Source: Hemiscyllium ocellatum
Taxonomy: Eukaryota
Direction of reading: 5' to 3'
Assembly (NCBI RefSeq): GCF_020745735.1
Contig: NC_083409.1
Span: forward strand, 9,971,534 to 10,035,533
Length of the DNA stretch: 64,000 nt
The position numbers were made by a program, and so were the translations under genes. Below, piece by piece: positions 1-64,000 of the stretch (position 1 is its first letter; each line of letters begins with the position of its first letter). The notes beneath the pieces are model-generated. The model worked only from the letters and a program-made list of their open reading frames with translations, did not search any database and was not told the DNA's origin.

Positions 1-939
1 GAGAGATGGAGCACTAAGAGAGAGGGGGATAGAGCTTGGACAGAGAAAGAGGAATGGAACTCAGAGTGAGATCTATGCAGCTGAGTTAGAGAGGGGTGGG
101 GAGAGAGAATGAGTGAGAGAGATGGAGTCAAGGAGTTCTATGTCAAAGATAAATTATACTCTGTTAAAGATTGCACTGGATGAATGCTGACTCTCTGACT
201 CTATGAACACTACCTACAAAGCTGTCTAACTTTGTGTCATTAGCAAACTAGAGTATCTGACTTTCTATGCCATTATCCAATGCATTAATAAATAATGTAA
301 ATAATTGAGGTGTGCGCACACATTCCTATTGGACACCACTGGTCACATCCTGCCAATTTCAGCACTTATCCATGATCCCTATTTTCTGTCACCTGTCAAC
401 CAATTTCGGTATGGCAGTATTTTAGCCTCAATTCTGTGGATTTCTAACTGAGTTGAACAGTTTCTTACATGGGATTTTATCAAATGCCTTCTGGAAGTGC
501 CTATAAACAACATCCATTGACATTACTGTGTCCAGTAATTTTGTTTCCTCTTCAAAAATGTTCAATGAGTTTTTTTCACCATGACCAACTTGTCATGAAT
601 CCATGTTGATTCTCCCTGATTAACTGACCATTTTCAAGGTCTTCAGTTACCCCCATCCTTGATTATAGACAGCAACAATTTCCACACCACAAACGTTGGC
701 TTCGTGACCTGTAATTCCCTGGTTTTTCTCTAACATTCTTGTTAAATGTGAAATGAAATTTGCAATTTTCCAATTCAGAAGTACGACTCCTGAATCCAGG
801 TAACTCTGAAAGATTATAGTCAGGGTATCTGCAATGTGGTCTATGACTACTTTATCACTCTCAGGTCCTGAGGATTTGTCACTCTTTAGTTCCATTATTT
901 TCCTTATTACACATGTTCTATTGACATTAACTTTATTTA

Positions 940-1217
940 GGTGACACAATGGTTAGCACTGCTGCCTCACAGCACCAGAGTCCCAGGTTCAATTCCAGCC
1001 TCGGGCAACTGCCTGTGTGGAGTTTGCACATTGTCTGCATGGGTTTCCTTCTACTATCCAAAGATGTGCAGGTCAGGTGAATTGGCCACACTAAATTGCC
1101 CATAACGTTAGGTGCATTAGTCAGAGGGAAAATGGGTCTGGGTGGGTTACTCTTCGGAGGGTCGGTGTGGACTGGTTGGGCCAAAAGGCATGTTTGCACA
1201 CTGCAGGGAATCTAATC
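940..1217 (+). mobile_element. tRNA-derived SINE (HE1/V-SINE-like shark SINE)
   Basis: tRNA-like head GGTTAGCACTGCTGCCTCACAGC...GGTTCAATTCC, body CCAAAGATGTGCAGGT...GAATTGGCC...TAAATTGCCC and a TAATC tail; the same sequence recurs four more times in the window. Confidence 0.85.
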
Positions 1218-1269
1218 AGTCCCTGACACAGATCCTCTGTTAATTCCTTTGGGACTTCAGGCAAGTCCT

Positions 1270-3505
1270 CTTCCTTTTCTGCTGCAAATCTTGAGGTAAA
1301 GTATTTATTTAACATGGCTGTCATTTCCCCATTGTCACTTTCAGTCTTTAATGGCCAACATTGCTCCTGACCTCCCAGCTTCCCTTTTATGGAACTGTAA
1401 CATTTCTCCTTATTGATTTTGTTATCCCTTACATGTTTCCTTTCAGAATCCCTTTTGGTAGCTCTTAGAAGCTGATATGAGGCCCTTTTGTATCCTTCCC
1501 ATTCAGCGGAATCTGTCCTTTTTTTGGCTTTTCTGTAAGCCTTTTTTAAACATTTTATTCTTTCCCTTATCTCTTTAATTGACCATTGTTGTTTGTTCGC
1601 TTTTCCCTCTCAGGTATAAACTGGCTTTGTTTTGTGCTGAATGTTCCTTTAAGTATTCCCCACTGTTCTTCAGTTGTTTTACCCATGAGCTGATTTTCCC
1701 AGTTTATTGTGGACAGTCTCTGTCGCATCTCGTTAAAGTCGGCCCTTACCTTAATCTCAAATTCTAGCAGCTGATTCATGCTTTTTACTTTCAAATGCGA
1801 CACTGAACTAGATCATGTTATGATCACTATTTGATAAATATTCATGCACAAATAGTTACGAACTAAATCTGGCTCATTATTCATTACTAATTCCAATATT
1901 GCTTGTCCCCTTGTTGTATCCAGGACCTATTGCTGTTGGAAACTATTCTGGACACACAGCAGCAATTCACTACCTTTCTGACAGAGGGCTTGTCTGTCTC
2001 CCAATCTAAGTTAAAGTTAAACTTCCCCATTAATAATACACTGGCTTTGCTACACACTTGTCTAATTCCTCCATTTATATAATCCAGCACCTCAGAGCTG
2101 CTGTCAGGGGGGTCTGTATCCAACATCTATTACAGTTTTCGATCCTTTCCTGCTCCTCAGTCCCACTGAGTGTTTTCTCCTCATTATGACCTCCCTCACC
2201 ATTGAAGCCATTTTTTCCCTCATCAATGAAGCTGCTCCACCTCTTCTGCCATTTCCCCATATCCACCCTGTGAACCTTCTAACCCGATAGATATCGTTCC
2301 CAATCTGAATGATTCTGCAACTATGGCTCAGTAATTGATCCGGTACCACAATCTTAAATTTGAATTTGTGCCTGCAGATTATTGTATTTATTCCTTACGC
2401 TTCATGCATTCGGATATAGAACTCTTATTTAGTCCATTCACTGGAATCTGTTCCTCAGCACTGATGCTGTACTCACCTCTTTCTTATTTCTCTCCATCTG
2501 TTTAATCAATATCCTTCTGATAGCTTTCCTGATATTGTCCAAATAGGACCTTTTGCCGATTTTTGTTGATGTTGTTGGTCCCAACACAGACAACAACAAC
2601 TGGATCCTCAACCACCCCCGCCACCCCCCAAGTCTGTTATACTTAAAAGCCGGCTCGAGATGCCCTTACCTTGAAACCAGGCAGGCAACACACCATGTGG
2701 GGCTCTCAATCCTGCTCACAAAGGATGCTATCAGTTCCCCTCATTATCAAGACCCCTCTTTTCTTTATGCTCCCCCAGTCTGAGTGGTCTCCTGGACCAT
2801 GGTGCAGTGGTTTCCTTCATTCATTCATAGGAAATGGACATCTCTGGCCAAGCCAGCAATGACTGCCCTTAGGAGTCATCGAATCATAGAATCCATACAG
2901 TGTGAAACAGGCCATTCAGACCAATGAGTCCACACCAACATTCTGAAGAGCATCCCACCCAGACTTGTCTCCCTACCTTATCCCTGTAAATCTGCATCTC
3001 CCATGGCTAATGCACCTAACCTACACATCCCTACATTTTCCCCAGTTTAGACATTATAATTTCTGCTCTATCTTTATCTTTTTATATAATGACTTTGAAA
3101 CTTACAGAGTTATGGTCACTATCACCAAAATCCTCAAACTACATTTGCCCATTCTCCCGACAATCCTTTTCCTCATTGACACAGGGAGCAAGTCCCTCAT
3201 TCCTGTTGGACAAGGAGCTGAGGCACCTGTAAGGCTAAATCCAGGCTGCATCGGCCTGTTCACTTTTGGTCACACCCTCCTGTGCCTGACCACTGGCTAT
3301 AATTTGAAGTATTTAACCTACAAGGTGTGACTGTCTCCCCAAACACAGTGTCCAGGTAACTCTCCCCCTCCCTGATGTGTCGCAGTGTTTGAAGCTCAGA
3401 TTCCAGCTCATCAATTCTGAGCTGGAGTGCCTTGAGCAACCAACACTTGCTGTAGATGTGGTCACTCTGAGCTACAATGGGCTCCACCAGCTTCCCCATC
3501 GTACA
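1270..3505 (-). mobile_element. CR1 LINE, fragmented (ORF1 remnant plus endonuclease region of ORF2)
   Basis: Minus-strand ORF pieces LQLRIDELESELQTLRHIREGESYLDTVF (ORF1), VLLMGKFNFNLDW, VGYRPP, ADFNEMRQRLSTINWE and LNKYFTSRF are typical of CR1; interrupted by other repeat fragments. Confidence 0.75.
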
Positions 3506-3508
3506 ATT

Positions 3509-3797
3509 GGGGCGGCACGGTGGCACAGTGGTTAGCACTGCTGCCTCACAGCGCCTGTAGACCCGGGTTCATTTCCCGACTCAGGCGACTGACTAGCACG
3601 TTCTCCCCGTGTCTGCGTGGGTTTCCTCCGGGTGCTCCGGTTTCACAGTCCAAAGATGTAGGTGAATTGGCCAAGCTAAATTGCCCGTAGTGTTAGGTAA
3701 GGGGTAAATGTAGGGGTATGGGTGGGTTTCGCTTCGGCGGGTCGGTGTGGACTTGTTGGGCCGAAGGGCCTGTTTCCACACTGTAAGTCTAATCTAA
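3509..3797 (+). mobile_element. HE1/V-SINE-like SINE
   Basis: GGGGCGGCACGGTGGCACAGTGGTTAGCACTGCTGCCTCACAGCGCC...GACCCGGGTTC head and GGGCCTGTTTCCACACTGTAAGTCTAATCT tail. Confidence 0.9.
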
Positions 3798-4659
3798 AAT
3801 TACTACACATCGCCTGGCCCTGTATGTGGAAATTATTTGAGGAGATTTTAATTTATATTTTAAAATTTGCTGCTGGTCATTAGTTTTTAATCTGTAAAAA
3901 TTTCCATCCAGGAGACAGAGAAGGTGCCAGCACAGGAGGAGGCTGTTCAGCCCCTCTTGTCAGTGCTAGCTGTTTACGAGCCTCAATTACAATGAACATC
4001 TCCATTGAATGTCTGTTGTCAGGAAGTGATTGAGTCTGTTTTTAGAGACAGAATAACGGACAAATATGAACTGGTCCGAGAGAATCAGCATGGATTGACA
4101 AAGGTTCAGACATCTTTAACTAACCGGGTTACACTTTGTTAGGAGCTCACTAGTGTGGGATATAAGGGAATGTCGATGGCTATTGTCTATAGGGAATTCC
4201 AAAAGACATTTAAGAATGTTCCACAAAAGAAACATTGATTCAGATCTTACACTCCACAACCATCTGATGAAGGAGCAGCGCTCCAAACGCTGATGCTTCC
4301 AAACAAACCTGTTGCATTAGAACCTGGTGTTCTGTGATTTTTAACATTTACACGACAGTCCAACACCGGCATCTCCAAATCATGGAATTGGATGGAATTT
4401 GAGAAATGCATTTACCTTGGGTCAGGAATGGGTCTGTCTAGGAGACAGAGAGGAAGGATAATGTGCGTGTGTTCCAATGAGCCAGATGTGAGTAGTGTTA
4501 TTCCCAGGGATCTGTGCTGGGACCTCAGCTTTTCACGATATTTCTCAATGACTTGGATGAAGAAACAGAGAGCCATATATCCAAGATTATTGATCACACT
4601 GAGTGAGGCAGCTTGGAGGAGGTCACAGAGATAGGGAGGGTGGAAGAACAGGGAGCAGA

Positions 4660-5580
4660 TTGAGAACAAGGATGAGAATTTGAAAATCGAGGTGTTGCTG
4701 GACCAGGAGCTTATGTCAGTCAGTGAGGATTGTGGTGGTTATGGTGGGGTGGGGAGGCGTGGGCAGGAGTATGGGGTGGACTTGGTGTGAGTTTGAACAC
4801 AGACAGCAGAGTTTGGGATGAGGTGATGTTTACGGAAGTCAGTGGCTGTGATGTGGGCCTGGATAACATTGGAATGGTCACAAAAACATGGTTGAGATTT
4901 TCAGTGGCTGATAATTGTGATGTGGAGGATTTGGGCCTCAAATCAGCCCCAAAGATGAGGCCAAAGTTGTAAAGAGTCTGGTTGAGCAGCAGACAGTGCT
5001 CAGGGAGAGGGATGGAGCTTGTACCAGGAGCTGAAGAGGATGGCTTTGATCTTCCCAATGTGTTTCCCAGTGAGCCTGGCTCCTCAGTCCTGACTGCTCT
5101 TAGCTGCTGTGATTGTCACTGATTGGACACTTATTATTAGAGATTCTGACCACAGCAGAAAGCCCCAGTGTAAAAAATAACTGCAAAGACTGTCAGATCG
5201 CAAGGTTGAAACTTCACCAAGAGAGGAAGTGAAAGAAGGAGCTCGGAGCAGCTGGGTGTTTGTTACTGAGACGGGAGAAAACTGTGAACCATCTGCACTC
5301 CCTGGAATCTGACAGCACAGGAGGAGGCCATTCAGCCCATCATGCCTTTGAATGACCCAGTTAGTCCCACTGCTTCCCCCCTCTCTCCCCGTAACCCAGC
5401 AAATCTTTCCTTTACAGCTCAATCTCCAATTCCCTCTTATAGACCTCATGTCCACAGAGTGAGACTGCCCTGAACCTGGGCTTCAAATTGGCATCTCATT
5501 CATTCATTGGGAGACAAACTGCCTGGGCTGGGAAATGGAGTTCAGGATCCTGAACATTCCCTCTCCCCTCCTGAGGAACA
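4660..5580 (+). repeat. Dispersed duplicated module, copy A (homologous to 51490-52380 and, in part, inverted to 49275-49632)
   Basis: Direct visual alignment: 5061-5280 is nearly identical to 51868-52087; homology resumes at 7765-7880 vs 52390-52500. Confidence 0.85.
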
Positions 5581-6069
5581 CTTCATTTGGTTTTGCATAT
5601 TCACCTGTGGGAAGGGGCTTCACCGGCTGGGTCAACATTTTTTACCCTGTCCCTAGTTGCCCTGGAGTAGGTGGTGGGAAGCTGCCATCTTGAATTGTTA
5701 TCGTCCACAAGCTGTAAGTTGACCCACAATGCCAGCATTTTAACCCAGCAAGGCTGAGGGATCAGCGACATATTTCCAAGTCCGGATGCTAAGCTTTTTC
5801 GAGGGGAACTTGCAGCTCACAGTGTTCCCATGTATCTGCTGCTCTTGTTCTAAATGGAAGTGAACGTGGGTTTGGAGGGAAACCAAAAGAACTGCAGATG
5901 CTGTAAATCTGAGACAAAAATAGAAAGTGCTGGAAAAGCTCAGCAGGTCTGGCAGCATCTGTGAAGAGAAATCAGAGTTAATATTTCATGCTCAACCTGA
6001 AATGTTAACTCTGATTTCTCTCCAAGATGCTGCCAGACCTGCTGAGCTTTTCCTGAAATTTCTATTTTT

Positions 6070-7740
6070 GTCCATGGGTTTGGAAGGTGCTATCTGAAGA
6101 TCGGTGATGAATTTCTGCAGTGCATCTTATCGATAATACACACTGCTGCTATGGAGCGTCAGTGACGGTGAGTTTGGATGCTTTGAGAATGCGATGCCAA
6201 TCAAGGAGTTTGCTTTGCTCTGGATGGTATCAAGCTTTTTGAGTGGATAAGAAAGACATAGGATACAATCGACATAGATAGGAAAGGTTTCAAGGGATAT
6301 GTGTGAAATGCAGGCAAATAAGATGAGTTCACTTCAGAAAACCTGGTCAGCATGTAGAAGTTTGGCTTAAGGGTTTGTTTCTGTGCTGTATGACTCTGTG
6401 ACACTATCAATCTATGAATGTTGTTGGAGCTGCACCTGTCCAGGCAAGTGGGGAGTATTTGCTCACACTCCTGACTTGGTTGACAGGCTTTGGGGAATCA
6501 GGAGGTGAATTACTGGATGCAGTATTCGTAGCCTCTAACTTGCTCTTGTAACCACTGTGTTTCTTTGGTGAATCCAGTTGTGTTTCTGGTCAATGGCACC
6601 TCAAGAATGTTGATAGTGGGGATTCAGTGATGGTAATAGCATTGATTGTCAAGGGGCGATGTTAAGATTGTCTCTTATTGGTGATGGTGATTGGCTGGCA
6701 TTTGCATGGCACCAATGGGAAATGTCACTTCTCAGACAAAACCTGGATATTGTCCAGATATTGTTGCATTTGCACGTGGACTGCTTCAGTATCTGAGGAG
6801 TTGGGAAGAGTGCTGAGCATTGTGCAATCTTTGGCAATCATCCCCATTTACGAGTTTGCCTTGAGTTGCAATATCTGTTCGGAGTCTGTCCTATTTAGTA
6901 CGGTGATAGTACCACACAACACAATGGAGGGGATTCTCAATGTGAAGGTCAGACTTTGTTTCCACAAGGACTGTGTGATGGTCACTCTTACCAATACTGT
7001 CAAGGATAGATGCATCTACAGCCACAAGATTGGTGAGGATGGGGTCAAGCATCTTTTTCCATCTTTTTGGTTCCAGCTGCAGAGCCAGTCCCTCAGCTAC
7101 ATCCATGAGGAACCAACCAGCTCGATCAGTAATGCTGCTGCCGAGCCACTCTCAGTGGTGGACATTGAAACCCTCCCCCCACCCCCTCTCCCCCACCCAG
7201 AGTACACTCTCTGCTGTCATCACCCTCAGTGCTTCCTCCAAATGTTGTTCAACATCCAGGAGAGACTGATTCATCAGCCGAGGGAGCAAGATATCTTGTA
7301 ATCACCAGGAGGTTTCCTCGCCCATGTTTAACCTGGTGTCATGAGTCTTTACGGCGTCCAGAGCCAACTTTGAGACTTCCCAGGGTAACTCCCTTCTGGC
7401 TGTAGACCACTTTGTCATCAGCTCTGCTGGGTCTGCCTTTCTGGTGGGACAGGACACATGCAGGGACAGTGATGGTGGTGTCTGGGACATTGTCTGTAAG
7501 GTATGGTTCTGTGAGTATGACTGTATCAGGCTGTTGCTTGAGTCATCTGTAAGACAGCTCTCCTGAATTTGGCACTAGCTCCCAGATGTCAGTAAGGAGG
7601 ATGGAGCAGGGTAGACAGGGCTGTTTCTGTCATTGTCTTTTCGGTGTCTAGATCGGTGCCTGTGGCCGTCCGGTCTCATTTCTTTGTTGAAACATTGTCA
7701 TAATTGATACAACTGAGAGCCCTGCTCGGCCATTTCAGAG
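6070..7740 (-). mobile_element. CR1/L2-group LINE fragment (endonuclease region)
   Basis: Minus-strand LDPILTNL...DSIGKSDHHTVLVETK matches the APE endonuclease C-terminal SDH motif. Confidence 0.65.
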
Positions 7741-8594
7741 GGCACTAGAGAGTCAACCACATTGCTAGAGGACAGTGCCGTGTACCCCGGCAGTACATTC
7801 CGACCTCCCCCACTTCCCCATAATGTATATGGAAGGCAGAAGCCTGCCAGCAGGATATTCACCCGCAGGAGCTATCACAGCCCGTGCGCAATTCCGTCCC
7901 CACATTAAATCCACACAAATCCTGAATTCACATAACACCTTCAATGTCCAAGCATTCCAAGAATGTTCACAAAGTTGCAGTAGAGGGATGGGGGAGAGGG
8001 TGGGGGAACATAAGAACTAGGAGCAGGAGCAGGCAATTCAGCCCCTCGAGCCCACTCCACCATTTAATACAATCATGGCTGATCCCATCTCAGACTCAAC
8101 TCCACTTTCCTGCCCACTCTCCATCATCCTTTAACCCATTACCCATTAAATATCTGTCCATCTCCTCCTTGGTGTGAGACAGGGAAGGGACCACTCCATT
8201 TCAGAAAAGACTGACCATGGAAGGGGAAGGAGAGGGGAAGGGATTGGAACATGTTGTGAATGGACAGGATGGGTCAGTGGGTCAGAGCCTGTCCTGTCTC
8301 TCCTCGAACTCACGCTGATGATCTGAGGATCTCCTCTCTCTGCTGGGCCTTCACGGAATGAGGTTTGTGTCCAAATCAGTCCCCAGTGAGAATAGGCCAA
8401 CAGCACAGAACAGCACAGAACTGCCCTTCATTTGACCAGAATCTGTCCATCTTCCTGAGAGAGGCCAAACCCTGGTCAACGTGGAAATAGGGCCTTACTC
8501 CATGAGAAGACAGGGGTCAAGGGTTAACATCCATTAGTGGGACAGAGCAGTGGGAGATTTATCCTGCATTCAACTGTCACCACCCAGGACACTG

Positions 8595-8641
8595 TCAGAA
8601 AGAGAGAGCAGTGAGGCAGAGAGAGAGATGGAGGGAAAATT

Positions 8642-8674
<33 letters not shown>

Positions 8675-9173
8675 AAGAAAGAATGAGAGAGAGAGAGATA
8701 GAGGGACGGGCATCTGATACGGTGTAAGATATGTGAGCGGACCAAGAGAGAGGTAGAAGGAGGTAAAAATGGTGAGGTTGAGGGATAGACAGAGAAACAA
8801 GATGTGAGACAGTGTGACTGAGAGGGATGGAGAGAGACAAAAAGACAAGGAGAGAGAGAAAAAGAGACAGGATGGGTGTGAGACTAAGCATGAAGAGAGT
8901 TGAGAGGGAGGGGAGGGTTGAGTGTGAGAGAGAAAGAGAGATGAGTATGGGTAGATTTATAATGACAGAGAGAGGGAGAGAGACTGCAAATTGGGATTGA
9001 GAGAGGGAAGGAGAGAGAAAGAGGGAGGAATAGAGAGTGACAGATAACAATTGGAGGCTTTTAATTGAAGTGAGAGAGGGAGCGAGGAACAGAGACAGTG
9101 AGAGATGGAGAAACAGATGATAAGATGGAGTGAGAAAGCATCAGTGAGTTGGAGAGAGTGGCTATGAGACAGA

Positions 9174-9215
<42 letters not shown>

Positions 9216-9300
9216 ACATGAAAGAGATTAACAGTGGGAGAGAGAGATAGAGGTAGAGAGAAAGAAATGGCAGATGTGAGTCAGAGAGAGAGAGGGACAA
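8595..9300. repeat. Long (GA)n/(GT)n-rich polypurine low-complexity tract
   Basis: Near-continuous GAGAGA/GACAGA runs with TG blocks; further (GA)n at 9750-9800 and purine-rich 10820-10940. Confidence 0.9.
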
Positions 9301-9766
9301 GTCCTGGTCACCACACTCTGGGAAGAATGTGATTGTACCTGAGAGGGTACAGGGGAGATTTCCCAGGATGCTGCCTGAATGTGAGCTTTGGGCACACCTC
9401 CTCCCTGCCCAGCCCTGTTAGAATTTTATATGTTTCAATCAGATCCCCTCTCATCGTTCTGAACACGAGTGAGTCCATGGCCAGGCGAGTTGGAGAGTGA
9501 GAGGAGAGTTGAGAAGAAATGCTTTCACCTAAAGGGTGTTGGGAGTCTGGAACTCACTGCCTTAAAGGCTGGTTGAGTCACAAACTCTCGTGACATTGGA
9601 GCAGTGTTTAGATATTCCCTTGTGTTGCTGTCGCCTCCAGGGTAATGGGCCAAGAGCTGGAGGATGGGATTAGTGTCATCAGATCTTTGTTTACCAGCAC
9701 AGACACAATGGACCAAATGGCCTCATTCAGTGCTGTTCACATCAATGACTCTGAGACAGAGAGAGT

Positions 9767-9799
<33 letters not shown>

Positions 9800-9803
<4 letters not shown>

Positions 9804-9896
9804 AAGTGTGAGGGGCTGACGTGGCTCTCTCTGCCTGATGCCATTTACATACTGAGGAACACCCAGTCAGACTCTCACAGGCTGCAGCTTTATAAA
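9800..9896 (+). promoter_or_regulatory. Ig VL promoter: PU-box, variant octamer, TATA
   Basis: GAGGAAGTG at 9800-9808, ATTTACAT (octamer ATTTGCAT with one mismatch) at 9843-9850 and TATAAA at 9891-9896, about 60 bp before the leader ATG. Confidence 0.7.
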
Positions 9897-9956
9897 GCAG
9901 AGCCCAGTGAAGGGAGAGTTTATCAGGAACCAGGCACAGGGACAGGAGCACACACC

Positions 9957-10005
9957 ATGATTTCACACATCCAGCTGATCTGGCCCCTGGCATTCTGTGT
10001 CGCAG
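9957..10005 (+). CDS. IGKV: Ig kappa-type light chain leader exon (MISHIQLIWPLAFCVA-G)
   Basis: ATG in CACACCATG context, hydrophobic signal peptide, phase-1 donor G|GTACAA at 10006; splices in frame to the V exon. Confidence 0.93.
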
Positions 10006-10191
10006 GTACAAATCTCTCTCCTTCCACCTTGAATCTTTAGCTGCTCTCCATTTCACTCCAATTCCACTGACTTGTGATTGAAGGGAAAATGCTGAAACCA
10101 GAGGAATGCTCAGTGTCTCCAACAATCTCTCATTTGACCGGCTCTTTCTGTGACAGTTCTGACTTCACTGTGTTTCTCTCTGACCCCTCAG

Positions 10192-10488
10192 GTATCAGTG
10201 GGGACATCACCATGACCCAGTCTCCCCCGGTGCTGTCAGTGGGACTGGGCCAGACCGCAACCATCACCTGTACGGCCAGTCAAAGCATTAGCAGCTCCCT
10301 TGCTTGGTACCAGCAGCGAGAAGGTCAGAAACCCTCTCTCCTGATCTATGCTGCAACAACTCGATTCACAGGAGTCTCCGAGCGATTCACCGGCAGTGGA
10401 TCAGGGACCAGTTTCACCCTGACAATCAGCAACGTTCAGAATGAGGATGTGGCTGACTATTACTGTCAGCAAGGTTACAGCTGGCCTT
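10192..10488 (+). CDS. IGKV: Ig kappa-type (cartilaginous fish type III) V segment exon
   Basis: Acceptor CCCCTCAG at 10191; (G)[52 protein letters not shown]...[35 protein letters not shown]; both Cys and the Trp are present, with no stops. Confidence 0.97.
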
Positions 10489-10516
10489 CACGGTGATACA
10501 GAGCTGAACAAAAACC
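10489..10516 (+). other. 12-bp-spacer recombination signal sequence 3' of V
   Basis: CACGGTG (10489-10495) + 12 nt + ACAAAAACC (10508-10516). Confidence 0.97.
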
Positions 10517-10940
10517 TCAATACATAAAGCACTACCTCCTGTCCTGACACATCCCACAGTTACATAAAATGTATAATAATGGACACACAGTCCCACCCCC
10601 TGAGCTGATATATCCACAGTTAGATCTGAACGAAATTGATCAAATTACCCCAAACTGGGATTGCCACTGTCCACGACACACTCCAATCCCTGTGGTGTCT
10701 CAACAGTCACTGAAGGCCTCAAGTTTCCCTCTTACACTCCATGGCCACATGTGAAGAGCAGCTGCAAGATTTAACATCGAAAAATAAATTTCACAAACCT
10801 CCCGAGCCCAGCTGGAAACAACCCAGAGAAACAGAGAGAGAAAGACACATGAATGAGGGAGAGACAGAGAGGGGCAGGGTGAGGGTGAGAGTGGGTGAGA
10901 TAGAGAGGTGGACAGTGATAAGAGGGAAGCAGAGAGCAGA

Positions 10941-10979
10941 GGTTTTTGTACAGCCTCTGCACTGGGAGCTCTCACTGTG
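10941..10979 (-). other. 23-bp-spacer recombination signal sequence 5' of J
   Basis: GGTTTTTGT (10941-10949) + 23 nt + CACTGTG (10973-10979), perfect consensus. Confidence 0.97.
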
Positions 10980-11014
10980 GCTTACGTTCGGTAAAGGAAC
11001 CAAGCTCAGACTGA
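10980..11014 (+). CDS. IGKJ: Ig kappa-type J segment (LTFGKGTKLRL-S)
   Basis: FGxG motif, phase-1 donor A|GTAAGT at 11015. Confidence 0.96.
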
Positions 11015-12971
11015 GTAAGTAAACCTCAATCCTCTGTTATTAACCCTGTCAATACTGAAACACACTTTCTAAAATACAGTTACTGATTTGTTGAAGGTGT
11101 TAGTGGGAAGCTGCAGTGAATGAAATGGTTGATTGAGGAGCACTGTGTCTAACAGGGTGTCCAGCTATATTTTTTACTTTCATGCCCTCTTTAAAAAAAG
11201 CAAGATATAAGTCAGTAAGTTTTACTCACCGTGTGGAGGAGCTCTGTCCATTTGCAGCCTGTGGTCCCATTCCTGCAGCATGGAGTGAAATCAGTGAGTA
11301 GCCTCCTGCCAGTCTCAGTGTGACGGACACGGGGCAGAGTTTGATGTGAGCTCTGGCTCCCTGTCCCAGTCTCTGATCTCACTGACCTCAGCAGCAGCAG
11401 CAGCAGCAGCACAGTGAGACACCGAGCTCCCACCTCCCCCAGCTTTAACTCTGCTCAATCACACAATCACAGAATTGTTACAGTGCACAAGGAGGCCATT
11501 CCGTCCATCCTGTCTGGACTAGCTCTCCGAATGAGCAATTCACTGAGTGTCATTCTCCTGCCTTCTCCCTGTCACCCTGCACATTGTTCCTTTTCAGATA
11601 ACAGTCTCATTCCCTTCGGAATGTTTCAATTGAAGCTGCCTCCACCACACTCTCAGGCAGTGCATTCCACACCTTAACCACCCACAGGCTGAAAATGTTT
11701 TTCCCCATCTCACTTTTCTTACTTTTCCAATTACTTTCAATCTGTGGCCTCTCGGTCTCAATCCTTTCACAAGTGGAATCATTTTCTCCCTATTGACTCT
11801 GTTCCAGGCCCCTCCTGATTTTGAATTTCTGGAACAATTCTCCTCGCTGCCTTCTCCAAAGACTTGAAGGTGCCGGTGTTGGACTGGGGTGGACAAAGTT
11901 AAAAATCACACAACACCAGGTTATAGTCCAACAGGGGGTTTATTTGGAAGCACTAGCTTTCGGAGCGCCCCTCCTTCATCAAATGGTTGTCAGCGACGCT
12001 CCAAAAGCTAGTGCTTCCACATTAACCTGTTGGACTATAACCTGATGTTGTGTGATCTGTAACTTTCTCCAAAGAAGACAGTCCCAAATTCTCCAATCTA
12101 TCTTCATAACTGATATTCCTCATCCCTGGAATGATCTTTGTGCATATGTTTGCCAGCTCTACAAAACATTCACCTCATTTCTGCATTATTCACATTATTT
12201 ATGTCCCTCATGATTTTATAAACCTCTATAAGGTCACTCCTCAGCCTCTGGCACTTCAGGGTAAAAGATCTCAGCTTTTCCAGCCTCTAATGGTCACGGA
12301 GTCATACAGCGTGGAAACAGATCTTTCAGTCTAACTTCTCCATGCTAACTAGATATCCAAAACTGACTTCAGCCCATTTGCCAGCATTTAGCCCACATCC
12401 CTCTAAACCCTTCCTATTCATGTACCCATCCAAACATCTTTGAAATGCTATAATTGTATCCGTCTCCAGCACTTTCTCTGACAGCTCGATCCATACACGC
12501 ACCACCCTCTGTGTGACAAGTTACCCCTCAGGTCCCTTTTGGATCTTTTGCCTCTCATCTTAAACCTATACCCTCTATTTTGGATTCCCTTTCCCAAGGC
12601 AAACACCTGGGATGTACACCCTGTCCATGCCCGTCATGATTTTATAAACATCTATAAGGCCACCCTTCAGTCTCCGATCCTGCAGGAAAAATAACCCGTC
12701 TATTGAGTGTCTTCCGACAGCTCAAACCCTCCAGTTCCAGGCAACATCCATGTCAATCTTTTCTGCAGAATTTTAAGTTTAACAGCATCCTTCCTATCAC
12801 AGGATGATCAGAATTGTTCACATTATTCCCAAAGTAGCCTCACCAATTTCCTGTACAGCTGCAAATAATGTCCCAACTCTGATACTTTGTGCAGTGACCA
12901 ATAAAGGCAAGTGTACCCAACACCTTCTTCATCTCCCTGTCTCCCTGTGACTCCACTGTCAAGGAATAATG

Positions 12972-13103
12972 CCCCTGCACCTGCCCATGCACCTGCCCCT
13001 GCCACTGCCCCTGCCCCTGCCCCTGCACCGGCCCCTGCCCCTGCCACTGCCCCTGCCCCTGCCCCTGCCCCTGCACCTGCACCTGCCCCTGCCCCTGCAC
13101 CCT
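12972..13103. repeat. (CCCCTG)n-type hexamer tandem repeat
   Basis: About 20 imperfect GCCCCT/GCACCT/GCCACT units inside the CR1 fragment. Confidence 0.92.
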
Positions 13104-13291
13104 GAGGTCACTTTGTTGAGCAACACTCCACAGGGCCCCACCATTAACAGTATAAGTCCAGTCCTGGTTTGATTTTCCAAAATGCAACATCTCACATTTA
13201 TCTAAATTGAACTCCATTTGCCACACGTTTAGATCAGAGTGGTGCTGGAAAAGCACAGCAGGTCAGGCAACATCCGAGGAGCAGGAAAATC

Positions 13292-13319
13292 GACGTTTCG
13301 GGCAAAAGTCCTTCATCAG
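13292..13319 (-). ncRNA. Penelope-associated minimal hammerhead ribozyme core
   Basis: Reverse complement AAUC-CUGAUGA-A-GGAC-UUUU-GCCC-GAAAC-GUC-GAUU: core nucleotides intact, stem I AAUC/GAUU, palindromic ACGU stem III, one mismatch in stem II. Confidence 0.65.
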
Positions 13320-16059
13320 GATTCCTCTAGCCAAAACATCAATTTTTCTGCTCCTCGGATGCTGCCTGATATGTTGTGCTTTTCCAGCACCACTCTGATC
13401 TAAACTCTGGTTTCCAGCATCTGCAGTCTGCACTTTTGTCCATTTGCCACAACTCTGCCCATTTCCCCAAATGATCAAGGTCCCACTGTACTCTCAGATA
13501 ACCTTCTTCACTATCCACTGTACCACCAATTTTGGTGTCATTTACAAACTCGCTATAATTCCTATATTCACATCCAAATCATTTATTTAAATGATGAAAA
13601 GCCATGGACCCAGCACCAATCCTTGTGGCACACAGCTGACATCTGATCTCCAGTCTGAAAAGCAACCCCTTACCACCACTCTCTGTCTCCTATCTTGAAG
13701 CCATTTTTTTACCCAAATGGCTAGCTCCCCCTGGATCCCATGTGGCCTAACCTTCCTAATCAATCTATCATGTGGAACCTTGTCAAATGCTGAAGTCCAT
13801 ATAGACAGTGTCTACTGTTCTGCCTACCCCAATCTTCTCTTCAAACAACCTCAATCACGTTAGTGAGACATGATTACCATGCACAAAACTGCATTGATTG
13901 TCCAAATGCATGTAAATCCTGTTCCTCAGAATTCACTCCAATAACTTACCCAGCAATGACATCAGGCTCACTGGTTTATAGTTCCCTGGCTTTTCCTTAC
14001 AGCCTTTCTTAAATAATGGCTAACATTAGCCAACCTCTCTGGTTCTCCAGAACCTCACTCATGGCTGTCAATCAGAAACATACCTCAGCAAGGGGTCCAG
14101 CAATCTCTTTCCTAGCTTTCCACAATGTCCTGGGATACACCTGATCAGGTCCTGGAGATTTATCTACCGTCTTGCACTTTAAGAAATCCTCTTCTGTAAT
14201 GTCTTTCTCCATGATAAATACTGACCTGGAATATTCATTTAAGACCTAAACCATTTCCTGTGGATCCACCCAGAGGTACATTGTTCATCTTCATGGGGCC
14301 CTATTCTCTCTCTAGTTACTCTTTTGCCTTTTTCTTATTTACCATAATTCTACCACTTTTGCCCTTGAGTAAGTTCAGGAATTGTTTGCCCTCCTTCAAA
14401 TGTATCTCGACTATACCTGGTCCACATCCTCTACTATTCTTTTCAGGACTTTCCTGCCAACCTTTGATCCCACTTTATTCAGATCCGTTACATCCATATC
14501 CTATAGAAGCTGGCATTTTCCCCAGTGAAGATGTTTGACCCTGAAAAGGCCTTTGCTCTTTTCTACCGTCACCCTCAACTTTGTGATACAATGATCACTC
14601 TTCCTTAAGTGTCCTCTCACTGACACTTGATCCACTTGGGCCTCCTCATTCCCAAGATCCAGATCTAGCAGAGCCTCCTTTCTGGACTGGAAACATGCAG
14701 CTGGAGAAAATTCACATGGACACACTCTCACGACCCTGGCCCCTCTCTGTCCTTCACACTGCTACTACCCCAGTCTATATTCAGAAATTAAAGACATTCC
14801 CCCCCCCACCCTCATTTATAATGACTATTACATTTGCAGGTCACTGTAAATTCCTTGCAAATGTTTTCCTCTAAATCTTTCCCACTGGCTGGTGACTTAT
14901 TGACTGCACTGATGATTCTGTAGATCTTGGTGTTCCTCTCTGGTATTACCTCCTGACTCCCACAGCCCTGCCAAGTTAGCTTAAACCCTCTCCAACAGCA
15001 CGAGTAGATCACCTCAAAGGAGCTCAGTGCCAGCTCTGTTCAGGAGCAACGCTGTCTGGTCTATCCAGGTCCCATCTCCCCCAGACCCAGTCCCAATGTC
15101 ACAAGAATCTAAAACCCTCCCTCCTGGATCCTCTTTCCAGCCCCACAGTCACTTGTGTTATCCTCCTGCTAATCTTGTCACTTGCCTGGGGCACTGGGAG
15201 TAATCTGAAGATTCCTACTTTTGAGTTCCTGATGTTAATTCCCTTCTGAGCTCCTGAAATTCTGACTGCAGGACTACATCCCTTTTCTCCCTCTGTCACT
15301 GGGACTGATGTGGACCACGACTGCTGCCTGTTCCCCCTCTCCCCTCAGGGTGCTCTGCAGTCGCTCAGTGACATCCTTCACCCTGGCACCAGGGAGACAA
15401 CACACCATCCTGGATTCCCATCTGCAGCTGCAGAAATACCTATCGATGACCTCACTCTCGAATCTCCTTTCACGATCAGTCTTCCAGTCTTCCTTATACC
15501 CCCCTCCCCCCAATACAGCTGAGCCACCAGTGGTGCCATGGGTTTGGCTCTGGATGCACTCCCCAGATGAACCATCATTCTCATCAGGATTCCAAACTGA
15601 ATCCTGGTTGGAGAGTGGGATACACTCAGGGGATTCCTGTACTAGCTGCCTGGTCCTTTTGGACTGTCTGCTGCTCCCCCATTCCCTCTCTCCCTGCATA
15701 CTCTGAAGCTGCAGAGTGACCACATCTAGAAACGTGCTCTCCACGGAGCTCTCAGCCTCACGGACGCTCCGCACTGACACCAGCTGCTGCTCAAGCTCCG
15801 AAATCCGGAGCTCCAACTGCTGTCACTGACCACACTTCCTGCACTCATGGTATTCCAGGAACTGGGAAGCATTCTGAAATTCCCACATGGATGCACACTC
15901 TCTCCACTCTTTGGTTGTCTCTGGGCAAAGTTCTAATGACAAACAGCTCCAGCAGGGCTCACAGTCCAGTGGGTTCAGTGTTCCAGGGTTTTGGGAAAAC
16001 TCTCCAGAAGTCTTTAAGAAACAGGAGCAGAAATCAGCCAATCAGCCCATTGAATCTGC

Positions 16060-19000
16060 TCTGCCATTTGATCTTGGCAGATATGCTTCTCACCCCATTC
16101 TCCTGCCTATTCCACAGGAACGTTCGATCCCCTTAGCAATCACAAACCTATCTATCTCTGTCTTAAATACACTCAGTGACCTGGCCTCCAGCCCACTGTA
16201 GCAATGAGTTCCACAGATTCCCCACCCTCTGGCTGAAGAAAGTCCTCCTCATCTCAGCTCGAAAGGTTGGCCCTTCATTCTGAGGCTGTGCCTTGGTTAC
16301 CGAGTCTCTCCTGTTTTTGGAAACATCTTCTCTGCATCCACTCTATCCAGGCCTATCAGTATTCTGTAAATTTCAATAAGGTCCCTCATCCTTCTAAACT
16401 CCAGTAAGTACAGACCCAGAGTCCTCAACCACGCCTCATATGACAAGCCTTTCATCCCCAGGATCATTCTTGTAAACCCCTTCAATGCCAGCACGTTGTT
16501 TCTTAGAATATGGGTCCCAAATCTGCTCACAATATTCCAAATGTGGTTTGACCAGAGCCTTACACAGCCTCAGCAGTACATCTCTGCTCTTGTATTCTGG
16601 CCCTACTGAAATGAATGTGAACATTTTATTTGTTTCCCAAGCACAAACTGGACCTGCCTGTTAACCTGAAGGGAAACCTGAATGAGGTTTGTGCTTTAGA
16701 TTTCCAAAGACTTTCCTCATTTAGAAAACAGTCTTTGCATCTGTTCTTCATCCCAAAGTGCATACCCTCACACTGTCACACATTGTATTCTATCTGCCAC
16801 TTCTTTGCCCACTCTCCGAGTCTATCCAAGAGTTTTTACAGCCTTCCCACTTCCTCAACACTACCTGTCCCTCCACCTATCTCATGTCACCTGCAAACTT
16901 AGCAACAATGTCTTCACTTCCTTCATCCAGATTGATCATGCAAAATGTGAATAGTTATGGTCCCAACATTGACACCTGCAGAACTCTACTCGTCACCAGC
17001 GGCCATTGTTCCTCACGCTCTGCTTTATGCCAACCTGCCAGTCCTCAGTCCATGCCAGTACATTGCCCCTAACACTGTGGGCGCTTATCTTATGTCAAGT
17101 GCCTTCTGGAAATCCAAAAAGATTACTTCCTCGGACTCTCTTTTGTCTGATTGGTTCATTGCCTCCTCAAAGAATTCTAACAGATTTGCCAGGCATGACG
17201 TCTCCTTGATGAAGCCATTGCACTTCCAAGTCCTCTGCAATTTCATCCTTAAATTGAAGTCTAAAACCTTACCAACAACTGAGTCCTGGCTAACTGGCCG
17301 ATAATGTCCCATCTTCTACCTCCCTCCATTCTTAAACAGGGGTGGTATGTGAGCCATTTTCCTGTCCCTTGCCCCTACCAAATCTGTCCCCACCCCACCT
17401 CCACACCCTGACTCCATTGATTCCTGAAAGATCATCTCCAATACCTCCACAATCTCCTCAGTGATCTCCTTCAGAACACACTGGTGTAGTTCATCCAGTC
17501 TGGGTGAGTTATCCACATTCAGACCTTCCAGCTTCCCCAGTACCTCCTCCTTAGTGATGGCCACTACACTCCCCTCCAACCCCTGACAGTCTTGAATTAC
17601 TGGTACACTGCTGGTGTTTTCCATGGTGCAGACTGATGCAAAGTATCTATTCAATTCCTCTGCTATTCCTAATTTTCCTGTTATTCTTTCTCCAGCCTCA
17701 CTTTCCAGTGATCCATAGTCTATTTTTGACTCCCTCTTCCTTTTTATACACCTGATAAAACTCCTGCAATCTTCTTTTATATGACTGGCTAGATAACTCC
17801 CACATTTCACATTCTCCACCCTTAATGCTTTTTCAGTTATCCCCTGCAGGTTTTTAAAGGCTTCCTAATCCTCTGGCTTCCCACTATTCTCCACCACATT
17901 GTGTGCTTTTTCTTTTGCTTTTATGCTGTCCTTGACCTCCCCCATCAGCCATGGTTCCTTGTCCTCCCCTTGGTATTTTTTTTCTTTTTTGGGATGAATT
18001 CCTGCTCTGCTTCCTGAATTACCCCCAGAAACTCTGCTGTTTGCTGCCCCACCATCTTACCTGCTCGGCTCCCCTTCCAACCAACTCTGGCCAGCTCCTT
18101 CCTCATGTCTTTCGAGTTACCATTACTCAACTGAAATACTGTTCCATCTGATTGCAGCTTCTCCCTCTCAAACTACAGGGGGAATTCTATCATATTATTG
18201 TCACTTATCCACAGGGATACTTTCACCTTAAACTAACTCATCATGTTTGCTTCAATACGCATCACTGAATCCAGACCTGCCTGTTCCATCATGGCTCAAC
18301 CACAAGCTGCTCCAAAATTCATCTCGTCGACATTCTATGAAACCTTTCCTTGAGATACACTACCCAGTCCACATATCCATTGAAGTCTGCCCTGACATTT
18401 TCTGTCTCCAGACTGATTTCCTTCCCCACACCCTGATTACTGTTTGGAGATCTGGGCATAAATTTCATCAGATTCTTTATTTATTGCAGTTCCTCAGCTC
18501 TACCCACACAGATTCTACACCTTCTAACTCTATATCACTTCTTGCTATTGATTTAATTTCATTTCTCACTAACAAGGCAACTCTTCCCCCTCTGCCCATC
18601 TGCCCGTCCTTTTGATGGGACATGTATCCTTGGGTATTTAGTTCCCAGCCTGGATTCCCTTACAGCCATGTCTCTGTGATACCCACAACATTGTACCTGC
18701 CAGTTTCAATCTGCACTCCAAGCTCATTGTGTATACTATGTGCATTGACTGCCCTCCTTCCCATCATTGTCCCCTTATCTGCTGTGCTTTATGTTCGATT
18801 CCTGATCCTTTCTGTACTCTCTGTCCTTTTACATCTTCTAGAAACTTGAATAACCTTTCCTGAGCCCTCCTCCACTTTAATTAGTTCAAATTCCTTAGAA
18901 ACTCAATTTACCTCAATGTGTGGCATCACTTTTACTCCCTTACTCGGAATGCTTTGTGCATTGAGATACAACCTCTTTAAGTTTGTACTATTATTGATTT
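16060..19000 (-). mobile_element. CR1 LINE ORF2 (EN plus RT), degenerate
   Basis: RLYLNAQSI (EN start), YRPVS, GFIKETSCLANLLEFFEE, VIFLDFQKA (RT) and ALVKPHLEYCEQIW (C-terminus). Confidence 0.85.
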
Positions 19001-19774
19001 TCCATGCACTTTCATGGTTCCTTTGATGTTCAAAACTTCCATCCCTTTCTTTTATTTTCTTGTCACAATCAATCCCATCACTAACCAGCAATCCTACCTT
19101 CTCCTTTACCTTCCATTTTCTCATTTTCCATCCAACTGAACCAAATTACTTTCTCTTTGGGTTGAGTTCAGGCCAATATTTATCATTGAGCCAACATCAT
19201 TATTGCTCTTTGATCTCATTGCTTCTAGTGGGATCTTGCTGTGCAGAAACTGGCTGCCACGCTACTGACATTGCAACAGGGACTGCTTGTCAAACAGAAA
19301 TGCCTGTAAATGTCTTTCAGAGAGTCAAAAATATTAAGGGCTGGACTGAAATATAATTAGTGTCAGGGATGGACAGCACAGAAACAAATACCTTCAACTC
19401 CCTGATAATCCTGCCCACAACTGATTTCAATCTCTCCCCATGGTTATTGCCCTCTGTGCTGGTGGAAATCAGTCCTTCCTACCCACTCTGTCCAGACCCC
19501 TCATCATTTTACACACCACCATCAAATCACCCCTCTGCCTCCTCTGTTCCAACAAAAACATTCCCAGCCAATCCAATCATTCCTTAAAGCTCAAAGTCCC
19601 AATTCCAGACAAACTCTTCCTCTGTCCTGGTCTCTCGAGAGATCACATCCTTCCTGTAATGTGGTGACCAGAACCATACACAGTTCTCTCACTGTGCTCT
19701 AACTGGGGTTTTACACAGTTCCAGAATAAACAAACTCCTTGCTTTCACAGTCAACCAAAAATGAGATAAGGGAG

Positions 19775-20105
19775 GTGATGGTCTAATGGTGTTATTGCTG
19801 AACTGTTAATCCAGAGATCCAGATAATGTTCTGGGGACCAGGGTTAGAATCCAGCAGATGGTGGCATTCAAATTCAATCCAAACAAAATCTGCAATTAAG
19901 AGTCTAATGATGACCATGAAACCATCGTTGATTGTCAGGAAAAGCATCTGATTCCCTTGTGTCCTTTAGGGAAGGAAACTGCCATCCTTACCATGTGACC
20001 CCAGACCCACAGCAATGTGGGTGACTCTAAAAGGCCCTTTGGGTGATTAGGGATGGGCAATAAATGCTGCCGATCCAGCAATGCCCTCATTCCATCAAGG
20101 GAAAA
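19775..20105 (+). mobile_element. Old tRNA-derived SINE with GGGCAATAAATGCTG tail
   Basis: tRNA-like head and a tail shared with L2/CR1-type 3' ends seen elsewhere (e.g. 44535-44560). Confidence 0.5.
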
Positions 20106-21235
20106 AGAAAAACAGTTTTTCCCATGTGTCTTCTGAACTATCTCACTGACCTGCATTCATTAGTCACCATGGCCACATCTTCCACCTCCACACACATCTG
20201 ACTTCCAGCTTCAACATGATGAGAGACGTTCCTTCATTATCTGAGAAACAGAAACATCAAACACAGGAGCAGCAGTAGGCCATTCGGCCCTTCAAGCCTG
20301 CTCCACCATTCAGTATGATCAAGGCTGATCATCCAACACAGTCCCCTGTTCCTACTTTCTCCCCACATTCTTTGATCCCTTTAATCCTAGGAACTATATC
20401 TAATTCCTTCTTAAATACACATTGCATCTAATTCCCTTTTACTGGAAAAATGGATGACAATTATTGGGTTGTTGTTTTTTGACCAGTATGGACACAATGG
20501 GCTGATGGGCCTTTTGGGTCCCGAAGACTCTATTGTTATATATTATGAATAACTGAGTACCAAGGACTGACCCTTGTGGCACCCTAAGTTGTAATTACCT
20601 GCCATTCAGAAAAAGACTCATTCTTTCTGTGCTGCCTGCCAACCAGTTCCCAATCCATGTCAGTACGTGACCCCAATCCTCTTGTTCATTTGGTCTAGAT
20701 CTGGGAGTCCCACCCTTACTCATTGTGGGAACAGATTCTGAACAGTCTGTCTCATCCTTCGAGGGCTCCCACTGCCCTGACACTGATTTCCCATCATGTC
20801 ATTGGTTCCGATCCACTTTTACCAAAGCACCGCACAGTTTAGTAAAATGAAAACTTTTACACTTGCTCCTTGGTTCTCCATTTCCATCCCTACTCTCAAT
20901 CTCACTGAGTTCTGATCACTGTCACTAAAATGATCCCCCATCGATAGCCCTTCGAGATGCCCACATTCATTCCATAACCAATGGTCCAAAATTGTCCCTT
21001 CTCTCTCTCTGCTGCTTCACCATCACCTTCTCAGGGGCAACTAAGGACGGTAATGAATGCTGGCCCTGCCAGTGACACTCAGATCCCAAGAAGCAATTTG
21101 AACAATGTCTGTTCATTTGTCGGGTTTGTTAGGTATTGACTACAAATGTTCAAAAAATTGCATTGCCAGTGAATATTGTGAGGGTTGAATTCCCTTCAAA
21201 TGGCAGGGATTAAAATTGTTTCTCTTTTCTTTCAG

Positions 21236-21564
21236 GCCGTGACAACTCTCAGCCCAAGCTGACCCTGCTGCCCCCCTCCCCGGAGCAGGTCAGTGCCAAG
21301 GGCACTGCCACCCTGGTGTGCCTTGCCAATCACTTCTATCCCGATGAGCTGGAGGTGCAGTGGAAGAAGGACGGTGCAGTCATTTCGGACGGGGTTCAGA
21401 CCAGCAACTACCTGCGAGCTTCGGACAGCACCTACAGTGTCAGCAGCATGCTGACACTCTCTGGGTCTGACTGGGAGTCCAACGCTCACTTCTCCTGTGC
21501 CCTCACCCACGTGACCCTCCCCTCTCCCCTCAGCAAGAGCATCAGTAAATCAGAATGTGTATAG
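21236..21564 (+). CDS. IGKC: Ig kappa-type light chain constant exon
   Basis: Acceptor TTTTCTTTCAG at 21235; (S)RDNSQPKLTLLPPSPEQVSAKGTATLVCLANHFYPDELEVQWKKDG...STYSVSSMLTLSGSDWESNAHFSCALTHVTLPSPLSKSISKSECV-TAG; in phase with J, intact, with the penultimate interchain Cys. Confidence 0.97.
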
Positions 21565-22089
21565 AGAGCGTGAGACAGTCCACAGAGGAGACACAACTTT
21601 AAATAGAACAGCGCTGAGCTGGCAGGACAAAGGTCATTGTCAGCACTGAATTTCAACTCTCTTCCTTCTCAGGACTGTTCAGAGAACCTTCTGAGGTTTG
21701 GATGTAAAAGCAGGTCATTGCGACAGTGTCGACGGAGCTTTACGCTGTGTCAAACCCCATGCTGTCCCTGTTCTGGGAGTGTTTGATGGGGACAGAGTTG
21801 ACTTGTGATGCCAAGTAAAATCTCTTGAAGTTGCTGAAGACTGTCAGCTGTACAAAACAATGTGAACCTCAGAATTCTCTGCTTCAGTAAACCAGATCTC
21901 CTTCCTGCTCAGCTGTCAGTTCCAATTTAAGGTTTTGTCACTGTTTAAAGGGACAGGATTCTCATGTTATTGAGCAAACCTCCACAAGTGTTTTCCTCAA
22001 GCTCCATTGTGGCTGTGAATTTGAGCAGCCTCCTCTGTCTGGGCTGTTAATTGCAGTTTTTTTTCTGTCAATGTGAATGTGGAAAAGGG

Positions 22090-22095
22090 AATAAA
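22090..22095 (+). terminator. Candidate polyadenylation signal of the light-chain transcript
   Basis: First AATAAA I found after the C stop, about 525 bp downstream, followed by a GT/T-rich stretch. Confidence 0.4.
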
Positions 22096-22502
22096 GATGA
22101 AGATTCAGTCTCTGTCTCTGTGTGCTTTGGAAATCGATGACTTTCCCCACCCCCCAGTTGATTGACTGCATTTCAGCAGGTCATTGTCAAGATTGGCTGG
22201 TTGGCCTCTCAATCAATTACAATCATCAATCATTAATCATTTTCAAATGATCCCTTTGGTCAGGAATTTATGCAGGTTACAAGATTCCAAAAAGAACAGA
22301 AACTGAAAGTTGTTAGGACTCAATAAGTACAATCTGATGCATTCCCTCTTCACTCTGTTGGTCCAGGCCCGGCTGATGGGATCGCACTGTGCAATCTCTG
22401 CTGCATGTTGGGTAGCTGCTGAAACAATCTTTGGCCAATCACTGACATTGTCAGCTGTGTCTCTCTGAGGTAAAAACAAGGACTGCAGATGCTGGAAACC
22501 AG

Positions 22503-22706
22503 ATTCTAGATTAGAGTGGTACTGGAAAAGCACAGCAGTTCAGGCAGCATCTGAGGAGCAGGAAAATCGACATTTCGGGCAAAAGCCCTTCATCAGGAAT
22601 AGAGCTTTATTCTTGATGAAGGGCTTTTGCCCGAAACGTCGATTTTCCTGCTCCTCAGATGCTGCCTGAACCGATGTGTTTTTCCAGCACCACTCTAATC
22701 TAGAAT
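22503..22706. mobile_element. Inverted pair of Penelope 3' tails forming a ~200-bp palindrome with two hammerhead cores
   Basis: Arms of about 100 bp are reverse complements around a central AGCT (22602-22605); hammerhead cores at 22569-22596 (-) and 22613-22640 (+). Confidence 0.8.
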
Positions 22707-24068
22707 GTGTGCCTCTCTGAGTGTGAGTGTTTAACTTAATGCTGCTTGGAGGGGTCTCTCTCAGTGTGGATTTGTTACTCAGAGAGACACCTACAGGCAG
22801 CGTTCAGTAATGCAGACACATTCGGAGACACCTATCTGCAGCATGGAGTGTGATCATGTTCCTCAGAGTGAGGAACTGTCTCACAGAGTGAGTGTGTTAC
22901 TCTGTGCTGTCTGTAGGTGTCTCTCTGAGATATGTGTCTCCGAGCGTTGGATTGAGAATGGGCTTTGTGCTGGGGATTAAAGATTAGGCTTTAATCTTCT
23001 CAAATCATGAATGGAAAACAGTTCTGCTGATTCAGTCTGAGATGGCAGCTCATTCAGATGGCCGAAGTTAAAAATCCAACAACTCCAGGTGATAGTCAAA
23101 CAGGTTTATTTGAAAGTAGAAGCGTTCAGAGCACTGCTTCTTCATCAGGTAGCTGGAGGGGCAGGATCATTGGACACAGAATTTATTGTAAATTCAGATG
23201 GCAGCTGAGAAAGGTGAATACTGAGAGTGTATTCTCAGTAAGTGAGGGATTTCAGAGGCAGTGGGCACTGTGCTCCCTAATGCAGAAATGTCGATTTTCC
23301 TGCTCATCAGATGCTGCCTGACCTGCTGTGCTTTTCCAGCACTACTCTAATCTAGACTGTGCTCCCTAACGTGCTGCACAATTACAGGGGACTTTCTGAA
23401 TCCAGGGTCAATCGTGGCTGCCTGCCCAGCCAATGCTGGCTCCCCATAGTCATATTTCAGTGGTTAATTAACCCAAAACAAGGTGCAGCAATATTACCTT
23501 CCAGGGAGGGGAGCTGTCTGAGGGAGGGAGGTTGAATTCTTGCAGCCCCAAGAGAGGTTGTGGTGGATTAATGACAGGTATGACCACCATGAAGGTGCCA
23601 CCTTCTCTCCCCCTGCCCCAGCTGTGATGACCCTCAGGTTAAAAGTGTGACTGCTCTGGGATGATGACCACATTCCTGGGTGATGGAGGGAAGGTCAACT
23701 GCTCCCAAAGGCAGCACAAGCTGGATCAAAGGTGAAACAAGAGTAAGCATGGGGAGATTGAGGGTGACAGAAGGAGGGGGTTGGTTGGCAGGTTGTTATT
23801 CAGAGTCAGGTCCCAGAGTATCAGTCCTTCTGACATGCCCCTTTCTATCTGTCAGCCAGAGCTCCCTGATTGGACAAATTTAACTGGCCCTGTCAGAGAA
23901 CTCATATTTTATCAAAAAGAATAAAACATTTATTGAACAAGGAGCTCAGGAGCTAAATGACACTAGACAAAATGAATGGTTTGAAGGTTTCATTATGGAC
24001 ACCGCAAATGAGATTTGGTGAAGAACTTTTTCACTCAATGGGTGGTGGGAATCTGGAATGGACTGTCA

Positions 24069-24368
24069 TAGAATCCCTACTGTGAGGAAACAAGCCATTT
24101 GGCCCAACATGTCCACACTGACCCTTGGAAGAGTAACCTACCCAAGATCCAATCCCCTATCTTATTACTCTGCTTTTCCCCTGACTGATGAGCCTAACCT
24201 ACACATCCCTGATCACCACGGGCAACTTAGCATGGCCAATTCACCTAACCTGCACATCTTTAGATTGTGGGAGGAAACCAGAGCACCCAGAGGAAACCTA
24301 CACAGACACTTGGAGAATGTGCAAACTCCACACAGACAGTTGCCTGAGGCTGGAATTGAACCTGAGTC
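24069..24368 (-). mobile_element. HE1/V-SINE-like SINE
   Basis: Reverse complement of the SINE body seen at 940 and 3509. Confidence 0.8.
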
Positions 24369-24699
24369 AAAACACCCAATCCAGCCTTGACTTCGCTCCA
24401 ACCTCTGCCTCCACTTCTGGCCCCTCCCACTCTGCAACCAGGACTGAGACTACATTTCCCAGAGTCCCCCTGAGTCCAACTGCCTACCTGCAGCCAGCCA
24501 GCTCACTCGCTCTCCCTCCTCACCCATCCACCCCCACAGTGCACCCTATCCCTCCACTTCTCCCTCTTCACCTCATCCCCACCTTCCCACTCCCACACCT
24601 CACTCCATAACCCACCTCCACCCCAATCTCCTTTCTCTCCCACACCCATTCTCTCCCATTCCCATCACCCTTGCCCCCTCCCCTCCTTCAGCCATCTTG

Positions 24700-26836
24700 G
24701 ACCCCCCTGAAAACCTCCTCCCCCACCCCGAGCCTTGCCCCTTATAATGCTATCCCCCCACGACCTCGAACTCTCTGAGTCCAAAAGGTCCATCCTGAGA
24801 AAAGGGCTCACATTCGTTCCCCACCTCAAAAAATCCCGCACCCACCAGGACGTGGAGCTCTTCTTCCGCCGCCTCTACCTCCGTGTCTTCTTCTTTAACA
24901 AAAACTCCCAAACTCCCTCTGAGGACCCCTCCTCCCACCTTCAACCTTCCTCCTCCACTTGGTCAACCCCCCACCCCCCACCACCAGCTGTGTACACCCA
25001 ATTTATTCATTGCTGACCATTGATGTGACATCCCCCTCCACCAATACCCTCCTCCATCTGGCCCAACTGGTCCTCACCCTCAACAACCTTTCCTTTAACT
25101 CCTCCCAGTTCCTCTAAATCCAGGGGTGGCTATGATTACCTGGATGGGCCCCAGCTCCCCCTGCCCCTTTATTGGCTATGCTGAACAGTCCCTCTTCAGT
25201 GCCTACACAGGCACTGTGCCCCAGCTCTGCTACCATTACATCGATGACTGCATTGGTGCAGTGACCTGCACCCAGGCTGAACTGGAGCAGTTCATCGTCT
25301 TCACCCACAACTTCCACCCTACCCTCAAATTCACTTGGTCCACCTTCGACACCTCCCTCCCCTTTACTGACCTCTCCATTCCCATCTCCGGTGACAGTGT
25401 TCAGATCGACATTTACTGCAAACTCACAGACTCCCATTATTACTCGGACTATACTTTCTCCCACCCAGTATCCTGCAAGAACTCCATCCCATTCTTTCAA
25501 TTCCTCCACCTCAGCTCTATCTGCTCGTATGAGGAGACATTCCACTCCCAAGGATTCCAGATGTCCACCTATTTCGAACAACATGCTTTTGCTCCTTCTG
25601 TCATCCATCGCACCACCTCCATTTCCCGTTCCACTGCTCTAATCCCACCCCCCTCCAAACAGAATAAAGACAGAGTGCCCATTGTCCTCACCTATCATCC
25701 AAACCGATCTCTGTATCCAACACATCATTCTATTCCGCCAAGCCTAACAAGACCCCACCACCAAGAATGTCTTCCTCACCCTACCCCTGTCTGCCTTCCA
25801 CAAGGACTGTTCCCTTTGACAATTCTTGGTTTGCACCACTCTCTCCACCATCTCTCCTGAACCCCTCAGTACCTTCCCCTGCAAACGAAAAGGATGCAAA
25901 GCCTGCTGGTACACCAACCCCAGCACCTCCATCCAGGGCCCCAAACAGTCCTTCCAGGTGAGACAGAGTTTCACCTACCTCTCCTCCAACCTAGTTTACT
26001 GCATCAGGTGCCCGGAATGTGATCTTCTCTACATCGGGAAGACCAAACATAAACTTAGGCAGCGGTTGGCCGTGCATCTCAGCTGGGCCTGTAGGGGCCG
26101 GCCAGACCTCCCAGTCACCACCCATTTTAATTCCCCTTCCCACTCCCTTTCCTCCGAGTTCAATTCCCGCCTCGGGCAACTGACTGTGTGGAGTTTACGC
26201 ATTCTCCCCGTGTCTGCGTGGGTTTCCTCTGGGTGTTCCGGTTTCCTCCCACAGTCCAAAAATGTGCAGGTTAGATGAATTGGCCATGCTAAATTGCCCA
26301 TAGTGTTAGGCGGAGGGGTAAATGTAGGGGAATGGGTCTGGGTGGGTTGTGCTTCGGCGGGTCAGTGTGGACTTGTTGGGCTGAGGGGCCTGTTTCCATT
26401 CTGTAAGTAATCTAATCTAATCTAATCAACATGACCATCTTTGGCCTCCTCCATTGCCACAGTGAACCAAATCACAAATTGGAGGAACAACACCTCATCT
26501 TCCGCCTGGGCAGCCTACAGGCCAGAGGATTCAACACTGAGTTCTCCAATTTCAAATACCCTCCCTTCCCATTCCCTGACTCCCTCCCCAGCCCCTCCCA
26601 TCTCTTCCACTCCTCTCTGCCACCAAACAGATTCATTCCTTCCATTGACGAACCAGGTCGTGTCCTCTGCCTGTCTTCATCTATCCCCGTTCTCCACCCT
26701 GCCCCCGCCACCCCCTTTATCTGCAGCTCCGCCTACACCCACCGCCATTCCTGAAGAAGGGTTACACCTGAAACATCAACTTCTTAACCGCCTGATGCTG
26801 CCTGGCTTGCTGTGTTCCTCCAACCTCCTGCCTGTC
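24700..26836 (+). mobile_element. Penelope-like retroelement (RT plus GIY-YIG endonuclease), degenerate, interrupted by a SINE at 26155-26427
   Basis: LRKGLTFVP...DVELFFRRL; MGPSSPCPFIGYAEQ...YIDDCIG (RT); SNLVYCIRCPECDLLYIGKT (GIY-YIG); LEEQHLIFRLGSLQ C-terminus; 3' tail CTGAAGAAGGGTTACACCTGAAAC. Confidence 0.88.
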
Positions 26837-27838
26837 ATTGAATGGAACCAGCAGGAAAGGGCTGGACAATCAAGTGTCGGGGCCATCAACAAATGGGAAT
26901 GGGACACACTACAGATAGATGCATTGAGTCAGTCAATCACAAAGAGAAGACCAAACTGGAAATGAAATATTCATACACAGTTTGAATTTAATATCAGAAA
27001 GTGTGAGACCATGCACTTTGTTCAGAATAATCGAAAGGCCGACTATTATTTAAATAGTGAGAGATTCCAACAAAGCGCAGTACAGAGTGATCTGGGTCGT
27101 ATTGTGCATGAAACACTGAAAGTTAGTGCATGTACCGTCAGTAATTGAGAAGGTGAATGGAATTTTCACCTTCATTGCTGGGGATTGGAATTTAAAAGTA
27201 GAGAAATCTTATTGAAACTTTATAGGGTGTTGTGAGCCTGCATTTGAAGTATTGTGTGCAATTTTGGTCCCTGTATTTAAGAAAGGATGGACAGTCATTG
27301 GAGTCCTACTCCTGCTTCAATTTCTCATGTTCTTGTGTGCTCCAGTGTCCCTCCCTCACAGCACAACTGGTTTGTCCTCTGCCTGCAGTAGCAGCCTCCA
27401 GTCTCTGGGTGGTGCTGCCGTACGATCTGACTTGCCCAGGCTGTCACAATTCCCACATCACAACAATGCCTGGACTTCGGAAGTATTGAATTGGCTGTAA
27501 AACATTTTCCAACATCCAAGCTCAAAAACGGCATCATAGAAATATAATTCTCTCTCCTTTTATATTTTGTCTCCAAGCCTTCCCACCTGTCATCCAACAA
27601 CATCGCACACTTGTGTAAAATCTAGAATGGATCATGAATCTCTGGGAGAACTTACTTTGTGACAACACTGGGTCTAATGACCACATCCTCAGTGGGCTTT
27701 GAGGGTGAAGGTCAATAGCAGTCTCACTGGCACTTGATCTGAATTGTCTCCAGTCAGTCAGTGCTTTTGTCTGGTCCAGACAGTACTGACCAACCTTAGA
27801 TCCCTGTGATCTGATTGAGATGAAGGGTGAGCTGTGCT

Positions 27839-27940
27839 GGACTTTCACACATGGCTCACACACATGGTGAAGCAGGGATTCCCCATTTCAGAAGAGTAAA
27901 TGGAACGAACGAACTGGGTGGATGTGACATCTCCACCTGT
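27839..27940. promoter_or_regulatory. Candidate Ig light-chain 3' enhancer motif cluster
   Basis: CACATGG twice (27848, 27861), perfect kB site GGGATTCCCC (27875-27884) and CCACCTG (27933-27939) within about 100 bp. Confidence 0.35.
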
Positions 27941-28699
27941 CCCCAAGAGAGTGGGGACAGGAACAGTAATATTCTCACACAGAAAGGATGTAAACATTTT
28001 AACCCAGAGAGGGAGAGGGGGTAGGAAAAGCAATGTTCACTAAAGACAGGGGACAGTATCTGTCTGTTCCCCACTTTCTTGTTGTGTTGTGACCTTGGGA
28101 AATTGGTTTGGTTTATATTTTCTCAGTTGTATTTAGGTTTGATAAAGCTTTGGGTCATCTTGTTTCGTAATGCCTTATCTGGCCCTTGGTGATTTTATTT
28201 TGTCCGATAACACTCCCACAAAGTGTCTGATTTAAACAGGATTGTCCGGAAGTACCCATCAAGTTTAGTCAGCATTTGTGGGGAAAGATACAGATAACAT
28301 TTCAGGGGCTGACGTTCTTTCAAACTCAATTTACTTTTTCTGAAAAGGGAAATGCTGTTTGAAGCTTTTAATTTTGTTCTGATCAGGACAGAATTGGAAG
28401 AATACCAAATCTCAAAGGATTATGTTGATTTTGTGGCAGGTCTTATTCCTTGCGTTCTGGTTTTCTTTGTTTTGTTTTTGCATGTGCCTTCACGTTTTTT
28501 GATGTTGGACTGAGTCCCCTGTGAGATAATGCACCTTTCCAGAGGAAAGATTCCTCTGTGGGTCAGCCTGGTCCTTTGTGGGTGGACTAGACCTTTGGAA
28601 AGACTGAACACCTGTGTGTGTGCTGGGAGGTGAGCATTTGCTGCTTCCTGGATTGGACCCTGGATTGGATGGGTCACTACTTCCTTGGGAAGAGCTTAT

Positions 28700-29270
28700 T
28701 CATTCATCAGCGCTGCTGGAGGCGGGGCCAGTGACGTCATTCCACACCAGGTCGTATTTGCTCACGTGATCACAGGGTCTTACGCCTCAACGTGGCGCCA
28801 ATGAATCGCTGTATCCTGCTTGGTACTTATTCGGTAAAAAAAAGTTGAACAGACTGAAGTGAAACCGCTTATTCAAGTCGTACTTATATTTAAAATAGTA
28901 GTTTATAATAATTGGAGTGCGACCGATTCCGTTGCCTTGCACGAATTCCTCCTTTTCCCTCAGTGGGGGAGGGTATTCTCTGTGTCCGTGTATTGTTTGG
29001 GAGGTGGACCCGCCGATGGCGGCTCCGGGGTTGACCGGGACAGCGGGGGAATGACGTTTTAGAGAAAGCCGTGAGGTTACCCGCTGCGGTGTCATTGCGC
29101 AGGCGCGGTACGATATGACGCGGTGTCATTGCGCAGGCGTGGGATTATCAGCTTGGGTCGTGCGCAGGCGCGCCGCTGCCGGCCAATGTGTCGTTGCGCA
29201 GGCGCGGCATGACCGGCCACGGTGCACGAGTGTTTGGATCGCGGGGAATTCAAATTGGAACGGCTCAGTG
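28700..29270. promoter_or_regulatory. CpG-island promoter (GC box, CRE, E-box, CCAAT, four NRF1-type sites)
   Basis: High CpG density in an otherwise CpG-depleted window; GAGGCGGGGCC at 28719, TGACGTCA at 28732-28739, TCACGTGA at 28762-28769, CCAAT at 28798, TGCGCAGGCG(C/T) at 29096, 29130, 29161 and 29195. Confidence 0.75.
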
Positions 29271-30079
29271 TCAGAGAGAACAGCCCAGTGAGGCTTGGAG
29301 CTCCTCTCAGAGTCAAATCTAACACCAAGACTGTCCAGACTGGCTTCACCTACTGTTGCAATGGAGACTGGATTCAAAGCAATTACTTTAATCTTCAGTT
29401 GGAGGAAACCCCTGCTCATCTGTGATTCCGGAAAACAAAAATGTAGTGGATGTGTGTGTCCTGCTGGTGCAGCATTATTGTTCACACCGAGTTACCTTTG
29501 AGCAGGTGGCAGTGGGCTGTCTTGAACCACTGCAGTGTGTGAGCTGTAGGTAGATCCGCAGTGCCCTTGGGTGGAGTTCCTGGATATTGAACCAGTGATA
29601 GTGAAGGAGTGTCAGTATATTTCTAAGTCAGAATGGTGAGTGGCTTGAAGGGGAATTTGCAGGTAGTAGTTTTCCCATATATCTGACTTTGTTCTTTTAG
29701 ATGGAAGGTTTTAGTTTTGAAGGAGCTGTTCAATAACTGTCATAATTGAGGAGGGAATAAAGGCTAAGTTCATTGGCTTCTTTGGCTACAAACACATCCA
29801 TAGAATTTGGACTAAATGAGACCAGCCCCTGAGCTGCCAGCTGGATACCAGAAGATTGTGTTTTAGGAGGATTGTGTGTTAGACGGAGATATGTGTAGAT
29901 TGAGACGGAGAAAAAACAATTTACTTCAGTCGTCGTGTTAGATGTGGCTTGGATAAGAGTTATTTCAAAAATGTGGCAAATTACAAAATTGATTGGAAGG
30001 GTTTACATGTCGAATTTGGGAAAGATGAGCACAGATTTGAGGCAACAACGTATGTTATATGAAAATTAGCAGGCACTGA

Positions 30080-31623
30080 TGTTAAAGTACAGATTTGAGA
30101 TGGCCCAAGGAATCCCTTGTGGCCTCAGACCTGTAAGCCTCTCTTGGTTTGTCCCGGCTATTGTACTCTGAGTCTGGAATAGCCTGGAATAAAAACATCT
30201 TACGGACAGTTTAGTTTAATTTTAGTCTTACCCTTTATTTACCAATAACATCTCTGTTACAACAGAACACTGGGATTTATTAGCCAGACTAACTAAGATT
30301 CTAAAATCTTAGGAGAGTAGCGACCAGCTCTGCCTTGAAGAGCTCTAGCAGGTAACTCTCTCCTGTCACAAACAGGTTTCCTTTATACAAATTTTTACAA
30401 AAACATTGCATTTGATTAGATTTAAGCACTTGGCGAGACAAGTCCTTACTATAATAAGGAGGTACCAGTCGAAACTAAGTGGGAGAAGTCGTAAGGTAAT
30501 CTTGCATGTCAAGTATCGTTTTTTCCAAAATGGCTTCTTAGCGAGGAAGGCAAACGTTGACCATTTAAAAAATGGCTTGTTCATAGATTGTGTCAGAATC
30601 TCTTCTATATTGGGTGAGAATAATTTTTAAACTATGAGCAGACTCTTGCTTTTTATCTTAAGCAAACAATCATTCTGAACCTGAGGCTGAATTGTTACTG
30701 CAAAGTTGTATTTCAAATGATTCATTTGTCTTGAATTAGACATTTAATTTCTTTTCAGGGTTGTGGCTCAAATTCAAAGAGGACATAGATCTGACTCGTT
30801 AGAATTGATAGTGGGGCAGTCATGGTCTGTAAGAACAGCAAGTAAGTTAAAAGCTTCGTCAGCATTACCTTTTATAGAATTTGCATTTCATAATCAGCGA
30901 TTGTTACTCAAAATAATCATAAAGTCCCAAAATGCAATTAAGTTCAAAACAAGGGTTATGGAGATAACACCGGAACAGGATAATGATTGTACATAATCAG
31001 CCATGGCCATAATAAATGATGGTGCTAGCTTGAAGGGCCGAATGGCCGACTCCTGCACCTGTTTTCTATATTGAATCCACAACAAGTAAGCGTGCATTCC
31101 AACCAAATCACAGTTAATTTTCTATTGGTTTTGGCAATCTCAGCGTTAAAATGTTGTTCTCTCACTCTAGTGTCTTTTTGAACACCCAGGTTAGGGACTG
31201 TAACAGAATAATGTTTTTCCCTTTCTTTCTGCCGAGCCTGCAAGGGTAATACGAATCCAGTATAATTAATACGACCTGACCATTAATTACAAGGCTTTTG
31301 ACATGCTTGCAGGATGATACCAAGTCAGAGATCAGAATTAAACACTGTCATTAATTTCACAAGTAAACACCCATGAATGTTATCACTCTGTGTCCTGTTT
31401 ACACAGATTCATTGCTGTTAAGGCAATTGTTCTTAATTGCCTTGGAGCATCCTGTTACCACTCGGTGAGAACAGATGTTTTTACCTTCTGCACATCCTGG
31501 GTTCCCCCTTTTGCGGCCTGGCGCCTCCCTGGCTGTCCTGTTTATTTTCTACTGTGCAACAAATGTGTTCTATAATTCAACATTACATTTAGTCAAAATG
31601 TTTTAAGGCTATAAACTTTCTCA
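30080..31623 (-). repeat. 3' LTR of the ERV (about 0.9 kb longer internally than the 5' LTR)
   Basis: Starts TGAGAAAGTTTATAGCCTTAAAAC on the minus strand right after the PPT; both ends align with 35410-36169. Confidence 0.8.
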
Positions 31624-31634
31624 TTCCCTCCTTT
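31624..31634 (-). other. Polypurine tract
   Basis: AAAGGAGGGAA immediately before the TG of the 3' LTR. Confidence 0.75.
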
Positions 31635-31699
31635 AGTCATTTCATAACAACTACATAAGTTATACAAGTATAATTAGTTCATTCAGTCTATTTGTATTC

Positions 31700-34003
31700 T
31701 CAATAATTTGAGTGCTTCTTCTTGCGAGTCATTGTCCGGAGGATCAGAGCGGAAAGACAATGGATTTCAGCAGAGACATTCAGACGTGGAGCTACAGGGG
31801 TAGGCAAGGGTCGATTAACAAGATTCCTCTATGGCTTAGGCGAAAAGCAATGTACAGTCCATTCCATGCATAAGTGGATGACACTGAATATTCCTAGGAT
31901 GAGACCGGGGCCTATCAGTACGTTCCACACAGCGACCAAAGCCAGCAAGTAATACTCCATCCATATGGATCGGATGATGGTGCGGCAGGTGTTTTCCCTA
32001 CATCTTGACCAGTTTTGTTGATAACATCTATGTTGTCCAAAATGTCTTTAGAGAAATCATTGATGTAGATGCAACATTGTTGGCCAATAACAGAACAAGC
32101 ACCTCCTTCTTCAGCAAGGAGGAAACGTAGCATGAGCCAATTCTGAAGTGTTACCATCCAGGTCTCCTGTACCTCTTTGTTCACCAGTTTCAAAGCGTGG
32201 GTAGTTGAGTTGGCAAGTGTATCGATGTCATGCACACGGTCAGTTACCTGATCTCGGGCCTTCTCAACATCCCAGCCAGGAGTAAGGCCTCCCAGCAACT
32301 TGCATCACCAGGTTTCTTGATGGAAGAAGTTGTCTAAGTCCTGCTTGAATTTCCTCTACGTTTTGTTCCATTATGCTTCACATGTTGGTAGGCGTTCATT
32401 CATCACCTACCTCAGATACTTCATGGTGGAGGGTAAAAAGTGGTAAATTTTGTACTAGGGCACAACATTCGTACCAGTCATTGGGTAAATATGGGTGGCC
32501 TTTGTTTTCACATCGCCAATGAAGGCTAAAAGGAGTTCCAAAGGCACACTTCTGTGCGTGAATGATGAATCCACTCAAGGCGAGAGCTGATTCTTGTAAA
32601 TAGTGGGTGCTCTCAAACGTTTGGATGTCCAAGTGTATTAATGAATGAAGAGCAGGAGTATGAACAGTGTCTTTGATAACATTTTTACACAGTGCTGGCT
32701 TCACGTTCCCCATGTCTTGGGTACCGGATGTTCTTTCAACGCACCATTCTAACAGCAAAACAACGTCAAAGTTGAATCCTTGACGTTTGTTAGTGCATTT
32801 CACATAGAGATGCACCTTCTACCGAATGGGTTTTGCCATCATAAATGAGGGGTTGCATAAGTGGGTGAATCCTATTTCTACACTGTACATCAGAATGATG
32901 GAAGAGTGAGCAAATGACACATGGATCGGGGGTTTAGCTTGAGTAAAGAAACTATTGGTAACAGAAGGGAGATTGGGAGTGCATAGTATCTTTCCAGCTC
33001 GTCATCTTAATTACAGTAACTATTGAATACAGGAACTGTATACAGAGGAACCTCGATTATCCAAATGAGACGGGCCGGCACTATTTCATTCAGATAATTG
33101 ATTGATTATTCGGTTAATTGATTTCCTCTGGGTCTGTGAAGTCTGATCCCCGATCAGGACGCACGCAACATTTTGACAGGTTCTGCCTCTGTCCTGTACA
33201 GGGCAATGTTGGAGCGATAATCTAGGGATGGGGTGTTTGGGGTTCACCCCTGTTTAGAACTCCGGGGAGAGAGAGAGGGCAGGAGGTCAGTCATTTGGAG
33301 ATGGTGTCTGGACTGGTCAGGACTGTCCTCGGCAGCATTTCAGTGAGCCGAGCATGCTTTTAATCATTGTACCTGTAAACAGAAGACGTGATCAGGATTA
33401 AAATCGCTCTTTGATGTAATGTTTCTATCGGGACCTTAAGATCACCTTCGGATAATCCGATATTCGGATAATTGAGGAACCTGTGTAAAGGTATTTCTGT
33501 CAGTGGTGGTAGGTCGAATAGGTGAAGGTGCCATCGAGAAGGCATAGGTTGTCTGTCACGGGAGTAGATGCCTGAGGGTTTTGTGATTTCGGTACTATGT
33601 GCTCAATACTGCAATCCGTACGGTTTGTTTTGAGAGGGGAACAGACAGACATTTCAAAGTAACAGTTTTCGGTTGACAGAATTGTGCCATCTCATGATGT
33701 CTGGCATGGAAGTGTTGCGAGGATGATGACAAGGTCGAGAGTGATGTTTGGATACAAAATGTGAGCAGTTTAACTGAGTTTCAGCTGGGCAGCTGCATTC
33801 ATAACTTCCAATGGTATTAGTACAGGTTTCATTTGTACAGTTACATTGGAATTGTAGGCAGTCTGAGATATCACAGATATCACGGTTACATCTGGACGTA
33901 TGTACTTGTGTTGGGTTTTCATCGGATACCTGTATCAGTACTAACACAGGACTGTGAGGGAGATACACGCTTGCAATGTCCTTTGTCGACCCAAGTTGAA
34001 CAT
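31700..34003 (-). pseudogene. env: Retroviral env (gamma-type TM) with an N-terminal EGF-like module; stops, frameshifts and a MITE insertion
   Basis: LQNWLMLRFLLAEEGGACSVIGQQCC (immunosuppressive domain plus CX6CC, 32071-32148); SU C-terminal HWRCENKGHPYLPNDWYECCAL; fusion-peptide-like LLGGLTPGW; TM anchor VLIGPGLILGIFSVIHL; putative start MFNLGRQRTLQACISLTVL overlapping the IN end. Confidence 0.88.
33043..33485. mobile_element. Tigger/pogo-like non-autonomous DNA transposon inserted in env
   Basis: Terminal inverted repeats CAGAGGAACCTCGATTATCC / CACAGGTTCCTCAATTATCC, flanked by TA at 33041-33042 and 33486-33487. Confidence 0.75.
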
Positions 34004-34960
34004 TCTTCTACCTTTACTGCAGTTTCAGTTGTCAGAAAATCTTGATAAGGACCTTTCCAGCGAGGGCCCAATCTTTGATGATTAAAGTCCTTCAATCATA
34101 TGTAGTCACCAGGATTGATGTTTTTAAACTTTGGAGTTAGCTCCTCTTCCTTCCCTGGTACACAATAGGCTGCTTTGACTTGTTCTTAAAAATGTATTGC
34201 TTCAGGAAATGGCCTGAAGAAGGGCTTATGCCCGAAACGTTGATTGTTCTGTTCCTTTGATGCTGCCTGACCTGCTGCGCTTTTCCAGCAACACATTTTT
34301 AAGCTCTGATCTCCAGCCCTCACTTTCTCCTGCTTTGACCTGTTGATGATACGACTGCAATGCTTTGGTCAGCTTAATCTGGTACGTGTGCATTTCTTCT
34401 GCTGTGACATGCACATCAACCGGGTGTTGGAGAGTTAATGGTGCAGACCAGGGAGTTCTCATGGGCTTTCCATAAATCAGTTCAGTCACCGAGAATCCCG
34501 TCTTTTTCTATGTCATGGTTTTCTCATATAAAAGGGCATTTGGGAATACTTGCAGCCAATTACGACCAGTTTCTTCCACCAACTTGCTGAGCTGACCTTT
34601 TAAATTACAATTGGCTTTTTCTACAATTCCCACTGCTGGGAGATGTTTGGCACAATGGAATTTTCACTCATATTCAAACTCTTACATAGTGCCTTGTTTA
34701 GCTCCGCACAGAAATGGGAGCCATTATCAGAAGAAACCTTTACTGGGATTCCAAATCTGGGCATGATTTCCTTTAACAGAATTTTACAAGTAGTTGTTGC
34801 TGTGCAGTCAGTACAGGGATAAACTCCAATCCGTTTGTTAAATACATTGATTATCACTCAGCAATACTTATAACAATGGCATCTCGGTGACACCCTAAAC
34901 ACTCACTGGATAGTGTCAAAAGGTGCACTAGGCAAGGGAAGTGAATGGACTAATTCCCCT
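33919..34960 (-). pseudogene. Retroviral integrase remnant (interrupted by a Penelope tail at about 34200-34330)
   Basis: LPSAPFDTIQ, GVYPCTDCTATTTCKILLKEIMPRFGIPVKVSSDNGSHF, ELIYGKPM and PGDYI...GPRWKGPY...TTETAVKV...W...HCK (GPY/F module). Confidence 0.9.
34214..34241 (+). ncRNA. Penelope-associated minimal hammerhead ribozyme core
   Basis: CUGAAGA-A-GGGC-UUAU-GCCC-GAAAC-GUU: intact core, perfect stem II, NUH triplet; stem I imperfect. Confidence 0.6.
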
Positions 34961-35388
34961 TTTAATACAATTTTGTCTCCATGATTGAATTTTCATTTTT
35001 CCCGAGCTACCTTTTACCGTGCTGATATGGCTTCTTTCTGCTTACTACCCTTTCTTTTTTCCCAAATTTGTTGCTCAATTTTAATACGCGCCCATATTTA
35101 TCCAACTTAGTTTAAATCTTCACATAACTATTGATCTACAGGGGCTCCAATCCACAAAACACAGGGGCCTCTAATCCCACAAGATTCTGTTTTTAGTACC
35201 TAATTTAAACAATCTCATTTAGGGTTTCGTCCAGGTACCGTGAGAATGAAATGGGGGAAGCAGCACACAAAGAAGCAGACCGAGAGCAATCGAGGTATAA
35301 TCTTACCTTGTGGACCCATTGGTCTCGAGTCCGACCCTTCGGTGAAGCTCCTGTTTTCGAGTTTCATTCAAACTTATCCCTTGTTGGA

Positions 35389-35406
35389 ACCCTGCTCGCA
35401 GCGCCA
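35389..35406 (-). other. Primer binding site complementary to tRNA-Ser
   Basis: Minus strand TGGCGCTGCGAGCAGGGT, 3 nt after the LTR end; the forward sequence ACCCTGCTCGCAGCGCCA resembles vertebrate tRNA-Ser(CGA/TGA) 3' ends as I recall them. Confidence 0.7.
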
Positions 35407-35409
35407 AAT

Positions 35410-36169
35410 TGATAAACTGCAGGTTTGAGATAGCCCAGGGAATCCCTTGTGAACTCAACCAGTAAGCCTCTCTTGGCTCATCCCGGAGATAGTATTTTTG
35501 GTAGTCTGGAATTAAAATATTCCTGATGAAAGTCATTTGCCCGAAACATCGATTTTACTGCTCTTCGGATGCTGCCTGAACTGCTGTGCTTTTCCAGCAC
35601 CACTAATCCAGAGTCTGGAATTTAAAAAAAACTTCTTCCAGACAGTTTAGTTTAATTTTAATCACTCCCTTTATTTACTAATAGCATAACTGTTAGAACA
35701 TAACACTGATACCAATAAGCCAGGCTAACTGGATTCCAAAAACACAGGAGAGTAGGATATCACTCTTCCTTCAAGAACCCTGGCAGGTTACTCTGTTGTA
35801 CTATCACAAACAGGCGACCTTTATACAAAAGTTTACAAAGGCTTTCTTTGTACAAAAAGTTAAAAGCACTGCATGTTCTGAATGACATAGATAACAGTGA
35901 AGGACAATAATTCGGGAGAGACATTAATTGATACTGAGTTTCGTTTCGAGGTCAGAATCAAACACTTATTAACTTCACAAAGGACAAGCCATGAATGTTA
36001 TCACACGGTGGCCTTTTAAAAAGATTCAGTGATGTTCAGGAAAATGTTCTTAATTGCCTTACCCTCCTCCCTCTCTATTTTCAGGCGAACACCAAATGTG
36101 TCCTGTAATTCAACATTACATTTTAGTGGAAATGTTTAAGGACAAGTTTTAAGGCTATAGACTTCCTCA
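35410..36169 (-). repeat. 5' LTR of the ERV (contains a Penelope tail at about 35515-35610)
   Basis: Starts TGAGGAAGTCTATAGCCTTAAAAC and ends CA just before the PBS; homologous to 30080-31623. Confidence 0.8.
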
Positions 36170-36834
36170 ACCTAAATTTAAGAGAGCTTGCCCAAGTCTG
36201 ATGAGGAGGAACGATTGGCAAACTTGAGTAAAGACCAGACTGAAGAAAACATTAACGGACTGATGTGTTCATGGAGAAGGCAGTCCTGGAGACAGAAACC
36301 CAAAACAATCCTGATGTGTTTGTGTGTTCTTCCAGTGCACAAAGGAAGGGGTTTTCACTAAATATCCACACGAACTCTTCAACTCCTCTGTTGGATTCAC
36401 TCAACAGGAAAAGGACCAACTCGAGGCTCAGTTTAAAGTACCATTCCTCGAGCCTGAAGCTGAGGAAATCCATGAGGAGCACGTGGACGTTAAAGGAGAG
36501 GAACCCAAGAACAATCATGAGGATAGTGAAGACTTTAAAGGAGATGATCTGAAGAGCAGTGATTCAAAGGCCAATTCTTTGGTTGATGTGATATTATCTT
36601 GCTTTGTCAAGGACGCCATTTGAACAATTGCAAGAAATCACAAAGTTTCAAGTTGAGAAGATCCAGCTTACTAATCAAGGATTACAGTACAAATTGGATG
36701 TTGAATCCTGGTCCAGGTCATCTTCCAAGGATCTAGAGGAGGAACACAAGACTGATAACCAGTTGGAGACATCCAGAAGAGATGATAGTGATGATGATAA
36801 GGAGGAAATATGTCCAGATCTTTGCTCTCGACCT
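36170..36834 (+). pseudogene. CEP350: CEP350 pseudogene, exon fragment 1 (post-CAP-Gly region), frameshifted and 5'-truncated by the LTR
   Basis: Across frames: TPLLDSLNR/EKDQLEAQFK, SLVDVILSCFVKDAI/EQLQEITKFQVEKIQLTNQ, DDDKEEICPDLCSRP, then phase-0 donor GTAAGT at 36835; matches the vertebrate CEP350 C-terminal region recalled from memory. Confidence 0.8.
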
Positions 36835-39181
36835 GTAAGTATGAATTTTGAACCCGTTTTGGGGTAGATTTTAACTTTAAGAATTGTGGAAGTGTTATCT
36901 GTCTTAAAGCATTGATGCAATTGTGTTATTAATAATTGCAGAGTTTATAAAATTCCCACATTTTTACGTACTTATAAGATTGTCATTATTTCCTGGAAAG
37001 TATTGCAAAATACAACTCCACTTTTTTCAGGCTCATTTTGCAGGTCATCATTTTCAGAAATTACCCTGAGTCTTCCCCTCTACCAAAAGACTGTTGTGAG
37101 GAATATCTTGATAAATTGTTAAATATATTTGTGGGTGATAAAATCAAGCTCTGGGGAATATTCTTGAAATCTCTAGTATCTCAGTGTTTTCTACCTTGCC
37201 CATCAATTCTCAAAATATGTATAAGTACGCCCGATTATTTCTCAAGGATTTAGTGACCATTTCTACTGTGTAATTACTGAGTTTAGAACTGAAAGATTGC
37301 TATTGAAATTCAAACCTCTTGCACTTTTCTGTCCTTTCCTCAAAGGGAGGCAGTGTTTTTAAAGAGGGTTTTTTAACCTAAGTTTTGAATCATGCTTTTC
37401 AATTTCTGGCGAATTCAGTGTACACACAGTTTATCCAGCGTAGTGTTCTGAAGCAAAGTCCCGAGCCTGAATGACCATCTTATGAGAAGAACAGAAGGGT
37501 TTATGGTTTGCACATATTAACATTGATTGGACAAGTAGCTGTTTTCATGGAAGTGCTTGACAAGTTCTCATACTGTCCATTCTTTTCTGAGCATTCAATG
37601 TAGGAAATCACTGAAATAGGAGCTTGGGTCAGTTTGATTTGACACAGCAACATCCTGACTAAACCGACATATGTTTTTCTGATTTGTCAATATTTGCGTT
37701 TACCCATAAAGTGCAGTAATAAAAAAGGGGTGCAGCAGTCGACTGAAAGTGACCTGAATTTGGAAAGTTGAAGCTCAGAACATTCAACCTGAAATCATTC
37801 ATTCCCCTAAATACATGACAGTTGGTAGATGAAGAGATTCTCCATACTTCTACGTGGAACCAGGAAAGATTTGAACAGCCTGTATCAATTTCCAAAAATG
37901 TGGTTAATCGTAACTCGCCATATTTCTTGCGGTTGAACAGTTTGAAGGATATTCGCTGGTTTCATCAAGATGTATCTGACCCTAAACTGTTCAAAAGCTG
38001 TATTCTTCTCATCCTCCACACTCCATGATATCAGCGGTGGGATCTCTCCCTTTGTGAGCCGAATGAAATACTGATTACAACTAATGGATAAGTGTGACAT
38101 AAGTTTATTTTTAAAGCTCAGTAAGATGACTTGTGATACTTTGCAACTTTGTAAAGATGATTTTTTCGCCACCTTGATTAGGACAAAAAATTTTAAAAAT
38201 TAAAACGGAGTATAAAACAAAGGCATTTCGTATGCTTTCCTTCATTGGTCAGAGTATTGAGTCCTGGAGTTGGGAGGTCTGTTGTGGCTGTACGTGGCAT
38301 TGGTTAGGGCACTGTTGGAATGTTACATGCAATTCTGGTCTCTTTCCTTTCGGAAAGAGATTGTGAAACTTGAAAGGGTTCACAAAAGATCGACAAGGAT
38401 GTTGCCAGGGTTGGAGGTTTTCAGCTATAGGGAGATGTTGAATTGGCCTAGGCTGTTTTTCCTGAAGTGTTGGAGGCTGGGGAGTGACCTTACAGAGGCT
38501 TATAAAATCACGAGGGGCATGGATAGGATAAATAGACAATGTTGTTTTCCCTGGGGTGGGGGAGTTCAGCACTAGAAGTTTAGGGTGAGAGGGTTATGAT
38601 GTAAAAGAGACCTAAGGGGCAACTTTTTCACGCAGAGGGTGGTATGTGTATGGAATGAGCTGCCAGAGGAAGTGGTGGAGGCTGATACAATTGCAACATT
38701 TAAAAGGCATTTGGATGGGGTGATAAATAGGAAGGGTTTGGAGGGATATGAGCCGGGTGCTGGCAAGTGGTACTAGATTGGGTTGGGATATCTTATCGGC
38801 ATGGATGTGTCAGACTGAAGGGTCTGTTTCCATGCTGTACATCTCTGACTCTATTTATCCTGATCCATTAAGTGAATTTTGTATTGAGTTTGAGTACTCA
38901 CTCTAATATAAAATACAGTGTTTGATGTTCTGGTTCTCACTCCATATGGAACCTTGACTTTCATTACATGGCTGAGAATAAATTGGAAATGAATTCCAGC
39001 CTGTGTTGAACTCGTCAGACAAATACTCTGAGAGATAAAAAGAAGGTTCTCGTTTGTTTCATGCTTTGATCACAGTTTATTAAAGCTATGTATTGGTCAT
39101 TAATGTTTTGAAATGAATTTCATCGTTTTTGTTCCTGATCTTCAGATTCTAGATTGACCAACAGCCTGTACTTTGTAACAG

Positions 39182-39557
39182 GGCAGCCCGGTGTTTGGCA
39201 CAAGTGGGCAGGAAGATTTGGCCAAATGCCTGGCAGAGTTGAAAGTGAGTCACGAGGCACTCGATGACCTGGTAGATGACCAAGATTGGTTTGATGAGGA
39301 CTTTGGGCTGAGCTGTAGCAAAGTGCAGCAGCCAGTGCAGGTGGCCCAGTCTCCAAAAGGATGTGCCTCTGAAAATCTAAAGGGAACCTGACTTTGCTGT
39401 AGCTCCTGATGCTTTAGAGGTTGAGAAGATGGTTCATGCAGCGGCTGGAAGTTGCAGGAACTTGGCCATGATCCAGCAGGTCTACAAATACTCACAGACT
39501 GTCTTGAAAACAATAAATGGAAAGATGTAGAGAGTGAGTGTAGAAGTTTATTGTGAG
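39182..39557 (+). pseudogene. CEP350: CEP350 pseudogene, exon 2
   Basis: Acceptor AACAG at 39181; GSPVFGTSGQEDLAKCLAELKVSHEALDDLVDDQDWFDEDFGLS...EVEKMVHAAA/WKLQELGHD...DVES; donor GTGAGA at 39558; frameshifts and stops. Confidence 0.88.
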
Positions 39558-39699
39558 GTGAGATTCAGCTTTTGAGTTTGAACGCAATTATTTTTTTCTC
39601 AGTTAAGCAAGAAAGGTATGGGTTAATCGTGCTCTACAGCAGCTCTGAGAGGCCAGATCTAATATAATCTTTTCTCTGTTACACTTTTACTTCTTCTAG

Positions 39700-39830
39700 C
39701 TTGTATTTAATGTGACAAGAGAAATTTTTGCTGGAATGTTTTCTGAAGACCCCAGTGTAAGCTAAACCCCATGGATGAAGCCAAGCTGAATTAACCCTGC
39801 TTTCTTCAAATGAGCGAGGAACTTACCATG
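39700..39830 (+). pseudogene. CEP350: CEP350 pseudogene, exon 3 (C-terminal conserved domain), ending near the CR1 insertion
   Basis: Acceptor TTCTAG at 39699; LVFNVTREIFAGMFSEDPSVS*TPWMKPS*INPAFFK*ARN vs recalled AVFDLTKEIFEEIFAEDPNLNQPVWMKPCRINSSYFRRVKN. Confidence 0.85.
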
Positions 39831-39849
39831 AGCATGGGAGTCCTCCATT

Positions 39850-42800
39850 TCTGTTTTTCAGCGGCAGCAGCAACTCGAAGGGTGAGAGCTTGTACCAGGG
39901 GCCTGCTGGGAGCAGTGAGTCACTGATTTGAGCTTTTAAATTTGAAGTCAGAGAGCAGAGATTTCTGGGAAAGGAGGGACTTCTTATTTTTATTTCCATC
40001 CAGCTATATAATTCAGTGGTTTCTCAAGCCGAGACCCTCCCTTTGTCGGGCTTCCCACCAAACCACTTCCTCTAACATTAATAACTAGGGAGATATCAAG
40101 TAGGCATCACTTCGTTTTTTTACTTTGTGATAAGGGGACTAGCAGTGATGGCAGTGCAGGGAGAGCAATGTTCCTCGTGCATGATGTTTGAGGTGAGGGA
40201 CGCCATTAGTGTCCCATCCAAGTACATCTGCACGTAGTGCACCCAACTCTCGCTCCGCCATGACAGTGTTCGGGAACTGGAGCGGGAGATGGATGAACTT
40301 CAGATCATTCAGGAGGGAGCTGCTGTAATAGGTAAGAGTTAGAGGGAAGTAGTTACTCGTAGGCACGAAGAAAGCTGGGTGACTGTTCAAAGGGGGAAAA
40401 ACAGTCAGTGGAGCGATCCGCTGTGGTTGTTCACCTGAAAAACATGTATACTGTTTTGGATACTGTTGAGGGGGACGACTTACCAGGGATATGCAGTGAG
40501 GCCCAGGTCTCTGGCACAGAGCCTGTCCCTGTTGCACATGAGGGAAAGGAGGAGAGCGTTAGTCATTGGGGATTCGATAGTTGGAGGCTCAGATAGAAGA
40601 TTTGTAGGGAACGAACGAGACTTGCGGTTGGTGTGTGGCCTCCCAGGTGCCAGGGTCCGTGAGGTCTCGGATCGTATCTTTGGGCTCCTGAAGGGAGAAG
40701 GTGACCAGCCTCAGGTCGTTGTCCGTGTAGGTACCAACGACATAGGTAGAAAGAGGGATAGGGATATAAGGCAGGATTTCAGGGAGCTAGGGTGGAAGCT
40801 GAGAGCGAGAACAAACAAAGTTGTTACCTCTGGGTTTGTTGCCCGGGCCACGTGATAGCGAGACAAGGAATAGGGAGAGATATCAGCTGTACACGTGTCT
40901 GCAAGGATGGTGCAGGAGGGAGGGTTTCAGGGACTTGGATAATTGGGACTCATTCTGGGGAAGGTGGGACTTGTACAAACAGGACGGTCTTCACTTAAAC
41001 CAGAGGGGTACTAATATCCTGGGTGGGAAATTTTGCTGGTGCTATTCGGGTGGGTTGAAACTAGCTCAGCAGGGGATGGGAACCGGAGGTGTAGTTGCAG
41101 TGCACAGGAAGATGAGAGTAGGAAGGACAGGGACAGGATTTCGGGGGTCGCAAGAATGTGCTGGCAGACAGCGAAGTGATTTGAAGTGTGTCTATTTCAA
41201 CGCCAGAAGTATCCGAAATAAGGTAGGTGAGCTTGCAGCATGGATAGGTACCTGGAACTTTGATGTTGTGGCCATTTTGGAGACATGGATAGAACAGGGT
41301 GAGGAATGGATGTTGCAGGTTCCAGGGTTTAGATCTTTCACTAAGAACAGGCAAGGCGGTAAAAGAGGGGGAAACGTGGCCTTGTTAGTCAAGTATAATA
41401 TAACGGTGGCTGAGAGAAATTTTGATGAGTACTCGTCTACTGAGGTCGTGTGGGCTGAGGTTAGAAACAGGAGAGGAGAGGTCACACTGCTTGGAGATTT
41501 TTATAGGCCTCTGCAGAGTTCCATGGAAGTGGAAGAGAGGACTAGCAAAATTATTCTGGGTAGGAGTGAAAGGAACAGGGTGGTCATTGTGGGGAACTTT
41601 AACTTCCCCAACGTTGACTGGAAATGCTATAATTCTAGTACGTCGGATAGATCAGTTTTTGTCTGATGTGTACAGGAGGCTTTCCTGACACAGTATGTTG
41701 AAGGGCCGACAAGAGGGGAGGCCAAATTGGATCTGGTGCTTGGTAATGAAACAGGTCAGGTGTTTGATTTAGTGGTAGGTGTGCACTTTGGAGAGAGTGA
41801 CCATAATTCAGTTATGTTTAGTTTAGCGATGGAAAGGGATAGGTACATGCCACAGGTCAAGAATTAATGACGGGGCAAGGGCAATTATATTGCGATTAGG
41901 CAGGAATTAGGATGCATAGAATGGGGTAGCAAAATGCAGGGGATGCAGACAATGGAAACGTGGAGCTGGTTTAAGGAACAGATATTGCATGTCCTTGATA
42001 GGTATGTCCCTGTCAGGCAGGGAGGAAGGGATAAAGTAAGGTAAGCGTGGTTTACGACAGAAATTGCATCTCTTGTTACGAAGAAGAAGGAGGCTTATGT
42101 GTTGATGAGGCAAGATGGTTCAGATGAGGCGATGGAGAGTTACAGATCAGCAAGGAATGATTCAACGAGAGAGTTAAGAAGAGCAAAGAGAGGACACGAG
42201 CAGTCTTTAGCAAATTGAATAAAGGAGAACCCTAAAGGTTTCTATAGGTATGTGAGAAATCAAAGGATGATTAGAGTGGGAATAGGGCCAGTCAAAGACA
42301 GAAGGGGGAAGTTGTGTGGATCCTGTGGAGATCGGAGAGGTACTAAATGAACATCTCTCATCAATTTTCACTCAGGAAAAGGAGAATATTGGAGAGGAGA
42401 AGAACGAGGTATGAGATACAGTAGCGCCAGAACATACGAGCGACCCCGTTCACAAACAAATTGGTTTACGAACAGTATTGTACATAAAGTTTTGCTTCTA
42501 CATACGCACAAAATTCAAGGTAAGAATGATGGTACGAGCAATTCGTCTTTGGAGTATGCACAGTTCGTCTTTGGCGCGTGCGCAGTTCATCTTTGGAGCG
42601 TGCACTGTGAACATGGGAAAAATTGATTCGCGAACCGGGTGGCGGAACAGATTAAGTTCGTAATTCGACGCGCTACTCTGTTAGACTTGAAAGGATCGAG
42701 GTTAGTTACGCACAGGTGTTATCAATTCTAGAAGAAGTGAAAATAGACAAGACCCCTAGGCCGGATGGGATTTATCCGAAGATTATCTTGGAAGCTAGGG

Positions 42801-44294
42801 AAGAGATAGCAGAGCTTTTAGCTTTGATATGTGAGTCATCATTGTCTCCAGGTTTGGTACCAGAGGACTGGAGGACTGCAAATGTTGTGCCCTTGTTCAA
42901 GAAGGGCAGTAGAGATGACCCAGGTAATTATAGACCAGTGAGCCTTACTTCTGTTGTAGGAAAGGTTAAGGAAAGGATTATAAGAGATAAGGTTTATAAT
43001 CATCTAGCAAGCAGCACTTTGATTTCAGATCGTCAACGTGGTTTCGTCAAGGGCAGGTTGTGTCTCACAAACCACAGTGAGGTTTTTGAGAAGGTGACCA
43101 AGCATGGAGATGAAGATAGGGCAGTTGACACTGTATACATCGACTTCAGTAAAGCCTTTGATAAAGTTCCACACGGTAGGTTGTTGGAGAAAATGCAGAG
43201 GATGGGATTTAGGGTGATTTAGCAGTTTGGATAAGAAACTAGCTTTCTGAAAGAAGGCAGCTAGTGGTTGATGGAAAATATTCAGCCTGGAGTCCGGTTA
43301 CTAGTGGTGTGCCACAAGGATCTGATTTAGGACCACTGCTGTTTGTCAGTTTTATAAATGACTTAGACGCAGACTTAGGTGGATAGATTAGTAAATTTGC
43401 CGATGACAGTAAATTTGGCGGAGTAGTGGACAGTGTGGAAGAATGTTACAAATTGCAGGGGGTCTTGAATAAACTGCAAAATTGGGCTGAGAGGTGGCAA
43501 CTGGAGTTCAATGCAGCTAAATGTGAGGCGATTCACTTTGGGAAGAATAACAGGAAGGCAAAGTACTGGGTCAATGGAAAGATTCTTGGTACTGTGGATC
43601 TGCATAGGCATTTTGGAGTCCATGTACATTGATCCTTGAAAGTTGCCATCCAGGTGGATAGTGCTGTTAAGAAGGGATACGATGTTTTCAGTTTCATTCG
43701 TAGAGGGATTGAGTTTCAGAGACGCAATATCATGCTTCAAATATACAAAATGCTGGTGTGGCCACACTTGGAGACCAGAACTGTTGACAATATTCCATAT
43801 TTTGCGAAGGATGTGGAAGCATTGGAAAAGGTGCAGAGGAGATTTACCAGGATGTTGCCTGGTCTGGAGCGAAGGTCTTATGTGGAAAGGTTGAGAGACT
43901 TGAACCTATTTTCATTGGCAAGAAGAAGGCTAAGAGGGGATTTCATCGAGACATACAAGATGATCAGAGGATGAGATAGGGTAAACAGTGAGAGTCTTTT
44001 TCCTAGGATGATGGCATCAGCGTGTACGAGGGGGCATAACTACAAATTGAAGGGTCATAGATTTAAGACAGATGTCAGAGGCAGGTTCTTTACGCAGAGA
44101 GTGGTAAGGGCGTGGAATGCCCTACCTGCTAATGTAGTCAACTCAACCACATGTGGGAGGTTTAAACAATTCTTAGATAAGCACATGGATGATTTTGGGA
44201 TTGTGTAGGGGGACGAGCTGAGAATAGCTCACAGGTCGGCACAACGTCGAGGGCTGAAGGGCCTGTTCTGCGCTGTATCGTTCTATGTTCTATG
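39850..44294 (+). mobile_element. Near full-length CR1 LINE (zinc-finger/esterase ORF1 from 40148; EN-RT ORF2), inactivated
   Basis: CSSC...YICT*C, VIGDSIV...PGARV...VGTND (SGNH esterase); [47 protein letters not shown] and FADD; (TTCTATG) 3' tail; many stops and frameshifts. Confidence 0.92.
42419..42680. mobile_element. Small DNA-transposon-like (MITE) insertion inside the CR1
   Basis: Interrupts ORF2; ends CAGTAGCGC... / ...GCGCTACTCTG flanked by TA; internal 3x ~21-bp repeat (GCAGTTCGTCTTTGG); CpG-rich. Confidence 0.55.
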
Positions 44295-44689
44295 AACCCA
44301 CAGAATGAAATGAAGGTAATAACTCCAAGTAATCCTTTTGTCTGACTTGTCAATAATAATGTTGCAAGTGTGATGCTGGTTGGATCTAAAATATGTAGAT
44401 TGAGTAAGTGAGTGACTCATCTTGTAAACAATGGCCACTATCCTGACTTGGAAATCTGTCACTGCTTCTTGGAAGTTCCTCCCTCATGAGATTGTGGGTC
44501 TAGCTCAGCACCATCTTCTCAAGGAAAACTAGGAAGGGGCAATAAATGCTGGCCAGCCAGTAACGCTCCCAATCCATGAATGAACAAGAAAGATATTTTC
44601 TCACTGAGCAGCAAGGAACCCAATTTTAATTCTAAGCTCCTCAATGAACATTTTTAAAATGACTCACAGGGTCTGGGCATCGCCAGCTG

Positions 44690-47600
44690 GCCAGCATTTA
44701 TTGATCGTTCTTAGTTCCTTTTGAGAACTTGGTGAGCTTTCTTTTGTAACCACTGCAGTCCATGTGCTGTAGGTAGACCCATATTGCCCTTTGGGAACGA
44801 ATTCCAGGAATTGGATACAGCAATCCTGAAGAACCAGTGAGTGGTTTGCAGGGGCTTTTACAAGAACAGTCCTGTGTATCTGCTGCTCTTGTCCTTCTAG
44901 ACCTAAATGGTCGTGTTGGTGAGGATCTGGCTAAAGATCTCAGGATTTCTGCATTGCATCTTGTAGATTGTGCACACTGCTCCTACTGAGTGAAGGGTGC
45001 TGGAGGGCTTGGCTGCTTGCGGATGTGGTGCCAATCAAGTGGGCTGCTTTGTCCTGGCTGGTGTCGAGCTTTTTGTGTGTTACTGAAGCAGTACTCGTCC
45101 AGGCAAGTGGGACATATTCCATCACACTCCTGACTTAGAACATAGAACATGGCAAAATACAGCGCAGTGCAGACCCTTCGGCTCTCGATGTTGCGCTGAT
45201 CCAAGCCCACCTAACCTACACTAGCCCACTATCCTCCATATACATATCCAATGCCCGTTTAAATGCCCATAAAGAGGGAGAGTCTACCACTGCTACTGGC
45301 AGGTCATTCCATGAACTCACGACTCGCTAAGTAAAGATAAGCACATGGATGTTTTTGGGATAGTGTAGGGGGTCGAGCTGAGAATAGCTCACAGGTCGGC
45401 GCAACGTCGAGGGCTGAAGGGCCTGTTCTTTGTGCTTGTGCTTGTGCTTGTGCTTTGTACTGGGTGGATTTGCAATGGGGAATCTGGAGGTGAGTTATAC
45501 ATCACAGTATTCCAAGCCTCTGACCTGCCCTTGTAGCCCACGGTGTTTATATGACGAGTCCAGTTGAGTTTCTGGTGCATAGTAATCCCCATGATATTCA
45601 TAGTGGAGGATTCAGTGAGGGTAACACCATTTGGATGTCAATGGCCATTTGTTAAATATCCTCTTGGAGTCATAGAGATGGACAGCTCAAAAAATTACCT
45701 TTCAGTCCAACTTGCCCATGCTGACCAGTTATCCGAGATAAAATCTAGTCCCATTCACCAGCATTTAGCCAATTTCCCTTTGAAATATTTCCTATTCATA
45801 TACGCATCCAGATGCCTTTCAAATATCGTGATTATGCCAGCCTCCTCCACTTCCTCTGGCAGCTCATTCCATAAGCACACTACCCTCTGCATGAAAAAGG
45901 TACCTGTTCGGCTCCTTCTAAATGTTTTCCCTCTCGCCTTTGCCCTCTCGTTTTAGAGTTGCTTACACCAGGGAAAAGACTTGTCTATTTACCCTATCCA
46001 TACCCCTCATGAGTTTAGAAATCTTTACACAGTCGCCTCTCAGCCTCCTTTGCTCCAGGGAAAAAAGTTCAAAACCAATTCTTCCTCTTCCTATAGCAGA
46101 ACCACCCCCCCCCCCCCCCAAACCCTGGCAACATCCTTGTAAATCTTTGCATCATCCTTTCAAAATTCACAACATAATCGGAGAACAGGGAGTCCAGAAT
46201 TGCACACGAGGTATTCTAAAAGAGGTCAAGTCAGTGTCCTGCACAGCTACAACATGACCTCTGAACTCCTATGCTCAATGCTCTGTCCAACAAAGGTAAG
46301 CATACCAAACGCCGCCTTCACTATCCTGTCTACCTGTGACTCCACTTTCAAGGAACTATGGACCTGCCCTCCAAGGTCTTTTTGTTCAGCAACACTCCCC
46401 AGGACTTTACTATTGAGTTTACTATTGAAGTCCTGACCTGATTTGCCTTAACAAAATGCAGCACCTCACATTTATGTAAATTAAACTACATCTGCCACTC
46501 GTCAGCCCATCTGATCAAGATCCTTTTGTATTATGAACCTTCTTGACTGTCCACTGCACCTCCAATTTAGCAGTTATTTAGTCTCCATGCAAGTCTACTC
46601 CCACTTTGTCTCATCCCATCAGCGCATCCTTCTGTATGTTTCTCCCACAGGTACTTATCCAGTTTCCGCTTAACAGGTTCATACTATTCAACTTAAGCAT
46701 TGCCGGGACTAACAATTTCTATGCTTTCTTAGGTAAGAATGTTTTGTTTTGAATTTCTGATTTGATCCATTAATGTTAACTTTCTGTTCAGGTCAGCCTC
46801 ACAAGTGATAACATTTCTTCCTCCATGCAGTTCAAGCATCTTCGTTTTTAAAGTGCTCTTTCAAATCTTGTTTTTAAAGTTCTCCGTCCAGTCACTAGTT
46901 TATACAGTTAATGGTCGGGCCCTGGGGAGTGTCACTGAAAAATAGAGACCTTGGGATGCAGGCGCATAGTTCCTTGAAAGCGGAGTTGCAGGTAGAAAGG
47001 GTGGTGAAGAAGGCATTTGGCATGCTTGCCTTCATTGGTTAGAAGATTGACTGCAGGGATTGAGGCGTAATGTTGCAGCTGTACAGGACATTGGTTCGGC
47101 CACTTCTAGAATACTGCATACAGTTCTGATCGCTTTTCTATACGAAGGACGTTAAACTTAAGAGAGTGCAGAAAACATTTACGAGGATGTTGCCAGGACT
47201 GAGTTACAAGGAGAAGCTGAATAGACTGAAGCATTGTTTCCCTGGAGGATTGGAGGCTGAAGGGTTTTTGTAAAGGTTTATAAAATCATGAGGGGCACGG
47301 ATAGGGTGAATCACGAAGATTTTTTTCCTAGGGCACGGGAGTTCTAAACTAGAGGGCATGGGTTTAAGCTGAGAGGGGGAGATTTAAAAAGGGCCTGAGG
47401 GGTAACTTTCTCAGGCAGAGGGTGCTGCAGACATGGAATGAGTTGCCAGAGTGGTGGAAGGGGCTTCAATTACATCTTCCTTTTAACTTTTAAAAGGCAC
47501 CGGGATGGGTACATGAATAGGCATGGTGGAGAAGGATATGGGCTAAATTCTGGCAAACTGGAACTAGGTCACATTGGGATATCTGGTTGGTGCAGATGAG

Positions 47601-48900
47601 TTGGGTCTGTTGTATAACTGACTCTATGACCCCATGCGTGTTGACCCCCATGCTCAATCAACCTTTTGAGATAAAATATTTCATGGCCAGAACTATCTAG
47701 AGTTTAATGTCTTTTTTTAAAAACAGTGCATTTCTACTGAAGTTGATCTGTTTATTTTGTATATGAAAAAGAAAGAGAATGGATCACTATGTTTTAAAGA
47801 GGAAATGGTGGCTGATGGTTGCATTTGACATAAAACCTGTATACTTTCTGCTGCAGAGTATTATATGCTCATCTATAATATGATCAGTTCAGTTGGGTGA
47901 GCTTTTGAGGGGGCCTGTAGAAAACGCCCAACAAAATGACTGCTCCTTTCCTGTTTTTCATTTCGACCCATACCTGACCCTGGCACCCGGGAGGCAACAT
48001 GCTCTTCAGGAGTTTCACTCACGACCGCAGAATCTCCTGTCTGCTCCTCTAACCATTGACTCTCCGATCAACATCACTCTCCAATTCTCTCCTCTTTCCT
48101 TCTGAGTCACAGAGCCAGGCTCTGTGTCAGAGACCTGGCCGCTGTGGCTTTCCCCTGATACGTTGACCCCCAACAATATCCAAAGCAGTAAACTTATTAT
48201 TGAAGGGAAAGGCCACAGAGGATTCCTACACTGTCTGCCTATTCCCTTTCCCTCTCCTGACAGTCACCCAGCCACCTTTATCCTTTAACTTAGGTGTAAC
48301 TACCTCCCTATAATTCCTCTCTATCACCCCCTCAGCCTGCCAAATGATCCAAAGTTCATCCAACCCCAGCTTCAGTTCCCTCACACCTTCTGTGAGGAAC
48401 TGGAGTCCAAAACATGTTAAAAGACATTTGAACAGGTACATAGAGAGGAAAGGTTTAGAGGGATATAGAACAAAAATAGGCAGGTGGTTCTGATTTAGTT
48501 GAGAAAACCAGGTTGGCATGGACGAATTTGGCCAAAGGGCAAGTTTCTATTCTGTGTGACTCAATGACTCTATGATTATGTAAACAGTGACCTCCTTCCC
48601 ATTGGAACCTTCAATAGAAAGCAGTAAACATCGGCCTCCTTCCCTGTGGACCCTCCAATCGAGACCAGTGCACATGGGCTTCCTTCCCACTGCACCCTCC
48701 AGTACCTAAGCTTCAAACCCCACGTCGTCTCCATCATGTAGGTCTCTTATTTCCATCTCCACAACATTGTCCAGCTCTGTGGTACCTCAGCTCCTTAAAC
48801 ACAGAGACCCTTATTCCTGCTTGTCCCACCTCCAAACTCCATGCTTCCAGCTTCCTCCAATGACTCTCCATAAATCCCAACTTGTTTGAAATGGAATGGT
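44690..48900. mobile_element. Nested CR1 and L2 LINE fragments (both strands)
   Basis: CR1 3' ends at about 45157-45430, 45670-46560 (-) and 46890-47630 (+); ORF1 fragment at about 47900-48400 (-); L2-like RT C-terminus at about 48600-48860. Confidence 0.65.
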
Positions 48901-49274
48901 TCTGTCCATGTTGATTATCAAGATGGAGATAGACACATTTTATATCTGTAATGATTTGAATGGTTATGGAAAGCGAGAGTGGTCAGAATTGGTTAACATG
49001 ATGATGGCTTCTGCAGTTGAATGCTGAAAATATGTTGCTGGAAAAGCGCAGCAGGTCAGGCAGCATCCAAGGAACAGGAAATTTGACGTTTCGGGCATAA
49101 GCCCTACATCAGGCTTATGCCCGAAACGTCGAATTTCCCGTTCCTTGGATGCTGCCTGACCTGCTGCGCTTTTCCAGCAACACATTTTCAGCTCTGATCT
49201 CCAGCATCTGCAGACCTCACTTTCTCCTTGTCCTGCTGACAGCCTGCAGCTTTCTCCACACAGAATGGGGAAGT

Positions 49275-49632
49275 AGGAATGTATTTTTGGGGTCCATAGA
49301 ACTATCCCACAGCAGGAAGTGTCTCTCAGGAGGGGAGAGGGTCCTGAGCTCCATTTCCCAGCCCAGGCAGTTTGTCTCCCAGTGAATGAATGTGATGCCA
49401 ATTTGGAACCCAGGTTAGGGGCAGTCACTGCTGTGGATCCAGGTCCAAAAGAGGCAATTGGAAATTAAGCTGGAAAGGAAAGATTTGCTTATAGGGAGAG
49501 AGAGAGGGACAGTGGGACTAATTGGGTCACTCAGAGGCACGACGAACTGAATGGCCACCTCCTGTGCTGTCAGATTCCAGCGAGTGCAGACAGTTCAGTT
49601 TTCTCCCGTCTCCGTAACAAACGTCCAGCTCC
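49275..49632 (-). repeat. Dispersed module, copy B (inverted)
   Basis: Reverse complement aligns with 5255-5580 and 52055-52425 (GTTTGTTAC.GAGACGGGAGAAAACTG...CCCAGGCAGTTTGTCTCCC). Confidence 0.8.
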
Positions 49633-50054
49633 TTGTTCAGTCTGCTCCTCCCTCACCACTGATCAAGCCATGTTACCTCCTGTCACACTGAGTGACATTG
49701 CAATCAATATCACAAGTGTCAGCGCCAGCAAACAACAGCATCACAGTCTGACACACTGGGATGATCATCACTGCCTGACATCAAAGAGTGGAGCTTGAAT
49801 CCCCTTCCCCCGATGCTCTCAAATCCTACAGCATCAAAAATATTCTGGCACTCAACCCCTTCTGTTAAAGACTGACCTTTCCAATTAAATGGGATTAGAT
49901 ATCTTTAACTAACCTTGTTTCATTTTTGAAAGACATCACTAATGTGGGAGATAAGGGAATCTTGATGGATGTTGCTCATATGAACTTCCAGAAAACATTT
50001 GAGAACATTACAATTAGGAATGATAACATTATTTTGGGAACAAATAGATAGCAG

Positions 50055-51440
50055 AATTAATAAATACAGAGTCATAGAGACAGACCCTTTGGTCCAACCT
50101 GTCCATACCGACCAGATATCCCAACCCAATCTAGTCCCACCTGCAAGCACCTGGCCCATATGCTTCCAAACCATTCATCCAGATGCCTTTTAAATGTTGC
50201 GATTGTACTAGCCTTTACCACTGCCTCTGGCAGCTCATTCCATACATGTACCACTCTCTGCTTGAAAAGGTTGCCCTTAGGTCCCTTTATATCTTTCTCC
50301 TCTCACCCTAAACCCAGGCCTCTAGCTCTGGACTCCTCCACCCCAGGGAAAAAAACTTTGTCGGTTTATCCAATCCATGCTCGTCATGATTTTATAAAAC
50401 TCTATAAGTTCACCCCTCGACCTCCGCCGCTCCAGAAAAAACAGCTCCAACCTATTCAACCTCCCTGTAGCTCAAATCCTCTATCCTTGTAAATGTTTTC
50501 TGAACCATTTAAAGTTGCACAACATCCTTCTGATAGGAAGGAGACCAGAATTGCACACAGCATTCCAAAAATGGCCTAACTAATGTCCTGTGCAGCTGCA
50601 ACATGATCTCCCAACTCCTGTACTCAATACTCTGACTAATAAAGGAAAGCATACCAAATGCCTCCTTCACTATTCTATCTAGCCTGCGACTCCACTTTCA
50701 AGGAGCTAAACCTGCACTCCAAGGTCTCTTTGTTCAGCAACACTCCCTAAGACCTTACTATTAAGTATTCTGGATCTTTGTATAGAAAGGAAGATTCAAA
50801 TACACTCCAATCATTTTGGGTTCATGAGGTCTAGAATGAGGGAGGAACTTGAGAAAATCAGTTTAATGAGTGAAGTTGTTTTGGGGAAATTATATAAATC
50901 CACAGGGAAGAATAATCTACATCCCAGAGTCCTTCAGAAGGTGCCAGAAAATTTTGGTGGTCATCTTCCAAGATTCTATTGGTTTTGGAACACTTAAAAC
51001 AGAGTGAAGAGTTACTAACGTAACATCACCATTTAAAAAGAGAGGGAAAGAGATAACTGGGAATTTTATATCAGTCAGCCTGACCCTGTTATTGGGCAAA
51101 ATACTTGAGTCCATGATCAAAGATTCAATAGCTGACTCCATGGAAAACGATGAGATGATTAGACAGTGTCAGCATGGACTGTCAAAAGGGAAATCTTGCA
51201 TAACAAATCGACTGGAAATGTTTGAGGATGTGATGAATGGATTTGCTAAGGGGGAGCCAGTGGATGTAACTTATTTGGACTTTCAAAAGGCTTTTGATAA
51301 ATCCCACAGAAAAGATTAGCAAATAAAAGTAAGGAACGTGGGATTGGAGGCAGTGCACTGACATGGATAGGAAACTGGTTGGCAGATAGGAAATAAAGAG
51401 TAGGAATAAATGGGCCTTTTTCTGAAAAGGTATCATGAAT
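50055..51440. mobile_element. CR1 fragments (3' end on - at 50055-50770; RT on + at 50820-51440)
   Basis: QHGLSKGKSCITNRLEMFEDV...YLDFQKAFDK; typical CR1 3' UTR. Confidence 0.75.
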
Positions 51441-51489
51441 GAGGTGATTCTGAGGAGACTACAGAAAGAGGGAGGGTGGAGGACAGAGA

Positions 51490-52500
51490 GCATGCTTAAG
51501 AACAAGGATCAGAGTTTGAATATTGAAGTATTGCTGACCGGAGGTCAATGTCAGTCAGTGAGCACAGGGGAAATGGGGGAATGGGACTTGGTGCAACTTC
51601 AGATACACTCAGCAGAGTTTGGGATGAGCTGACATTTATGGAGGGGATTGGCTGTGATGTGGGCCAGGTTAACATTGGAATGATCATGTTTCAAGTTCCA
51701 AAGACATGACGAGGTTTTCAGTGGCTTATCTTTGTGATGTGGGCCACAGATCAACCTCAAAGATGAGGCCAAAGTTGTAAAGACATGGCTGAGCAGTAGA
51801 CATTGCTCAGGGAGAGGGATAGAGTTTGTATCATGAGCTGAAGAGGATGGGTGTGACCTTCCGAATATGTTTCCCAGTGAGCCTGGCTCCTCAGTCCTGA
51901 CTGCTCTTAGCTGCTGTGATTGTCACTGACTGGACACTTATTATTAGAGATTCTGACCACAGCAGAAAGCCCCAGTGTAAAAAATAATTGCAAAGACTGT
52001 CAGATCGCAAGGTTGAAACTTCATCAAGAGAGGAAGTGAAAGAAGGAGTTCAAAGCAGCTGGATGTTTGTTACTGAGACGGGAGAAATCTGTGAACTATC
52101 TGTACTCCCTGGAATCTTACAGCACAGGAGGAGGCCATTCAGCCCATTGAGTCTGTGAGTGACCCAATTAGTCCCACTGCTGCTCGCTTTCCCCATAACT
52201 CAGCAAATCTTTCCTTTTCAGATCGATCTCCAATTGCCTCTTGTAGACTTGGGTCCACAGCAGACACTGCCCCGAACCTGGGCTCCAAACTGGCATCTCA
52301 TTCATTGTTGGGAGACAACCTGCCCGGGCTGGGAAATGGGGCTCAGGACACTGAACATTCCTTCTCCCCTCCTGAGGGACACTTATACTAGGGGACAGCT
52401 CTGTGAGCACAAACAGTACATTCCGACCTCATCAACTTTCCCGTTCAATATGTGGAAGGCTGGACCATGTCAGCAGGGCATTCAATGACAGGAGCCATCA
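51490..52500 (+). repeat. Dispersed module, copy C
   Basis: Homologous to 4660-5580 plus 7765-7880. Confidence 0.85.
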
Positions 52501-53219
52501 TCACTCTGTAACATCTGTCCCAATGTTTTAAAACTTGCTTCATGGCGCAAGTCAGGAGTGTCGTGGAATATTCCCCACTTGCCTGGTTGGTACAACTCTA
52601 ACAACACTTATGAAGCTTAATCCAGGACAAAGCAGCCTGCTTGATTGGCACCACATGTACAAACATCTACTCCCTTCACCACTGACGCTCAGTCGCAACA
52701 CTGTTTCATATCTACAAGACACATTGTGCAAATTCATCAACGTTCCGCAGACAGCACCTTACAAACCCATGACCACTTCCATCTAGAAGGTCAAGGGCCA
52801 CAGATGCATGGGAGCACCACCCCTTGCAAATTCTATCCTGACTTGGATACATGTTGTTCCTTCGCTGTGGCTTGGTCAAAATCCTGGAAATCCCTCCTTA
52901 AGGGCATTGTGGACCTCCCCACAGCACATGGATTGCGTCAGTTCAAGGAGGCAGCTCATCACCACTTTCTCAAGGGTAACTAAGGATAAGCAATAAAGAC
53001 TGGCTCAGACATTGACACCCACATACTGTGAATGAATTTAAATAATTTATTAAAACACAGCAGCTTGATTAGGAAATGGAGTTCAAGGTTTCCCTGCCAT
53101 CCTGAGATCCATGTTTTCCAGTGTATGTTGGATGTTCATTGAGAAGGAGATCCATGTTTACCAGTATGTATTGGAGGGTCATATGGGAAGGAGATCCAGA
53201 TTTACTGGTCATTATTGTA

Positions 53220-54460
53220 GAATTTAGAAAAGCATGGCCTTATCAAGGACAGTATTTGGAAAAGCATGGACTAATTAGGGGGAGTCAGCGTGGCTTTGTG
53301 CAGGGCACGTCATGTCTTACTATGTTGGTTGCATTTTTCAAGGAGGTGACAAAGGTGATCGATGAGGGTAGAGCAGTGAATGTTGATGACATGGACTTAG
53401 TAAGGCTTTCAACAAGGTACCTCATGGTAAACTCCTCCAGAAAATTAAGATGCGTGGGATCCATGGTGACTTAGCCAAGTGGATTCAGAATTGGCTTGCC
53501 CGTAGAAAGCAGAGGGTAGTGGTTGAAGGGTGTTTTTCTGGCTGGAGGTCTATGACTAGTAGTGTCCCACAGGGATATGTAATGGAACCTCTGCTGTTTG
53601 TGATACATATACATGATTTAGAAGGAAATGTAGATCAGTGGGTGAGTATGTTTGCAGATGACACACAGATTAATGGAGTTTTGGATAGTGTAGAAAGCTA
53701 TCAAAGGATACAGTGAGATATCGACCAGTTGCAGATGGTAGATGGAGTTTAATCCAGGTAAGTATGAGATGTCGCACTTTGGGAGATTAAATGTTCAAGA
53801 AAATAATCGTTAATGGCAGGACCCTGAACAGCACTGAAGTACAGAGAAATGTTCAAGTCCATAGCTCCCTGAAAGTAGACACGCAGGTATATAAGGTGGT
53901 AAAGAAGACATATGGCATTGTTGATTTCATTGGTCAGGAAATTGAGTGCAAGAGTCAGGATGCCATGTTGCAGCTTCATATGACTTTTGTTAGGCCACAC
54001 TGAAGTATTGGTGTTCAATTCTGGAAGGATGAGGAAGGCTTTGGAGAGGGTGCAGAAGAGGTTTACCAGGATGCTGCCTGGATGAGAGGGTATGAGCTAT
54101 AAGGAGAGGCTAGAAAAACTCAGGTGTTTTCTCTGGACTGGTGGAGGCTGAGGGGAGATTTGAAAGAAGTCTATAAAATTATGAGATGCATAGACAGGGT
54201 TGATGGTCAAAATCTCTTTCTCAGACTGTATATGTCTCATATGAGGGAGCATGCAGTTAAGGTGAGAAGGGGAAAGTTCAAAGAAGGTGTGAGGGGCAAG
54301 TATTTTACAGAGAATGATAGGAGTCTGGATTGCACTGTCAGGTTTAGTGGTGGAGGCAGATATTATAGCAGCATTGAAGGGACTTTTAGATAAGCACATG
54401 AATATGCAAGGAATGGAAGGATATGGACCAAGGGCAGGGGAGAGGGATTAGTTTAATTTG
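53220..54460 (+). mobile_element. CR1 ORF2 RT to 3' end, degenerate
   Basis: SQRGFVQGTSCLT, SSVPQGYVMEPLLF, MFADDTQI and FVRPH. Confidence 0.82.
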
Positions 54461-55239
54461 GTGCCATGTTCTAAAAACATCTATAATCCAAGAGTAGCTC
54501 AGTGGTGAGCAAATATTGTTTCGGTCTGTTATCGTAGTCAAATTAAAATTAAAGCATAATATATTTCTGATATTCTTGCATTACTTTGGTATAATATTAT
54601 AACAACCCTGCAGTGCACATAGAAGCCATTTAGCCCATTGACACTGCAGAAAGGGTCATAACAGAAAAGAATTGTGCATATGAATTGGACAGAGATTGGT
54701 GTGCTTAGAAATGCTGACTTTGTGGATGACCTTTTACTAGGTTATGTAATTCCAGTCAATATTTACAAGGTTATATGAAAACCGTCAGCCGATTGTTTCA
54801 AAAGCGAGTGAAATATATTCCTACCTACTGTTGCAGTGTTGTAGTTTGTGAATGTGGATTAATTTTGCATCTGTCACTGATTATGTTTGAGACACATTCT
54901 GAACCTGTTAATTCTGATTATTGTATGTGAGTGTGAACACATTACCAGTGCAACCAAAGGTGTATTGACTTTTCTGGCAAAGTAAGCATTTTGTCATATT
55001 CAGATGTACGTTTCATTTTGTTACACTTTGAAAGATAGGTTACATTTTTGTGTTTGTGGAATGAGAGCATCACTTCCCCAGCACACTCATATTGCCCATA
55101 TGAGGGGGGGGGGGGGGGGGGGGGGGAGAGGAATCTTTTCGGCATTGGTGTTGGTGTTGTCATTACCCTGCTGTCCTTGTCTTTCCCAATGGCAGATGGG
55201 ATTGAAAGGTGCTGTTAGAGGAGGTTTGGTGAGTTAAAA

Positions 55240-56080
55240 CAGGGAGCTGGGGGTGGGGACAATGGGGAGCTGGGAATGGGGTTCATGGGGACCGGGGAAA
55301 AGGATTCACAAGGAGCTGGGGCTGTGGTTGAATGGAAAATAGGGGTGGGGTTGGCAGGGCGCTGGCGATAGGGTTCACAGGGAGTTGGGGGTGGGGATAG
55401 CAGAGAACCAGGGATGGGGGTTCATGGGTAGTTGGGTGTGGGGATTGTGGGGAGCTGGGTGTGGGGATCTGGGAGTGGGGACCATGGACTGGGACTGGGG
55501 TTCATGAGTAGCTTGGTGTGGGGATCATGTGGTGGGGGGGATGCTGGGACTGGGGTTCATGGGGGACGATGGATGGGTTACAGCGAGCTGGTGTGGGATT
55601 CGTGGGTACTGGGAAAGAGGTTCACAGGGAGCTGGGGCTGTAGTTCACAGGGAGCTGGGGCTGTGGTTCAGAGGAAGCTGTGGCTGGGGATCATAGCGAG
55701 CTGGAAATGGGGTTCACATGGAGCTGGGGGTGGGGATAGCAGAGAACTGGTGATGGGGTACATGGGGAGCTGGATGTAGGAATCGTGAGGAGTTGGGTGT
55801 GAGGATCGTGGGGAGCTAGCAGTGGGGTTCATGGGTAGCTGGGTTTGGGGATTGTGGGAACCTGGGAGTGGAGGGTAGCTGGGTTTAGGGATCACACAGT
55901 TGGGAATGGGGTTCATGGGGAGCTCTGTGTGGGGAGCTGGGAATGGGGATCATGCGGAGTCTGGTGTGAGGATCGTGGGGAGCTGGCAGTGGAGTTCATG
56001 GATAGCTCTGTGTGGGGAGCTGGGAGTGGTGTTCATGGGTAGCTGGCAGTGGGGTTCATGAGTAGCTGGGTGTGGGGATC
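55240..56080 (+). repeat. G-rich degenerate minisatellite (~22-23-nt unit GGGGAGCTGGGAATGGGGTTCAT)
   Basis: Repeating GAGCT/TAGCT and GGGGT/GGGGA blocks with strong G skew on the + strand. Confidence 0.88.
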
Positions 56081-56508
56081 GAAGATGAATTTTTCCAAAG
56101 AGCAAATCACAGTCTCATGACCTCTCGGAATTAGTTAAAGAAAATGGTGATGTTGTTTCAGCTGTAAGTTCAGAAGCCTTCAAACCAACTTGGCCACAAG
56201 AAGGCAACACAAATAGTGTGATAATGAGCAAGGATTGCTGCTCGATGGATAAATATAAGCCCACGGGTAAAAAGGAGCACTCCTCAACACTCCTTCTATT
56301 TTGAACTTGGGAGATATTCCAACACATGAGTTTTAAAAATAAAGAGAAACGTAACAAGAGACAGTTAATCAGAAAGCTTCCCACTGTGATCTGGAGTCAG
56401 GCCGGGCTGCTCACTCTCTCCTGCCTTGTTTGTGTGTTGCATAGAGCTTTTTGCTGTGTCCTTCAGGAAGAACGCGAGCCTGAGGGCTGACTATTCCAGG
56501 CAGTGTAG

Positions 56509-56808
56509 GTGGCATGGTGGCTGAGTGGTTAGCACTGCTGCCTCACAGCATCAGGGTCCCAGGTTTGATTCCAGCCTCGTGCGACTGTCTGTGTGGTGTT
56601 TGCGCATTCTCCCCGTGTCTGCGTGGATTCCCTGTGGGTGCTCCGGTTTCCTCCCACAGTCCAAAGATGTGCAGGTCAGGTGAATTGGCCATGTTAAATT
56701 GCCCATAGTGCTTGGTGTATCTATCAGAGGGAAATGGGTCTGTGTGGGTTATTCTTTGGAGGGTTGGTTGGGCCGATAGGCCTGTTTCCACACTGTAGGG
56801 AATCTAAT
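56509..56808 (+). mobile_element. HE1/V-SINE-like SINE
   Basis: Same head, body and tail as the copies at 940 and 3509. Confidence 0.85.
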
Positions 56809-56959
56809 GCTACAGGTCAAAGCCTCTCTGTTATGCATAATGTCACCATGTTCTACTCAGATCTGCCATCAGTCCACAGGCCCATGAACATTGCCAAAGT
56901 GAAGCAGAAACAGGGAACACTGCTCCCTCTCCACTGAGGATAAAAACCAAGTCATCAGG

Positions 56960-58250
56960 TGTGAAGTATTCTCTGTGTTGCACATTTTGCAAGTCTAGCT
57001 CATTCCCTGAAACTGCAGTCACCTCATCCATCTTCCATTTCATTTGGAGGTCTAAGATGGACTGTGTCCTCAGGGATACCATGTACATAATTCTGGATAA
57101 GATGGGGAAAATATACCCAGTTCTGCCTGCATCCCGAGGGCCACCTTTTGTATGCAGCTGCATCATGCTGCACAAGGACCCTCACTTTGTAAACACCAAG
57201 TGTCGCTACGTACTGAGGTTCTACCTCTCAATGGTGTTTCAAAGAATGGGACTGATCACATTGCTGCAAGGTGCTCCAACTAGTTGGACTGTACTGTATC
57301 ACTCGTCTTTCATGGAGAAATTTGCAAAGAAAGCCACCTTTGACCACAAGTCCATCAGGAAGTGGTCAGCACATAGTGTCTTTGAGACCCTGTGGTAATC
57401 GGTAAGAGTGAATCCTGCCATGCGGTTCCCTGAGCCGACTGTCAGTCATTTGGCAGAATGCCTCATCACCAGAGCTTTCCAACAAGGACCAAGACATCAC
57501 TTGGCTGATGGTGACAAGAATACTACCTGTGAGTTTCTTCCTGTACACCCAGTCCGTCTATGCCATTGCATGTTGACCTTGAAGCAGCTGTGGAGGGATG
57601 GGACTGTCACACATCTCGTGCTGGAATGTGCCTTTCCAATGGAAGTGTGAAGAAAGATGCATAGTTTTTTGTCAAGGTTCATCCCAAGCAGCTCCATGAT
57701 GCAGGACTCTGTGCTCCATGATCTGTTCCTAGGAGCACACTGAGACACACAACGACTGCGCCTGAATGATCAGTGAAAGACATGACATGGAGATGCCGGT
57801 GTTGGACTGGGCTGGACAAAGTCAAAAGCAGGGTTTATTTGAAATCAAGTGTTTGGAGCAGTGCTCCTTCATCAGATGAAGTGAAAGAAGCTCTTTGGTA
57901 TGCCTAAAACTTGTTGGACTTTAAGGACAAGGAATTGCGTCCGACCAAAAGGTGCATGCTAGCAGTTTCTGAGGTCCAGAACTGCTTGCTGAGGCATACA
58001 CTGAAGCCTGGAACAGCTGCTGCCAAGGCACAGTGGGGAAAGACGTCCTTCTGCTGAAGTTAAGTTGGGGTCCGTTTAGTTATTGCACCTTCCCAGTGCG
58101 TCAAATGCATGTTAATATAGTCTTCTCCAATAAAAAATGCCTTTAGTTTGTTTGCAGAGAATTGAATTCCAATGTGTTTTGCTTGATATGCTACTGCATT
58201 TGTGAATGTGTGTGCAAACAAGGTTTTTATGAATAAAGTATATTTTTAAA
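56960..58250 (+). mobile_element. Tx1/L1-clade LINE 3' fragment
   Basis: IFHFIWRSKMD...FVCSCI...TKCRYVLRFYLS and C-terminal zinc knuckle C...GTVTHLVLEC; ends AATAAAGTATATTTTTAAAA. Confidence 0.7.
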
Positions 58251-59329
58251 ATGTAAAAAGTGATATTTGTTAAAAATGATTTGGCGTGAGATGGCAGCGA
58301 TTTCCCTTTACATAGTGAGGTGTTGTCAGCTGGAATCTTCAACCTAATGGGACAATAGCAGATACAATCATCACATCGCTTTCAAGTGCAGAAGGAGAGT
58401 GGAGAGTGCATAAATAACACAAAGATGTTTGGACAGTGGGGGAGGGAGACAGTGCTAAGGTGGATTTTTTAAATTGTCAGTGCTTTGGAAGAACATGCAA
58501 CCACTTCATGTTGCTATCGTCCCAGTCCTCAGAGAATGATCATCACTTTTAATAAAGTGGAGGATTCCTTCCAACCTTCCTCAGTTGATTAGTTGCACAA
58601 GTTATTTTCCCTGCTGATAATGGAATACAGGTTTATTCCTGATGACAGCTTCTATTGATGTATGCTCATCAACGGCCCATTTAACTAATGTGAACATAAC
58701 TTAGTGATTGCCGTGTGCAATTAATTATTAACTTGGAAATAATTCCAGACTTTATATAAGAAGCAGCCATACACCTGTGATCTCATTGTACTTCGGAGGA
58801 CCACATTGAAAGGTGTGGAAGTGACTTATCTCCAATCATAATTGAAAGGAACATTGAACACCACATAACTTGACATTCGCAAGTGTGTTGGGTGCTGGTG
58901 ATGTAGCAGTAACTTCATTGAGCCAGTCATCCGAAATCTATGTTTTGATTTTAAGAAACTATCTTAATGGCAACATCTTCCCTGTGGTAGATTGAATCAA
59001 ACTTACTGTTCATAATCTTCTTTGCCAGTAGCATGACTCGCTCTGGAGCAGAACGCATAAACATTATCTCCATCATGTTCACAGGACTGTCGTCTTTTCG
59101 GATGGGACACCTTAACCTTTCCTTGACTCCATGTAGAGTGAATGGAATTGGCTAAAGTCTGATATCTCTGATATCCAGGACCACTGGAGAAGACAAGATG
59201 CACCATCCACCTGGCTGAAAATGAGTATGAATGTTTAAAATGTGTCCTTTGCACTGGGTGCTGATCTCCTCGCTGTTGAGAAGTGTGGAAAATTATGGAG
59301 CAGTGTAATTGCCTACTGCCAGAGTGTGC

Positions 59330-60210
59330 GCAGAATCATAGGTGTATATAGCATGTAAGCAGACCCTTTGGTCCAACTTGTCCATGCCGACAAGTTAACC
59401 GAGATTAGCCTAGTCTCATTTGCCAGTATTTGGCTCATATCCCTCTAAACCCTTCCTATTCATATCCCTATTCAGATGCTGTTTAAATGTAATTGTACCA
59501 GCCTCCACCCCTGCCTCTGGCAGCTTATTACATACACGCACCACCCTCTGCAAGAAAATATTGCCCCTTATATCCACTAGAAATCTTTCCCCTCAACCTA
59601 AAACATATGCCCTCTAGTTTTGGACTCCCCTAACCTTAGCTATTCACTTTAAGCATGCCCCTCATGATTGGTCACCCCTCAGCCTCCGATGCTCCAAGGA
59701 AAATAAAACTCAGCCTATTCAGCCGTTTCTTATAGTTCCAACCTCCAATGCTGGCAATATCCTTTTAACTCTTTTCTGCGCTTTTTTTATGTTGAACAAA
59801 GTCTTTCCTATGGCAGAGAGACCAAAATTAAATGCAGTTTTCTAAAAGTGGCTTTACCAAATTTCGATACAACCTCAACATGGCATTTCAACTCCGAAAC
59901 TGAATCCAATGACAAAAGAAGGCAAGTGTGCCTAATGCCTTCTTTGCTATCCTGTCTACCTGTGATTCCATTTCAAGGAATGATGAACCTGCACTCCGAG
60001 GTCTCTTTGTTCAGCAGCACCACCCAGGACCTACCATTAAGTGTATAAGTCCCTGTCTGATTTGTCTTTCCAAAATGCAACACCTCACATTTATCTATAT
60101 TAAACTCATCTGCCATTCTTTGACCAATCTGATCGAAGTCCCATTGTACTCTGAGATAACCTTCTTCACTGTCCACTGTACTATCAACTCTGGTGTCATC
60201 TGCAAACCAT
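59330..60210 (-). mobile_element. CR1 3' fragment
   Basis: EFNIDKCEVLHFGKTN on the minus strand plus a CR1 3' UTR. Confidence 0.75.
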
Positions 60211-60629
60211 TTGAAATCTGTTGAAGAGCTAATCTTCTATCGGTGGGTTTGAGCAGTTCTTGCTGCTATGTAGCTACATATACTGCTGGGCAGGCACTTT
60301 GTCCTGTTGGATCATTGTCGGGTAAATCTCACATTTACACGTGAGCCTCCTGCTGTTTCTGCTCTGCCATCCAGCATGCTGCATTGATTCAGCATTGATC
60401 TGCTGACTTGGTGCTCATATTAGAATGTGGAATATGTCATGATATGGATTTACAAGTGGTGATTGTGTAGGATTCTGCTTCTACTAATGTCCTACACTGC
60501 TCACATAATCTTTACAGAATCTGCCATATTCAGCTCTTTGGTGTGAAATGTTCAGATTCTTCCTTCAACCTTATCAGATTCTTCAGATGCTAAATGGATA
60601 GCTCATCAGGCTAAATGTTCAGATTCTTC

Positions 60630-61960
60630 CTACAACCTTATCTCCTTAAGTCTTCCACACAGCCAACCAGCTTACTGATACACCAACCATCCACCAACCT
60701 GCTTGATGAACTCCATCTACTTCCTTGATTCCCAATTCAACTCACCCACCTCACAGATCATCTCCACATTCCCATCATTATCACTTGCACACACAATCAC
60801 CCAACTGCTTACACATTCACCAAGTAGTCACACACCACACCAGAAAATCCTCAACATTGCGTTTGGATGGATTTTGAGAGGATTTGTAGCTCAGGTTGAG
60901 GTCCTGGATATACATTTTCTCACTGAGTTGGAAGGTTCGTTTTCAGACCTCTTGTCACCATACTAGGTAATATCATCAGTGAGTCTCTGGTGAAACACTG
61001 GTGGTATGGCCCGCTTTTTATTTGTTTCAGTTTCCTTGGGCTGGTGATGTTATTTCTTGTGGTGATATCATTTCCTATGGTAATGTCATTTCCACTTTCT
61101 CAGGGGTTGGTAAATGGAAATCCAAATCAATGTGTTTGTTGGTAGAGTTCCAGTTGGATTGCCATGCTTCCAGGAATTCTCATGCGTGCCTTTGTTTGAC
61201 TTGTCCTAGGAAGGATGTGTTGTCCCATTCGAAGTCCTTCTTCATCTGTATGTAAAGATACTAGTGAGATGGATATTTTTCTTCTGGGATTAAACAATGC
61301 TTCACATCGGTCTCAGTAATCCAATCAAGGAACACAGCATTATTTGGCAGAGGAAACTCTCAGCCCAGCCATAAAGCATGTTTCTGATGGACGTCCAAAT
61401 AATCGAATCAGCTCACCTTATAATAATATACTCTATTTGGAACTCGGCATGGCCCAGGATATCCAAAATATTTGACCATGATATAGGAGACAACACTTCC
61501 AAATTCAACAACTGCCTGGTGCTATGGATGTCAATACACTGCTAATTTTCCAGGATAAGAAATTATTCCTTGTTCTCACATGGCTCAGCAGATCTGAGAT
61601 CCTCACACTTGATCCACTCATTGAACAGACCCTTGTGGCCCCAGACTTATATCCGAATACCTCACTTCCAGTGGCTATCTGACCAGACCACAGGACCTAA
61701 TCTTCTCGGCTCCTAACTTCTGAACTAATACAAATTTTGAACTAAGATTCATTCATCAGGCTACAACCTTATCTCCTTAAGTCTTCCGCACAGCAAACCA
61801 GCTTACTGATACACCAACCATCCACCAACCTGCTTGATGGACTCCATCCACTTCCTTGATTCCCAATTCAACTCACACACCTCACAGACCCTCTCCACAT
61901 TCCCATCATTATCACTTGCACACACAATCACCCAACAGCTTACACATTCACCAAGTAGTC
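60630..61960 (+). repeat. 200-bp direct repeats (60630-60829 and 61761-61960) enclosing a Penelope GIY-YIG 3' fragment (60870-61270, -) and LINE debris
   Basis: Near-identical CTACAACCTTATCTCCTTAAG...CACCAAGTAGTC copies; the minus strand encodes SLVSLHTDEEG...W...NKHIDLD-like Penelope C-terminus. Confidence 0.75.
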
Positions 61961-63039
61961 TAATCCATGTTGTAACATTGAAACTCCAATGTGAAGACAT
62001 TGGGCAAATGGCAGCACATGCATCCAATGTGGGCTTGTTCTGCCTTCTAATAATTCTGTTCCACTGTTAGAGTGGCACGATGGAAGGCACGCTGTCCAAG
62101 TCTGAAACACCTGGCATGCAGAGTTCTGTGTGAAATTCTGAGCAGTGTTCTGCACAGTGGCTTTTACAGGTATAGCAAGCTGGAAAGCATTGCATAATAA
62201 CAGGAAATACAATTTAAGGCTGTTAATTCTGTAAACTATAAAATGAATTTGTAAGAGCAAAATTTTGAAACAAATTAGATTGTGATAAGATAGAGTTCCC
62301 TCAATGTTATCAAAGCATTAGGATTGTTCAGCTGCATTAAGCAGAATTAATTATAAATGCAGTCTGGGTAATTAGCAGAAGGACGTGAGAAATCTCACAA
62401 ATTATGAGTACCTTTGGCAATTCCAACTTACAGACTTCGGGAGATAAGGGACTCTGATATTAGAAAAAGTAATTTCATCCAAAGGAAAAATGTATGAAGT
62501 CAGTAGTGGAGTAACTTACACAATAGGGCAGGGCAAATTGAGAGATCTGATAAATGTTAGGAGAATAGAGAAAGGACCTCCATAAATGAAGCATCAACAC
62601 AAATCAGGGATTTGTGTGATTGGATGAATGCAAATATCTCAGAGGTTTGTGAGCTGGGGAAATTTACAAGTCTGGATTAGTATCTGAAAGACTGCTGGAA
62701 AGCTAGACGTTGGCCAAATGCAGCAGGACAACACGTGTGAGAAAAGCTAGCAACACCACTTCTGCAGAGTAGCTGCTGTACATCTAGATTTCACTTTGTT
62801 TTACAGATACCAATTTTCTAAATAACGTCAGCTTGTTATTTTGTTTCAGTCTGATGTAATGAATAATGTTTACCTCCATATATTTGTTAAACGACTGAAA
62901 CTAATTATAATGATGATTCATCTTTTTGGACTCCCTGGAGGTTGGATGCCTACATAAATATAGATTTGCTTTCATTGGCTCAGTTGTGCATCCATCAGAT
63001 TCATCTAACTCGAGCACAAATCACTCATTCTCACAGAAA

Positions 63040-63109
63040 ATGGGGAAGCCAACTATTCTGCTGGTGAAAGAGATTTACTATCCAATTCTCACAGCAATTG
63101 CGCTTCCTG
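63040..63109 (+). CDS. Class A GPCR (GPR139/GPR142-like), exon 1
   Basis: MGKPTILLVKEIYYPILTAIALP-G, phase-1 donor G|GTGAGT at 63110. Confidence 0.8.
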
Positions 63110-63484
63110 GTGAGTCGTTGACAGTGTTTGTTGTTGATCAACGTTGACTGTCTCCTTGTTCATACCATTTTAGATCAGGTAACTTGTTTTTCTGATACCA
63201 GCAATCTGCAATGGATATTCTCTGCAACAAGTCCATCAATTTTCAATTTCCATTTTATCAATTTTTCACCTTCTGAAGATTTTTTTTGATAGAATGTACC
63301 TTGCTGGTTTCGTACAGTAGATTATTTGACTCTTCATTCTGTACAGAGCGAGCTCTGGAGCTGCTCATTAAATACTTTCCTGTTTTGATAGCCCAACATA
63401 ATGGTTTTAAATGCGCTCAGCAAATTTATTGAATGCAACCCAATACTCGAATATTATGTACCTCTGTCTGTCTCTCTTTTACAG

Positions 63485-64000
63485 CAAACTTGATGACCAT
63501 TGTGATTCTGTCACGAGGAAACTGTGGTCTTTCAAAGTGTATTTCTGTCTACATGATGGCCATGGCAACAACAGACCTTCTTGTTATTATCTTCTATGTA
63601 AAAGTGCATTATATCTTCAATTATCACTTTCCATTTTCAATCCTGTCCCAAACATCTTGGTGCACAGGCATTATATATTCCAGTGGTGTCAGTATAGATT
63701 TATCTGTCTGGTTCAATGTCTCCTTCGCATTTGACAGATTTGTTGTGATCTGCTGCCAGAAGTTTAAAACAAAGTATTGCACGAAGAGAACTGCAATTAT
63801 CATTGTAACAACCTTCTCTTTCCTGATGGTGTTGAAGAATATTCCACTTCTATTTGCTTATGAACCTCAATACATTATCAACAAGGTGCAGTGGGGCTGT
63901 CGAGCAAGTGTGTCTTTCTTTTCATCTTCTGCAGGTACAGGATACCTCTGGTTCTACAGCGCCTGGCTTGCCTGGCTTCCTTTCACTTTGATTGCCATGT
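63485..64000 (+). CDS. Class A GPCR (GPR139/GPR142-like), exon 2, open to the window edge
   Basis: Acceptor TTTTACAG at 63484; (A)NLMTIVILSRGNCGLSKCISVYMMAMATTDLLV...SVWFNVSFAFDRFVVICCQKFKTKYCTKRTA...WGC...WLPFTLIAM; TM1-TM5 and a DRF motif, no stop. Missed by the ORF track because it runs off the end. Confidence 0.88.

Follow-up and report, generated by a model that had tools for sequence, protein, structure and literature searches.

EGF-type modules, likely of host origin, within the envelope frame of an endogenous retrovirus family of Hemiscyllium ocellatum

The provirus in the window

The window, a stretch of 64,000 nucleotides of Hemiscyllium ocellatum DNA, carries on its minus strand an endogenous retrovirus (ERV) that reads LTR, primer-binding-site (PBS)-like stretch, leader, a large gag–pol deletion, integrase (IN), env, polypurine tract (PPT) and LTR (Table 1). 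The family to which it belongs has the features of class I (gamma/epsilon-like) ERVs, namely LTRs, PBS, PPT, a gag zinc knuckle, a YVDD-type reverse transcriptase (RT) and an MLV-type IN C-terminus. The zinc knuckle, RT and IN zinc domain are present in other copies, and related copies hold ~2.3 kb of extra sequence between 34959 and 34940. The insertion is old, as the 5′ and 3′ LTRs are 76% identical over 236 nt and 80% over 116 nt. A short repeat (repeat family D7) has entered the integrase at ~34200–34330, and env bears a one-base deletion in the signal region (near codon 16, common to the window, L039 and L040), a 445-nt insertion in the surface subunit (SU) and further frameshifts. The transmembrane subunit (TM) matches Pfam TLV_coat, and its PDB matches are class I fusion subunits. 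The order of parts described in an earlier note on this DNA is confirmed: IN C-terminus (MLVIN_C), signal-like stretch, EGF piece, SU and TM (TLV_coat). Its placing of the env start after the integrase stop was wrong: env begins inside the 3′ end of IN, at a common start column (33994) that is TTG in the window and Met in 11 long and 22 short rows of the alignments described below.

Table 1. Parts of the provirus, with positions in the window
Feature	Position	Strand	Evidence and remarks
5′ LTR	35410..36169	-	Inserted short repeat near 35520–35610; matches LTRs of other copies
PBS-like stretch, starts TGG	35389..35406	-	Directly after LTR end
Leader and gag start	34940..35388	-	Most of gag, PR, RT and RNase H deleted in window copy
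Integrase core and C-terminal domain, broken	33919..34939	-	Pfam rve E 2e-9, MLVIN_C E 2e-13
env start column and signal-peptide-like hydrophobic stretch	33926..33994	-	Column tallies, hydropathy; overlaps IN end; cleavage site placed by eye
Stub of N-terminal Cys domain	33834..33917	-	4 of 8 Cys columns; aligns to long-form codons 27–54
In-frame deletion junction defining short subfamily	33831..33833	-	Long-form codons 55–235 absent
C-terminal half (C3–C6) of calcium-binding EGF module	33756..33830	-	Pfam EGF_CA; continuous with full module in long copies
Remainder of SU	32364..33755	-	CXXC columns 32921–32910, 32806–32795; several frameshifts; Cys column tallies and indel list
445-nt foreign insertion in SU	33036..33480	.	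Limited to window's lineage; absent from dispersed copies
Basic furin-type SU/TM cleavage columns	32343..32363	-	K/R share 0.85–1.0 at four alternate columns; broken in window copy
TM subunit	31683..32342	-	ISD-like stretch, CX6CC 32097–32071, membrane anchor, stop column 31685
PPT and 3′ LTR	30080..31634	-	PPT 31634–31624; LTR 31623 to ~30080, holds insertions

Two further observations concern the ends of this provirus. A short leader ORF with an ATG start follows the PBS (35318–35290, minus strand); a donor-like AAG|GTAAGA comes after it, and the reading continues as a run of hydrophobic residues. Either a leader for spliced env or a small upstream ORF would account for it. In PDB, the family TM (window 32340–32050) is matched best by filovirus GP2 chains (E 1e-9), with syncytins behind them; a hydrophilic stretch after the furin site suggests an internal fusion peptide.

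Copies of the family and the env frame

A DNA search of the 3.98-Gb genome gave 148 candidates, 40 of which were scored. Twenty long stretches and the window represent 13 independent insertions, ~80–88% identical and star-like in their relationships. The numerous copies on the contig of the window probably descend from a single insertion by segmental duplication, because L039, L040 and the window have flanks and breaks in common. Copies were also picked by their TM region, so that selection on the EGF was avoided; 40 of the best 150 TM-region matches were taken (20 high-ranked and 20 lower-ranked, by the author's choice). They comprise 18 window-like copies, 15 longer ones and 7 without the env start. 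A search with the EGF pair of the longer copies added 13 loci, bringing the long loci to 28. The alignments exclude three long and two short loci with large insertions and count L034 as short, its 'long' signal being a low-complexity artefact; their rows are not all independent, with L064/L072 and L023/L045 as close pairs.

All env copies examined are broken. Which reading frame did they once share? Read from 33994 across the 13 insertions, a single interior column has a stop tied as the commonest codon, against 39 and 51 such columns in the other two frames, and there TGA, CGA and CAA occur four times each, a CpG pattern. No interior column of the env frame has a stop as its commonest codon in 29 short rows (640 codons), nor in 25 long rows (~820 codons), where the other frames have 60 and 70; taking long and short rows together, the other frames range from 38 to 70. 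Would a consensus place the EGF out of frame with env, as the earlier note had thought conceivable? It does not: signal, EGF piece, SU and TM share one ~640-codon frame across the short rows. One natural copy, with its stops read as X, matches both EGF_CA and TLV_coat in a single frame, and the parts of a gamma-type Env all lie in one frame: signal, CXXC, furin site, ISD-like stretch, CX6CC and anchor.

RT was found within the fetched stretch at 3 of 38 short and 10 of 28 long loci; as the remaining 35 short and 18 long loci show none there, many copies of the family were not autonomous and help in trans was probably common. A PR–RT deletion with a single shared junction upstream of RNase H is seen in L027, L040, L042, L047, L051, L070 and other short copies, and long copies hold other pol deletions in common. 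Co-option was weighed for one long copy, which has a 347-codon open frame, and rejected: its private pN/pS is 0.74, Cys are lost, and runs of ~300 codons occur in other copies.

The EGF piece of the window

The earlier note read a calcium-binding EGF-like (cbEGF) domain from the minus strand at 33872–33765. The translation is as it was given there, and the pattern C-x-[DN]-x4-[FY]-x-C-x-C has one match in the six frames of the window (33824–33789), against 0.02 expected. Pfam EGF_CA scores 30.5 bits on 33747–33884 (cut-off 27, E 4e-7) and 26.1 bits, under the cut-off, on the whole 117-codon frame. The best PDB match of the piece is fibrillin. The frameshift proposed between signal and EGF is real, the two being in frame in 7 of 21 aligned rows.

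The outer cysteines of that reading did not survive comparison with other copies. The supposed lead Cys at 33860 is Trp (5), Arg (5), Gln (2) or a stop (1) in 13 independent insertions, and the lead D/N-x-D/N-E/Q-C is lacking from the short form, its Cys slot holding one of these in 13 of 13 other insertions. The DISD ahead of 33860 is part of a different, N-terminal domain and not of the cbEGF; the stub of this domain resembles a cbEGF lead because the column at window 33872, Asn (in a sequon) in long rows, is Asp in short rows. The Cys taken as the last one (33767) is Tyr in 10 of 13 insertions, the C6 column of the family being 33758, which is Phe in the window. Both Cys are late changes, and late substitutions have inflated the Pfam score of the window; another short copy scores 17.7 bits.

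What is left of the proposal of a captured EGF module? The EGF sequence lies in the env frame, is family-wide and is homologous to cellular EGF-repeat proteins, and to that extent the claim stands; the window itself has the C3–C6 half only. The short form does not have six Cys from one module, as C1 and C2 fall in a deleted block. It keeps the Asn of C3-x-N, and its aromatic column is Tyr in the window's lineage and His in 19 of 28 main short rows. Nor is the segment a later insertion: it is carried by all 33 of the 40 TM-picked copies that retain the env start, the other 7 being truncated.

The long form: two EGF modules and a stalk

The long form runs in the order signal, 8-Cys domain, Thr-rich stalk (30% Thr), EGF and cbEGF, and then has the same SU and TM as the short form. 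Its first EGF is Pfam EGF_3 (PF12947), at 40.7 bits against a curated cut-off of 28.5 (E 3e-10). EGF_3 is matched in 7 of 8 long copies and EGF_CA in 4 of 8 (E ≤ 0.01). The column tallies of the second module contain the lead, six Cys, the Asn and the aromatic residue of a cbEGF, with a calcium signature of D/N (22/24), D/N (22/24), E (19/24), C (19/23), N (21/23) and Y (19/22) in long rows. The full calcium-binding signature belongs to the long subfamily only. Eight of 13 sequon columns lie in codons 27–235.

The N-terminal Cys domain gave no significant match in Pfam, PDB, Atlas or an EGF profile. It was tried as a degenerate third EGF and rejected, with an hhalign probability of 1.5% and with Pfam, PDB and Atlas blank. 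No third family carrying the domain was found among 23 candidates, 23 of which match at 64–100%. Two structure predictions are of low confidence (pLDDT 30 and 44), and a fold search found no match.

The short form: a probable 181-codon deletion

The short form equals the long form minus codons 55–235 (181 codons), in frame. The provirus of the window belongs to this short subfamily, its Cys-domain stub running directly into the second half of the cbEGF. The lost block is empty in 31 of 31 short rows, the spacing from C53 to C238 is 15 nt in 28 of 31, and natural copies have a 3-nt microhomology at the junction. In the long form this block holds the cbEGF lead, C1 and C2 together with the second half of the Cys domain.

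Which form came first? The block completes both the cbEGF (lead, C1, C2) and the Cys domain. This makes deletion more credible than insertion, on a tree that has no outgroup. A short ancestor, from which the long form gained 181 codons by later insertion, would suit the shape of that tree (two sister stars, no outgroup), but such an insertion would have had to complete two cut domains at once, bringing to each precisely the portion that it lacked; we regard it as highly improbable.

With deletion as the preferred direction, what became of the module? At the junction, a Cys of the stub lies four residues before C3, where C2 of an EGF would sit, and eight Cys are left in the region; a hybrid EGF-like knot formed by re-pairing is plausible. 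Contigs from two other species span the EGF pair of the long form, and in one run a loose end resembles the short junction, so the long and short forms probably predate the splits from those two species. Among the RNA matches listed, none holds the long-form EGF pair.

Selection on env

The subfamilies form two stars, ~84% identical within and 78% between, and dN/dS within either one is uninformative as both are star-like. Fixed differences between them, counted over 550 of 639 shared codon columns, amount to 73.5 synonymous per 349 sites and 67.5 non-synonymous per 1301, a pN/pS of 0.25 against 0.61–0.63 for private within-family decay, which is neutral (p 3e-8). Purifying selection thus acted on env as the two progenitors diverged. 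These figures refer to codons that both forms possess; EGF1, the stalk and the first half of the cbEGF lie outside them, the long clade being a star. In the retained half of the cbEGF, 6 synonymous differences stand against 3 non-synonymous ones (pN/pS 0.12, p 0.02), and the TM ectodomain has a pN/pS of 0.11.

Could the EGF be a passenger in a defective transducing element that spread on a helper Env, as v-sis in simian sarcoma virus (SSV) or nectin3 in CrocERV31? Many copies are without PR–RT, several at one shared junction, and capture inside env usually destroys env according to the accessible part of PMC13297096. The furin, CXXC, CX6CC and anchor columns are nonetheless all present and the frame is open in both forms; the constraint on the TM ectodomain largely refutes a passenger origin, which we consider very unlikely.

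Did selection continue after the deletion? Once separated from the window's lineage, the main short clade fixed 7 synonymous changes and 5 non-synonymous ones (pN/pS 0.19), against decay in the window's lineage (Fisher p 0.03). The test has 12 changes to go on, and it takes that lineage to be an early branch and not a recombinant. These small numbers suggest that the shortened Env still mattered.

The earlier note had also thought of receptor or ligand binding. Are the EGF modules the essential receptor-binding domain of Env? In gamma-type Envs the binding domain is N-terminal in SU, which is where the modules sit, and the second half of the cbEGF is constrained and kept in all 33 TM-picked copies having the region. 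However, the short subfamily has lost 1.5 of 2 EGFs, including EGF1 and the calcium-binding lead, and yet is widespread with its env selected, which weakens the case for an essential role. Moreover, the EGF matches are of structural or adhesion type, not growth-factor ligands. An essential receptor-binding role is therefore unlikely in our view, and the arm was most likely largely dispensable.

Origin of the EGF modules

A short-form profile run against 1.84 billion proteins gave 11 hits, all aligned through EGF repeats, and no viral relative with the N-terminus of the family was among them (7 judged by sequence, the rest by the EGF alignment). The EGF-pair profile gave 7 hits, 7 of 7 being multi-EGF proteins, and its best match is a cellular EGF pair, at 43% over 69 residues. 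A protein search with the short-form alignment returned nothing among 3470 candidates, and a search with the whole short Env returned one distant rodent Env and nothing else.

Might a Cys-rich viral stretch have come to resemble EGF by convergence, so that nothing was captured? Short Cys-rich motifs match easily, the score of the window depends on late substitutions, and the donor search described below found none. On the other side stand two tandem modules with the correct linker and with scores above the Pfam curated cut-offs, and the extent of the match to the cellular pair, which leave convergence as a very remote prospect. Judged by these alignments, homology of the modules to cellular EGF-repeat proteins is clear, and their capture from a host cell-surface protein is likely.

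Which protein was the donor? The leads disagree, pointing to SUSD1 (Atlas score 0.80, a lead only), to uromodulin EGF I–II (E 0.014) and to adhesion-GPCR-like proteins. These cellular EGF + cbEGF pairs, and those of fibrillin, are like the long form in Cys spacing, linker and calcium signature, but none is close enough to be named as donor, and the short form keeps half a module. In the genome no donor gene stood out, host EGF exons scoring at most 13.8 bits, and none was found in 30 loci drawn from the best 150 of 1508 host EGF_3 candidates. Six weak genome matches to the EGF pair were dismissed as chance matches and not EGF exons.

Two host EGF clusters were seen on the way. Contig C54 has more than 100 near-identical single-EGF exons within ~400 kb at 62.87–63.27 Mb (L109–L111, L115, L116, L119–L129), which read as a very large tandem EGF array or an expanded gene. 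In contig C14, at 30.05–30.06 Mb (L108, L112, L117), single open frames of 723 and 878 aa carry many intronless EGF modules.

A model of capture and partial loss

How could these observations fit together? We find it fairly probable that host-captured EGF modules came to lie in frame with a complete gamma-type Env and formed a glycosylated, dispensable arm for attachment or shielding in front of the SU core. An ancestor of the family would have taken part of a spliced host cell-surface mRNA into the 5′ end of env by template switching; we infer a spliced template because the two EGFs are contiguous, without an intron. The glycosylated arm may have aided in attachment or in shielding. Fusion would have remained a task of the SU core (codons 261–570 of the long form) and TM, as would, probably, the binding of the receptor. 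The long form would have come first, and the short form would have arisen from it by one deletion at the 3-nt microhomology. This deletion may have survived since the stub Cys took a C2-like place and eight Cys let a hybrid knot re-pair, probably without calcium binding. Both forms would then have spread by reinfection, with RT-less copies helped in trans.

More tentatively, and with rather less confidence than doubt, we suggest that an infectious virus used a host-mimicking arm (mucin-like stalk, EGF and cbEGF) for attachment, and that its descendant built a hybrid EGF knot by an in-register deletion. If true, engineered EGF–Env display would have a natural counterpart, and the shuffling of domains within a viral fusion protein would be on record.

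Relation to known captures

Host-gene capture by retroviruses is known. The nearest cases are CrocERV29 (KIT-ligand) and CrocERV31 (nectin3), described by Chong et al. 2014 (PMC4299795). As far as the available part of that paper goes, they too are old ERVs in which intronless extracellular sequence of host origin, under purifying selection, lies where pol meets env. KIT-ligand, however, forms an ORF of its own between these two genes and nectin3 has taken the place of env, whereas here the modules lie within a complete Env frame. In amphibian ERVs with a gamma-type Env, a host OGFr domain is fused in frame into a core retroviral ORF, again in an anamniote; in the portion of the preprint at hand (bioRxiv 10.1101/2021.11.23.469661) OGFr sits in Pol, and the present modules sit in Env. 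In the env-sis of simian sarcoma virus a host extracellular-protein sequence is likewise inserted in env, and, in the accessible part of PMC13297096, the insertion destroyed Env, whereas in the present family the SU and TM hallmarks and selection persist. Engineered EGF–Env MLV offers a further parallel: replicating virus tolerated EGF at the N-terminus of a gamma-type SU, and the EGF was deleted under selection in some cells, as recounted in the part of PMC544597 available. That construct is artificial and carries the growth factor EGF, whereas the present modules are natural and of adhesion or calcium-binding type; it shows that EGF display is workable.

Has a natural Env with EGF modules been described before? 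None was found in the full-text literature searched; subscription journals, Repbase/Dfam annotations and preprint supplements lie outside that body of text and may hold the family. The anamniote Env survey cited above (bioRxiv 10.1101/2021.11.23.469661) took in cartilaginous-fish Envs, in the part of it available, and 'EGF' has no occurrence in its main text, its consensus-bearing supplements lying outside that scope. The term is likewise absent from PMC6001957 and PMC8672886 and from the available part of a 2026 chondrichthyan Env preprint (bioRxiv 10.64898/2026.05.06.723177), and occurs in PMC11905727 only in a reference title. What appears to be new, within the text searched, is the presence of EGF modules inside a complete, selected Env. 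In the captures described so far, the host gene forms an ORF of its own, lies in Pol, takes the place of Env or ruins it. The present family has instead kept host-type modules in a complete, selected envelope, of which two versions are recorded. This suggests that host cell-surface domains can furnish the variable front end of a gamma-type Env, a point of interest for how new attachment domains originate. A simple screen follows, that is, to look for host domains in intact fish and shark Env ORFs, beyond surveys by TM motif.

Other content of the window

Ig V-set and C1-set exons lie at 10071–10493 and 21214–21561 on the plus strand. The Ig C exon has 347 candidate copies, and among the 40 listed most lie at 9–24 Mb on the window's contig. 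Cluster-type Ig loci fit cartilaginous fish, and the provirus of the window appears to have multiplied along with such a locus. An open frame at 63433–63999 (plus strand) matches rhodopsin-family GPCRs and is cut by the end of the window, and fragments of a LINE-type endonuclease and RT lie at 40803–43219 (plus strand).
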